A stretch of DNA of 64,000 nucleotides from Aplysia californica (lineage: Eukaryota). Positions 1 to 64,000 of the stretch are shown here, piece by piece. Location: assembly GCF_000002075.1 (NCBI RefSeq), contig NW_004797574.1, positions 633,329 through 697,328 on the forward strand, given 5' to 3'. A model generated the notes under the pieces. It saw only the letters and a program-made list of their open reading frames with translations. It was not told the DNA's origin and ran no database searches. The translations under genes and the position numbers were made by a program. Each line of letters starts with the position of its first letter. The stretch's first letter is position 1.

Positions 1-273
1 CCACAACCCAAAGTACAGGAATTTTTTAATACCTTGTCAAACTAATGTTTGTCTTACTCCTGGCTCTAGCACAAGTAGTAATGTTTTTCTAAGGGTAAAC
101 GGGCACTGAGCGACTGTAGGAGCGGTACTTAACGTAGACTGCCACAGTCTGGCTGTTTTTCTCCCTTATAAGCCAGGAGGAAAAAAATTGGCATAGCAAA
201 AACAAAAAACAACAATAAACACCCCCGGCCCCCAAAGGTCGGGGTGACATATTCATCCTGTGTCATCACTTAC

Positions 274-386
274 TCATCTTCAGTGAGAGGTTTGAATTCT
301 GCTGGGTCCTCTGGATATTGCTTCCTACAAGCTGGGCATAAACCATTCTCATCTGTGCGAATTCTATGCCAGCAAAACCGGCAAAT
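274..386 (-). CDS. CNOT4: CNOT4 coding exon 3 (second half of RING finger); gene continues off the left edge
   Basis: Reads ICRFCWHRIRTDENGLCPACRKQYPEDPAEFKPLTED, flanked by CAG acceptor and GTAAGT donor; matches the Not4 C4C4 RING. Confidence 0.95.
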
Positions 387-860
387 CTGAAGAGTAATAA
401 ATATTACAGGTTATCAAGGCGTTAAACTGGAAATTTTTAAACCCAATTTTGGGCTCCCCACAACGTTCTCGAGAAACACACTCCATATTACACCTCTCCA
501 ATGTACTACTGACAAATTAAAGTGACATACTAGCCTAAACACATGAGTCCTCGGCAGTAAAAAGTTTATTAAAATCTAAAATTCTAAAGAAGACTGTGTA
601 ACGTCTTTACCACAGACAGTTTGGATCGATAAAAACAATTTGTCAAAATACAGAATCTCTCACCAAAGAAAGAAATAAAGAGGAAATACCACTGCACTTA
701 TATCTCATATTACGGGAAAGGCATAATTCACGGTTGCATAGAGTACACTAAACATAGCAAACCAAACAATTTTTTCAATGCCTCAAGGCCTATCGCCCAT
801 TATCAGCCATATTGGGAAGGAGAGTGGCCTCAATGTATGGATGAACAGCATCCAACTTAC

Positions 861-929
861 TTGATATCCGCAGGTGCAAGGGAAAAAACTGTGATCATCG
901 ATCTCAAGTGCTTCCATGCACAAAGGACA
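861..929 (-). CDS. CNOT4: CNOT4 coding exon 2 (first half of RING finger)
   Basis: Reads CPLCMEALEIDDHSFFPCTCGYQ; 69 nt, CAG acceptor, GTAAGT donor, phase 0 into the next exon. Confidence 0.95.
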
Positions 930-1215
930 CTGAAAACAAACAAAAAACCCAAAAAATATTTGTATGAAAGCTGAAAGTTTTTTTCTTCACAAATACGCTA
1001 TGAAAACACAATTAGCATATAATATATAGAGAGAGAGCAAGGCGACAAGTCAAAGTAGAATAAAAACAAATATTGTATCACCAAAATGACAACAAATTAA
1101 AGTCATTTCTTTTCACAAGAAAATCTATAATTTAAAAAAAGCCTCAAGACAAGAACAAGTATAGAACGAATAGAAGGAAGATGAATAAGCAGCATACCAC
1201 CACAATACAACACTA

Positions 1216-2020
1216 CAGTGGAACTCGGATTTATCGAGCTCGGATTCAACGAGATGAGATAGATTCCCCGGTTTTTTTCTTCTTTAAAGTCAATAAAAAT
1301 AACCTGGATTCAACGAGCACTTAAATCTGCGAGCTCGCTTCCAGGGTGAACTGCCCCCGCAGACGTGGCTTAGCTCATTTTTCTCCCAGAACGAACTTTA
1401 TCTATTCCCGGAAACCATCCATTGCAACTGCATCGTGAACCATTATTCGCTTAGCCGATTGCATGCGACCAATCAGCTGCCTGTTTTTTCATACGAACAC
1501 ATGCGTTGTTGGCTCGCGCACGCGTCTACTCTGGCGTGTGTCGGAGTCGGATGGGCGGCCTGCACACATGTGACTGTGTGTGTGTCTCGGGGAGGTAGGG
1601 GGGCGCACTAGCGATCCGGGCATTGAACGTTGCAGATACAAACGCGTCAGTCTTTTCCCCCCCTTGGCAACTGATCATTATTACAATGATAAACTAGTCT
1701 TGACGTAGATCTTCGTAATGAATTGTGTGCTTGTCTATGAAATCAAAAGTTGCTGTTATGTTAGGATCTACACAGCAACACATCTTTGTGGTAAACAATC
1801 GAGATGACACAGGAATGCATTTGAACGAGTCAGTCTCTTTCTTTTACACAACTCATAATATTCTGGCATTTCAGGCACTATTTGTGACTTCTCTTTATAT
1901 ATTACTTGCTCAGTGCCTGTAATTATCTACACAAAACCTCATGTTTGCTATAACGAACACTCGGATTCAACGAGATTTTAGGTTTAGGCCCAGCGACCCC
2001 GTTGAATCCGAGCTCCACTG
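1216..2020. mobile_element. Non-autonomous Tc1/mariner-pogo-like MITE, family A
   Basis: Ends CAGTGGAACTCGGATT...AATCCGAGCTCCACTG with TA on both sides; homologous inverted copy at 5206-6047. Confidence 0.85.
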
Positions 2021-2182
2021 TATCAATCATTACTACATTGCACAATCACAATGAGCTCGAACTTTAAAAAAAAAAGCCCCTGGCGGCATTTATCTAGATC
2101 TATGCAATGCACACTATACGGCTATACGAGCATTTAGCTGCTAAATCATCCTAGAAATATTCCACATCAGAGATGTACTCAC

Positions 2183-2203
2183 TTCCGCTGGTTCATCAGA
2201 CAT
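2183..2203 (-). CDS. CNOT4: CNOT4 coding exon 1 (MSDEPAE); whole exon 2183-2244 includes 5' UTR
   Basis: ATG at 2203-2201, GTGAGT donor, CAG acceptor at 2247-2245; joins in phase 0 to CPLC. Confidence 0.8.
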
Positions 2204-3536
2204 TATTGATTGGACAGCAAGTAGAAAGCAATACTGTGTGGAACCTGTGGGAGAACAATGTACAAAAATATAGGCCCAAGTCTGACTTGCAGGATCACCA
2301 TTCTTCACCTATAAATTATGTGTAGCCTAATGAGAAACCCATGGCATAGCACAGAATCTCCAGGATATGTTTCTGTAAGTCATTCAGGAATGAGACTTGC
2401 GACAAAACATTTTTTGTCCATGATATATAAATAGATCTAGATTTAGATCTAGATATCTAGACCTTAAGTTTTAACGCAAAGTACAAGTACGGCTAGCCAT
2501 GCCATACTTAACACCTTTGCCACCTCATCTCGCCGATTGGCGATGTTTACCACTCAGTTTCTTTGGATTTCCCCAAAATATGATGGCAAAGTGTCAAGCT
2601 AGCCATACTTAAGGACGGCTGGACTGTTAGGCAAACCGTACACAGCTCTAGCCACTTCAGACTCGAGCTGAGAATTATAAACTTTTTAACACGAATGAAG
2701 AAAGTGCAAGAGAGAGCACCACAGTCACAGTACTGAAAAGTGATGCCTTGCCTTATTTTTTTAGAATAAAATTTCAACAGGTCACAGTCGCAAGCCAAGC
2801 TAGCCCTGACCCTGTCGTGCCCTATCTATAGACTATATAGATCTACACACAATACTATGCCTACCCAACTCAAGTAAACCTACTCACTGTGATTGGTAGC
2901 CAACACCCTATTTGATCTATTATTCCCATTTTCTTCTGATCTGAATAATCTGATGAGCAAAGGGAACCAACTTGGAAATGAACTTGATACAATTTAATGC
3001 AATCAAAGGGCATACCAATCAAAGCTACAAATAAAACTGCTGAGAACAAAATGTCACATCTAATGTCAAATGACTGAACAATACTGTCACTGTCACAGTT
3101 ACACAGCTTTCCAATTTCTGTCCTGGTGTTATTTACCCGACGGCAGAGAACAGAAAGTGGAAGGAAAAAGTTGCAAGATCTAGGGAGATCACAATATAAC
3201 ACACATGATGTTCAAAACAAATACCACACCAAAAGACGAAATGATCTCATAGATTTACGGGTAAAGTTTCCAAGTAATTGAACAAATCTAAAGAAATGAC
3301 GACTTGTGACTGTTCATGGGATCTCGAGAACCATGAAAAGACAACTTGTCTTAGACCTGTATGTGGGCAGAGACCTGTCAATGGATTCAAGATCAGCAAG
3401 GACAGTCCCGAACCTCGAGGACATGGACACTACCCTAAGCCCCTGTTCATGGGAATATTGGTCATGGCAGTATTTGGGGATATTAAAAGACTCCAGACCA
3501 AGATTATACGGTTAACCATCACCACCCAAAACTTAC

Positions 3537-3590
3537 TCCGAAATTTTTCTCAGCTTTTCCTGTGAAGCTCTCAACGACGACACTAATGCT
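3537..3590 (-). other. CNOT4: Probable non-coding first exon of CNOT4 (5' end approximate)
   Basis: Consensus donor GA|GTAAGT at 3536-3531, directly beside the promoter motifs. Confidence 0.55.
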
Positions 3591-3765
3591 AAAGCGCATG
3601 CGTCAACCTAAATTGCCCGGATGAGGATGAGGTAATCTCGCGTTACACTATGAGAATTCCAGTCGATCTTCCATTGTAATTGTAAACATTTCATTCACTA
3701 GCTAGCCTAGGCTACTCAGGTTCTGCCAAACCGCTAGATCTAGAAATCTAGATCATTCGTTTGCC
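3590..3765. promoter_or_regulatory. Bidirectional promoter shared by CNOT4 and SCNM1
   Basis: NRF1-like GCGCATGCG 3594-3602, ETS-like CCGGATG 3617-3623 and TCTCGCG 3636-3642 between two divergent first exons. Confidence 0.65.
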
Positions 3766-3816
3766 ATGTCTTTCAAAAGAGAGGGAAATGACACGCACCT
3801 TTTGGATACCTTAAGA
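3766..3816 (+). CDS. SCNM1: SCNM1 (sodium channel modifier 1, minor-spliceosome zinc-finger protein) exon 1
   Basis: MSFKREGNDTHLLDTLR matches the conserved SCNM1 N-terminus MSFKREGDD; GTATGT donor. Confidence 0.92.
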
Positions 3817-4086
3817 GTATGTTGTTGTTTTTTGTATCTCCCAATGAATGATTTGTTTCCTGCAGATCCACTGAAGTTCTACTTCCATTCAGAATCAGAG
3901 TCGCGTGTGACCCGGACCGAAATTGAAAACGAAAGTAGAAACTCCAGTCAGTCCCCGAAAACTGTCTTTTTTTGTTAATGTTTGTTTCTTTTTCTATGGC
4001 CTGCGATATTCTGAAAATAACTTGACTTTTGTTTCTAGATCTAATCTAGGGTTAGAAATAGAAGAAGAAGGCTATTGAATCAGAAA

Positions 4087-4528
4087 GTGGCTATTCTCAC
4101 CCGCCCGGAAGTTCTTGCAACATCAACTCCTCCCCTCTTCTCTCTCTCTGTCTCTTTCTGAATACTGTCTATCGGTGTGGACGATCAAATTGACCAAAAC
4201 AAAGTTAAAAAATGATGTTAAAACACAAAAGTAAATTATTTTGGTTGTCTACGAAGATGCTACGGCTATTTAACTTTTCGAATCGAGCCGAACTACGCGG
4301 GTCGCCATTTTGTTTTTCCCGGAAATTCTCGCGCTACTCCTCTCTCTCTTTCTCTCTCTCTCTCCACTGCCCACAGACAAAATTGTACGCTTTTAGTAGG
4401 CTACAGTTGTAATGGAACGTTTGTTCACGGCACAGAATTCTACAATTTTTCTGTTATCACAGTGTAGAATTCTGTGGTTTAGGGTGAACGCAAAATTTGG
4501 TGAACGCGCAGCGGGTGAGAATAGCCAC
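4087..4528. repeat. Segment bounded by an 18-bp perfect inverted repeat, probable MITE
   Basis: GTGGCTATTCTCACCCGC at 4087-4104 and GCGGGTGAGAATAGCCAC at 4511-4528. Confidence 0.55.
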
Positions 4529-4576
4529 AAGACTCGCCTGCACTATTCTCACTCCGGGTGAGAATAGAGGTGGCCT

Positions 4577-4808
4577 TGAAGAATACCGGACCACTCGTAC
4601 ATTATTGTGCGAGAAAGAGGGGTAGGTGGGGCGGGTGGAGGTGGGAGGGGGGGTTCAGGGGGGTCTCCCCCCTGACCAAAATTTAATGAATAGATCTACC
4701 GGTCCAAGATTCTCCATTGAGAGATATTAAAAACGGGAAAATTATGAATTTCTAAGGTTGAGACATAGGCAAAGTCAGTCCGCTGGTCCGGTATTCTTCA
4801 ATCTTACC
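4577..4808. mobile_element. Merlin-like MITE, left end clipped
   Basis: TTGAAGAATACCGGACCA...TGGTCCGGTATTCTTCAATCTTACC; near-identical to 35916-36210. Confidence 0.7.
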
Positions 4809-4869
4809 ATAACCGTTTGTTTCGTTTCGAAGTGATCATTAAAGTATTACCCAGACATAGAATTCATCT

Positions 4870-6100
4870 TTGACCCCCCGGAGCAGTTGCCACTGACTGA
4901 GGTGTCTTTAGGCCATTCCCAAAGGGGGGACATATCTCGTTCAAACATAGTAGAATTGTAAATGGGCTGACTCATGTCACGCTCATAACTGTGCCTGATC
5001 TACAACAGGGAACTGCTGCTTTTTCTTTCCTGATCCTTACTATTGTCATTTTCCTCTACTTCTTTGTATGTTTGTCACTCCCTTGTGACCTGCTATTTTT
5101 GGGTGCCTTGATAGTCGAAGCAGACCTTGTGCTGTTGAAGCTAGAGAGGTGAGTCTGATTCCCTGTAAAGACTTCTCTGTTGACACCCACCCATTGGCGC
5201 TTATACAGTGGACTCGGATTCAACGAGGTCGCCGGGCCTGACCTAAAATCTTGTTGAAACCGAGTGTTCGTTATAGCAAACATGAGGTTTTGTGTAGATA
5301 ATTACAGGCACTGAGAAAGTAATCATGTATAAAGAGAAGTCACAAGTAGTGCCTGAAATGCCTGCATATTATGAACTGTGTGAAAAAAAAGACTGATTCG
5401 TTCAAATGCACTCCTGTGTCATCTCGATTGTTTACCTCAAAGTTGTGTTGCTGTGAAGAGCCTAGCATAAGGGCAACTTTTGATTTCATAGACCAGCGCA
5501 CAATTCATTACGAAGATCTACGTCAAGACTGGCTTATCATTGTGTAATAATGATCAGTTGCGGAGGGGAAAAAAGACAGTGATGTGTTTGTATCTATCTG
5601 CGATGTTCAACGCCCGGACCGCTAGTGCGCCCCCCCCCCTCCCCGACACACACACACAACCACACGTGAGCAGGCGGCCCATCTGACCCCGACACATGTC
5701 AGAGTAGACTCGTGCGCATGCCAACAACGCATGTGGTGGTATGAAAAAAGGCCGCTGGTTGGTCGCATGCAATCGGCTAAGTGAATAAGGGTTCACGATG
5801 CAGTTGCAATGGACGGTTTCCGGGAATAGATAACGTTCGTTCTGGGAGAAAAATGAGTGAAGCCACGTCTGCGGGGGCTGTTCACCCTGAAAGCGACCTC
5901 GTTGAATCCGAGCTTGCTGATTTAAGTGCTCGTTGAATCCGGGTTATTTTTATTGGTTTTAAAGAAGAAGAAAAACGGGGAATCTATCTCATCTGGTTGA
6001 ATCTGAGTTCTTGTTGAATCCGAGCTCGTTAAATCCGAGTTCCACTGTATGACCTTATGCAGTTGCGAGCACCGTACCGTAAAACCCTCTACTATTAAAA
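4870..6100 (+). mobile_element. Retroposon with LINE-type 3' tail, split by a family A MITE
   Basis: 4870-5205 plus 6048-6100 rejoin into the sequence seen intact at ~47900-48300 and inverted at ~20630-21050. Confidence 0.75.
5206..6047. mobile_element. Family A MITE, inverted relative to 1216-2020
   Basis: CAGTGG...CCACTG termini, TA duplication, body homologous to 1216-2020. Confidence 0.85.
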
Positions 6101-6756
6101 AAAAGAAAATTATCTTTGACTTTCGGGTCAAACTAAAACTAAAGGCTTGTTAGCTATCATACCTTTTTATATATTCGACCCATACCATATTACAGCAATA
6201 TAATCTTCTCATCGGACAGTGGTACTGTCCAACCATGGTTACAAACCTTGACTACCGGACACTGCCACCGTCCAGATATGGTTAAAGAGCTATAAAGCTG
6301 TGCTTTCGATCAGTATAAGGCCAAAACCTGAGATTGCAAACAAAATTATATCTTTGAGCCCTGACCACATGAGGCTACAACAATGCCCCTCTGCCTGAGG
6401 TCCTGAATGATATAATACTAACATTAATATGATCGTCAGAATCACATTCCATATCCCACTCAGTGTAGTCATTGTCATTATTACCAGTATCAAATTCAGA
6501 CATCATAGATTTGTTTGAAGATCTTTCTGAATTTGATGCTGGTAATGTTTTCCGCACGCGTTCTGTCTCAGGCTGGCCAAATTGGGAATGGGGTCACACT
6601 CACCAGTGGCAAGGCATACAGGCAGTTTTATGCACCACCGGTGGCAAGGGCTCAAAGTGTTAACAATCGTGTGTAGGGTAGGCCTAGATTCTATACATCA
6701 ATATGCTTTTTATTTTTAAAGATGTCAGATTCATCTGCACAATTCAGGTTTCAATA

Positions 6757-7518
6757 CAGTGGAGCACGGATTCAACGAGGTCGCCGGGCCTGACCTAAAA
6801 CCTCGCTGAATCCGAGTGTTCGTTATAGCAAACATGAGGTTCTGTGAAGATTATTACCCGCACTGAGCACATAATGTGTAAAGAGCTTGTAACAAGTAGT
6901 GCCTGAAATGCCTGCATATTATGAGTTGTGGAAAAAAAAAAGACAATTCGTTCAAATCACGCCTGTGTCATCTCGATTGTTTGCCAAAAAGTTGTGTTGC
7001 TGTGTAAAGCCTAGCTCACGGCAACTTTTGATTCCATAGACGAGCGCTCAATTCATTACGTAGATCAACGTCAATACTAGCTCATATAATAATGATCAAT
7101 CGCTGAGGGGAAAAAAAGACTGTGACGCGTTTGTATCTGCGTTCAACGCCCGGACCGCTGGTGCCCCCTACCCGACACAGTCACACGTGTGCAGGCCGCC
7201 CATCCGACACACGAATTGCACCCCTACCCCCCTTCCTCACCCGGCGGCAGGACGTTAGTTTAGAGCCGACGGAACCAAACTTGTTAGTTTTGTTTTAAAT
7301 CAGGACTGAGCGGGCAAAGCATTTTCCTTCTTAAACAGGTAAACAGGTAAAACCCCCAGAAGGGAGCGGATTTTTGTTTCCGTTTCCGCGTTGGACAGGT
7401 TTCCGTTTCATACAGGTAATTAAAGAGGAATATATCAAGGGGGGGGGGGGGGGGAGGAGAGATTCCGTCAAGACAGGTTTCCGTTTTACACCGGTTTCCA
7501 TTAAGGCAGGTTCGACTG
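6757..7518. mobile_element. Chimeric MITE: family A left part joined to family B right part
   Basis: 6757-~7210 matches family A; ~7215-7518 is the reverse complement of ~43831-44125; TA at both ends. Confidence 0.7.
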
Positions 7519-10033
7519 TAATTCCTTTTTTAATCCCTGCCAGAGAGAGGCTCACTTATGAAGATTTGAATTTAAGTGTTCCAAATTCTTGGGGGAGGAG
7601 AATGATTACTGGCCGAAGGCTCCACTAACAAGGCTTTTGTTAATGTGATATCGCTTGCACCACCGGGAAAACGGTCATTTCATCTCACTGTCATCTCGTC
7701 ACACCTGTTTTATGTGTGGCAAAATGACTTTGCTTGTCTCTCCAAGATTGTATGCTAGTAGAGTTTTGGAGGATCAGTGCCAAAAGTCTTTGTTCTAAAT
7801 CACCAAATCAAGCTCATAATTGTTGGGCCATGCCCTCTTGTTTTTAAGTTATTTAAGCCTAAAACCGCCCCCCCTCCCACCTATAAAAACAAGTCAACAA
7901 AACTCACCCAGTTATGAACGGTGTAGCTGTTCAGGTAGGCATGGCAACTCTCACACGCACACCACCCAAACCCCCCCCCCCCAACAAAAAAATCGTGATT
8001 TACCTTTGCCATGACAATGCGTGTTTGATGTTAGCAAGTGTGTGACAAAATGACGGTCTCCATTCAACCTTGTGGATTTGAGATGTGACGAGATGACTGT
8101 GACGTTTTGACTGCACCGGTGTGACGAAATGGCTGGTACTCAACCACCGTTATTTGATAAAAGGCAGCCGGTATTTTCATGACATGTCATGGAAATAAAA
8201 TCTTTGCGCTTTTTCATGACCTGTTGTGGAAAAAAAGCTTGGCGATGTCTTCGACAAGTCGTGAAAACGTGCCTAGCTATATTATGCCCGCTCTTACCAC
8301 AGGGGTCTAGGCCTATTAGCTAAAATACAATTTTTTTCGGTAGATCTAGATCTAGTTTCCGATTTTGGACCTGTTCTACCGCCATTCCGATTAAGGTGTC
8401 AAAAATACCGGATTTGCGATGGGTGCCGAGAGTGCTTTCAACTTTCCCCTGCGAAACCCGTAGCCTCCATCCCGAAATTCTGTACTTGCTGCTTCATATG
8501 CTGCACTGTGTGTTGTTGTTTTTGTAAGAGAGAGAGGGGGAGGGGGGGCACTTGCCTTTCTAGCTTCTTGGACTGTCAGTCTAGAATCTAACCCTCAGCA
8601 GTAAGTTGCAGGCCTATTTGCACACACTTTTTTTTTTTTTAAAGTTTAAAAAAATGTGCATGTTTGTCTCAGTAGGCTTGAGTAGGCCTAGATTCTAGGT
8701 CTGGCCAATGCCAGCAATCGTTCGAACCGCCACTTAGCCAGAGTGAGAGGGGTTTCTGAAAGTAAGGCGTAAGCCTTACTAAGGTGGACTCAAGATCTAG
8801 CCTTGAATGAAAATGTCAAGCTATATAATAATATGTTTTCAACCCTCTAAATTGATGTTACAAATAAAATATACCACCAGGAAACTATAAAATCAAGACT
8901 TAATGCAGTGTCTTTGATGTGTCTCTGCTCATGCTGTCGTAGCTTCCATTGTATTTATAAATCAAGAACAGGTTGAAGTACTGCCACTCCTTTGGGTAGT
9001 GTTTCGACTCGTCTTTGATTTTCTCATTCTAGGCGGTGACTGATTTGGAGGATTTTTTTCTGAAAACATACTTTGTAGGTTACAGTAGTATAAATCCTAA
9101 ATTCTTCCTCAAACTCATGATACAATTTTAAAATTTGTCCCACTTCGAAGGGATGGTGATTTGCATCCGCAATTCTTAGGGAGGGTGAGAGAGAGAGAGA
9201 AAAGCATGGCCAGGACAGAGAGTCTACTATTTATATATGTTCTGTGCAATGTACCGATTGGCGCAATCTTATGCGCTGCATGTTTTAACGATCGTATGAT
9301 TGGGCGGCAATCTTAAGATTGCGCTGCGCATTTTAACTATCGTATAATTATATCATTCTCGTGAGCTCTTCAGTTTTATATTTTAATTTTAATTTTTTTA
9401 TTTTAATGCTTTTGAAAATATACATGAATGTTCCTTGATGTGAGTAAAAAAAGAATAAAGATGGAAGTGAATTTTTTTATTTTTTTTTAATATAAAATAA
9501 ATCACATGTACTTTGTAAACTTTGAGTTTGATGCCTGGCCTTGTATCATTCTTGTTAGCTCTTCAGTTTCAAACGTTTTTTAATTTTAATTTTCACATTT
9601 TTACACTTTTGAACATATGTGTGAATGTTCCTTAATGTGAGTAAAAGTAAAAGAATAAAGATAGAAGTGAATTGTGAATTGGGGGGGGGCTTATTTAGAA
9701 AATATAAAATATTAACGCAATCTTCTGATTGCCCCGCAATTATACTACTGTTAAGACGCGCAGCGCAATCTTATGCTGGTGAATTTGTTTGAGTTTTTTA
9801 GTGACAAGGGAGATTTGTTATAAAAAGGGGTCTCTTTTTGCCTGTATACGGTAACTTGTAACAGTGCAAGATTTTTGCTAATAATTCTGTTTGTACAAAA
9901 TTGCCTAAATATTATGTATTCTTGAGATTTATAATTAAGCTTAAGTGGTGGAGTTTTGATATTGATGCTAAATTTTTGTGCTTTTTCAGTCATTTTAAAT
10001 TATTTTTGCACATTTGTTTTCATATTTTGATAG

Positions 10034-10104
10034 AAACGAAGGATCAAGGATCTATTTTCAGAGGACATCCCTGAGGATGAGGCAAAACTCTTGTGCAATG
10101 GAAG
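10034..10104 (+). CDS. SCNM1: SCNM1 exon 2
   Basis: KRRIKDLFSEDIPEDEAKLLCNG(R); TAG acceptor, GTATGT donor; resembles KRRVGDLLASYIPEDEALMLRDGR of vertebrate SCNM1. Confidence 0.93.
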
Positions 10105-10262
10105 GTATGTGTTTCAGAATGGTAAAATTGAATTTCAAGGTTTGTCCCACACTGTCTAGTCAAATCATTTCACAGGAACAGTGCGAGCCAGCCAATCCAT
10201 CAACCATTGATTTCTGAGTGCTGCCAGGAGACTTGCTGTGTTCCCTTACTGTCAACAAAGTA

Positions 10263-11075
10263 CAGTCAAACCTGCCCTGACGGCCACCTCTATAAGACGG
10301 CCACCTGTACAAATGGCCACTTTCCGTTTCCCCCCTTGCGTTTTTTCTATATAATTTAACTGTGTAAAACGGGCACCTGTCCAACGCGGCCGCGGCCACC
10401 TTATTTCAACACACAACCCCTATCACACTAAGCAATAACACCCGTCTAAGACGGCCACCTTAGTGACTCCATTTCGTTTAGTCATTAATTGTGCTTTGGC
10501 CCCTGGCGTTGTGGGCAAGCCGTCATAATTCAATCCCCTGTCGCTGTTGTTAGGTAGTCTCTCCAACCGATCATGTTGCGTAGGCCCCTCCTACTGTTGA
10601 CCAATAGCTACCAATTTTCAGCTGCTGGTGAGGTAAGCGTGTGATCCCTCATAACCCATATGCCCCACCCAGAACTTAAACACAAATCGTAAGCGAGATG
10701 AGTGGTCACTGTTTACCCAGTCTGTTACAAAGTAACAAAGAACGTCAACATGAACTTGTGACAGAAACGTCACTTGTTCTCCGAGTGGTGGCGACCCAGG
10801 AGTTTGTTTTTACTTCGCACTCGGTCTTCCTTGTCTAATACATTTCGTTTTATTGTCACCCTTTTGCGAAATCAGCAACAAAATAAAAATTACAAACAAA
10901 ATACAAACCACCACCACCAACAACAACAAAAACAATGCGGCTACTTTCGATTGGGACCTCTGATAGGAATAATTTGTTTTCTTCTTCTTGATCAGTCCTG
11001 CCTAAGACGGCCACCTGTCTTATACGGCCACTTTTCTTCTTGACAATGGGTGGCCGTCTTACACAGGTTTGACTG
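10263..11075. mobile_element. Tc1/mariner-pogo-like MITE, family C
   Basis: CAGTCAAACCTG...CAGGTTTGACTG termini, TA duplication, repeated GACGGCCACC sub-terminal motifs; relics at ~42227-42350 and ~45670-45810. Confidence 0.85.
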
Positions 11076-11929
11076 TACTACAAAACCTTTACTTAAAAAG
11101 TTAATGCTTTAACAAAAGCAACGAACAGCTTAGTAATGAACTCTCTTTTGATGAATAAATTTATCATTTTAAAAACTTGTAGGTTCACAAGAATTTATCA
11201 GTGTTACGCTTATTTTGTTAAGTTGTCACAAAATGTTTCTGATCCTGTTGTGCACTACGACACATGTGTCAAGGATTGTAATTATTTAATACCTTATTTT
11301 AGAAGACATGGGCTAGTTTTCAATCTGAAGTGATGATTACTGTACTTTTTAACCTTCTTCTATTGCTATAATTAAATGTGAGGCAAATACATTCTCAGAC
11401 TTAACTACTCAACACTTTAAAATAAGCTTCCTCTCTGCTGTCTCAAAAGGCAATCAAATATAGACCTACAAACACCTCATAATTATATGACACCCAAAAT
11501 ATGTGTTAACCTCTATAAATTGAAAAATGCCATTGCAAAATATCTCTTGATATGTGTATTCTTAAATGATTTCCAGGTTTCTATGTCAGATAGCCTAATT
11601 GGGGGGGGGGGGGGGGGGGTGTTTGTCTTTCGCAGTATTGCGGATCAGGCCACTTTTTGACCCTGGGTCACCTACATACCGATACCTACTGGGGCTAGGG
11701 AGAGGGGATGGGGCATGGGACAGGAACAGAAGAAAGAGAAAAACTGGATGGTCTGTCATTGGACGTGCTCATGTACTATCTTCCATGCATGAAATATCAA
11801 TATCATATCAGTGCTTGTACCGTAGATGATTTTGATAACACATGATTAAAGATTGCCCATCTCGACCTTATTCAGTATCTTATTCCTATTATTAGTATCA
11901 ATGTCAGCTTTGCTTGTTATGTGAAATCT

Positions 11930-12150
11930 GAGACTGGTTGCTTTTGTGAGGCTCCTCTTCACTTTACTGGCAAAAGAAGTTAGTGGGTGGTTGGCGGGTG
12001 CTCTGGTCTGGTTTGCTCCTTCTTTCCTATCAAGCATCTATCATCCTGATTTCTCCTCCTTCTTTTTTGTGTTTGTTACTCTCTTGTAACACCTCTAATC
12101 TTCGGCACTTATATGACCTTATTGTGTTGCCAGTGCTTTAAAACTCTTAC
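11930..12150 (+). mobile_element. Abundant short retroposon 3' end (GTGGTTGGCGGGTGCT family)
   Basis: Recurs at ~12995-13160(-), 13345-13470, 20407-20550, 24405-24640(-), 48420-48597, 58905-59083 and 61538-61720; the better-preserved copies end GCACTTATATGACCTTATTGTGTTGCAAGTGC...AAAACTCTTAC. Confidence 0.75.
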
Positions 12151-12747
12151 GAAAAAAAACAAGGAAAAAAAAGCTGAGTTTGATTCTCACTCTGAAAAAG
12201 TGGGGGGGGGTTTTGGTGGATTTTTTTTTTTGGGGGGGGGGGGGGTTATGATATATCCATCTTTTTGTTTGTGTCTAGTATCCCAAATAATAAGAATTTA
12301 GTACTTTTCAAATTCATGGTTTTTGTTTTGTTTTTTTGTGGCCAGAAATTGATTATTTTTTGCCTGGTTTTAATTGAATTTTGATCAGTGTGACCTATCC
12401 CTGGTTTTCACAAGCCATCACATACTTGATCATACAGTGTATATCATTCTGACATACATTGTTGTGCAATTGCTGACTTGTTTTGCTTGTTTTGTTTTAC
12501 TATCTAGATTGATCTGTGTCAACTTATAAATTTGGTCCATGTGTATTTTGTTCAGAGGATTGTTGGAGGGGGCAGCTGGTAGATATTATATATATAGGTC
12601 CTTTCTCTCTCCCCCCCCCCCCCCCCACTATTATTATGTTTGTCTATCTCACTTTTTCCATTCACCAAATGGCTGTCATTGTTATTTTGTACATGTATTT
12701 GTGTTTACTCTAATAACCAAGTATTCTTACACCACATCATTTCTTAG

Positions 12748-12836
12748 GTTTACCTGCATGGTCTGCCCAAGTCGTCCCATCTTTGATACCGTTTGCATGC
12801 TGGGAGTTCACCGCAAAGGGAAAAAACATCTACAAT
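12748..12836 (+). CDS. SCNM1: SCNM1 exon 3 (matrin-type C2H2 zinc finger)
   Basis: FTCMVCPSRPIFDTVCMLGVHRKGKKHLQ with CxxC...H...GKKH; TAG acceptor, GTAAGT donor. Confidence 0.95.
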
Positions 12837-13828
12837 GTAAGTATGGAACAGTGATGACATGTTCAGAAGCATTTAACTTTTCAACATCTCTTTCAGCTAT
12901 CTAGTTTGCCATTTTTTGGAAGATTAAAAAAAAACAGCCTCTATTTACTCTATAAAAAATTGTTTGCTTTGTGTCAATCTCTTTTTAACTTTAATTAGTA
13001 AAAGTTTTACAGCATTTGCAAAACAATAAGGTCACTTAAAAGTACCAAAGATTAGAGGTGTTACAAGAGAGCAACAGACACAAAAGAGGAGAGATAAGGA
13101 CAATAGACGTTTGATAGGAAAGGGGTAGCAAACCACACCTGAGCACCCGCCAAACTTCCACTTATTCTTTCTTGATATCATCGACATTTAAATCCAGACA
13201 GCACTCGGATGTCAAGTCCTTCAGGCTTTTAATTATAGTTGTTCAGCAATATTTTATACATATTTTTTGTCACTGCTGCAGCTGGACTGGTGTCTGTGGT
13301 GTAATAATTGAGCTCTGCGTTGTTGCTCACAGAAGACGTGAGTGTGTGGTTGGCGGATGCTTAGGTGTGGTTTGCTTCTTCTTTCCTATGACATCCATCA
13401 TCCTTGTCTCTTTTCCTTCTTTTTTGTTTGTTACTCTCTTGTAATACCTCTAATCTTCAGCACTTAAGACCACTGTGAGTTTGAGTTCGGTTTTTGGGGG
13501 GGGGGGTTTTCAAATCATCTCTACCTGTCTGCAGGCACATTGTATCCTCTCAGCACAGGTTGGCCTTGACAGGCAGAAAGTAGCCCTCCTCCTAGATAAT
13601 CCAAATTGTCATTACGGGTACGTATAATGTCTGTAAGAGTTCAAAGGGTTATGGGGTTTGTTACAGGGATCTTGATAGTTAGTGGCTGTACACAGAACTA
13701 TTCATACAAAAAATGGTATCGGTTGTTTGGGACAAGTATTGGCAAAATTATAAAAATAGCTTACATGCTGGCATCTTTATTCAGACCGTTCTTCATTTTG
13801 TGACTGTTTTTTCCTTGTTGCTCTGCAG

Positions 13829-13929
13829 GTCAAGAAGTCCATGAGGCAAAGAAGAAAGAATTAAAACACCTGATTGCTGCGAGGAAACATGAGCAGTACC
13901 TCAAAGATGGCACCACTTCTATCAAAATG
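13829..13929 (+). CDS. SCNM1: SCNM1 exon 4
   Basis: (C)QEVHEAKKKELKHLIAARKHEQYLKDGTTSIKM; strong TGCAG acceptor, weak GTACAG donor; phases 1 and 0 fit both neighbours. Confidence 0.8.
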
Positions 13930-14464
13930 GTACAGCTGAAGATGAGCTTTTTCTGTTACGTTTCACCTTCTTAAGAAACTTAAGCTTTATATTCGTAAAC
14001 TGTGTCATTATCATCAAGTGCCAGATCTGCGATCATAGTTCTTCATTATTCATTTGTTCGGACGCTCTAAAAAAACATGCATGATCCTGATCGATTTGAT
14101 CTTTCCCCTATCGCCCATCTGCCCATCTGTTTAGGCTCTCCAAGTAGGTTGTTCTGGGTCTACCCCTGCCTTATTTGCCATGAATTGTGCCTGTGAGAAT
14201 TATGTGGCCTTTATGTCTATTCAAGTGTCCCACTGTACGTAAGGAAAAATTTACTTTTACTTTTCAAGATGTTCTCTTTTGCTGTATATCTCCGTATGAA
14301 AAAAAAAGGCAGTCAACAATTCTACTCCAAAGGAAGAGATCAGTCCCCTGTGCATCACTGTGTCAATGTTTTGCCCATTTTCTTGAAATCTACCTCTGTC
14401 TTTCTGTGTTGTGTTGTTCTTGGTGTCCTTCTGACTCTGACCTCAGGGCCTCATCCCCTCAGTG

Positions 14465-15939
14465 CAGAGATGCCAACCACAGAAAACCGAAATGAGTATT
14501 GGGAAACATGAAAATGTGTATTTTCAGGGGTAAATGTGTATTCCCCACGACCGACCGACTAACCAGTAATAGTAAAATGTTCAGGGTGTCCAGCAATATT
14601 TCTTGAAAATAAATTACTAGCTCACCAGCTCGAAAAAGGGAGCACACACGCGTACAATATACATGTATCCATTCAACAACATGTCAGTGTTCAATGTCGT
14701 ACTGGGGTCTTGTTTGACTTAAGTATTTCAGTCTATTTTCCTCTCATTATTATATAAAAAATAAATCCTGCTTTGAGAGTTCGGAAGGGCCTAGAACAAG
14801 AACTTCGACTATCAAGAACCAGTCAGGGTGTCATGATTCATATTATGAACTGACAGAATCAAATTATTGCTCAAACTCAGAGAAAAGCAATAACTTGAAT
14901 GGCTCAAGTAGACCCATGCACCGTGAGAGTTGTAACAACTGTGGTAGGGCAAGATGCAGTGACACTGAAAATCTGCCAGTCTTGAACAGAAAGCTACAAC
15001 ATACACTGTCGGTATAATTTACTATCACCCATCCAATGAAACGCGCACACTGTATTTCAATAACACAGACTTGCAAAGTATGAGGGGTCCCGATTCCGCA
15101 CACGGCCTGTACCAACGCTCACTTTGCACAAAACTAATCAAAGTTCTGAAATGTGCTTCCAAGTTTTTGTCCTCTGGTGTTGCCTTAACACCCCCCCCCC
15201 CCCCCTCCAATAGTATCTTAAACCCCCCAAAAATCAATAATCTCCTCCTCTATGCCGTAGTCATATACTTCGCAGCGCCGTTACTCCCACCAAAGACGGT
15301 CTTTGCTCACCCGATGCCGTTATTTATGATGCGAACGCGCGCAGGTTCAGTGACCGGTCACGACGGCGAGCCTGACAATCTAAAAATCGGACGACGCTTG
15401 TATTTTCTTTTCTTTTTTTTCCCCTCAAGTGACAGCACAGCGACGAGTCCGAGTATTTCTTACATTTAATTTGCACGGTGACATTGCGTTTATACTGTAC
15501 AACCTGCATGCCACAAATGTTGCGTTATCAGACAAATGCTGGCAAACTTCTCCGTGGTAACGAAAGCGAAAGTAGATCTTGATTTTCCCGATCGAGCCTC
15601 GGTGTCACATACGCTTCCGCCTGCCGCCATAGCTGCCTATTCGCGTGAAAGTGAAACGTACTCTCCGGACGGGGAAAAGCTGAACGAATATACGATCGCG
15701 ACCGGCAAAATTTAACTTACTGACCACATCGGACTTGATTTTCAAATACTCCAGTTCTGCGATGCTGATACTATTTTGACAAAAGATGGGACTTGAGATA
15801 ATTAGGTTTACCCGCCCAAGCTGAATCTCGTATTTTTTCGCATTCCAGGATGCATATTTTTTCATGAAAAGTCGCATTCGCGTATTTTCGGCCAAAAATC
15901 GTACTAAAATACGTAAAATTGTACTGGTTGGCATCTCTG
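14465..15939. mobile_element. Non-autonomous hAT-like element
   Basis: 15-bp perfect TIR CAGAGATGCCAACCA; TCAGTG duplicated on both flanks. Confidence 0.8.
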
Positions 15940-16274
15940 TCAGTGTCTTTCTGGTTCAGGTATAGGCCTACATGTACTGAGGTGTTTCCTTTACTTTGTG
16001 TGAATTCATCAAGTGATATGTTTCTTTACTCTTTGTTTCACTGTTGTTTCTATCTGTTATACTTTTCCTTACATTAGATGACCATAATGTGTTGATGGGT
16101 AAAAGTTTCTGCCAATGCATACTTTATGGCAACTGATGTATTGTGTGCCTTTTGTCAACCAACATCAGATTCCACAAATATCAGCAGACTCATGCCTATG
16201 TGAGCTGCCTTTTATTAATTCCCCCAAACAAAACAGTACTATTTAGTCTCATCTTTGAATTTTCATCCTTCCAG

Positions 16275-17080
16275 GCTGCTTCCACTGGTGGTGGTTTCTC
16301 CAAATCTGCACCTTATGATCCACGAGTTCGAAAGAAGTATGTCAAACACGGAGAAAGAAAGCCACGAGTCGACCTATCAGAGTTGGATGTATCCGACACA
16401 CAACAGTCGTGTATATCTCACAGAATGGCGGACAGACAGACAAGAGACACATCAACGTGGAGGGATTTGTGCCAGCAGCAGGCAGAAGGACCCGTGCAGC
16501 ATGACAAACAGCTAAAGAATATTTTCAAACAAAAAATATCAGACCCTGTGAGGGTGACTCCGTATCAGTCAATGAGTGGCCGAAGTAAGTCTCGGTCTGG
16601 TCATCACCGTCTGGGCGAAAGCTCAACGGGTACTCTGCCCCCACAAAGCAGTATGTGTCCTGTCAATCAATATGCATCGGGCTACTCCGACTCAAACTTC
16701 AACTCACCTGTAGCCCCATATCACTCGGAACCTCTGATGGCTCAAAATCGTCTGACTATGTTGTCTTGTTCGTCAGTCAGTGCCACGCTGTATCAAGCGC
16801 AGAACTATGCGACAATTCCGTTGGAGCAGTTCACATCCACACCTAACGCTTCAGGCACGTCAGACTTGACCTCTTGGTCAGTACAATCACCTGCAGAGAC
16901 TACTCGTGTTGGCACCACTGGTCAGGGTCAGCGTGGAGACTCAAACTTGAATGGCAAAGCATCAACCACGTCCACCTCAGCACGGTTACAGGCACAAGGC
17001 AGTCACAACCCAGGGAGTGGGAGTGGCCCTCAACCGCCAGCTAACAGGGAATTGGTAGAGAAATACAGGCTGCTACAGGG
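16275..17080 (+). CDS. SCNM1: SCNM1 exon 5 (806 nt, long Ser/Thr/Gln-rich region)
   Basis: Open frame from CCAG acceptor to GG|GTAGGT donor; SAPYD near the start and ELVEKYRLLQG at the end match SCNM1 anchors; phase 2 fits exon 6. Confidence 0.85.
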
Positions 17081-17107
17081 GTAGGTTATCTTTAAATTTA
17101 TCTTTAA

Positions 17108-18033
17108 CTCACTTCAGACGGGTCACACAACAGTTGCGTGACCCCCGACGCGACGCTCGCGACGGGTCTCACAAGCCCTGCGTGACCAACTTTGGAATTT
17201 TTTTTTCACTCTACAAATCACGCACGGATCGCGAGACCCGCCTCGTACCCTTGTTTGGCCAAGCCTGAGCTACTTAGACTTCGTTTCGTATCTCTGGGGC
17301 CGGTAGTTTTTAAGTTATTGAAGGTGAAGGACAGTGACCCCAACTGGGGTTGAACAGACCGGAACTCGCGCTTTGTTTTTTTCTATACAGCTGATAGTAA
17401 TCCGACAGTCGCGTCGTAGTAACGGTCGAAGAAATCGCATGAACAAGAATCACATAATTTCGCCGTTTTCTATACTTCTGTGCGTTTTACTAGTTCTAGT
17501 GTCTCAGAATATGATGTGTCTAATAGTTAGGATCCTGGATATGTACCCGAACACAGCCCGAGTCGTAGTTCTAGGGCTAGATCTAGCACTAGTACCGGTG
17601 TTGTTTTTCGCGCAACGAAATCACAACGTCGTGCCGTACATCTGTCTCATGTAATTCAGTGTATGGGTCTGAATCAATGCACAGACCAGCTTTTATATTT
17701 TTACCAAACACTCGCACATGTATACAAATCAAACCAGAACACTTTGAACTTTTATTTTTGTTGTTGCAGTGAATTTCATTCTACTTGTCACGTCTCTGGA
17801 AATTTTTCGGAAAATCAAATTCATGCCAATTTTAAAAAATTCATACAAATTAAAGTATTAGACTTACACAACTTTAGTATTTTTGTATTAGATTAAGCTT
17901 GAATGTTACTTTGCTGTGTCAAAAAATGATTACAATAGGGTAATTCTGAGAGTTGTGGTGATTTATTGAAATACCCCCAAAAACGCCAGTCTTCAACGCT
18001 TGTGACTGGTGAAAGGGCCCAGTCGCAAGTGAG
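17108..18033. mobile_element. Non-autonomous piggyBac-like element, family E copy 1
   Basis: TTAA|CTCACTT...AAGTGAG|TTAG; nearly identical to 23351-24275. Confidence 0.85.
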
Positions 18034-18539
18034 TTAGTTATGTAGGTATTGTTATGCCTCCATTGAGACAATTATTTGTAATAGGCCATTTACTGGGGTG
18101 CAGGCTTGGATCCTGCCTGTAGTGCCTGTCAAGGCCAGCACATGCTGAGACAGATACGACATCGTAGTCCTGGTAGAAAAACCTCAGAAACTCGATAAAG
18201 ATTTTGATATCAAACTTTGGTCTCCCGCATCCGTTGGCGAAGTGTCTAACTGCTACACCAGACACCGGTATGTTATCTATGAATGTTACTGTTGTTACAT
18301 GGACAGTGCTGTTCTTGAAGATTTTGGGTTAAACTTAAAGGGAGTGCATCTTGTCAAATTTGAGAACAAACTGGCATTGTTTCAGTGGTTCTACTAGTTC
18401 CAGCAAGCCCATACCATGTCTCTTATCTCTAGTAGGCCCATTCTGATGACAAAAGCAAGACTAAATCGAATAGAATATAGAAACTTGACCTCTTCGTATA
18501 TCCAACACAGGATGGTTGCACAGGTTCATAAAGAGATTC

Positions 18540-19045
18540 AGGGGGGCTCTCGTGGCCTAGAGGTCTCATTCAAAGGTCCCGGATTCAAATCCGGGTAGCA
18601 ACGGAAACATTTTTTTTTCTCTAAAATATTGTCTCCTTTCGCCTCCTTTCCTGCTCTCTAGCCATATTCTATCGTCTGCTTTCATCGCCACTTTCTGTCC
18701 CCACCCCTAACCTCCTTTGCCCCCTCCTCTGGGCTCCTGACTCTTTTTGCAGCCTTTCCATTGCTTTTCCTTGGCTCCTTCTTACTGCTGTCTTTCAGCC
18801 ACACCCCTGATCTTCTGGTAGGAAAGATCTACACCTAGCCTTCTCGGACAAGGGCGAAAAATCTCTGAGGTCCCGTGTGCAAGTTGCGCACATTAAAGAT
18901 ACCTAGGTGGTCCAAAATCGATAAAAGTAGGCTTCAGCCGCCACCTGGTCAAAATTCTAAATTTCCTACCAACTGAAAATGTTAGGTGTGTCCCGCGCGC
19001 TCATATGACCTTATGCAGTTGCAAGCGGCGTAAAACACTTTTTTA
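18540..19045 (+). mobile_element. tRNA-derived SINE with I-group LINE-type tail
   Basis: A-box-like TGGCCTAGAGG, B-box-like GGATTCAAATCC, tail GCGCTCATATGACCTTATGCAGTTGCAAGCGGCGTAAAAC. Confidence 0.65.
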
Positions 19046-20119
19046 AAAACCCAAGAGAATCGACTTAATCACTCCAAAAGCTGTGTGCAGCTATCTGCAA
19101 CAATAAATCCTTTACAGTGATTCATTTTCCGACCATTGTACCATTACAGTAGTTACTTCCGTTAAAGTGTGAGTGGGAAGTGGTCATTTGTACTGGTGGC
19201 CGTCCGTTACAGCTGGTTCGCCTGCACTTTACTACGATATTAGTTTTGTTATGTCAAAGTCTTCACAAAGCTTATCATCATGCTACACACAGTTGAGCTT
19301 TAGATATACCAGGATCATCTGATGCTCATGCAGGCATACCAATACCATTGTGGTATTGAAGGTTGGATTCGATGCTACTGTTCTCAAGTCCGCCTTGACT
19401 TACCTTACATTTACATTGCAGTTATTAGTAAATCTTTTCTAGCCCTGAACCTCCATAAAAACATAAATGCAGTAGCCATTGTAGGCCTATCCATTCTAAA
19501 TAATGTAAGGATGCAACCTGCTATTCATTTATTAAATTGTAAAATGGAGTCAGTGTATTGTAAGGTTCAGTGCAAACTTGATAAAGGGTCTCAGAAAGAC
19601 CATTTTTAAATCTATTGATGTTGATGATCGTGTTGAAAAGGAATCGTGAAAGTGAAACATCTGTGTATTGTGTGCTTAATTGGTTTGACACTGCCTACTA
19701 TTCTTATATAATAAGAATCCTCTTGTATACAGGTATATATTAATGAATTAATAATAATAGATAGCATTTGTATAGCGCATATCCCCGCTCAGCAGCAGGC
19801 TCTATGCGCTTTACACTATATTATTACCCCAGCAGACCATAGAACACTCCGAAACATTCTCAGCTTCCCGGGAAGCTTTAATGGTAAATAAATCATTTAA
19901 TATCTTGTCTTGTATTTTTATCAAGCTCACCATCAACATTTTTAAAAATAAATTTTTAATCGGGTCTTAGGACTGAAAATGCTTTTCTTGAGTTGCCCAT
20001 TTTGTGACTAGTGTCAATGCTGTAATTGTAAGTTTTGTTGAAAAGGTATTTAATCTGGTTTTTCTCTTCATCTCAAGAGTTTACACCTGGTGACAACTCC
20101 CTGTTGTATTTTTCTGCAG

Positions 20120-20210
20120 CTCTGGTTGGAAACGAGACTGGGATGGAAAATGGATCAAAGATGAGAATGCTGAGTTTGACTCTGATGAAGAGCCTCCAGA
20201 TGTGCCATAG
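20120..20210 (+). CDS. SCNM1: SCNM1 exon 6 (acidic C-terminal motif and stop)
   Basis: SGWKRDWDGKWIKDENAEFDSDEEPPDVP* matches the SCNM1 C-terminus SGW...KDENVEFDSDEEEPP; AATAAA at 20243-20248. Confidence 0.95.
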
Positions 20211-20629
20211 GGGGAAAATACAGAAGTGTTTTTTTCTTTTCTAATAAAACTATGAAAACCCAGAAACTATACAGTTTTCTTTGCTTTTTTTTTCTCCAAG
20301 GTCCCAGGGTACTGCGTTCCTCCTGCTCCTGTTACCTGATGGGTTTTTTTTTTTTGGTTTTTTTTTCTTCTCAGACACTTTACCTTTCTCCACATTCAGA
20401 CATGTGCGTGGATGGTTGGCAGGTGCTCTGGTGTGATTTGCTCCTCCTTTTTGTGTTTGTTACTAGTTACTCCTTGTAACACCTAATCTTCAGGACTTAT
20501 AATATAAAAATATGACCTAATTGTGTTGAAAGTGCCATAAAACTTACTTTAAAAAAAGATATTGTACATCGAACCCTCCTGTTGCCCCGACAGAACCAGT
20601 GGTATGAAAACCCAAGCAATCTACTTTTT

Positions 20630-21050
20630 TTTTAGTAGAGGTTTTACGGCGCTCTCAACTGCATAAGGTCATATGAGCACCAAGTAGTGTATGTCAACAG
20701 AGAAGTCCTTACAGGGAATCAGACTTACTCTGCTCACATCTTTAGCTTCAACAGAACAAAGTCTGCTTCGACTATCAAGGCACCCCGGACGTTGCGGATC
20801 ACAAGAGTGTGACAAACATACAAAAGAAGTAGAGGAAAAATGACGATAGAAAGGATTAGTTATGACGTTAGTAAGGATTAGGAAAGAAAAAGCAGCAGTT
20901 CCTTGTTGCAGTTTAGGCACAGTTGTGATGAGCGTGACATTGATGAATCAGCCCATTTACAATTACAATTCTGCTGCGCATAAGAACTCAAGATGTTAAT
21001 TGCCCCCCGCCCCCCGGAATGGCCTAAAGACACTTCAGCACGGATTGTGT
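20630..21050 (-). mobile_element. Retroposon of the same family as 47900-48300
   Basis: Reverse complement of the 47900-48300 body and tail. Confidence 0.75.
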
Positions 21051-21238
21051 CTGGACAAATCAGTCACGTAAGACAAGACACTTTTCTTCCATAAGAACTT
21101 CCGACTATGAAAATTTCACATGACTCATGGTAATGAAAATGTAGAAAGATCCTGCCGACCACAAGTACTCAAAATACCACATTGTACACAACAAAAGACC
21201 AAAAAAATGACACTACTACTGCATAAAATTGGTACAAT

Positions 21239-21244
21239 TTTATT
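21239..21244 (-). terminator. Probable poly(A) signal of the SNF gene
   Basis: AATAAA on the minus strand followed by a U/GU-rich tract (GTGTCATTTTTTTGGTCTTTTGTTGTGT). Confidence 0.55.
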
Positions 21245-22857
21245 CCATAAAAACATAAGAACAGCTCATTCCAAAGAACAATTCCACATGTGTGCAAAGC
21301 CGTGGGAACAGCAGGGGGTGCAATGTCCGATCATGCCGTCTCTTACTCACAATAACAGAAGAAAACGAGGAAACAAACTTCTACAAAGGCATCATACAAC
21401 TCTATTGATTTTGTATGTTGACATTACACTTGAGAGGAGCCAGGCCTACAACCATTCCTCTATAAGAGGCTAAGAAAAATAAGACATTACTTTCCTGAAT
21501 ATCGACAGCACCACACTCGCTTCTATTTTTTTTGTCACAAAAGATCTGGGGGGAGAGAGCCTCAATAGCAGTGAATAGTTTCGTAGACCTATCTAAAAAG
21601 TTATTTCAGAGACAGAGCTTCATGTCTGCCAACAGGAAATTGAGCTGGGTGGAAATCTCTCAAGGAAGGGTGAGAACATTTTAAAGAACCACAGAGGGAT
21701 GGCCGTTGAAGTTTGGAACATACAAATAACCGAAGCTTTTCATCTTCATAGCCTGACTAAATCTCCCTGGTAGAGAGCTTGATGTGCTCCAATCAACAGT
21801 AAGGTTAGACTGTATGAAAACATGGTCAAACAAAATGTCTAGCCCTGCAGATTAATACAGATGTAGGATGCCTTTGATAATCATACTGCTACACATCTTC
21901 CCGCAATCACACCACACACAAACACTTGCACCACTCACACCACACGCACTCGGCACGATCAGACGGGAGTGCAAGGCTGCCCACAGCCCATGCGGATGTT
22001 GTTGCACAAAATCATTTGGCATTACCTGTAGTAAGGTGGACATGAAACATAACAGGAGCATCATGTCCCGACTTCAGCTCTCTGAGAGTCGGTGAGAGCG
22101 TAAATGATACACCTGAAACAATCAAACCAACACACCTTTACTGGGATTCTGCCTGTGGGTGGTATGAGTAGAGATGATGGTAATGAAGGACATGATCACA
22201 AAAAAAGATTTGATGTTTAACACAGGACACATACAAAAGAACACAAGTATAGCAGCGAACCAGCACATGATACAACCTTTTCTAATCAAACACTCTTTAC
22301 ATACAAGATGGTGGTCCAGACTACAGAAGAATGTGTTTAATTTAGATGAGAATCCCATCCACACAATGCCTCGTTGGAAAAAGCATAAACAGTAACGGAC
22401 AGAAAAGATTAGGTTGGAGTAAAGATACACATATCGACAAAACAACCATTTAGTGTTCAGAGAGGAGCAGACAAATAAAACAGAATTGGTACAGAAACAG
22501 AACCCTTCAACCATCCACAGAAAAACTGAGAAATAGTCGTGACCCTCTCCAACAAACCACTATATAAGAGCACTGTGAATCAACAATGACAATCACAATA
22601 TGGCGACGGAGTTTTAGTTAAATTGAAATCCTTTTTTCAGATCCCCCATAATGGATAATTTACTCAACTGGGCACTCCTGGTGTCAGTTTACAGCACAAG
22701 AACCAACACCACAGAGTAGAGGAACTAAAGATAAAGAAATATTTATTGGGATCAATTTGCTCAAAGTTATAGATCCAAAACAGTAAAACCACCACAGAAA
22801 TGACAGATGTATTTAACCTTTTATCAGTTTACATGGATGAGTGAAGATTTACCATGT

Positions 22858-23017
22858 TTATTTCTTGGCAAAAGTAATTTTCATTGCATTTGTGGGTGTA
22901 ATCTTGAAGCTCTGTAGGGCATCTTTAGCTGCTCCGGCCTGTACATCTGTCTCAAACTCCACAAAGGCGATGTCGTGTCGGCCTGGCACCAAACGCACCT
23001 CTTTGAACCCAGGGAAC
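22858..23017 (-). CDS. snf: SNF (U1A/U2B'') last coding exon, RRM2 second half and stop
   Basis: (Q)[52 protein letters not shown], the canonical U1A/U2B'' C-terminus. Confidence 0.96.
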
Positions 23018-23350
23018 CTTCACAAGAAGAAAAAAAAATATTCATGAAGCATTTTCCAAAATACAGAAACCCTAAAAAATCAACACAATATTTTCGAAAC
23101 TTGAGCCACATCCTAGACTCTCTACACAAAGTATCGACATTGCGAAGAAGTAAGAATTAAAATAAGCTAAGCTGACTAAATCTATTGCAGTTACCACTCC
23201 TGTACTAGTTACGAGCATCTTTAATTGTTTCATGTAAAAGGAATATTACACAAGTGGATGCAGACAGACAAAAAGTCAAAGAAACATCAACAAAAAGGTT
23301 AAAGCAAAAAAAACGGGCAAAGAAAAGTAAGCAATGTAAATATAGCTTAA

Positions 23351-24275
23351 CTCACTTCAGACGGGTCACACAACAGTTGTGTGACCCCCGCCGCGACGCT
23401 CGCGACGGGTCTCACAAGCCCTGCGTGACGAACTTGGGAATTTTTTTTCCGCTCTACAAATCACGCACGGATCGCGAGACCCACCTCGTACCCTTGTTTG
23501 GCCAAGCCTGAGCTACTTAGACTTCGTTTCGTATCTCTGGGGTCGGTAGTTTTTAAGTTATTGCAGGTGAAGGACAGTGACCCCAACTGGGGTTGAACAG
23601 ACCGGAACTCGCGCTTTGTTTTTTTCTATACAGCTGATAGTAATCCGACAGTCGCGTCGTAGTAACGGTCGAAGAAGTCGCATGAACAAGAATCACATAA
23701 TTTCGCCGTTTTCTATACTTCTGTGCGTTTTACTAGTTCTAGTGTCTCAGAATATGATGTGTCTGATAGTTAGGATCCTGGATATGTACCCGAACACGGC
23801 CCGAGTCGTAGTTCTAGGGCTAGATCTAGCACTAGTACCGGTGTTGTTTTTCGCGCAACGAAATCACAACGTCGTGCCGTACATCTGTCTCATGTAATTC
23901 AGTGTATTGGTCTGAATCAATGCACAGACCAGCTTTTATATTTTCACCAAACACTCGCACATGTATACAAATCAAACCAGAACACTTTGAACTTTTATTT
24001 TTGTTGTTGTAGTGAATTTCATTCTACTTGTCACATCTCTGGAAATTTTTCGGAAAATCAAATTCATGCCAATTTTTAAAAAATCATACAAATTAAAGAA
24101 CTAGACTTAGATAACTTTAGTTTTTTGTATTAGATTAAGCTTGACTGTTACTTTACTGTGTCAAAAAATAATTACAATAGGGTAATTCTGAGAGTTGTGG
24201 TGATTTATTGAAATACCCCCAAAAACGCCAGTCTTCAACGCTTGTGACTGGTGAAAGGGCCCAGTCGCAAGTGAG
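23351..24275. mobile_element. Non-autonomous piggyBac-like element, family E copy 2
   Basis: TTAA|CTCACTT...AAGTGAG|TTAA with perfect TTAA duplication. Confidence 0.88.
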
Positions 24276-25242
24276 TTAAGCATCTATATTGAGGGGTAAA
24301 CATCTGTAAACCTTGTAAATCTTTTTGTTCAATAATTAACCAAAACATTTTGCGTTTGAGTGCGAAGACAAATAGTCAGAGCTAGAAACAGTGTGCTTTT
24401 AATTTTTAGTTTTAGTAAGAGATTTACAGCACATGTAACACAATAAAGTCATATAAAATTATAAGTGCCGAAGATTAGAGGTGTTACAAGGGAGTAACAA
24501 ACACAAAATAGAAGGAGGGGAGATAAGGATGATAGATGTTTGAAAGAAAAGGAGCAAACCACACCAGAGCACCTGCCAACCAACCACAATGAGGAACATT
24601 CACCCTTTTTGTGAAGAGGCTCAACAAAAACAGTAGACTTCTAACACTTCAAAAAAGAGCAACACAATCAAGATATAACCCTCTATGAAGAAATTGTTAG
24701 CAGGGACACTAATCACAACACATTGTCCCACCAGTACTGGCCGGGAAAAAGGAAGGTAAACTGGCTTCACATAGGCAAATACAATTTCTTTGAGCTATGT
24801 TGTGTTGTCCATCAACACTGGCAAATAAGTGCAGCCAAAACAAAAAGGAGAGGTACTCTCAATAGAAAAAAATTAGAGACAAGTCTTCCTTATGCCCTCA
24901 TCATCATTTACAGAGGGGCTTTTTTTGTTACTAAAGATCTAACTATTATTCCCCTCCACATTTAGTTAAAGGTTTTAAAACAATAAGGTCACAACACAGT
25001 TGATGTCATTTTTGTTTTGTTCTGAGAAAATCTAAAAAAAAACACCAATACTTACACAAAACAACCCCAGGAATAATGAACATGTCCCTGTAACCCACAA
25101 CTTAATACATCAAACAAAACCCTGTTATATTAAACAAGTAATGAACACTTTCACCGCACCAAGAACTAAAAACCTGAGAGAAAATAAAAAATTGAGGCAA
25201 ATAGTGTTATGACGGTAAGAAAAAGGCATTGCGTCAACGTAC

Positions 25243-25414
25243 TGATTGAACAACATGGACAACATCATCTCGTTGGTCTCTTCGGGCAGGTTGGTGATGA
25301 ACAGGATCTGGTTGGGTGGCTGTTCGGGGATGGCGCTCACAGCAGGCGGGGCTGCCACTGGGGCGGGCATACCCACGGGAGCAACAGGGACGGGAGGGTT
25401 CAGCTGTGGGGGTG
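25243..25414 (-). CDS. snf: SNF coding exon 5 (Pro-rich linker and start of RRM2)
   Basis: [57 protein letters not shown]; TTCCAG acceptor, GTACGT donor; phases fit. Confidence 0.93.
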
Positions 25415-26193
25415 CTGGAATGGGGGAAAATGGGACAAGAGGTTAAATAGATGTACTGCAGCAAAACTTGCGTTTATCACTACATAGCATTGGATCATTG
25501 GACAGAAGGGCGAGAGCCCAGCTGTTGCTGGATCGATAACAACAACAACATAGACATAAAATAAATAAACAGTCGAACCTGTGAGAAACTACCCAATATC
25601 CGAGGAGAAAAACAGTCGCCATAGACAGTTAAGTCATTTTGGATAGCGCAATTAAAATACATTAAAAAAACACAAGAGGAGAAGTGTTTTTCTTGACAAG
25701 CGGCCATTAGACCAAGTTTAACAGTTCATAAAAAAGGCAGCCATCATTATCACCCCTTATGCACATACCTGTGTTCCAAAAATGACTCTTATTGGTCTAT
25801 ATTTTTACTTTGACTAGCAGCTATTGTCAAATAACAAGCAAAATAAAAAAGGAAGTGAAATTAACCAATTTAAACACCAAATATATAAAAACTGACAACA
25901 ACTAATACAAAGGCCTCTCTACTGAACAGTCTCCTCTGACCAGAGCTGAATGTGAAATTAAAAAGTCCCACCTCCTAAAAACATTACTACGTAGAAGCTT
26001 CACACAGACAGAGGAGAGTAGGTCTAAAACTGAACATTATGCCATACCTAACGTACAGGTTTATAAAAAATAATATTGAGCAAAATCCTGTGAGTAATAC
26101 AGTTCAGTCCATTTATAACAGCCTATTATTACAGGAACTTGGATATATAACAGTGATAAATTAAATCCCCATTTATTTTTTTTTCTCAATAAG

Positions 26194-29100
26194 TAGGTAC
26201 CACAAACCCCCGCCTCTGCGCAGTTGAAAGCGTGTAGGAAGCTAGAAATTTGGTCATTTTTAATCAACCATAACTCTTCTAATTTGACACCAATCTTCAC
26301 CCCGTTTCGAACTAAGTCAGTTCAACTATTGTTTTTAGCTAAAATCAAACTATTGAGGACGGCAAGGAACGAGATATTGTATAGTAAGCTATCTAAAAGG
26401 GTCACCGAAATGCACGGGAATGCGTTTTTCGCGTCATTTTTCATGCCGGCCACGGCGACAAAAATTTAGGGTGCCTCATAAAAAGCCTTCGCGCTACGCG
26501 GCTATAACTGCTATCGTCATGAAACAAAAAGTGCAAGAACGAGCTTTGAATAAGCTTTCACCCGGTACCAAGCGCTTGTTGCTAAAGTTAATTGTTGACC
26601 CAGAAATATCGGGAGTTTTGGAACCTATTTTTAGAATGGAAATCTCCAAGTCTGACCAATGATTGGTAGAAAGAACCCTGGTCTACTCAATAGTAGAACA
26701 TGTCAAGGGAATCGTGTGCAAAAATGACTACGATTGGTCTGGCAGCCGTTTAGCGCCGCTTGTTTTTGTAAACACACATGCTGGTCCCATCTCTGGCGAC
26801 GCGCTTGATTCAGCAATGGCGAAGAATTCTTTACGTGCACTACTACATATTTTCGATTACGCTCTATTCACGTACATAAGTGCATATTAAGGGCTGCATT
26901 GTGCTTCCAATCATGGATAGGGATATTCAGGAGATGTGTGGTAAGTTGATTTTGTTAATTAGATTGTTATAGTGTTACATAGTTCTTCATAAAGTCATCA
27001 ACCTTTGCCTGACCTAGATCTAGCTAGGGCTTGAAGCCGAGATCGCAAACATGCGAACGGGTGGTCTCATTCAGAGCGCCCTGTAATTAATTCAGTACCC
27101 AGTATTGTTGTAAATCTGGTTTGGATAGAAAGATAAGAAGCTTAAATTTCTTGAAAATATGGTGAAATCTAAATCAATTTGTTTTTAGTCATTAAAATTG
27201 GTGGTTTTTTTCTGGTCACGTGACCATTTCATTCTATCGATGATTCCGTAATGGTGACCTCTTTTTAAAGATCATAGCAAGCTTGATGAATTCGTCTGTG
27301 AAGGGGGTGCAGCTGGCATTTGTTCATTGATGAATGAATATATTCTCTTGAATATCGTGAATATCTGACAAAGTCTTTGATAACTAATTCATTTAATTGT
27401 TTTCTTTTAGCCAATATATCTATTTTAGTAGTAGTAGTATAAGGTTTTACGGCGCTCGCAACTGCTAAGGTCATATGAGCGCGCGAAACACAAGTTGTTC
27501 GCCTCTGCGAAAGTTCACTTCACGACTGGTAACTAATTTACTTTAAAATGCTAAAAAGTTAAAATATTCAAATTCGGTGTAAATACATTTGTGATCTAAA
27601 ACAACTTTTAAGTAACAATAAAAATTTTAAATAATATCAGATTCACTTTACAACTCGCCATAAAGGCCAATGGCCTTTATAAAATTTTAAATTCTGCTGG
27701 GAACAACGACGGAGAAAATATCCTGCAATTTCTTGCATTTATAATATTTCCTTCGGATCTCTCCAAAGTCTAGACATTCTGTTAAAATGTGTCTAATGGT
27801 AAAATCTGTGTCGCATCCGACACAGAACGGCTTCTCCTCTCCCCGTAGGAGGTATTTGTGGGTCAGGGCCGTGTGTCCGATGCGCAATCGAGTAAAAATG
27901 ACTTCGTCTCTTCTGGAGAGATCCGAAGGATTTCGCTGTTCTAGTCTGGGTTTAATTTCATATAATTTATTATTTTTCTGGTTTTCCCAGTGGCTCTCCC
28001 ACAGACTGGATATATCTATTTAGACTCATGAAACAAGTACCGACACCAATTGAATTATTTTTTTATACAACTGTCAGAGGCTGGTTTACTGCTGAAAATG
28101 GACTCTCCTACTCGAGAGCTTCATTCATAATAATTCGTGATTATCAAATAAGTCGGTACCTTTAGAATTGCTAGATCTATTCCTGAATAGACCCAATTTT
28201 TTTAGAGTAATGAGCCATGGGGAATTTGAACTTTGTTGCAGATCTAACTTGTGTCTCCTCCACCCTCTCCCCAATTGTCCTGGCCTTGGTTTGATTTGAA
28301 AATGGGCTCTGCCCATGCGGGAGCTTCTGCACAATTTTTTTATTTTTGGAAAAAAATAATCGTCTTGAAACGAAAATGGGCTCTGCCCGGGCGGGAGCTT
28401 CTGCCCGATTTTTTTTATTTTTGAAAAAAATTGTTTGGAGATTCTTTCCAATTAAAAAAAAGTAATTAGAACTGAGGAGTTTTTGTGTGTGTTTGTGTAT
28501 CTGATCTGTCATTGTTGAATATTTACTTTATTAATGCCGCATTTTATCTCAGATTTGATTGCAGAAATGGATTCCTGGCCCAAAACCACATAGGAATGGA
28601 GCTTTTGGGCGTCTTTCTTGTTGTTCTATAGAAGTTATAGATGATTTTGTTGAAATTATGCCGAATAATTTCTTATTTTTTCTTTTATCTAACCTCGTAT
28701 CATTGTAATGCTTCATGTTATCACAGAAATGATAACAGAAATGGATTCCTGGTCCAAAAGTACATTGGCATGGAAAGTTTCAGACATTTACCATGATTTT
28801 AGGTGATTTTATTCTGAAAAGTGTTTAAGCCATGTGTACCGTGATGTGATTTTCTGTTTATAACGCACAATTGGCAGTTTTCCCGTTTTTGTGGTTCCAT
28901 AACTGATTAAATTGAAGTGCCAGAACTCTGAAAAAAATTGGGCAAAAATGTTCTGTAAGTTTCATTTCTTTTCAGCAATAACTTTCTATTTTATTGATAT
29001 CTGAAATCAGTCTTTTTAGCATTTTTGAATTAACATTATGCATCAAGGAGTAATTTTTTTCCAATTTCAAGTCTCTGTATTGGCTTAATTTAAACTCTGA

Positions 29101-29397
29101 TTGTCCTCATCTTGGTATTTTGCATAATTTATACTGGCACCTGTTGAAACAAATGATAATACACACTTTATGTACCTGAATATATTTTCTGTGAACTCAC
29201 AAAATCGCACTTTTTAACGTGATTTTAAAGTTGCCAAAAATTTACGACGTCCACAAATTTCAAACGCCTGTCATTTTTTTATTTATTGTCCGATTTCTAT
29301 AATTCAAACACCAAAGTTCATGGTTTGCATAGTTCTTTATGATGCAACAAACAGAAGTTTGATCAAAGCACTTTGAAATTTGGGTTTGTGGTACCTA
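26194..29397. mobile_element. Non-autonomous TIR DNA transposon, superfamily unresolved
   Basis: 16-bp perfect TIR TAGGTACCACAAACCC; CAATAAG duplicated at 26187-26193 and 29398-29404. Confidence 0.85.
27426..28009 (-). mobile_element. 5'-truncated I-group (Nimb/I-like) LINE, 3' end
   Basis: ORF2 C-terminus RIGHTALTHKYLL...CVGC...TIRHILTEC (CCHC motif), (TAC)n tail, 12-bp TSD ATATATCTATTT at 27414-27425 and 28010-28021. Confidence 0.85.
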
Positions 29398-29812
29398 CAA
29401 TAAGTGTAAATAATAATATGAACCTGGCTATAACAGGTTTCAATTTGCGCAGACTTGGAATATAACAATGATCTTGTAGCACAGGAACTAACTTTCGATC
29501 TGTCAAATTATCAACATTTGTTTCAAGCTGTTTGTATAATCGCTTGCCTAAACACAAACTTTCAACCCCCCCCCTGGTCACTGATTGATCCTGTCTCAGT
29601 GTGTCAGCAAAACAGCCCACTGGAAAAGGACCTGCGGTACTCGAATATATACAGTAAGCTGAAGGTGCAATGATACTGGTAGTTTCCCTTGATAACGGTT
29701 ATATTAAAACAGGACTCTCTTATAACAGGGAAAAACTGCAGGTCTCGTCTGTCCTGTTATATTCGAGTTTGACTGTACATCTGATACCAAAAAAAACAAC
29801 AGTGTAACTTAC

Positions 29813-29883
29813 GTCTGGCTGCAATCTGAGGAGGAGGTCCCTGTGACACTGGTGCTTGGTTTTGTTCCACATTTGCTTGAGCC
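29813..29883 (-). CDS. snf: SNF coding exon 4 (linker)
   Basis: (K)AQANVEQNQAPVSQGPPPQIAAR; CAG acceptor, GTAAGT donor; needed to join phase 2 to phase 1. Confidence 0.85.
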
Positions 29884-30178
29884 CTGAGTAAAATATATTT
29901 GAAAATTAAATTGAAAAAAGGTCATAGACTATGTGTGAGATAAACAAATGGAATGGAAGCTACATGAATAGATAAAAATGAAAGAAGTCGGATCTGGTAA
30001 CAGAAACCACAAGTGACTTCTGAGCCTCGGGAGCGAAAAAAAAAAGGTTAAACAGTCAAAGACAAAGTAAATAGACCAATAAAAAAGACCTACACAGACA
30101 TAGATCTAAACCATATTATACAAATTAACTAATGGCAGAAACAACATATTATTACTTCAAAATTCAACAGTATCTTAC

Positions 30179-30303
30179 TTGGATCGTTTCTTCCTCTTGC
30201 CACCCTCATCCTCGTGTTTGTCTCTGCTGCGTTTGGGTTGCTCCACATACGTCCCCTTCATCTTGGCGATGACTTCTGAATCTTTCTTTGAAAATTGTAT
30301 TCT
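30179..30303 (-). CDS. snf: SNF coding exon 3
   Basis: RIQFSKKDSEVIAKMKGTYVEQPKRSRDKHEDEGGKRKKRS; end of RRM1, helix C and a basic stretch. Confidence 0.95.
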
Positions 30304-30866
30304 CTGGAGAAAAAAAATAAGAGTAAAGAATTAAAACTCATATTTTCATTCCATCAAAGAACTCAAACAAATACTTTCATCTCATTGAACCCCACACTCT
30401 CAGTAAAAGTACAATGGGGAAAGCAGAAAATTTAAAGACAGGAACTTGTTTATGAAGTAAACAGTTCCTAAAAGAAAGCGCGCAGAGCAAACTTCGAGGA
30501 GATATTTATTAAGCTTTCACCACAAGTCTATTGCTTATTACTGCATCAATTACACACAATGAAAATGTTTCGTTTTGAAACAGATTTCACACCAGTCACC
30601 ATTCACAAACTTCAGAAGCTGTAAAACATACATACCGTATTAAAAACTTGTAACGTCTTTTAAACGGCAAGAGCAAGCAATATAACTCAAAATGCAAATA
30701 AATCGACAGAAGACCAAAAAAGTGGCTATGGCTGTTGACAGTTCAGGATATAAAGTGAAAAGCCAGGTCAAAAAAAAAGAAAAAGAAAAGTGATACTGCG
30801 AAAGAGAGAGAGACACAGAAAGCATGAAAGAGATGAATCAACAAAGGAGCTAATGAGTCTACCTAC

Positions 30867-31039
30867 CATAGGTTTATCATAAAATGGAAAGCCTTGCATA
30901 GACCGCAAAGCATTGGCAGCACTGTTGATTTCCTTGAAGATGACAAAGGCTTGACCCCGCATTTTGAACGTTTTTAAGGCAACAATGTCCAGGATTTGTC
31001 CAAACTGTGAGAAAATTGCGTACAAGGACTTCTTGAGCT
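30867..31039 (-). CDS. snf: SNF coding exon 2 (RRM1 core)
   Basis: (E)[57 protein letters not shown] with RNP1 RGQAFVIF. Confidence 0.97.
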
Positions 31040-31497
31040 CTGTAGGGGGAAAAAAATCCAAAGAATAAACAGACACATAAAAACAATTTATGAGCAAAAC
31101 GGGGAAGACACAGCAATTATTGTATTCATACAAAGCACTCGCAAAACTATGCATTGTTCCCTTAAAGAGAGAAATTAAACCATATTTTCCCTTGAAGAAA
31201 AAAAAAACCGTCCACATAAATCACCAGATTTCAGAAACACACCCTATCTAAAGCAAGTCAGTTTGTCAGTAAATGTTAATTATGCTTGAAAATATGAAGC
31301 ACACTTGTCAATTGTGGTTATTTTGCATAGAAAACGACTCAAGAGTCATGAAATTGTTGTTGCCTAGCAACTTGCATTTAATTTTAACATGTTTGCGGAA
31401 CCGTCCTTGACAATAAACAGCAAATTCTTGAAATTGTCTCTTTATTTTATTATCTTTCCTTTAAAAACAAATAAGACCTCAGATTTTTAAAACTTAC

Positions 31498-31561
31498 CAT
31501 CTTTCTTTATCTTCTCATTTAAATTGTTGATGTAAATTGTGTGATTGGGATGCACAGCCAT
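31498..31561 (-). CDS. snf: SNF coding exon 1; whole exon 31498-31583
   Basis: MAVHPNHTIYINNLNEKIKKD with RNP2 IYINNL; GTAAGT donor. Confidence 0.96.
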
Positions 31562-32155
31562 CTCTGTCGTCTTCCCTCCGAACCTGAAGAAATATCAGAA
31601 AGATAATCAATTAGAAAAAATGAGAAAAGCAGCATGTCTTACTAATGAATACTAATTTACATCTACAGACATCTATTATATATTTGGCAACTTGGAAAAA
31701 CGTTTGTCACTTTTCCCATAAACCTACGACAGCTGCAGAGTTGAAAGTTGGCAAGTACCTGCAAAAAGATAGATAGGTCCCCATGACGGAGCCCGTTTTT
31801 TTATTTACAAATTTCCTGAATTAAGAAAAATATATTTTACAAAAAGTTCCCGTCCTTCTTTGGCCTTTGTGATTATTTCACTGAGAAACGAAACATCTGC
31901 GTAGCTGCCCTTCACAACGGAAGTGCAGGAAGAGACATATTTCATGAGGCGCATTTTGTTCTGAGAGTATAGATCTAGACCTAACTTTTTTGCATCTCTC
32001 AAGATTTATTACTCCACTCCAGTGGAGTGTAAATACAGTAGGCCAAAGACTTTCAGTTGATGTTAATGCACCGATCATTCCTTTCATCGAAAGGGGGCCA
32101 AGCTAGTCTTTTTTAATAAATTACAATCTCAGTAATTCTCGTTCCATAAATTTAC

Positions 32156-32350
32156 CTTCTCCTCAAAGTTGTACACACACACAAGCGCACACACACAGCC
32201 CAAGCAGTCGGTCATGGAACCTAGTGACGTAGCCCATCGCACGCTAAAACGGGGTGCCCATTACCATGTGATCTAGTCAACTGGCGAGGGAAGCCCCGGA
32301 AGACGACAAAAATAGAAGGCGGAAATACGTCATCTATATTTGGGCCAATC
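32156..32350 (-). promoter_or_regulatory. Probable non-coding first exon and promoter of SNF
   Basis: Donor AAG|GTAAAT at 32155-32150; ETS/CRE-like GGCGGAAATACGTCA near 32318-32332; CCAAT at 32345-32349. Confidence 0.55.
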
Positions 32351-32537
32351 ACAGGTGTGCTAGGTGCTCGCTGTAGCTTCGTGTAAATTGAACACTGCCT
32401 CAAGTTCTTACTTTTATATTTATATTATATTATATTATAGGGACCCATGGACGTCATGGGGACCCATTTATATGAGATTGACGCCGTTTGATTAGATATC
32501 TAGTAGAAAAAAAGTGCATATGATAGTGTGTCAATAG

Positions 32538-32892
32538 TGGCGTAGGTGGCCTAGTGGTTAGGCACTCGGACTCGCAACCGTAAGGTCGTGGGTTCGAATC
32601 CCGTCAGGGACCCGACGTTGTGTCTTTGGGAAAGGCACTTTACACGAATTTTCCTCACTTCACCCAGGTGGGAATGGGTGTCCGGCTTTAGACAGCGAAA
32701 GATCTTGTCAGTTTGTTAGTGTTTGAGCGCTTAATCGGCTGCTTGCACTGTATGCTTCCCGGGAAGCTGAGAATGTTTCTGAGTGTTCTATGGTCTGCTG
32801 GGGTAATAATGTAGTGTAAAGCGCATAGAGCCTGCTGTTGAGCGGGGATATATGCGCTATGCAAATGCTATCTATTATTATTATTATTATTA
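32538..32892 (+). mobile_element. tRNA-derived SINE with V-domain-like core and (TAT)n tail
   Basis: A box TGGCCTAGTGG, B box GGTTCGAATCC, core GTTGTGTCTTTGGGAAAGGCACTT; copies at ~19748-19875(-), ~46676-46995(-) and ~40975-41075. Confidence 0.85.
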
Positions 32893-33271
32893 CTTTCAGA
32901 CATAATATCAATGCATCCAGCAATTATGACCAGTGTGTGTGTGTTGTGTGTGTGTGTGATAGGGGAGGAAGTTCCTTGTATTACTGGAAAGTTGAAGGCA
33001 ATCAATCATTGCTGGCGGGTGAAAAACTATAAGCCTAGAGAATGCAGTTGAGTTACTAGTATTCAGTAAAGTCAGAAAGACTTCAAAGTAACTAAATCAA
33101 AGTTGGTCCCCAAGTTTTGGTCAAATAAAATAAAAAATTATAAGATTTCCGCTATCAGCGACCCAAAATTAGTCAAAATCAAGCGGGGAACACGATTTAA
33201 TGCCGGATTACCAAGACATTTTTTTGGGTGTGTTTGTGTGTTTTGTCAAGGACTGAAACTTCAAGGATTAA

Positions 33272-34300
33272 CTCATTCGCTACGTATTACTTTCGGCTTG
33301 TGGGCGAATTTTTTTTCGGGAGGGCGAAAAAGATGATGACTAGTGGGCAGTTAAAAGGTCTTTGGGGCAACAAATTCAAATAAATATCAACGTATTATAT
33401 ACCAACATTTTCAGTATGGTTTGTAGAATACATCTGTAATGTTTACTTATGTATTTTTCAACTTTGGTTCCTGTAAGAGACGATTATGCAACACACTTTT
33501 GATCAGATGCGGATAAAATTTGAAAATAACAAATTTATAATCTTTCATGAAGCTCCCAAAATATCTTTGCACCTAGCCAAATGATACATCAAAATAACCA
33601 TAAATGAATACAGAACTGGAAAATATTGAAAAGTTTGCAGTTATTTACCTACATTCCGTAATATTATTTGTACATTTTGAACATAACATCCGATATTGAA
33701 AAAAAAATTTTTTTTTTATAATCTTGACAAACGATCAGAAACAGAAAAAAACCACCCTTATCTTATATGGAATGATTCAGAATTGCATTTGGAATAAACC
33801 TATTACATGTCTTAAGTGGCGCTTTTTGTGTAAATTCATCAAAAAGTAGTAATTTTGGGGAGAAAAAAATATTTTGACAATTTACTAGCACTCAAAAATA
33901 TTGATTTCTCGATAACAGTGCATTGGCAATTTGAGTCCAATCGTATCAGTATTATAAAAAAGAGTCCTACATTTCGTTAGTGTGCAAAATTATGATATAT
34001 ATTTTGTTGTGTAAAATTACTAAGACTGGTGTCCGGGTTATAATTTTGGCATCGCGATAAAACAAAGTCGAATAAACTACGAAATCGCGTTTCAAAACTG
34101 AATCTAAATTTCCGATTTTCAGTGGAAATGCTTGATTCGGAAGTCAACATTATATTATGACCTTTATTTTAACATGGATATGTGGATTGGAAAGAATCCA
34201 AGCTAAAATTGAAGATCGGTTCTCGAGCCGCCGGGGGCGGCTTAGCGTACTGACGGCACTTTAGCCGCACCGCCCCCCATGGCTCGGCGTAGCGAATGAG
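33272..34300. mobile_element. Non-autonomous piggyBac-like element, family F
   Basis: 13-bp perfect TIR CTCATTCGCTACG with TTAA on both sides. Confidence 0.85.
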
Positions 34301-34554
34301 TTAAAGAAAACTGTACGTCTAAATGGAACTTCTCTTTGACAAACTGCCAGTTCAACCATGACCCAGATCTAGCGTCTGTTGTTTCAACTGCCAGTTTGTC
34401 AGTGAATGAACTACACGCCTAAAGGGGCCCTAAAGATGTTTATTCTAGACCTAGCCTCCCTCTAAGCCAAGCTTAATCGACTCTAGCCAGGCTAGAGCCA
34501 GCTAGATCTAGAATCTATATCATGACGAAAATAGGCTAGCTTTCAACTGCTTAA

Positions 34555-35089
34555 CTCACTTCAGACGGTTCACGCAACAGTTGCGTGACCCTCGCAGCAG
34601 TTCTCGCAAGCCTGCGTGATCAACTTTGTTGTTTTTTTCTTCCGCTATACAAATCATGCACGCGTCGCGTGATCTGTCTCGTGCCCTTGTTTGGCCAGTC
34701 CTGAGCTACTCAGGCTTAGTTTCGTATCTCTGGGGCCGATAGTTTTTAAGTTATTGAAGGTGAAGGACAGTCACGCCAACTAGGGTTGAACTGACCAAAA
34801 CTCGGACCATGTTTTTTCTATACAGCTGAACGCGCATCAAAAAGTAATCATTTAGAAGAATCTGAAATCGTTGGCGGGATAAAAGCGAGTATCCCTAAAC
34901 GGGACCGCAATTGTACAAGAGTGCCCCGCGTTGGACAGGTCTCCGTTTTATACAGGAAATTAGAGAGGAATATATCAAGGGGGGAGCAGGGGGAGATTCC
35001 AAAGGCTAAGGCAGGTTCGACTGTACTCCCAAAAACGCCAGTCATCATCAAAGCTTGTGACTGGTGAAAAGGACCCAGTAGTCAGCGAG
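34555..35089. mobile_element. Degenerate, internally deleted family E element containing a family B fragment
   Basis: Both ends homologous to 23351-24275; internal piece ends GGCAGGTTCGACTGTA. Confidence 0.7.
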
Positions 35090-35400
35090 TTATTTCGTCA
35101 TACTGGATACCAAGGGTCATGTAAGATTTCTCCCAGTAAAATTGAAGAATAGCAGACCACCTGCAGAGAATACTTTTTTTGGAACTAAAAACTGTCGCAA
35201 ACTAGATTCTAAGCCCTAGATCTAGATTCTAGATCAGTAGGCTATCTATTATTTTGGGAGGACTTCCGTAACGAGCGACCACTATGACTTATGACATGAG
35301 ACAGCAGATTTGAGGGTGATCTTGTAGTTCCGTTCGTTAAAGTCCACGATCCATTTGTTTACATCCAGAGAAGAAATCCAGAAGTCTTGATGACCAAATA

Positions 35401-36284
35401 CTATTGGAAATGGTAGCGTCAATTGCCACCAAGTGACGCAGTGACAATTGACAAAAATTGACTTTTTTTTGTGTCAATTGCCACCAAGTGAAGCGGTGTC
35501 AAGTCTGAAAACCACACTATCTTTAGCATTATACGTGTGTCTAATGGGTCGATTTGTTCTCAACTAATTTCATTGGACGAGCATCTAGTATAGAGCTACG
35601 GTACCAACTTGGCGTGTTTTCAATGAGACGTAGGCCTAGATCTAGGCTAGCCTTAGCCTACACTACACTTTGGTGTAGAACCAACACAGGCAAGACTCTA
35701 GAAGTAGAAGGTTACAAACGCACACACAAACTCAAGCAGAAATTCACGTTATATATCGGGGAACATAAATCGGGGGACAGGGGTCAGGAAAAGACACACA
35801 CATACACACACAGACACAGAGGGACAGAGAGGCGAACGCACAACACCGAGCACTCGACCACAAAAAGCTAGATCTAGATCTACGAACCAACGCAAAAGAG
35901 CTCCAATTTACTCGGGGGAAGATTGAAGAATACCGGACCACTCGTACATTATTGCGCGAGAAAGTGGGGTAGGTGGGGCGGGTGGTTGGGGTGGAGGAGG
36001 AGGGAGGGGGGTTTCAGGGGGGTCTCCCCCCTGACAAAATTTCAATGAATAGATCTAGATTCTAGATCTAGAATCTAGATTCTATATCTAGATCTAGATC
36101 TAGATCTACCGGTCCCAGATTCTCCACTGAGAGATATTAAAAACGGGAAAATTATGAATTCCTAAGGTTGAGACATAGGCAAAGTCGGTCCGCTATTCTT
36201 CAATCTTACCTTACTCTGTGGCAATTGACAAAAAGTCAATTTTTGTCAATTGCCACCGCGCACTTGACACTACCATTTGAAATA
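35401..36284. mobile_element. TIR element hosting a Merlin-like MITE
   Basis: Inverted ends CTATTGGAAATGGTAGCGTCAA and TTGACACTACCATTTGAAATAG, with repeated TGTCAATTGCCACC motifs. Confidence 0.6.
35916..36210. mobile_element. Merlin-like MITE
   Basis: GG(G/T)AAGATTGAAGAATA TIRs; 8-bp flanks TTACTCGG and TTACTCTG (7/8 match). Confidence 0.7.
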
Positions 36285-36826
36285 GATAGGCTACACAAAG
36301 AGAAGGGGGGTGCAACCTCCTAATTGCAAAACATCAAATTAGGATAAAATTCCCTGAACTCTGAATCTAGATCTAGAGTCTGATCTAGATCTAGATCTAT
36401 ATCTATATCTACTGGTGGTCTGCTAATGTTCAAAGAGGCTCTTCTCCCAACCTAAAGCAATCTTTAAGATAATTAGCACCAAAAGAAAATAGCAAACAAG
36501 AACAATACAGGAAACATTCGTTTTTTCATTCCACCGGCGCCGAGCGATTGTTTACAAACTCAGACACCGGGATCGTACCGGCGGAATTACAATAATGAAA
36601 AAAAAAGCCGTAAAGGCCAATAAGGAAAATATGACAGTATCAAAAACGATTAAGCACTAACGAAGACTTACAATTATATAAACTCGCAACAGCTTATGAG
36701 ACTGCTTTGGATGATACTAGATTATTCCCTCTCTCACTCCTTTCAGTTCCAGTTTCACTTTTCCAAACGCTTTGCCGACGAAGAGAGAGACGCGACACCG
36801 TTCTTCGAAAGTGTGACCTGGGTCTT

Positions 36827-36828
<2 letters not shown>

Positions 36829-36880
<52 letters not shown>
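36829..36880. repeat. (TC)n microsatellite running into assembly gap 36881-37329
   Basis: Seen directly; the other N gaps are 40136-40675, 42909-43186 and 52188-52359. Confidence 0.95.
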
Positions 36881-37619
36881 NNNNNNNNNNNNNNNNNNNN
36901 NNNNNNNNNNNNNNNNNNNNNNNNNNNNNNNNNNNNNNNNNNNNNNNNNNNNNNNNNNNNNNNNNNNNNNNNNNNNNNNNNNNNNNNNNNNNNNNNNNNN
37001 NNNNNNNNNNNNNNNNNNNNNNNNNNNNNNNNNNNNNNNNNNNNNNNNNNNNNNNNNNNNNNNNNNNNNNNNNNNNNNNNNNNNNNNNNNNNNNNNNNNN
37101 NNNNNNNNNNNNNNNNNNNNNNNNNNNNNNNNNNNNNNNNNNNNNNNNNNNNNNNNNNNNNNNNNNNNNNNNNNNNNNNNNNNNNNNNNNNNNNNNNNNN
37201 NNNNNNNNNNNNNNNNNNNNNNNNNNNNNNNNNNNNNNNNNNNNNNNNNNNNNNNNNNNNNNNNNNNNNNNNNNNNNNNNNNNNNNNNNNNNNNNNNNNN
37301 NNNNNNNNNNNNNNNNNNNNNNNNNNNNNATTCTATCTGCACTTTTTCTTGGGCCTTTCCTTGTCACACCCTTATCTTTTTGTTCTATAGGCCTATCTTT
37401 TATTCCTAATACTTCACACACAAAAGGGGACAAAGGGTGTTTAAATCGTGATTCATCAACAATATTTGGACACACCCACCTCACCCCTGACTTGTTTTAC
37501 TCTATTTATTCAAACAAAGTCATTTCATTCACCTGGTTTAGGATTCGTAGGAAAATATTCAGCAAAAATAACATATTTTAAAAACGATAATAACTTTATT
37601 ATTATGACCTCCCAAAGGT

Positions 37620-39208
37620 TACAGAACCACCTTCAAGAGATATAACATCACTACTGAAGTCCCGCAAAGCAATTGGTCCCGACTATACCAACAGCCCTTT
37701 AGGCAGATAAAGATACATCAGTGGAAATTCTCTATACTATATTTGGAAAGGTTTGGCAAGAGGAGGAAATACCATCAGAAGGGGCATGAAGGTCACCTAA
37801 TCAAGCTGCCAAAGAAGGTAGACCTGCAGCAACTGTGACAACTACAGAGGCACAACACTCTTGTTCATACATGGGAAAGTCTTTAACAGGATACTTATGG
37901 AGAGAATCAAGCTGGCAACAGATGAGGCTCCGAGGAAACCAGGCAGGATTCCACAAGAATCGATCATGTGTGGACCAGATCGCTGCTCTGTACATCATTG
38001 TTGAGAAATCGCTTGAATGGAATTCACCACTTGTGGTCAACTTAATTGATTATGAAAAGGCATTTGACAGCATGGACAGAGAAACTCCGCGGAACCTCAT
38101 GGGGCATGGAATAACTGACAAAATCGTCATGCTTGTGAAGGCCACCTATGATGAAACAAACTGCCTAGTCTTCCTTGAAGGACAACTCTCAGAACCACTC
38201 CAGGTATAGACAGGAGTGCGACTACGATGCTTGCTCTCATCTTTTCTCTTCATACAGGCAATTGACTGGGCCATGAAAGAAGCTACCATAGGCAAACATA
38301 AAGGAATACTGGACCACTGGGCAGCAGCTGGACGACTTGGACTTCACCGATGACCTTGCACTGCTCTGACACACACATGCTCAGATGCAAGAAAAGACCA
38401 AGGAGCTCAACAGCCTATCATTACTATCAAGGACTTTTGGTCTACGCATACATCTGGGCAAGTCGAAAGTAGTGAAGCTAGGAAAAGTTTCAAGACTCGC
38501 TGTGACAGTGGAAGACACTCCCGTGGAAAAAGTGGACTCCTTTACCTACCTTGGAAGTGTCATCGATAGTGAAGGTGGAACTGAGTCAGGTGTAAAAGCA
38601 AGAACCTCCAAGGCAAGGTAGACATTCAATTAATTATACTTACCAAACGTCTGGAAAGCAAGCAACATCTCACTGTGCACTAAGATTCGACTCTTTTACT
38701 CCAATGTCAAGTGTGCTCCTCTACGGCAGCGAAACTTGGATAAAGTCCAGACTTTCATTAACACGTGTATGAGGAGTATCCTAAGAATTAAGTGGCATGA
38801 TAGAATAAGAAATGAAGAGCTGTGGGAAAGGACAGGACAAAAGGATATAGAAGTAGAAATAAGACTAAAAAAGCGGCGATGGATGGGACACACTCTCAGA
38901 AAGTCCAGCGGAAACATCACGAAAACTGTAGCTGCAGTGGAACCCATAGAGAGCACGAGGCAGGGCCACGGGAAACATGGAGGGGATGTGTGGAAAGGGA
39001 CATGAGAGAGATGAAGCACACTAGGAACGAGCTTTGGAAGGATGGCCCATTACAAAGAAAAATGGAAGGAGCTTGTATGTGTCCTATACCCTGCTAGGGG
39101 TAAAATGCATTGATGGTGATGCTGCTAAATGATTATGATGATCATGATGATGATCATGATGATGATCATGATGATGATCATGATGATGATCATGATGATG
39201 ATCATGAT
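37620..39208 (+). mobile_element. Decayed RTE-clade LINE (reverse transcriptase pseudogene)
   Basis: QAGFHKNRSCVDQI, IDYEKAFDS, LDFTDDL, FTYLGSVI and RWMGHTLR motifs across stops and frameshifts; (ATGATGATC)n 3' tail. Confidence 0.9.
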
Positions 39209-41643
39209 AACTATACTATGTAGTAGCATACATATTGCGCTGCCTATAGGCCTACAGCTCTTGGTTGTAAAATAGTGTCAGCAATTCTAAGAGGTTAATC
39301 ATATTATACAAGAAGATTTACAACTACGTTGTGTCCCAAACCCAAAAGAGAAAAACTAATCAACATAATACATGCACAAAACAAATTTAAATGTCAATTT
39401 CAAGAAGAAAAACTTAGCGTCCTTGCATCGTAATATTAACACGATATGCTATAAGCCTAAGGGCCCATGTCCACTGCGACGGACTCCAACCGACCCGATT
39501 CCATCCGTTTCTCGGAGAGTCGGTAGTTGAAATGGAGCACCGTTTATTTACTAAGAAATCAGTGAAACGTATGTTTGGCTGTGTCAACAGACATGACACG
39601 ACACGCCCCGACAAAAGACGTGTCGGTTTGAAAGCCGCCTGCTCAATTTTAGCCGGGCCGGGTCGTGACTCGAGAGCCATAGGTCCCGTCGGAGCTAAAA
39701 TCAAATTCTAATTCTGAGTTCGGATTAAAATTCTAATGTCATATTCGTAATCAGCGCCTCAAAATTAGCAAAATATATGCGCAAACCACCTGGTTTAAAT
39801 GCAAATTAACAATTTTACCAATGTTCCTTAAAAAAAACCCCCCATTAATTTCTTATTCCCGCCTTGGGTTCATTAACATCGATTATTTATAGCCCTGTAC
39901 CGAGGACACAGCCTTGTGACACAGTGTGTGGAATACACTGGTGGACACACAAGACAAAAACAAAACCCGACCGATTTTCTTCCTCCCGGTTGAAAATCGG
40001 GCCGTGTCCATCTTAGAGGACACGTAGGGTTATACTCTCGTCTATTCACTCGTCCTAATGAGATTATTATTATGTACCTTTAAACGAGTTTTACAAATCT
40101 CGGCTTTATTTGGCCTATGCTTCTCCCCCCCCCCTNNNNNNNNNNNNNNNNNNNNNNNNNNNNNNNNNNNNNNNNNNNNNNNNNNNNNNNNNNNNNNNNN
40201 NNNNNNNNNNNNNNNNNNNNNNNNNNNNNNNNNNNNNNNNNNNNNNNNNNNNNNNNNNNNNNNNNNNNNNNNNNNNNNNNNNNNNNNNNNNNNNNNNNNN
40301 NNNNNNNNNNNNNNNNNNNNNNNNNNNNNNNNNNNNNNNNNNNNNNNNNNNNNNNNNNNNNNNNNNNNNNNNNNNNNNNNNNNNNNNNNNNNNNNNNNNN
40401 NNNNNNNNNNNNNNNNNNNNNNNNNNNNNNNNNNNNNNNNNNNNNNNNNNNNNNNNNNNNNNNNNNNNNNNNNNNNNNNNNNNNNNNNNNNNNNNNNNNN
40501 NNNNNNNNNNNNNNNNNNNNNNNNNNNNNNNNNNNNNNNNNNNNNNNNNNNNNNNNNNNNNNNNNNNNNNNNNNNNNNNNNNNNNNNNNNNNNNNNNNNN
40601 NNNNNNNNNNNNNNNNNNNNNNNNNNNNNNNNNNNNNNNNNNNNNNNNNNNNNNNNNNNNNNNNNNNNNNNNNNNACGCACACACACCCTGCTTCTTCTA
40701 TATGACATTGCAACAGTTTTTCATGGTCGACAATAAGTTCGACTCTGTGACTGCTGTTCCTCTTAGTCTCACGACCAGTTCCTAAAACTTTTTGTCACTC
40801 TTAATCCTTTCTTCTCACTAACCGCTACCGTCCTTTCTTGGTCTCTTGACATTATTGATCACCTATTAATATTATTTCATCGTCAAAGGGGATAATAAAC
40901 CAAAATAACCGACATTAGTTTTGGTGCCTACAATTAATAGCGGCTCGCATAATGCTTCCAAGAAAGTTGAAATTGTTTCAGAATGCTATCAGGTCTGCTG
41001 AGGTAAAAATAGATAGTAAAACGAATATAGAGCTTGTTTTTGTGGGAATTTGCGCTGTACAAGCGCTATTTGATCATTTTAGAACACTCTCGTGTTGCTT
41101 TGAAGGATTTTTTTTCCTTACTACTTAATTTTTTAATTTCAAAACCAGCTTTAAAAAATCGGAAGTAAAATAGGCAAATAAAATTAAGCGTATCTAGGAC
41201 CCCCCCTCCCCCCACACACACACATTCAACAAAAAATTGTGTCTTGTCAGTTCAAACACCATTCTGAAATGGCACTTTTTTGCAGGCCTTGCAAAGATTG
41301 TGTAGTAGAGAATCTTTGGGCCTACAACAAGGAGATTAAAAGTAGTTCTAAACTCCTTGACGTATAGTCGAAAAAAGAATTCCTAATGTTTACGTCACTA
41401 TAGCCATTACCACTGATTAACGTGTACGTATGTTTAGCCGTGTTCACTTGATTTATTTAATTCTAAATTATTTTTACAATTAAAATAATTTCGATAAAAC
41501 AAATTATGTTAAAGTCATTTTGTACAAGCAAAAGTCGTTTTGTAAAATATAAATTAAAAAATATTCCGTAGATATAGTCACGCTCATCATGAGATCTTGT
41601 GGACATTATTCCTGTTGATGTCGGAGTAGGAGGACCCCTCAAA

Positions 41644-41646
41644 ATG
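41644..41646 (+). CDS. VPS26: Probable VPS26 exon 1, coding part is the ATG only
   Basis: CAAAATG|GTACAC; exon 2 begins with Ser in phase 0, so an ATG|GT exon is required; this is the best candidate seen but the donor is weak. Confidence 0.55.
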
Positions 41647-42504
41647 GTACACTCTACACATTGAACTTTCTATTTTGTGCTTTTCTTGGGTTTTGTTGCC
41701 CAGTGATTCGTGTTGGGAATAGTATACAGGCTGTTACGCTATTTTTATGTGTCTGCAATTGATGATTTTATTCCCCTTGGGTTATTAGGCAAATTATTTT
41801 TGTTTTTGAGCAGAAGGGGGTGTGGGGAGGGTTAAAAACAACACTGGCAGTACAGTACAGTACGTCAGTCATGTGATCTCATGCTAGATCTACACTTATT
41901 TTATTGAGCTCTGAATTTTCACAAAGCATGGGTTTTTCAGACCTAACCCTTTGACCCAGACTCATTGTAAACAGTTTTATTTGTGTCCTCATCAGAACAT
42001 TTTGACATTTATGCGAATCTACCCACCCCCCCACACACACACTTCTGACACTGGTGACACTCCACACAACACACCACCCACCCACCACCAAGTCATCATA
42101 CCATGTCATGTGCATACTGCTATTGTTTTTTTGTGTGGGAACACTTTTATTTGAAAAGTAGAAGGCAAATCAGGCAGGGGTTTGACCATCCCACCAAGTG
42201 AAACTTACCTCTATAAACCTCATGTAAAGAAGACGGCCACGCATTGTCGAGGAGAAAAGTGGCTGAATAATATAAAGACAGGTGGCCGTCATACACAGGA
42301 CTGATCAAGATGAAGAAAACAAACCATTTACTTCTGATGAGATCCCAAATGGAGAGGGTCTCAGGCTTAGGACTGACGTAGGACTCATTAAAATAAAAAT
42401 GTTGTGTGGTTTGTTTTCTTTTTTTTTTTTTTTTTTAAGTTAAAGGATTAAAGGGGTGAGAAGATGTTTACTTTTTGTTGTTAGTTTTGCTTTTATCTTT
42501 CGAA

Positions 42505-43282
42505 GTGACTATTTCTCCGAACGCTCGGGAAAATAATCTTGACCTCTATTTCTCAGAATGGTTTCCATTATCGAGATTTTTTGGTTATTTGCGAGATTTA
42601 GGCGTCATCTTTCATTGATTTTTTTCTGCCATTCTGTGAGGACTGGAAAGAAGCATTTTATACATCGAATTCAATTTCTAGACTCTAGTCTAGAGCTAGA
42701 CATTTTGTTGAAGTCGGAATATTCAGATACTTCAATTGTGGTTGGGGCAACGTTTCCGGACTATACTTCCGACTTCATTTGTAATTATGCCTTTAAAAGG
42801 TACTGTGAGAAAACAAGACTGCTCGACTTTGGCAGTAACCTCTTTTGCATTTAGATATCTAGTCACCCCTAAAGCTAAAAGTAAAATCCTTCATGTGAAC
42901 CAACCCCCNNNNNNNNNNNNNNNNNNNNNNNNNNNNNNNNNNNNNNNNNNNNNNNNNNNNNNNNNNNNNNNNNNNNNNNNNNNNNNNNNNNNNNNNNNNN
43001 NNNNNNNNNNNNNNNNNNNNNNNNNNNNNNNNNNNNNNNNNNNNNNNNNNNNNNNNNNNNNNNNNNNNNNNNNNNNNNNNNNNNNNNNNNNNNNNNNNNN
43101 NNNNNNNNNNNNNNNNNNNNNNNNNNNNNNNNNNNNNNNNNNNNNNNNNNNNNNNNNNNNNNNNNNNNNNNNNNNNNNNNNNNNNNCACACACACACACA
43201 CACACACACACTCAAATCTCGAGAACGGAAACCGCTCGGAGAAATAGAGTTCAAGTTTATTTTCCCGAGCGTTCGAAGAAAT
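42505..43282. mobile_element. MITE with ~75-bp inverted ends spanning a gap
   Basis: 43213-43282 is the reverse complement of ~42505-42580; a second interrupted copy lies at ~43607-45540. Confidence 0.6.
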
Positions 43283-43830
43283 AGAGCTGGCCTTTAAATT
43301 TTTGAATCATAATTTCACGAAATGTCAAAAAACGAAATGTGTTAGATGGGGAAGGCCAAGTGGCATAGTAAAACAATCAAATAGGTCGCCACGACTTGGC
43401 GAATGAGCAACACTTCTGTCGCGAGTCTGTGTTGACTTCTATTGTTATGGACTGGGTTTACTAATTGAGTTGTGGGTGGGGCTTTTATAGGTTATGATGG
43501 ATCACACGTTTCCCTTACAAGCTGCTGAAAATTTATACATTGGTCAAAATAGGTAATTGGTCAACATGGGTAAACGTAGGGAGCGACGTGCAACATAATT
43601 TTTATGAAGTGACTATTTCTCTGAACGCTTATATTTCTCCGAACGGTTTCCGTTCTCGAGATTTTTTGGATATTTGCGAGAGTTCGGCGTCATCTTTCAT
43701 TCTGCCATTCTGCGAGGACTGGGAAGAAGCATTTTTTTTACATCGAATTCAATTTCTAAAGCTAGAGATTTTTAAATGTCTAAATATTCAGATACTTCAA
43801 TTGTGGTTGGGGCAACGTTCCCAGACTATA

Positions 43831-45430
43831 CAGTCGAACCTGCCTTTCCGGAAACCTGCATAAAACGGAAACCTGTCTTTACGGAATCTCCCCGCTCCCC
43901 ACTTGATATTCCTCTTTAATTCCCTTTATAAAATGGAGACCTGTCCAACGCGGAAATGAAAAGAAAAATCCGCTCCCTTCTGAGGGTTTCACGTGTCTGA
44001 GACGGAAAATGCTTTGTCCACTCAACCCTGATTTGAAACAAAACTCACAAGTTTGGTTCCACCGGCTCTAAACTTAACGCTATGGCCATGACGCTGGGCG
44101 AGGAAGAGGAGTAGGGGTGCAATTTGTGGGTAGATGTTACCCCATCATGTGATCCCTGAGCGATGCAGATAGTCAGGGTGATGTTTGTTTGAAATATCAC
44201 GACTTTCCGTGAAAATGCTCGAGTAGCGAGCCACTGCAGAAACTTTCCTGGGTAGCCAAAAGCCAGAGGTGTGAAATTAGATTGACCAATGCTTGACGGC
44301 CTGATCGTACGGCCAGCTGAGAAAGGAGTTCCTTGAATTGTTGTAACATGATGGCAGTTAGGGGTGGCATAGGTGGGTGGGATTAAGGGAAGACCCGGGT
44401 CGGCGATCCAAGGCAATATTGACACAATTTTTCAAACTATCCAACTTTTGTTTTTTGCAGAAAAACATCCTTTGACATCTGTTCTATCGAGTCAAAATGA
44501 AGAAACTGTTGAAAAAACACCCTAAATTACCTAAAACGGCGTTTGAAAAGTGCAAATTGCTCTAAAAATCCTTTTAAAAATCCCTGTTTTTTCTGTTTTT
44601 CTCAAAATCTACTTTTTGACATGTGACCTCCTGGGTGCAAGGAGTTTTCAAAAACTATTGAAGCTAGAAGCTTCAAATTTGGTGTACAGGTGCTTTAAGA
44701 TTGATTCTGGGGATCTATGAAAGGGAATTGGGAAATATTGGTAACGTGAGGAAATATTCATTTTTTTTGTAATATGTACCCCAAAAATTCGTCAACTGAC
44801 TCTAGGGGGTCCAATGACTCACTTTTTTAGTTTTAAAGATAGGTCAAAATCCTTACATGGATACCCAGTTCATATAGGTTTGTACTTGTGTGCCAAATTT
44901 CAGGCTGATAATTCAATATTTACTATGAAATTCTTCTGCACTAAGAAACTGCTTTGAAAATCCAAGATGGCCACCACAGAGACCCATTTTTCAGTAAAAT
45001 TCAACAAATTCAACCCTAGTACATCCTATTTACCTATGAACTTCTTGCACAATTACATGAAATTGAATAAAAGTCATTCGTTTAGAAAATTTTTCCAGGA
45101 GTGTACGTCTCCCCTTAAGGGTGGAAGCAAAGGAAATTTTCAAATGTTTCTGTTTTTAATAGGTCAAACAGTGGTCTGAATTAAGGCAAGCAGTGGTTGT
45201 AATTGGATAATATAAGTAAGACTGACGCCTGTCATTATCAGACAGGATAGCTATTGATAGGTGTGAAGTTTTGACCACTGCTTGCCGATCAAACAAGCGA
45301 TCCTTGATCTCACTCGCTGGACCTTGAACACCCCCCCCCAACCTCCATCTCCCCCTAACCTAAATTCCCCTGTCTAAGACGGAATTTTTTTCTGGCTCCT
45401 TTGCGATTCGGTCTTACACAGGTTTGACTG
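43831..45430. mobile_element. CAGT-ended MITE (family B) with a nested insertion
   Basis: TA|CAGTCGAACCTG...CAGGTTTGACTG; flanks rejoin into the empty site at ~42740-42880. Confidence 0.75.
44387..45114. mobile_element. Kolobok-like non-autonomous element
   Basis: TTAA|GGGAAGAC...GTCTCCCC|TTAA, purine termini with TTAA duplication. Confidence 0.65.
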
Positions 45431-46234
45431 TTCTTCATTTGAAAATGCTTTCAAAAGGCACTGCGAGGAAACAAGACTGCTCGACTTTGGCAGTAACCTA
45501 TTTTGCATTTAGTCACCCCTAAAGCAAAGACTAAAAGATTTTTTAAAAACCTCCATGAGTGAATGAATTATGACTGTTTGTCCATGGCGTCTGGGGAAAA
45601 TGCACGAATTTTGACAAAGTCTGGCGGTCTCAGGAAGGTAAATTTGGCTGTGGGTTGATAAAATAAATTAAGGTGCCGGTGGCCATGTTGGACAGGTGGC
45701 CGTTTTACACCTTTAAATTATATAGAAAGAACGCAAGGGGGTAAAAGGAAAGTGATCATTTGTACAGGTGGCCGTATTATACAGGTGGTCGTCATGGCAG
45801 ATTTGACTATTTGGAAAACCTGAACAGATGGGTGATGGGGAAACACCAGGATGAAACTAATTTTTTGAGAGCATCTGAGGGAAGAAATGAATGGAAAACC
45901 ATGGTCGCCGGTGACTGTTTCTGATTTTGCCCTTTATGATGGCATGAATTTTATCGTTACAATTGTCACAAACCATAACTTTTTGAGATATTGATTAGCA
46001 ATGTCGATGAAAAAATTAAATTTTTGTTGAAATTTCTTTAAAGCATGCTTAATAAATGGAAGAGCTGTGTACTTTAGGCTTTAAACACTGTGGTTTCTCT
46101 TGCATTCAGTTTGTTTCCTGTTGCTGTTTTCGTCTGTTTCTAAATATACTTACATATTAAATAATATTGATGATTATTGCTAAAGCTTTTTATCTTGAAG
46201 AATGACGATATATACTGACATTTTTTGTCCTCAG

Positions 46235-46378
46235 AGCTTTTTTGGCTTTGGGCAGAGTGCTGAGATTGACATAGTTCTTGATGGGCAGGAGAACAGAAGG
46301 ACAGCTGAAATCAAGACAGAAGATGGGAAAAAGGAGAAATATTATCTCTACTTCGATGGTGAAACGGTTTCAGGAAAG
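46235..46378 (+). CDS. VPS26: VPS26 exon 2
   Basis: SFFGFGQSAEIDIVLDGQENRRTAEIKTEDGKKEKYYLYFDGETVSGK, VPS26B-like N-terminus. Confidence 0.96.
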
Positions 46379-47486
46379 GTATGGTTAATCAAATGTTATA
46401 GTTTTGATACTCATCATGATGCAAATTTTGATGTGAATGTGTGTGTTGGGGTTGTTGATCTGGGGTGCCTCTGTGTCAGTTCCTGGTTGTATACAATATA
46501 CTTCAGAGTACAATAGTAGACATTTTTATGATGAATGTATTTCAACATATTAAATTATTATTCCTATAGTGTATGAATACTTCCCCCCCCCCCCCCCCCC
46601 CCCATAAAATTGATAAATGGTCATAAGTGACAGCTGTTTCACCAGGCTGTTCTGTACTATTTGATAGATATACTATACTATAATAAATAGCATTTTATAA
46701 CGCATGTCCCTACTCAACAGCAAGCTCTATACACTTTACACTATATTACCTCAGCAGACCAGAGAACACTCAGAAACATTCTCAGCTTTCCGGGAAGCAT
46801 ACAGTGCAAGCAGCTGATTAAGCACTCATACACTAATAAACTGACAAAATCTTTTGCTGTCTATTGCTGGGTACCCATTCCCACCTGGGTGAAGTTAAGT
46901 TAGAAAAATTTGTGTAAAGTGCCTTTCTCAAGGACACAACATCATACCTCTGATAGGATTCGAACCCATGACCTTACGGTTGCCAGTCCGAGTTTTTATT
47001 TCGCTGTTGACTGCTACTTATACAGTCAACAGCTTCACAGATCTCGATACTTCTCTGCACATTGACACAGCTGCTCTTGACGTTATGAGGATCAGGGAAA
47101 GTGTTCATGCTGTATTTCAGCGTGTGAAAGGTGGAGGATCCATTTCAGTTGATGAATGCCACCAGTGAGGAACAGATTTATAACGTAATTCTCCTCTTTG
47201 TTCAACAACTATAGAATGAGGTGTCGTTGCAACTGCACTAGTGAGAGTGACTCTTTTGTAATTAAGAAAGATCAAAAGGTCATTTTGCTGATAAGCTACT
47301 TTGTTGATTCCTGGAAGGAAATGTTTTTGCGACAGCGTGTCTGCATGCACAATAATTATTTTTATTGAAAAGAATACCAAGTAGTCTTCACTTCTAAAAG
47401 AAATTCGATGTTGCTGCTTGATCAAATTCTAGTCAGTATTTTTTTAATACGTTGATATAAAAGCGGATGTTCTTTTTCTTTCTCAG

Positions 47487-47562
47487 GTGAATGTAACTTT
47501 AAAAAAGAGCGGAAGCAAGTTGGAGCATCAAGGCATCAAAATAGAATTCATAGGACAAATAG
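47487..47562 (+). CDS. VPS26: VPS26 exon 3
   Basis: VNVTLKKSGSKLEHQGIKIEFIGQI; CAG acceptor, GTGAGT donor. Confidence 0.96.
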
Positions 47563-47899
47563 GTGAGTGATGATGTGGTAGAGATTGTTTTGTATTCGTC
47601 TTTAGCGCATACTAGAAATGATTATCCGGACTCTCGTTTCCTATTTATCTGTTCATTAAACAAAAAAGGATGAATTCATGCTTTTGTGCACTTATTTAAC
47701 ATGGATAAATAAGCTTACCCACAAGGAGGCTGTCTAGGATATGCGGGTGGTTGAAGGGTGCCACTGTTGGGACCTACTCTTTACTTTCCCTGTGTTGTTT
47801 CTGTCTGTCTGTCTAACCTTTTCCCAGCACTAAATGACCTTTATTATGTCGATGTGCTTCTTTTTTGACTCATACAAACAAACAAGCAGTCTAGGATGT

Positions 47900-48300
47900 G
47901 GTTACCCCCCGGGCGGTGACACTGACTGTAGTGTCTTTAGGTCATTCCCAAAGGGGGGACATTTCTCGTTCATGCACAGTACATAGAATTGTAGATGGGC
48001 TGATTCATCATGTCACGCTCATAACTGTGCCTGATCTACAACAGGGAACTGCTGCTTTTTCTTTCCTAATCCTTACTATTGTCGTTTTCCTCTACTTCTT
48101 TTGTATGTTTGTCACACTCTTGTGACCTGCTATTTCCGGGGTGCCTTGATAGTCGAAGTAGACTTTGTGCTGTTGAAGCTAGAGAGGTGAGAAAAGTAAG
48201 TCTGATTCCCTGTAAAGGCTACTCTGTTGACTCCCACCCCTTGGCGCTCATGACCTTATGCAGTTGCGAGCGCCGTAAAGCCTCTACTAAAACTAAACTA
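47900..48300 (+). mobile_element. Uninterrupted copy of the retroposon family also at 4870-6100 and 20630-21050
   Basis: Shared body and tail GGCGCTCATGACCTTATGCAGTTGCGAGCGCCGTAAAG. Confidence 0.75.
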
Positions 48301-48359
48301 AGTCTAGGATGTGGGTGGTTGGTTGGCACCTCTTGTAGGTCCAGCTTCTTTCCCTCTGT

Positions 48360-48392
<33 letters not shown>

Positions 48393-48743
48393 TAATCTTA
48401 CCCTGCATTGAATGATCGTTGTGGGTGGTTGGCGGGTGCTGTGGTGTGGTTTGCTCCTTCTTTCCTATCAAACAACTGTCGTCCTAATCTCTCCTCTTTT
48501 TTGTGTGTGTGTTTGTTACTCTCTTGTAACAACTCTATAATCTTTGGCTCTTATATGACCTATTTGTGTTGCAAGTGCTGTACGGCTGTTACTAAAAATG
48601 ATGATCATTGTTTCAGTTGGTTAACTTCAATTCGAAGAAATAAATTGTCTAGTTCTGTTGCTTTGTACAAAAGAGACTGTAGTAATATACTGCCGTGCGT
48701 GTGTGTGTGTGTGTGTGTGATTGATGTTCTTGCTTCATTTCAG

Positions 48744-48900
48744 AACTGTATTACGATAGAGGCAATCATCATGAATTCACATCATTGGTCAAAGAACTGG
48801 CGAGACCGGGGGACCTTACTCAGAACACCAGCTACAATTTTGAATTTTCACAAGTGGAGAAACCATATGAATCTTACACAGGAGCCAATGTCAGATTACG
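48744..48900 (+). CDS. VPS26: VPS26 exon 4
   Basis: (E)LYYDRGNHHEFTSLVKELARPGDLTQNTSYNFEFSQVEKPYESYTGANVRL(R). Confidence 0.96.
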
Positions 48901-49599
48901 GTGAGTTATAGCCCGTTTTGTGGTGCCAAAAGGTCATGAACTTTTTTTTGTTTAGGGCGATAAGCTGTTATGCTGAGGGCGCGTGATGGGTTCTAGTTCA
49001 GTTTCTTCAACTTTTCAGTGTCACCATTATTTCTCATCTGTTAGACAGATTTGCCTCCTACAACACAACACTCAACAGTTTAAGAGTTGGAAAAATAAAA
49101 AAGAATTATGAGAGGCACTGGTCAGAGCATCTCTGTAAATTAATTCCATTTTGAAACAGCACAGCAAACCTGTAAAAGAAAAATAATTAAATAAAACGCA
49201 CTAATTCCTTCACTCATTATATTTTCTTTGCTGTCCCGCCAGTTTTATAGTTTGCTTTTATTAAGAGGCACGCACTGAAAGTATGTCGTAATGTCACACA
49301 TGAATGTGAAAGTGGATGGGGTATGCACTCTTTAAAAAAAATTTTTTTTTTTACAGTAACCCTGTTAAAAAACAAAAGCAAAAAAAAACTAGTTTCTTTA
49401 CGCATTATATTTTCTCTGTTGTACTAGTTTACTTTTATCAAGAGGCTTGCACTGAAAGTATGTCATAATGTCACACTCAAGAATGTGAAAGTGTATGGAG
49501 AATGTACTCTTTAAAAAAATATATAGTTCAGTTAGCCATCTCCCCCCCACCCCCCTTCCCCGCTCTCACTTTCTCAACTGTGGACCTTCTTCTCTCCAG

Positions 49600-49764
49600 G
49601 TATTTCCTGAGGGTGACGATAGTGAAGCGCATCTCGGACACGGTGAAGGAACAAGACATTGTGGTGCACACCCTGTCCCAGTACCCAGAGATGAACTCCA
49701 GCATCAAGATGGAGGTGGGCATCGAGGACTGTCTGCACATTGAATTTGAATACAACAAATCCAA
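49600..49764 (+). CDS. VPS26: VPS26 exon 5
   Basis: YFLRVTIVKRISDTVKEQDIVVHTLSQYPEMNSSIKMEVGIEDCLHIEFEYNKS(K). Confidence 0.96.
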
Positions 49765-50530
49765 GTGAGTACTTCTTCGATTCATGCTGAGAAATGGTAG
49801 TGACGTTACTTTGGTGGTATGTTCTGAGTGGCTCTTATAGCTTCTTGGAGGAGGATGTTCTTGAGGCTTAACTCATTCTGGCAAGATCAATGTAGTGAAT
49901 GTTTATAGCACAAGTCCCATTTACCCAAACAAGGCAGGGTGCGCTGCTAGGCCGATCTCATATACCAGTTCAAAACTATTTCTAGAGCAGTCTAGGGAAT
50001 CTTAGCCTTTTAAAATTTGTGTAGTCTCAATTTTATCCCATGGTCTCTACCATTTTGGTAAAGGCAAATGAATTTGGGTAAAGTCTGTCAGACACACAAG
50101 TCTGATAAAGAATGATAATGGTTTATATGTTAGTTAAAGAGTAAAGGGCCTCTTCACATCCTTCTCAATTTTAGAGATAAATTTTATCCCTCAAAAAATG
50201 CTAAACATGAACATACATATTGCTCTGACTGAAGGCCTCCCCATTACATTTAAATCTGCCATTCTGCCTGTCGGAAAAGGGCCTTCAGTGACAAATACAA
50301 AATGTCAGAAAAGGGCATTGAAGATTGATATAAAATTTAATTCTTTATTGTTCTTTATTCATATTGTGGTGTTTTATTGCAGTTTTGCTTGTCATCATGT
50401 CACTGTAGAATGCAGACACAGTTGAAGCTAGATATGTTTTGTCAGGAGGTGTAGCACAATTTTTTTTTGTCTCCATAATTCTGCTGATCCCTCCCTCTCT
50501 TCCTTCTCGTCAACCTTCATGCGGCTCAAG

Positions 50531-50637
50531 GTACCATTTAAAAGACGTTATAGTCGGCAAGATATATTTTCTCCTGGTAAGGATTAAGATTCGGTATATG
50601 GAGCTGGCTATAGTGAGAAGGGAGACGACCGGGGCAG
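50531..50637 (+). CDS. VPS26: VPS26 alternative exon 6A (mutually exclusive, divergent form)
   Basis: YHLKDVIVGKIYFLLVRIKIRYMELAIVRRETTGA; 107 nt, pyrimidine tract with AAG acceptor, CAG|GTAAAT donor, same phases (2,1) as 6B. Confidence 0.85.
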
Positions 50638-51918
50638 GTAAATAAAACAAACCGAACAAGCACAGAGTAGATAGGATTTTTGAGACCTTATTTGTTTTGT
50701 TTTTTTGTCTGTGCATTATTTTTTGTTATGAATGTGTGTATGCCTGCCTTCTAGCAGTGCTCGGTGTTGTTATGGATATTATCGTCATCTCTTTCCTATC
50801 GTCTCTGTTTTCCTGGCCATACCTAAGTGTATAAGTGTATCTGTGTGCAGCTTGTCTGTGTTAGGATAGTCGGTAAAGTTGTTTGGTGTTTTCAGTTTGA
50901 TCTGTGTTTGGGAATCACTGTCTCTGAGGTATATGTATGGACCCTTTGTTGTCCCTCGCTGTTATGTTATCTTTTCTTGTTCTTTTTTTCAGTTCTCTCT
51001 GTTTGCTCATTTTTCGGGGGGGGTGTCTGGTTCTTTTTGGTTTTTACAATTTAAATGATTTGTTACTTTGTTTTTAGTTCATATTTTTATCCAATGTTGT
51101 TCAGTGTTCTCTTTTAGTGTCTTCATCATTTTTTATGTGTATGTTATTATCTCTAATTTTTTTTCTTTCTTTTTTTTGTTCGTTCGTTCTTTTCTCTGTC
51201 TTCGGCCTATTTCTTTAGGTCATATCCGGGTCTTCTTTTCATTTTTCTCCCCCCCGTCTCTCACTTATTTTATGGTTGCTCAGTGTCTGTTCCAAGATGG
51301 AGAACTAAACAGGGGAGTAATTGGAAACATTTGCTGGAGAAATCAATGTGAATATTTGACAGTTTTCCATGGCTGGTGAAGCCCTAGTATTCTCTGTGGT
51401 CCATGAGAATCAGAGAAGGAAAACAAGTGGGCGACAAATTCAGAAGTTTAATTTGTTTGAAAGGTGTTACATTTCTTTGGTTGGCTTAATCGTTCTGTGT
51501 CGTGGAAGGTATGTACAATGATTATTATTTTTTTAGCTTTTGAGCAGGGGGTTGAAATAGAGGAACGGTCTGACCAGCAAATACTGAGAGAACATAAATG
51601 TACTGCTGTGTACTTTATCGCGGGCAGTATTGCATAGAGTCGTAAGTCATTTTTAGCAACCTTTGAGATACCTCTGTATGCAACACTGCCCGCGGTATGT
51701 GGATCTCATTTTCTTTGATTTCTTTGTGTTTGAAAGTGCATCCTTGACTTCTTCTTCGTCTTTACTGTTTTTCATTTACATGTTCACTGTATGAGCGATG
51801 TGTGTTAGTCATCTTTTCATGTTTTTTTGGGTTTTTTTTCCTTTTCTTTTTCACTGTTCACTATATATATATTTTTGCGTTGTTTCCCCCCCCTCCCCGT
51901 ATCACTTTGGTGTTTCAG

Positions 51919-52025
51919 ATATCATTTAAAAGATGTGATAGTGGGTAAGATTTACTTCTTGTTGGTGCGCATCAAAATCAAGCACATGGAGCTGCAGGTG
52001 ATAAAGCGGGAGACTACTGGAACAG
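51919..52025 (+). CDS. VPS26: VPS26 alternative exon 6B (mutually exclusive, canonical form)
   Basis: YHLKDVIVGKIYFLLVRIKIKHMELQVIKRETTGT; 107 nt, TTTCAG acceptor, CAG|GTACAT donor. Confidence 0.93.
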
Positions 52026-52630
52026 GTACATTCTCTCTCACAGGTACACACTCACACACACATACACACGCACACCTGCTGAGGCCTACACACTGGCGGC
52101 ACGCACGTACAGGGCTTACTTCTTGTAGTGGGCTTGGCGTCTGGCCTTGGAAGGAGTTTCTCCCCCCCCCCTTCCCCATTTACCCCTNNNNNNNNNNNNN
52201 NNNNNNNNNNNNNNNNNNNNNNNNNNNNNNNNNNNNNNNNNNNNNNNNNNNNNNNNNNNNNNNNNNNNNNNNNNNNNNNNNNNNNNNNNNNNNNNNNNNN
52301 NNNNNNNNNNNNNNNNNNNNNNNNNNNNNNNNNNNNNNNNNNNNNNNNNNNNNNNNNNNGCCCCCTCCCTTCATCACTCCCCTCCCACTCCCTTTCTTCT
52401 CTCCCCCTCCCCTCCCCTAACCCTCCCATGTTGCTAACACTCCACCCCGTACACTGATGCAGGTAGTGGTTCCTTCAATGGAACTTTTTTAAAAACATTT
52501 TTTTATCTTCTCGTTTTGATTTTTTCCTCCCTTGCCTGTATAGTCTGTGGATGTTTTCTCATTTTTGCTTTGTTTGCCTTTTTCTGGTGCTCTGTGTGTC
52601 TTTGATATTGGCTGTGTGTGTCTTCTGCTA

Positions 52631-52802
52631 CAGTCGAACCTGCTCTAACGGCCACCAGTCCAAAACTGCAATCTCCTGTACAAACATCACTTCCCACTTT
52701 ACACCCTTTTCATTTTTTTTTCTATATTATAAGACGTTCACCTGTCTAAGATGGCTACTTTTCTCCTTAACAATGGGTGGCCATCTGGCACAATTTCGAC
52801 TG
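52631..52802. mobile_element. Short deleted family C-related MITE
   Basis: TA|CAGTCGAA...TTCGACTG|TA with GGCCACC sub-terminal motifs. Confidence 0.7.
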
Positions 52803-55800
52803 TATTTGTGCATTTTGCCCGTAAACTTTTTGTTGTTTAAAAATTTTTTTTTACTAACTCTGGAGGATCTCAAGTCTCCTGAAATTTTAGAATGGAATTA
52901 CTGCTGATAATTCAACGTCTGTGCCCTTCTGACGACCTGGAAAGTACTTTTGATGAGATTTAACTTTTGTTTCTTATCTGGGTGTAATTGATGCTGGAGA
53001 AGTGTATTATTTTTATTTTCCGTCGTTTATTAGCTCTTGTCGGAAGAAGTTAGAAAAGTGACAGAAACTGAGCATGGATATCGAGTTCACCATAAGGGAG
53101 TCAATTTTTAGTTTTCAGTTAAACATATATAAATAGTAAGAGTATCTTTTGTTGTGGCATATGAAAGATAAGGGACACTACTTTCTTGTTGATGACGTGG
53201 ATTTGTATCAATGTTGTTATGCTCTAACCAGGTAACTGATCTCTTGAAAATCGTTCAACTCGCCAAAAAGAAAATAACACTAACTGTTGGGATTGAAAGG
53301 ATGATAGAGGACAACAGTTCTTTTATGCTATTTATAGTGCATGCTGACTCCTCTTGAGGATCAGCTGATTGATAATAGCTTTAGAACAAAAGAACTATTG
53401 GCTTATTTCTTCCACTTTATGGTTAGAGCAAAATGACATAATGTCATGGGTAAGTCTGTTGCACTGTGGGTTGAAGACTCAACCTGGCCGGGAAATGAAT
53501 ATGAAGATAAGGACTCTAGTAGCAGTGACAAGTGTGAAGAGGTAGTTATTAAAGTTCAGCTTTGTGGAAATGTCTTCCTGAAATATAGCGGTCTTTGCAG
53601 GTGGTTGGAATGTGCTGCTGGTAGGATCTTTTTATTTTCTTCTCCTTTTTCTTTTTTGCTCCTCTACTCCTCCTCTGTAGTTTCTCTCTGTCGGTCTTAC
53701 TTTCCCCCCGTACTTATGACAATTGTTGTTCTGATGTGTTTCTCCTTACTCAAACAAACGAACCAATAAGTAGCAGTCTTTCTACCGATTGTCTTCCAGG
53801 ATATAGTAGAAAGGCTCGTTACGGTAAACAATTTTTTGTATTCACTGTTCCGTTATAGTTAATTTCTCTTGTCTGCTGGAACTGCTCTGCAACCTTTTGC
53901 AAATACTAGTGGCTACGAAGAACTTGCCTTTGCTGTGCACATCATAGTAACTGAAGACTGAGCATGTGATCTGTACACACAATAACATCTGCTCGTAATC
54001 AGAAGAGCATTTCTCTGTGTTGATTTGAACAACCTTCGTTAGTTTCCCCCAATTTCTGTTGCGCTGTGTTTTTTTGACTTTGTGCTTTTCTGTTTCTTTC
54101 TTTTGGTTTTGCTGTTATTTTTGTTTCCTTTTTAATTTTTGTGTGTGTGTATGTTCTGTGGAATATTTATCCGAGTTTTTCTCAGGTGATTCGAACTATG
54201 TAGAGTATTGAAGTTGTAATTTTTCTTATAAAATGAGCAAGTAAAATGAGATCTCTGCATTTTCTAGATGAATATCATCTTATCCGATCTATGATTTTAG
54301 TCGAGTGTGAGATATTTAATCCCTTTGCTCCTCTTCTACTCACAAACTGTACTTCTCCCGCATGAGGGTGTTTTGTCAGCTATTTTTGATATTGAAATAC
54401 ATGCACTAATTTAACGTCCTTTCTACGACAAAGAAGCATAAATCTGGGTTTGTTGACTAAGTTTTTCACTTAAATAGGTGTGATTTCGAGATGGGGAAGA
54501 CTAATTTTGATTGAGTGAAACTGTCGAATATCAGTAGTGGTGTACCCCTCAACTCTCAGCACGGGTTGGCCTTGACTTATGGGAGCAAGGAGCTTGCCTC
54601 TGAACTTGAATATTCTTAACTGGGTCAGTGGGACTGTTACAAACAATAGGGGGTTGAAGTTTCTGTCTTTTAAATTTAACTGATCATTGTTTTTTTTGGT
54701 GGTTTTTTTTTTGGGAGGGGGGGGGGGTAAAACAGTTTTAGAAATTATTTAGGTCTGTCGAAATTATCCGTTTTAGTAGAGCAGTGAAGTTCCTTGCTGT
54801 GGTTAAGTGTGTCAACCGTAAGGTGCCCTTGGTGGGAGTTAAGCTTGCCTTGTGGTATAGTTCCTGCTTGAGATTATCCATCTTGTGCTGGTTAGATTGT
54901 AAGAAGCTTTTGTGAACTGCTGGGCCAAGGCCAGGGGCAAAATTCGTGTCATGCGGACATGGTTAATTCACGTTCCCTGGCTCCTCTTTCCTACCTGTCA
55001 GGCCCTGTAATGTTGTATTAGGCTGTAGTGTCTCATTGCTTCTCTGTGGATGGTCGGAGGGTGCTACTGGTAGGTCCCACTTCTTTGTGAACCCCACTGC
55101 TGTTTCTATCTATCTTGCTTGTTCCCAGCACTAAATGATAGTTATTGCGTTGATGTGCTTTTCTTTGTTCAAACTCTTTATTTCTTTCCAACCCGTCTTC
55201 TGTACTGGGGGAAGGCTGCTAAGGTCTTTTATATTTCCTTTGACTGTAGTTATTCATTGTCATTTTGTAAAAGTTTAACGCCAATATCGACACTGCAGAG
55301 TGGATGACTCTGGTTTTCTTCCTCAACTGGGCATATTCTTTTACTTTATCGTCTGATATCTATAATATAACATCATATTTAAAATGTTTTGTTTTACTTG
55401 AGGTAACAATTTCTGCTACAATTTGTTTGGCTATTCTTACTTTACTCTTTTTTCTGTTAATTATTCGGTAGCAGAATGGATATATTCCTTTGATATATGT
55501 TTGGAACTTTATTTTTAAAGTGAAGAAACCAGAACGGGAATTTTGAAATTTTACTTTTATTTCAAATCTTATGAAAATGTACAGACAACAGCACAGAGTA
55601 TTTAAGAGATGAGTTTTCAAAGTTATGGTTCTTAATGATCGTTTATTTTGTTAAACTTCATCTTGACCTAAACCATAACTACTACTGACTGAAAGATATC
55701 CTTTCCATTCTGAGCAAAAAGCAAGAATTTTGAGAATCTGATTTCCAATTAAGTGTTAGTTTTTATGTTTCATCTAATCATGACACTTACGTTTTGGTTA

Positions 55801-57188
55801 TTGTGATTTCACTGAGATTTCGGACTATGCATGGAAAAATAATAAGACTGTTGTCCATCGTTTTTACTTTATCATGAAGGCACATACTTTTCAAAAGAGA
55901 TCAGTCTAACTTCCAAATTTTGAAGTTCTGTTATGTGCCACCAGTAAAAGTAACATGTTTGTTTTCTAATATCAAGCTAGAACATGGGTTTGGTATTTAT
56001 ATATTTGCTTGAGAACAAGTTATATGACTTGAAAGACAATGTGATGGAGAGAACATGTCATTTAGCAGACAGGAAAAACATCTATACGGAAGAATACTAC
56101 GTTATATAACTTGAATCATCTTGATTTAGGAGCTCTTTCATGAAAACAGAATGCTACTGCAAGGTTCTCTTCCTTGTGGAGCATTTGTGAGTCTCTCCCC
56201 CCTCCCCCCCATTGTTTATAAGATTTACAGTGAGTTTTCTTGGAAAATCTTTTCCATTCTCCCTGAGCAATTCTCCTTGTGGTACATCTTTTTTGGTTCT
56301 TTTCTTTGAAGGTCAGGTAGATTCCGTACTTTCAGGTAAACTTTTTTTTTCTGAGTTGACTTTTTTTCCCCCGAAAGTAACCATTTTTTTTTGGTCAGCT
56401 CACAGTGTTAAGGTTCATTTGAAGTGACTTTGGAGCATTTTCTAAACTTGATTCAATAAAAAGTTTGATTCGCTGCTTTTGTTAAACTCTCTTCCATGTC
56501 TTTTATAATATCTTATATTTATGTTTCGATAACTTTGCTAGAACCACTCTCTCACTTTTTCCTGCTATTTCCTTGATTTTTAAGTTCTAGTTCTCTTATT
56601 GCAGTTGTCTGCATTTTTCTTGCTCATTATTGACACGAATAAAATGGTGAATTGGATCAGAAGTGGGATATTTTTCATGTCTTGTAAGGGAGAGACACGG
56701 AATCTGAAGAACACATTATCATCACTTGATTTAAAAAAAAAAGATTCATTATACTATCAAGAAAGGTTTCACGACTAAATTGTGTCAAAACGACACAGTC
56801 AGTCGTAAGAAAGGGACACTACTCTTGATAAAAGTTAAAATACTATTAAGGAAAGAGATTTATTTCTGTTGTCCAGTGGACCAGTTCAACTTGCATATTT
56901 TCTTGAATGATATGTCAGTATGGCTTATCAACTTACGGAAACATATTCGTCTAAGAGGTACTGTTCACATACGTCAAATTTTCAGATATTGGTGTTACAG
57001 TATATGATTGGAATACCTGTGGTTATTTTGCTTGCATTAAACATATTTTGTGGAAACTATATCTTTTCAATAAGAGTCTTAATTGTCATTTTTAGTTGTC
57101 ATTTCTTCTTTTAAAACATTGAAATGCCTTGTCAGTTCCTATGGAAATGAAACCATCTGGTTGTTAAAACTGTCTTGTTTGGTTTCAG

Positions 57189-57257
57189 GTCCAAACACAT
57201 TTAACGAGAATGAGACAATAGCCAAATACGAGATAATGGACGGAGCTCCTGTCAGAG
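57189..57257 (+). CDS. VPS26: VPS26 exon 7
   Basis: (G)PNTFNENETIAKYEIMDGAPVR(G). Confidence 0.96.
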
Positions 57258-58266
57258 GTATGTGTTTTTTGTTATGTTCTGACCATGTTACTGGTTTCTT
57301 GACAATTTCCCAACAGACAAAAAAGACAAACCCTTTCTGATTACAATGATGAGAGTAGGCACTCGTTAACCCACAGTGCTTTTATACCATTTATAGAACA
57401 CGCTGATTCCAGACTTTCTTTGAGGACGTGCCGATTGATCTCAGCAGTGGTTTTAGAATAAAAAAAAAAAGAAAGTTGACCTATTTCTTCCACTTACGTG
57501 GACACAGCATAATACCATCAATATATTTTGTGGTGTGTACATCTCTTTATTTCATGCCGAAAGGGTTCAGGGTTCTCAAATAACGAATTCTTTGTAGTTT
57601 CCAAAAGATTTACGGGTGGTTGGAGGGCACCATTGGTAGGTCCTGCTTCTTTTCTTTCACTCTGTTGTTCCTATCCATTTTGCTTTTTTCTGCTCCTACT
57701 GGCCGTTAAAAAGGTCAATGTGCTTCTCTTTAGACAAAACAAAACAAAAGATTTAATTTTGATTTGAAGCAAATAATACAGCTTTGTGTTACAAGAGGTC
57801 TGTCTGTGTAATGCAGTGGGGTAGTGCCTATTATTGTGGGGAAAGGTTTTCATAATTTGCGAGTCGGAAATAATTCTGCAGTTGTTCTTTGCCCCTTTGC
57901 TTTCTGCTGGCACCGTCAGTGTTTATGTCATTCTCTTGTTCATTGTCAGGTTTCTAGTTAATAGTCTGGTAGAAATGCTGGTTTACTAGTGTTGTATCCT
58001 CTACATGGCAGGGTATAGTCTTGTGCGCAGAAAATTCAATTTTTGAAAAAAAAATTTTCTGCTCAAGTAAAAATGAGGATTCAGGTACCGGGAAGCAACA
58101 TTAAAACATTTTTTTTTCAAAACAAAAAATTATTTAGGCAATCGTCTTATGACAATTATTTATGCTTATTTCAATACATTGCCTGACAAAATATAGCCAT
58201 TGTCATGCTTACTTGTCCGGTTAACTGCAACCTGACAACGATGTTGTTGTCTTGTTTCCCGTTCAG

Positions 58267-58409
58267 GCGAGTCCATTCCCATCCGTCTGTTCCTGAGCGG
58301 CTACGAGCTGACCCCCACCATGAGAGACATCAACAAAAAATTCTCTGTGAGATATTACCTCAACTTGGTGCTGGTGGACGAGGAGGAGAGGAGATACTTT
58401 AAACAACAG
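58267..58409 (+). CDS. VPS26: VPS26 exon 8
   Basis: ESIPIRLFLSGYELTPTMRDINKKFSVRYYLNLVLVDEEERRYFKQQ. Confidence 0.96.
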
Positions 58410-59194
58410 GTAATACTGGTTAAAACAAAAGGCAATACAGTCTAATATGCACATAGTGAAATTGGAGGGACGCAGAAATCTTTTCATCATGTACAAAATT
58501 TTTCTTTATATACATGTTCAAATGCTATATAACTTGAATCATCTTGATTTAGGAGCTCTTTCATGAAAACAGAATGCTACTGCAAGGTTCTTTTCCTTGT
58601 GGAGCATTTGTGAGATACATGTTTAAGAAAATGCTTTGGACCTGACAATCCTTTTGCTGTGTGCCTGTTCGTTATGTGCGTGCTAGATTAGCAAAATGAA
58701 CAAAACAAAAGGTAATGCATTATATCAAACGACAGGTAGTGACCCATGTATGGCATTGTGGTCTCTATTAAATATCTGGAGTGGTATAGATGTGAGGATG
58801 CAAGTTGATGTGCCGACAACTAATGTCAGATAAAAGTTGATGGCCTAGTATGTCAAATGTTAGATTTTGTCGGGATGGGTGATGCCCCCATTGTCTATGT
58901 CAAGTGTGGGTGGTTGGCGGGTGCTCCGGTGTGGTTTGCTTCGTCTTTCCTATCAAACACCTATCGTCCTTATCTCCCCTCCTTTTTTGTGTATGGTATG
59001 TTACTCTCTTGTAACACATAATCTATTCTTTGGCACTTATATGACCTTATTGTGTTGTAAGTGCCTTAAAACTCTTACTAAAAATTTAAAAAAACTAAAC
59101 TATGTCAAATGATTGGTAATTTTAAGATAGGGAATGGTCTTTGTTCCCTGTAAAATATGTTGTATGGATAAATTGGTCAACCCATTGTGGTTTT

Positions 59195-61425
59195 CACAGC
59201 GGATAAAGTACCGTCCAGACCGCTCACTTAGTTTTCCTTCCCCGGTTCCTCCCCGACCATCCTCACCACCCTGCCCGCCCCGCCCGACAGCCCAGCGCGT
59301 AGTCATAAATCACTTGTCAGAGGGGTTAATTGGGGTGACCGCAGCACCACTTCTCCTGTGCCGGGGCAGTAGTGAATATGGCGTTTTAGTGCGAATTGAA
59401 AGCCTCCTAACTCTGAAACTATAAATGCTACAAGGCCGATTGAGATTTCATTGTAACGTGCTATGTTTGACCTGTAAGCCGGTATAACTTGTTTTCTTGT
59501 AAGTCCGAGTATATCAGTTTTACAAGGGATTTAAGTAAGTCTGTGATTTTCAAACTGGCATCTTCAATGTTTAGAACTTTTTCAGTTTGGATTTAAATAT
59601 TTCAATCCGGCCCCCAACGATTTAAACTGAAATTCATGTATCAACTGTGGTGACAATTTTCATTTACATGTGCAAGTTTCAAATGCACGACGTTATTCAA
59701 TGATTTTCTGTGATTTAAAAAAAAATACCAACCCACCACTCTGAACATTCATCCTTGCTGTTTTTAGTTTTCTTGCCTCTACTACATCTGATTTTCGTTG
59801 TAATTTTTAACAATATTTTTGTCATGGAGTGCCACACTCAACGTGATCATATGGTGGGCATTGTGCTCAAACATCATCGCCTTCTTGAGGAGGCCGCACA
59901 TGATATAGATGTACAGCTGGTCCATCAATCTATGGAGAATTGCACGCCTGTATTGGACAAAATGTGCATATCTACGGCAAAAAATGAAAGAGGGCTGGAA
60001 AAAAACGAGGAGGACATTCAATTGTTACAGGGCTGTCAGATTTTGTCGGATAATCCACGACAAGCAGAGAGATTTGAGAGGAAGGGTTCTAGTGTACATG
60101 ATCAGCTGTCAGAGTTAGAGTTTGAGGAGCTTATTCCAAGGTCAAGTCCTGCCTGCTCTGAATTTGATAACATCCTCAAACAAAACAACATCACACCACA
60201 GGCCTACCACAGCCGTTCATTTATAGGAAACCACTGCCATAAATACATCACAGCCGTGTACAGACAGCTAGCATAATTTTTAGCAAAAGGAACGGTTGCA
60301 TGTACACGAAATCAAAGCATAATAGACACCGCATTAATTTTTCTGAGAGAGAAATTTGTTCACGTAAAAGACACCTTCAAAGATATCCACACAGTAATTG
60401 CACATGGAAAGCCAATCACTTTAGAGAGAATACCACATATTCAGTCATGCATCACACGATATATGTCTTTATACAGAAACATATTTGGCAAATAAAAGGT
60501 CTTGAGTCGATAGTGCCGTAAAACACGTGCTACTCAATCAAAATAGATCAAAAGAAAAGGTCATCCCCAAACAACGCATCCTTGAGAAACACTGCGTTCC
60601 TTGGATACAAAAATGTGGGTTTGGAATGGCCTTCCATTGTGAGCAAGGGGGTGAGCTCATTCATGCAACCGTGGCCTAAAAGACAAAGAAAAACACGTCA
60701 AAACAATCATGCAGTCACAACACGTCCAAACCCGCCCTAAGCTACTCTGTCATGTGCACCACCCATCAAAAGGCGAAAGCTTACAGCGGAAAAATGAGAT
60801 AATTCCTCCAGTCCAGCAATATTGTGTTCTTTTTGTATTTTGTGTTTAGGTTGTGTTTTCATAAGTGTATCGGCAAGAAAGATCTGTCCTGTAGTTACAT
60901 GTATCGTGGATATCGCTATAAAAACAAGGTCGCAAAGCAAGAGTATTGCAAAAATCAGCTTCAAACCTGAATAATTACGGATCCAGAAACTTCGTGCATA
61001 TGCCCCTTTGTCAGTACAAATTTCATCATGTTCTCAGTCCTGTGTCCAAATTTGATTGAATTCGTTGGGGGCAATCATATTTAAATCGATGTTTATAATT
61101 GATTACCCATGACACATTTATCAAATTAAGTCCACTTTTTGAGAACTTCACAGCTTTTAAGTGTAATGTACCATGTTCTTCCGATTTCTTCATTTTCTTC
61201 CTTAATATGTTGAATATTTACGTGGTCTTTATTAAAATATTCATCTTACATTAGCTTTGGCTCACTGTGCTGGTAAACTTTGCAAAAAATACAAGAGCGC
61301 TGCCGGTGTTCGGCTGATTAGGGAAATCCCCGGCGGCGCAGGTAAATGACCCCGTGACCTGGGGAAGTGCGGGCTTGCTTGCCTCGCGCCAGCCGATACT
61401 AAATGGGCGCTCTATAACCGCTGTG
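59195..61425 (+). mobile_element. Decayed Chapaev-like DNA transposon with transposase remnant
   Basis: CACAGCGG...CCGCTGTG termini, 4-bp TTTT flanks; remnants AYHSRSFIGNHCHK (~60200-60243) and PKQRILEKHC...EQGGELIH (60557-60679). Confidence 0.7.
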
Positions 61426-61860
61426 TTTTGTTTCCAAGCAGGTGATTGGAGGTAGCCACTGATAGGTCTTTCTTTTTTCTGTTTTGTTATGTCCCTTTTA
61501 CTCCCCCCCCATGCAATAAATCATAAATGACTATTATTAGTGGATTGTTGGCGGTTTCTGTGGTGTGGTTCGCTCTTGTTTCTCCTCTCAAACACCTATA
61601 ATCCTTATATCTCTTTCTTTTTTACTTTGTATGTTACAGTCTAGTAGCGTGGGCGGTTCTTCGGCACTTATATGACCTTATTGTGTTGCAAGTGCCGTAA
61701 AACTCTTACTAAAACTAAAACAGTCTAATAGCACCTCTAATCTTCAGCTTTTTTATGACCTCTTTGTGTTGCAAGTGCTGTAGAACTCTTACTAAAACTT
61801 AAGCTGACTGTTATTGTGCCAGTGTTCATCTCTTCACTCAAACTCAAAACTTGTTCCCAG

Positions 61861-62061
61861 GAGATCACCATCTTCCGGAGAGCGGACAAAGTGAGGAAGA
61901 ACTACCAGGCGGCGTTGTCACATCACAACCCTTCCTTACTGTCCGACGGGAGCAGTGCCCGAGCAGCGCAGCAGCAGCAGCAGCAACAGCAGGAACGACA
62001 ACAGAACGAAGAGGCCGAGGAGGACGAAAAGGAGGATGAAAATGACGAAGAGGAGAAATGA
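61861..62061 (+). CDS. VPS26: VPS26 exon 9 (last coding exon, poly-Q and acidic tail)
   Basis: EITIFRRADK...QQQQQQQQERQQNEEAEEDEKEDENDEEEK*; CCCAG acceptor in phase 0. Confidence 0.93.
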   Translation, partial: EITIFRRADKVRKNYQAALSHHNPSLLSDGSSARAAQQQQQQQQERQQNEEAEEDEKEDENDEEEK

Positions 62062-64000
62062 TACCAATGTCGAGTTGTTTGAATGAATGCTCAAGAGTGA
62101 TTTTTGTGTAGATTGATTTTTGAATGGGAGCAGGTCCCGTCGAGGGGATAGAGATACTCAAATGCTTTTCTAGATATTGGGTTTATTTGTGCACTCACAA
62201 ATTGGAAACTATTGTATGCCTTGTGTATCCACATGGCTTCAGCATGTGAGAGGGTTTTTTTATGGAGGGGTTGTTGGCTTATTTATTTTTTTTAACTAGT
62301 AGCTTGTATAAGAATTCAAATACCATCTCTTTAATCAAATCAGTTGAATGATATGAGTTCAAATCTAGTGGATGGGAAAGCCATGGGCATGTGGGAAGAG
62401 AGAAGAAGTTCACGATTCACACACCAATTTTCATGACTTTGTTTGGGTGCTACTACTTGGCTTAGCTCTACGATTTTGCTACTCTTGAGAGTTCAGCTTT
62501 TATTAGCCAAAATGAAGGCGTGTTTTCCTAACGAGATTGACATAAGACATCTTCAAGGGTGCACGTCTAGAAAATGTCAAATATCCATGCAACTTTGTGG
62601 CTAACGAAGAAGTCTGTGATCAAATTGAGGATGGAGTGCGAAAGATGAACTATTTGTGGTGTCTCGGGTGTCGAGTGGGAGATTTGTTCAGGCAGGTCTA
62701 GAACGACGGTCGGACAACAGTAGTCATTGGTAGGTGGACACCGCTGTCTGTATATAAGTCTGATCATGATGTGTGTGAGTGTGACCGAAACGTTTGAAAA
62801 CTGCTTAAAATGCTGCGTGGTGGATCGGACAGTGGGGAGCGTCTGTGGAGAAGGAATGTTGTTCTTGCCTTGTGTTCTGACTAGCGTTTTGTTGTAGGTA
62901 GAGATTAGTTTTGCTTCTTTTGACCTCTTCACTGCTGTGTGCGTGTTTATCCGTACACATCTTTATCAAAACGGATTCAAAGCTTTTAAAAAAAATCTGA
63001 TTGAATTTTATTTGATTGAAAATTTTTTATTAAAAAAAAAAATAAAGGTATTTATGGGATGTGGTAGGAGAAAATGTAATCATTTTGTGGCTTGCGCAGT
63101 GCTTCAGTGTCCGGGTAAAGTGGAAACATTTATTACATTGCTTTTAGTTCTTTTGAACAGACATGTTATCATGGTCCTACTTCATATAAAGAGAAACAGT
63201 TCAGCAGTGAAGAAGTTGAAGTCGAAGGTAGACAACTGTTGTGATTTTGTTGTATGTGTGTGTGGGTGGGTGATTTGCTCTTGAAATGGTCGGCGAACAA
63301 AATGCAAAAATGTGGATGTATACGGAGGGCGTTGCCTAAACCACGTCCAACAAACTTGTGTTCTGTCAACTTGTGCTCTAGAGATGCTGGCATAGCGTCT
63401 GCACTGATGGGGCCTCCTGATTTATCCATGTACATACCTTCAGGTGCATTTTATGGAATGTATGTCACAGAAACATAATTTGATTAGGGGTTTTTGATTG
63501 CTACTTCCTTGATATGTTACTCTAGTTTTGTGGACTGTATACTATAGCATGTACTCAATAATTCCGTACGCACTGCTGCGTGCTGCAGTGAAGATCGAGG
63601 GCGGATCTTTTCAGAAAATATGAGAGTCCTGTGTGTTCGGGTCTGCCATCTTGTAAACATGTCATTATTTATGTCATGTTATTAACAGACTACTCAAATG
63701 TTGAGGATTATAATGTGTGGCTCACAGAGTTTTCTGTGGTATTTGGGAGGGAGGAGAAAGAAGAAAAAAAAAAGGTCTTTAAAAATAAGTTTTGTTTTGC
63801 GAGCTTGAGACTTGTGTGTCGTGTCCAAGTGTTTGTGGCAGCGAGCTGGTGTGGACTATGAATGGACGGACACGGTGTGAGCGTGTGGTATGTGGGCGGC
63901 TGCTTGGCTGATGCTGTTGTACAATTTTTGTAATATTTAATGATTCATTTGTCTTTGAAAAGCTTTGAGGAGTTCTTCTTATGTGAGCAGAAATATAATG

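What the first reader, a model, noticed from the sequence alone, without database searches (positions are those of the whole stretch)
50531..52025. Retromer subunit VPS26 carries a duplicated, mutually exclusive exon pair (6A/6B)
Seen: two 107-nt exons with identical phases and intact splice sites, 1.28 kb apart, encode the same VPS26 segment. The first 20 full codons give identical protein (YHLKDVIVGKIYFLLVRIKI), yet 15 of the 20 differ synonymously, and the flanking introns are unrelated. The last 15 residues hold all 7 differences: RYMELAIVRRETTGA (6A) vs KHMELQVIKRETTGT (6B). Including both exons gives TAA at 51927-51929; skipping both gives TAA at 57202-57204. Known: the segment lies in the C-terminal lobe of the arrestin fold, and vertebrates diversify retromer with paralogues VPS26A and VPS26B, which also differ in this stretch. 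Inference: an old duplication under purifying selection lets one gene make two retromer variants by splicing. I do not recall this being described, but I could not search.
Basis: partly seen in the sequence, partly recalled or inferred. Interest (0 to 1): 0.9.

Follow-up and report, generated by a model that had tools for sequence, protein, structure and literature searches.

The report
Ancient swap exons in retromer VPS26
The sea hare's only VPS26 gene (a core part of the retromer sorting machine) holds two interchangeable copies of exon 6, and molluscs, a lamp shell and a ribbon worm have kept the pair; gene catalogues list both protein versions, but I found no paper on them.

Summary

- **The pair.** Exons 6A (50531-50637) and 6B (51919-52025) are each 107 nt, in the same phase, with AG/GT splice sites. 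The first 20 residues are identical despite 15 synonymous codon changes. The last 15 residues differ at 7 positions.
- **Gene and species.** The gene is the single VPS26 gene of Aplysia californica.
- **Both exons are used.** Spliced transcript contigs from two studies join exon 5-6A-7. Another run's contig, identical to RefSeq isoform X2, joins exon 5-6B-7.
- **Exclusivity.** Using both exons or neither gives an early stop in all seven genomes I checked.
- **Conservation.** The pair sits in the same order in five unnamed assemblies and in the brachiopod Lingula. RefSeq X1/X2 isoforms of Haliotis, Babylonia, Ruditapes and Mytilus differ only in this stretch. The Lineus pair also differs only inside the exon-6 segment. 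Synonymous sites are saturated, yet the 6A peptide is identical from Aplysia to bivalves.

This is an ancient lophotrochozoan mutually exclusive exon pair: a new member of a known kind, present in catalogues but apparently undescribed. What the swap does and where each form is used remain untested. This scan has noted similar old exon pairs in other Aplysia genes, but none in VPS26.

The parts
41622..41646 (+). VPS26 exon 1 (partial 5' end; ATG at 41644-41646)
   Evidence: Transcript contig L019 maps here at 100% identity, and the junction was resolved by GT-AG.
46235..46378 (+). VPS26 exon 2
   Evidence: L019 mapping; Pfam Vps26 hit.
47487..47562 (+). VPS26 exon 3
   Evidence: L019 mapping. 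Its last letters appear as the loose end of the X11 and X13 contigs before exon 4.
48744..48900 (+). VPS26 exon 4
   Evidence: L019 mapping; junction 48899/49599 (cut +1) in the X11 and X13 contigs.
49600..49764 (+). VPS26 exon 5, the shared donor for 6A and 6B (AA|gtgagt)
   Evidence: Joined to 6A in X11 and in one raw read of X21. Joined to 6B in L019.
50531..50637 (+). Exon 6A: the alternative copy, tail RYMELAIVRRETTGA, weak aag acceptor
   Evidence: Sequence. Spliced 5-6A-7 in the contigs of X11 and X13. The peptide is identical in L008, L009 and L012 and in Nucella, Babylonia, Pomacea, Tegillarca and Mytilus trossulus.
51919..52025 (+). Exon 6B: the copy closest to other animals' VPS26, tail KHMELQVIKRETTGT, strong tttcag acceptor
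   Evidence: Sequence. Spliced 5-6B-7 in L019, which equals XP_005101984.1 isoform X2.
51927..51929 (+). TAA met if 6A and 6B are both included
   Evidence: A stop falls at the same codon in all seven genomes checked.
57189..57257 (+). VPS26 exon 7, the shared acceptor; encodes the EIMDGAPVRG stretch
   Evidence: Its first letters follow 6A as the loose end in X11 and X13. It is joined to 6B in L019.
57202..57204 (+). TAA met if both exon-6 copies are skipped
58267..58409 (+). VPS26 exon 8
61861..62644 (+). VPS26 exon 9 (stop codon 62059-62061, then 3' UTR to at least 62644)

Best explanation
Exons 6A and 6B are an old tandem exon duplication used as a mutually exclusive pair. Every productive VPS26 mRNA carries exactly one of them, so the single VPS26 gene of Aplysia californica makes two 354-residue proteins.

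Shown:
- The two proteins differ at 7 residues, protein positions 203-217, which correspond to human VPS26A 205-219.
- Both mRNA forms exist.
- Both copies are kept with almost no amino-acid change across lophotrochozoan phyla.

Inferred:
- Exclusivity is enforced at least by the reading frame. Because 107 is not a multiple of 3, including both or neither creates an early stop, and such mRNAs should be removed by nonsense-mediated decay.
- The choice between the copies is probably set by competition between a weak 6A acceptor and a strong 6B acceptor for the one exon-5 donor, under trans-acting regulators.
- The swap changes a surface of the C-terminal arrestin lobe next to the VPS35-binding loop. 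The three positions that always separate the types are Tyr/His, Ala/Gln and Val/Ile, spaced i, i+4, i+6. The result would be two retromer variants, a splicing counterpart of the vertebrate VPS26A/VPS26B genes.
For: - **Anatomy.** Equal length, phase and splice sites.
- **One locus.** A whole-genome search finds a single VPS26 locus.
- **6A in mRNA.** X11 has a 2004-nt contig joining exons 4-5-6A with no mismatches, and exon-7 letters follow directly. X13, from another study, shows the same 5-6A and 6A-7 links. One raw poly(A) read in X21 crosses 49764/50531.
- **6B in mRNA.** The intron-less contig L019 of SRR385812 maps to exons 1-5, 6B, 7-9 and encodes exactly RefSeq isoform X2.
- **Frame.** Both-in and both-out give early stops in 7 of 7 genomes.
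- **Same layout elsewhere.** The order exon 5, 6A type, 6B type, exon 7, with 107-nt exons and AG/GT sites, is found in L008, L009, L010, L011/L012, L015 and Lingula L020.
- **Isoform pairs.** Equal-length RefSeq X1/X2 pairs of Haliotis (3 species), Babylonia, Ruditapes and Mytilus trossulus differ only at positions 203-217. The Lineus longissimus pair differs at six positions, all inside the exon-6 segment.
- **Selection.** Synonymous differences are saturated (pS 0.54-1.14). Non-synonymous differences stay between 0 and 0.12, and the 6A peptide is 100% identical in species whose exons 4 and 5 are only 87-94% identical.
- **Diagnostic residues.** Tyr/His, Ala/Gln and Val/Ile hold in every pair seen.
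Against: - No count of isoform ratios and no tissue information. The two raw-read runs gave only 14 and 4 reads.
- The absence of both-in or both-out mRNAs rests on assembled contigs, which drop rare forms.
- No conserved intron element or convincing RNA pairing was found that would explain the choice.
- GCATG motifs are only weakly enriched upstream of 6B, and Aplysia has none within 250 nt of either exon.
- A 107-nt tree is unresolved, so a single origin of the 6A type across phyla rests on three shared residues. Tyr and Ala also occur in single-exon species (L014, L016, copepods).
- The structural reading is untested. Both predicted models were unusable in this lobe.
Confidence: 0.92

Rival explanations
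1. The pair mainly serves dosage control. The cell tunes VPS26 level by diverting pre-mRNA into both-in or both-out forms that are destroyed by nonsense-mediated decay, and the 7-residue difference is incidental.
For: Both-in and both-out forms carry early stops in all seven genomes. The weak 6A acceptors (aag, gag, gag, tag) leave room for skipping.
Against: Dosage control needs neither a second coding copy nor its strict amino-acid conservation. The 6A tail is identical from Aplysia to bivalves, and three type-specific residues are fixed in every pair. No both-in or both-out transcript was seen, though contigs can miss rare forms.
Confidence: 0.05
2. One copy is a little-used or decaying duplicate, and its appearance in transcripts is splicing noise.
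For: 6A has a poor acceptor in Aplysia and two other species. RefSeq lists only the 6B form for Lingula, Patella vulgata, Gigantopelta and others.
Against: 6A is the form in the assembled transcripts of two independent studies. It stays open, stays 107 nt and is nearly unchanged in protein while synonymous sites are saturated. It is an annotated isoform in at least seven species.
Confidence: 0.02
3. The two exons belong to two gene copies or to an assembly duplication rather than to one transcription unit.
For: Babylonia isoform X3 and a second Bradybaena model lie on other contigs or loci, so extra VPS26 copies do exist in some snails.
Against: In Aplysia all VPS26 exon matches lie in this one locus. 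Both transcript forms share exons 4, 5 and 7 at 100% identity. The same tandem layout is seen in independent assemblies of six other species.
Confidence: 0.01

Closest known systems
Tandem-duplicated mutually exclusive exons in general (for example the human and Drosophila sets in Hatje et al. 2017, PMC5740500; textbook cases such as SNAP25 5a/5b and PKM 9/10, cited from my own knowledge)
   Same: Neighbouring homologous exons of equal length and phase. Each has its own splice sites, one is used per mRNA, and the frame breaks if both or neither are used.
   Different: The gene. That paper's main text does not mention VPS26 or retromer, and two full-text searches found no paper on a VPS26 pair. 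In the taxa I could check, the pair is confined to lophotrochozoans.
Vertebrate paralogues VPS26A and VPS26B
   Same: Two retromer versions that are identical over the first 20 residues of this segment and differ only in the following 15 (alignments). This is the stretch the exon swap changes.
   Different: The vertebrate versions arose by gene duplication and also differ elsewhere, notably in the C-terminal tail that sets SNX3-cargo binding (PMC8635440). Here only 7 residues change and the tail is shared.
Other old lophotrochozoan exon pairs noted by this scan in the same genome (MEK exon 8, Sar1, Argonaute, PLC-beta4 and others)
   Same: Same genome and same pattern: a pair kept across molluscs and other spiralian phyla, listed in catalogues, with no paper found.
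   Different: They are different genes and I did not check those notes. One of them uses U2/U12 incompatibility, which does not apply here.
Docking-site/selector RNA pairing systems (Dscam, 14-3-3 xi; from my own knowledge)
   Same: They also ensure that a single exon is chosen from a tandem set.
   Different: No conserved intron block or convincing complementary pair was found in seven species. This was not shown and not excluded.

Membership tests
Mutually exclusive exon pair from tandem exon duplication | Adjacent homologous exons of the same length and phase | tested here: met
   107 nt each, phase 2 in and phase 1 out, 28 of 35 residues identical, 1281 nt apart.
Mutually exclusive exon pair from tandem exon duplication | Each copy has usable splice sites | tested here: met
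   AG and GT flank both copies in seven species. The 6A acceptors are often weak: aag, gag, gag, tag.
Mutually exclusive exon pair from tandem exon duplication | Mature mRNAs carry one copy or the other | tested here: met
   5-6A-7 in the X11 and X13 contigs. 5-6B-7 in L019. Equal-length X1/X2 isoforms in eight other species, namely three Haliotis, Babylonia, Ruditapes, Mytilus trossulus and Lineus as RefSeq pairs, plus the two Patella caerulea models. Rare both-in or both-out forms are not excluded.
Mutually exclusive exon pair from tandem exon duplication | Using both or neither destroys the reading frame | tested here: met
   Early stops in 7 of 7 genomes. Decay of such mRNAs is inferred, not measured.
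Mutually exclusive exon pair from tandem exon duplication | Both copies are under purifying selection in several lineages | tested here: met
   pS 0.54-1.14 against pN 0-0.12. The 6A peptide is identical across gastropods and bivalves.
Mutually exclusive exon pair from tandem exon duplication | The choice is regulated by tissue, stage or condition | not tested
   Only 14 and 4 raw reads were laid. The tissue of each run is not known to me.
MXE enforced by steric hindrance (intron too short) | Intron between the copies below about 60 nt | tested here: not met
   The intron is 454 to 2004 nt in the seven species, 1281 nt in the window.
MXE enforced by U2/U12 spliceosome incompatibility | One flanking intron has U12-type donor consensus | tested here: not met
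   The donors are gtgagt, gtaaat and gtacat. None is [AG]TATCC.
MXE enforced by competing RNA pairing (docking/selector) | Conserved complementary intron elements | tested here: inconclusive
   No intron conservation between species. Only weak, AT-rich inverted repeats in the window. My duplex scan was unsuitable and timed out.
VPS26 family (Pfam PF03643, arrestin-like retromer subunit) | Match to the family profile over the gene | tested here: met
   Exon-by-exon Pfam hits above the cut-off. The encoded protein equals XP_005101984.1, VPS26B-like. PDB matches to VPS26A and VPS26B.

The most novel reading that the evidence does not exclude
Lophotrochozoans have run two biochemically distinct retromers from one gene since before molluscs, brachiopods and nemerteans split. 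The swapped strand (Tyr/His, Ala/Gln, Val/Ile on one face, beside the VPS35-binding loop) would retune binding of an adaptor, a cargo or VPS35. The cell type would choose the form, for example neurons versus other tissues. This would be a splicing solution to the problem vertebrates solved with VPS26A and VPS26B, and it would mark this 15-residue stretch as a specificity-determining site of VPS26 in all animals.
Probability: 0.4. Interest if true: 0.75.

Novelty: new member of a known kind. Interest (0 to 1): 0.6.

Why it matters
- Retromer is a central endosomal sorting machine, and its failure is linked to neurodegeneration. How its VPS26 subunit sets specificity is only partly understood.
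- This is a natural experiment. Two versions of one short strand have each been held almost unchanged across phyla that, from general knowledge, separated more than 500 million years ago.
- The same 15 residues are where human VPS26A and VPS26B differ, while the 20 residues before them are identical. This points to a small surface worth testing for partner selectivity.
- Aplysia neurons offer a tractable system for testing it.
- The finding also flags annotation errors. The gene models of Tegillarca, Mya and Nucella string both copies into one protein, and Lingula's second isoform is missing.

Tried and rejected
- **Exon tree.** A maximum-likelihood tree of the 14 exon-6 sequences is unresolved because 107 saturated sites carry too little signal. 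I give no tree-based claim of one origin.
- **Intron conservation.** Pairwise blastn of the whole exon 5-7 interval between six species aligned only the exons. The flanks show no shared motif.
- **RNA pairing.** RNA.duplexfold on whole introns gives global pairings that mean nothing, and it timed out. The repeat finder gave only weak AT-rich pairs plus one local 34-nt hairpin.
- **RBFOX lead.** GCATG lies within 250 nt upstream of 6B in 5 of 7 species (6 sites seen, about 2.6 expected) but not in Aplysia or L009. The result is inconclusive.
- **Conserved frame-shifted stop.** The stop falls at the same codon because Leu-3 of 6B is TTA, CTA or TTG in all seven species. Four of the six Leu codons would do this, so it is not significant.
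- **Structure.** The AlphaFold2 model from the single sequence had pLDDT 34. The model from a 53-row alignment had pLDDT about 30 over the C-lobe. Neither is usable.
- **Literature on residues.** Searches for residue-level data on positions 205-214 and on the L197S/R199E VPS26B mutants found nothing. One guessed PMC id was not held.
- **Exon-5 search.** A search with the exon-5 open frame returned only genomic exon fragments and insect genes that lack this intron.
- **Failed look-ups.** Two returned no DNA because the files were too large. The accession of L010 was found in no paper, so L008-L015 remain unnamed.
- I sent no joined exon model to any search. The profile search used alignment A2, where each exon is its own row beside a copepod protein.

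Full report
**1. Observation.**
- The window holds two 107-nt segments, 50531-50637 and 51919-52025. Each is preceded by AG and followed by GT.
- Read as 1 nt + 35 codons + 1 nt, both are open.
- The first 20 residues are identical, although 15 of the 20 codons differ, all synonymously. The last 15 residues differ at 7 positions: RYMELAIVRRETTGA against KHMELQVIKRETTGT. In total 36 of 107 nt differ.
- Only the exon bodies align with each other; the flanking introns do not.
- The codon split by the upstream junction reads Lys with either exon.
- Including both exons gives TAA at 51927-51929. Skipping both gives TAA at 57202-57204.

**2. Gene and organism.**
- Pfam Vps26 matches the surrounding exons, and a whole-genome search finds them in one locus only.
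- A profile search returned a 354-residue protein named VPS26B-like isoform X2 of Aplysia californica, XP_005101984.1.
- Its transcript contig maps at 100% identity to nine exons of the window. The duplicated exon is the sixth.
- The gene is therefore the single VPS26 gene of the sea hare.
- I sent no joined exon model to any search. The profile was built from separate exon rows beside a copepod protein.

**3. Are both exons used?**
- Exon 6A: contigs of two runs from two different studies lie on exons 4, 5 and 6A with no mismatches and the introns removed. Beyond 6A they continue with the first letters of exon 7. One raw poly(A) read of a third study crosses 49764/50531.
- Exon 6B: contig L019 of SRR385812 is intron-less and joins exon 5 to 51919 and 52025 to 57189.
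- Neither contig holds both copies.
- The raw-read runs were too thin (14 and 4 reads) for ratios, and I do not know the tissues.

**4. Conservation.**
- Searching with the 6A open frame found about ten genomic fragments. They carry an identical 6A peptide but different intron-coded flanks.
- Fetching their contigs showed the order exon 5, 6A type, 6B type, exon 7 in L008, L009, L010, L011/L012 and L015. Every exon copy is 107 nt with AG/GT sites.
- Named proteins then placed the pair taxonomically:
  - RefSeq X1/X2 isoforms of equal length differ only at positions 203-217 in Haliotis rubra, H. cracherodii/rufescens, Babylonia areolata, Ruditapes philippinarum and Mytilus trossulus.
  - Patella caerulea has models of both types.
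  - The models of Tegillarca granosa, Mya arenaria and Nucella lapillus wrongly string both copies in series. This at least shows that both copies are in those genomes.
- The nemertean Lineus longissimus has X1/X2 isoforms with the same type-specific changes.
- The brachiopod Lingula anatina is annotated with the 6B form only. Its gene nevertheless holds an intact 107-nt 6A-type exon 580 nt upstream of 6B.
- In every pair the types differ by Tyr/His at exon residue 22, Ala/Gln at 26 and Val/Ile at 28.

**5. Selection.**
- Between the six species compared at the DNA level, synonymous sites are saturated in all exons (pS 0.54-1.14 in the two exon-6 copies).
- Non-synonymous differences in 6A and 6B stay between 0 and 0.12.
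- The 6A peptide is 100% identical in species whose exons 4 and 5 are only 87-94% identical.
- Introns share nothing.
- Both copies are therefore held by strong purifying selection on the protein, which requires that both are translated.

**6. How it works.**
- Shown: the frame rule. Both-in and both-out give early stops in all seven genomes.
- Inferred: nonsense-mediated decay removes those forms.
- The short-intron mechanism is excluded by intron lengths, and the U2/U12 mechanism by the donor sequences.
- No docking/selector pairing or conserved intron element was found, but at this divergence that is weak evidence.
- 6A has a weak acceptor in Aplysia (aag) and in three other species (gag, gag, tag). 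6B always has a good pyrimidine tract with cag or tag.
- This fits a regulated 6A competing with a default 6B for the strong exon-5 donor.

**7. What the swap changes.**
- The segment aligns to residues 185-219 of human VPS26A, in the C-terminal arrestin lobe.
- Exon 7, right after it, encodes the EIMDGAPVRG stretch. From my own knowledge, this is the VPS35-binding loop.
- The invariant residues of a 53-protein alignment include Met205, Glu206, Glu213, Thr215 and Gly216. The variable ones are exactly the swapped positions.
- The three type-specific positions are spaced i, i+4, i+6, so if this is a strand they face one side. That is inference only, because both of my models were unusable in this lobe.
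- Human VPS26A and mouse VPS26B differ in these same 15 residues and nowhere in the preceding 20. Vertebrates and lophotrochozoans thus diversify the same small stretch by different genetic means.

**8. Novelty.**
- Mutually exclusive exons are a well-known kind.
- Two full-text searches found no paper linking VPS26 to such exons, and the human MXE survey does not mention it.
- NCBI's automatic annotation already lists the isoforms in several molluscs and in Lineus.
- This scan has reported several other old lophotrochozoan exon pairs in the same genome, in other genes.
- I therefore rate this a new member of a known kind, with solid evidence and moderate surprise.

**9. Limits.**
- The masked stretch 52188-52359, 163 nt downstream of 6B, was left alone.
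- The unnamed assemblies L008-L015 could not be assigned to species.

Noticed in passing
P0350 (Tegillarca granosa), P0358 (Mya arenaria), P0360 (Nucella lapillus): Deposited gene models read 6A, some intron and 6B in series as one protein (392-673 residues). These are likely annotation errors caused by the exon pair.
   Followed up: partly
L020:5984-6090 (Lingula anatina, LFEI02000092.1): An intact 6A-type exon that the RefSeq model XP_013390024.1 does not use. The brachiopod probably has an unannotated second isoform.
   Followed up: partly
P0121 (257 aa, unnamed source): One open frame holds three near-identical tandem copies of the end of exon 5 plus the exon-6 segment of a distant VPS26. 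It could be a recent triple exon array or an assembly artefact in some other eukaryote.
   Followed up: no
P0455 (Babylonia areolata X3) and P0486 (Bradybaena similaris): Further VPS26 models lie on another contig or locus in these snails. Babylonia X3 carries a 6A-like tail and EYNKCK, so some gastropods may also have a second VPS26 gene.
   Followed up: no
P0181/P0192 against P0189, P0013, P0043 (copepod-like proteins): Copepod-type VPS26 sequences come with either RYMEVAIIK...GS or RHMEVAIIK...GA in this stretch. I could not tell whether these are different species or another exon pair.
   Followed up: no
window:51616-51697: A 34-nt inverted repeat (79% complementary, 14-nt loop) lies inside the 6A-6B intron, about 220 nt upstream of 6B. 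It has no counterpart in the other species.
   Followed up: no
window:52188-52359: A run of N starts 163 nt downstream of the 6B donor, just after a CA-rich microsatellite.
   Followed up: no
G000:C235:110820-110951 (-), locus L007: A weak Pfam Vps26 hit (33.5 bits, profile 217-262) on another contig has no similarity to this gene's exons. It may be the distant VPS26C/DSCR3 relative.
   Followed up: no
L014 and L016 (metagenome scaffolds): Compact VPS26 genes with tiny introns have a single exon-6 segment carrying Tyr at position 22 (KYMELAIIK, KYMELCIVRR). Tyr-22 alone therefore does not mark the 6A type.
   Followed up: partly
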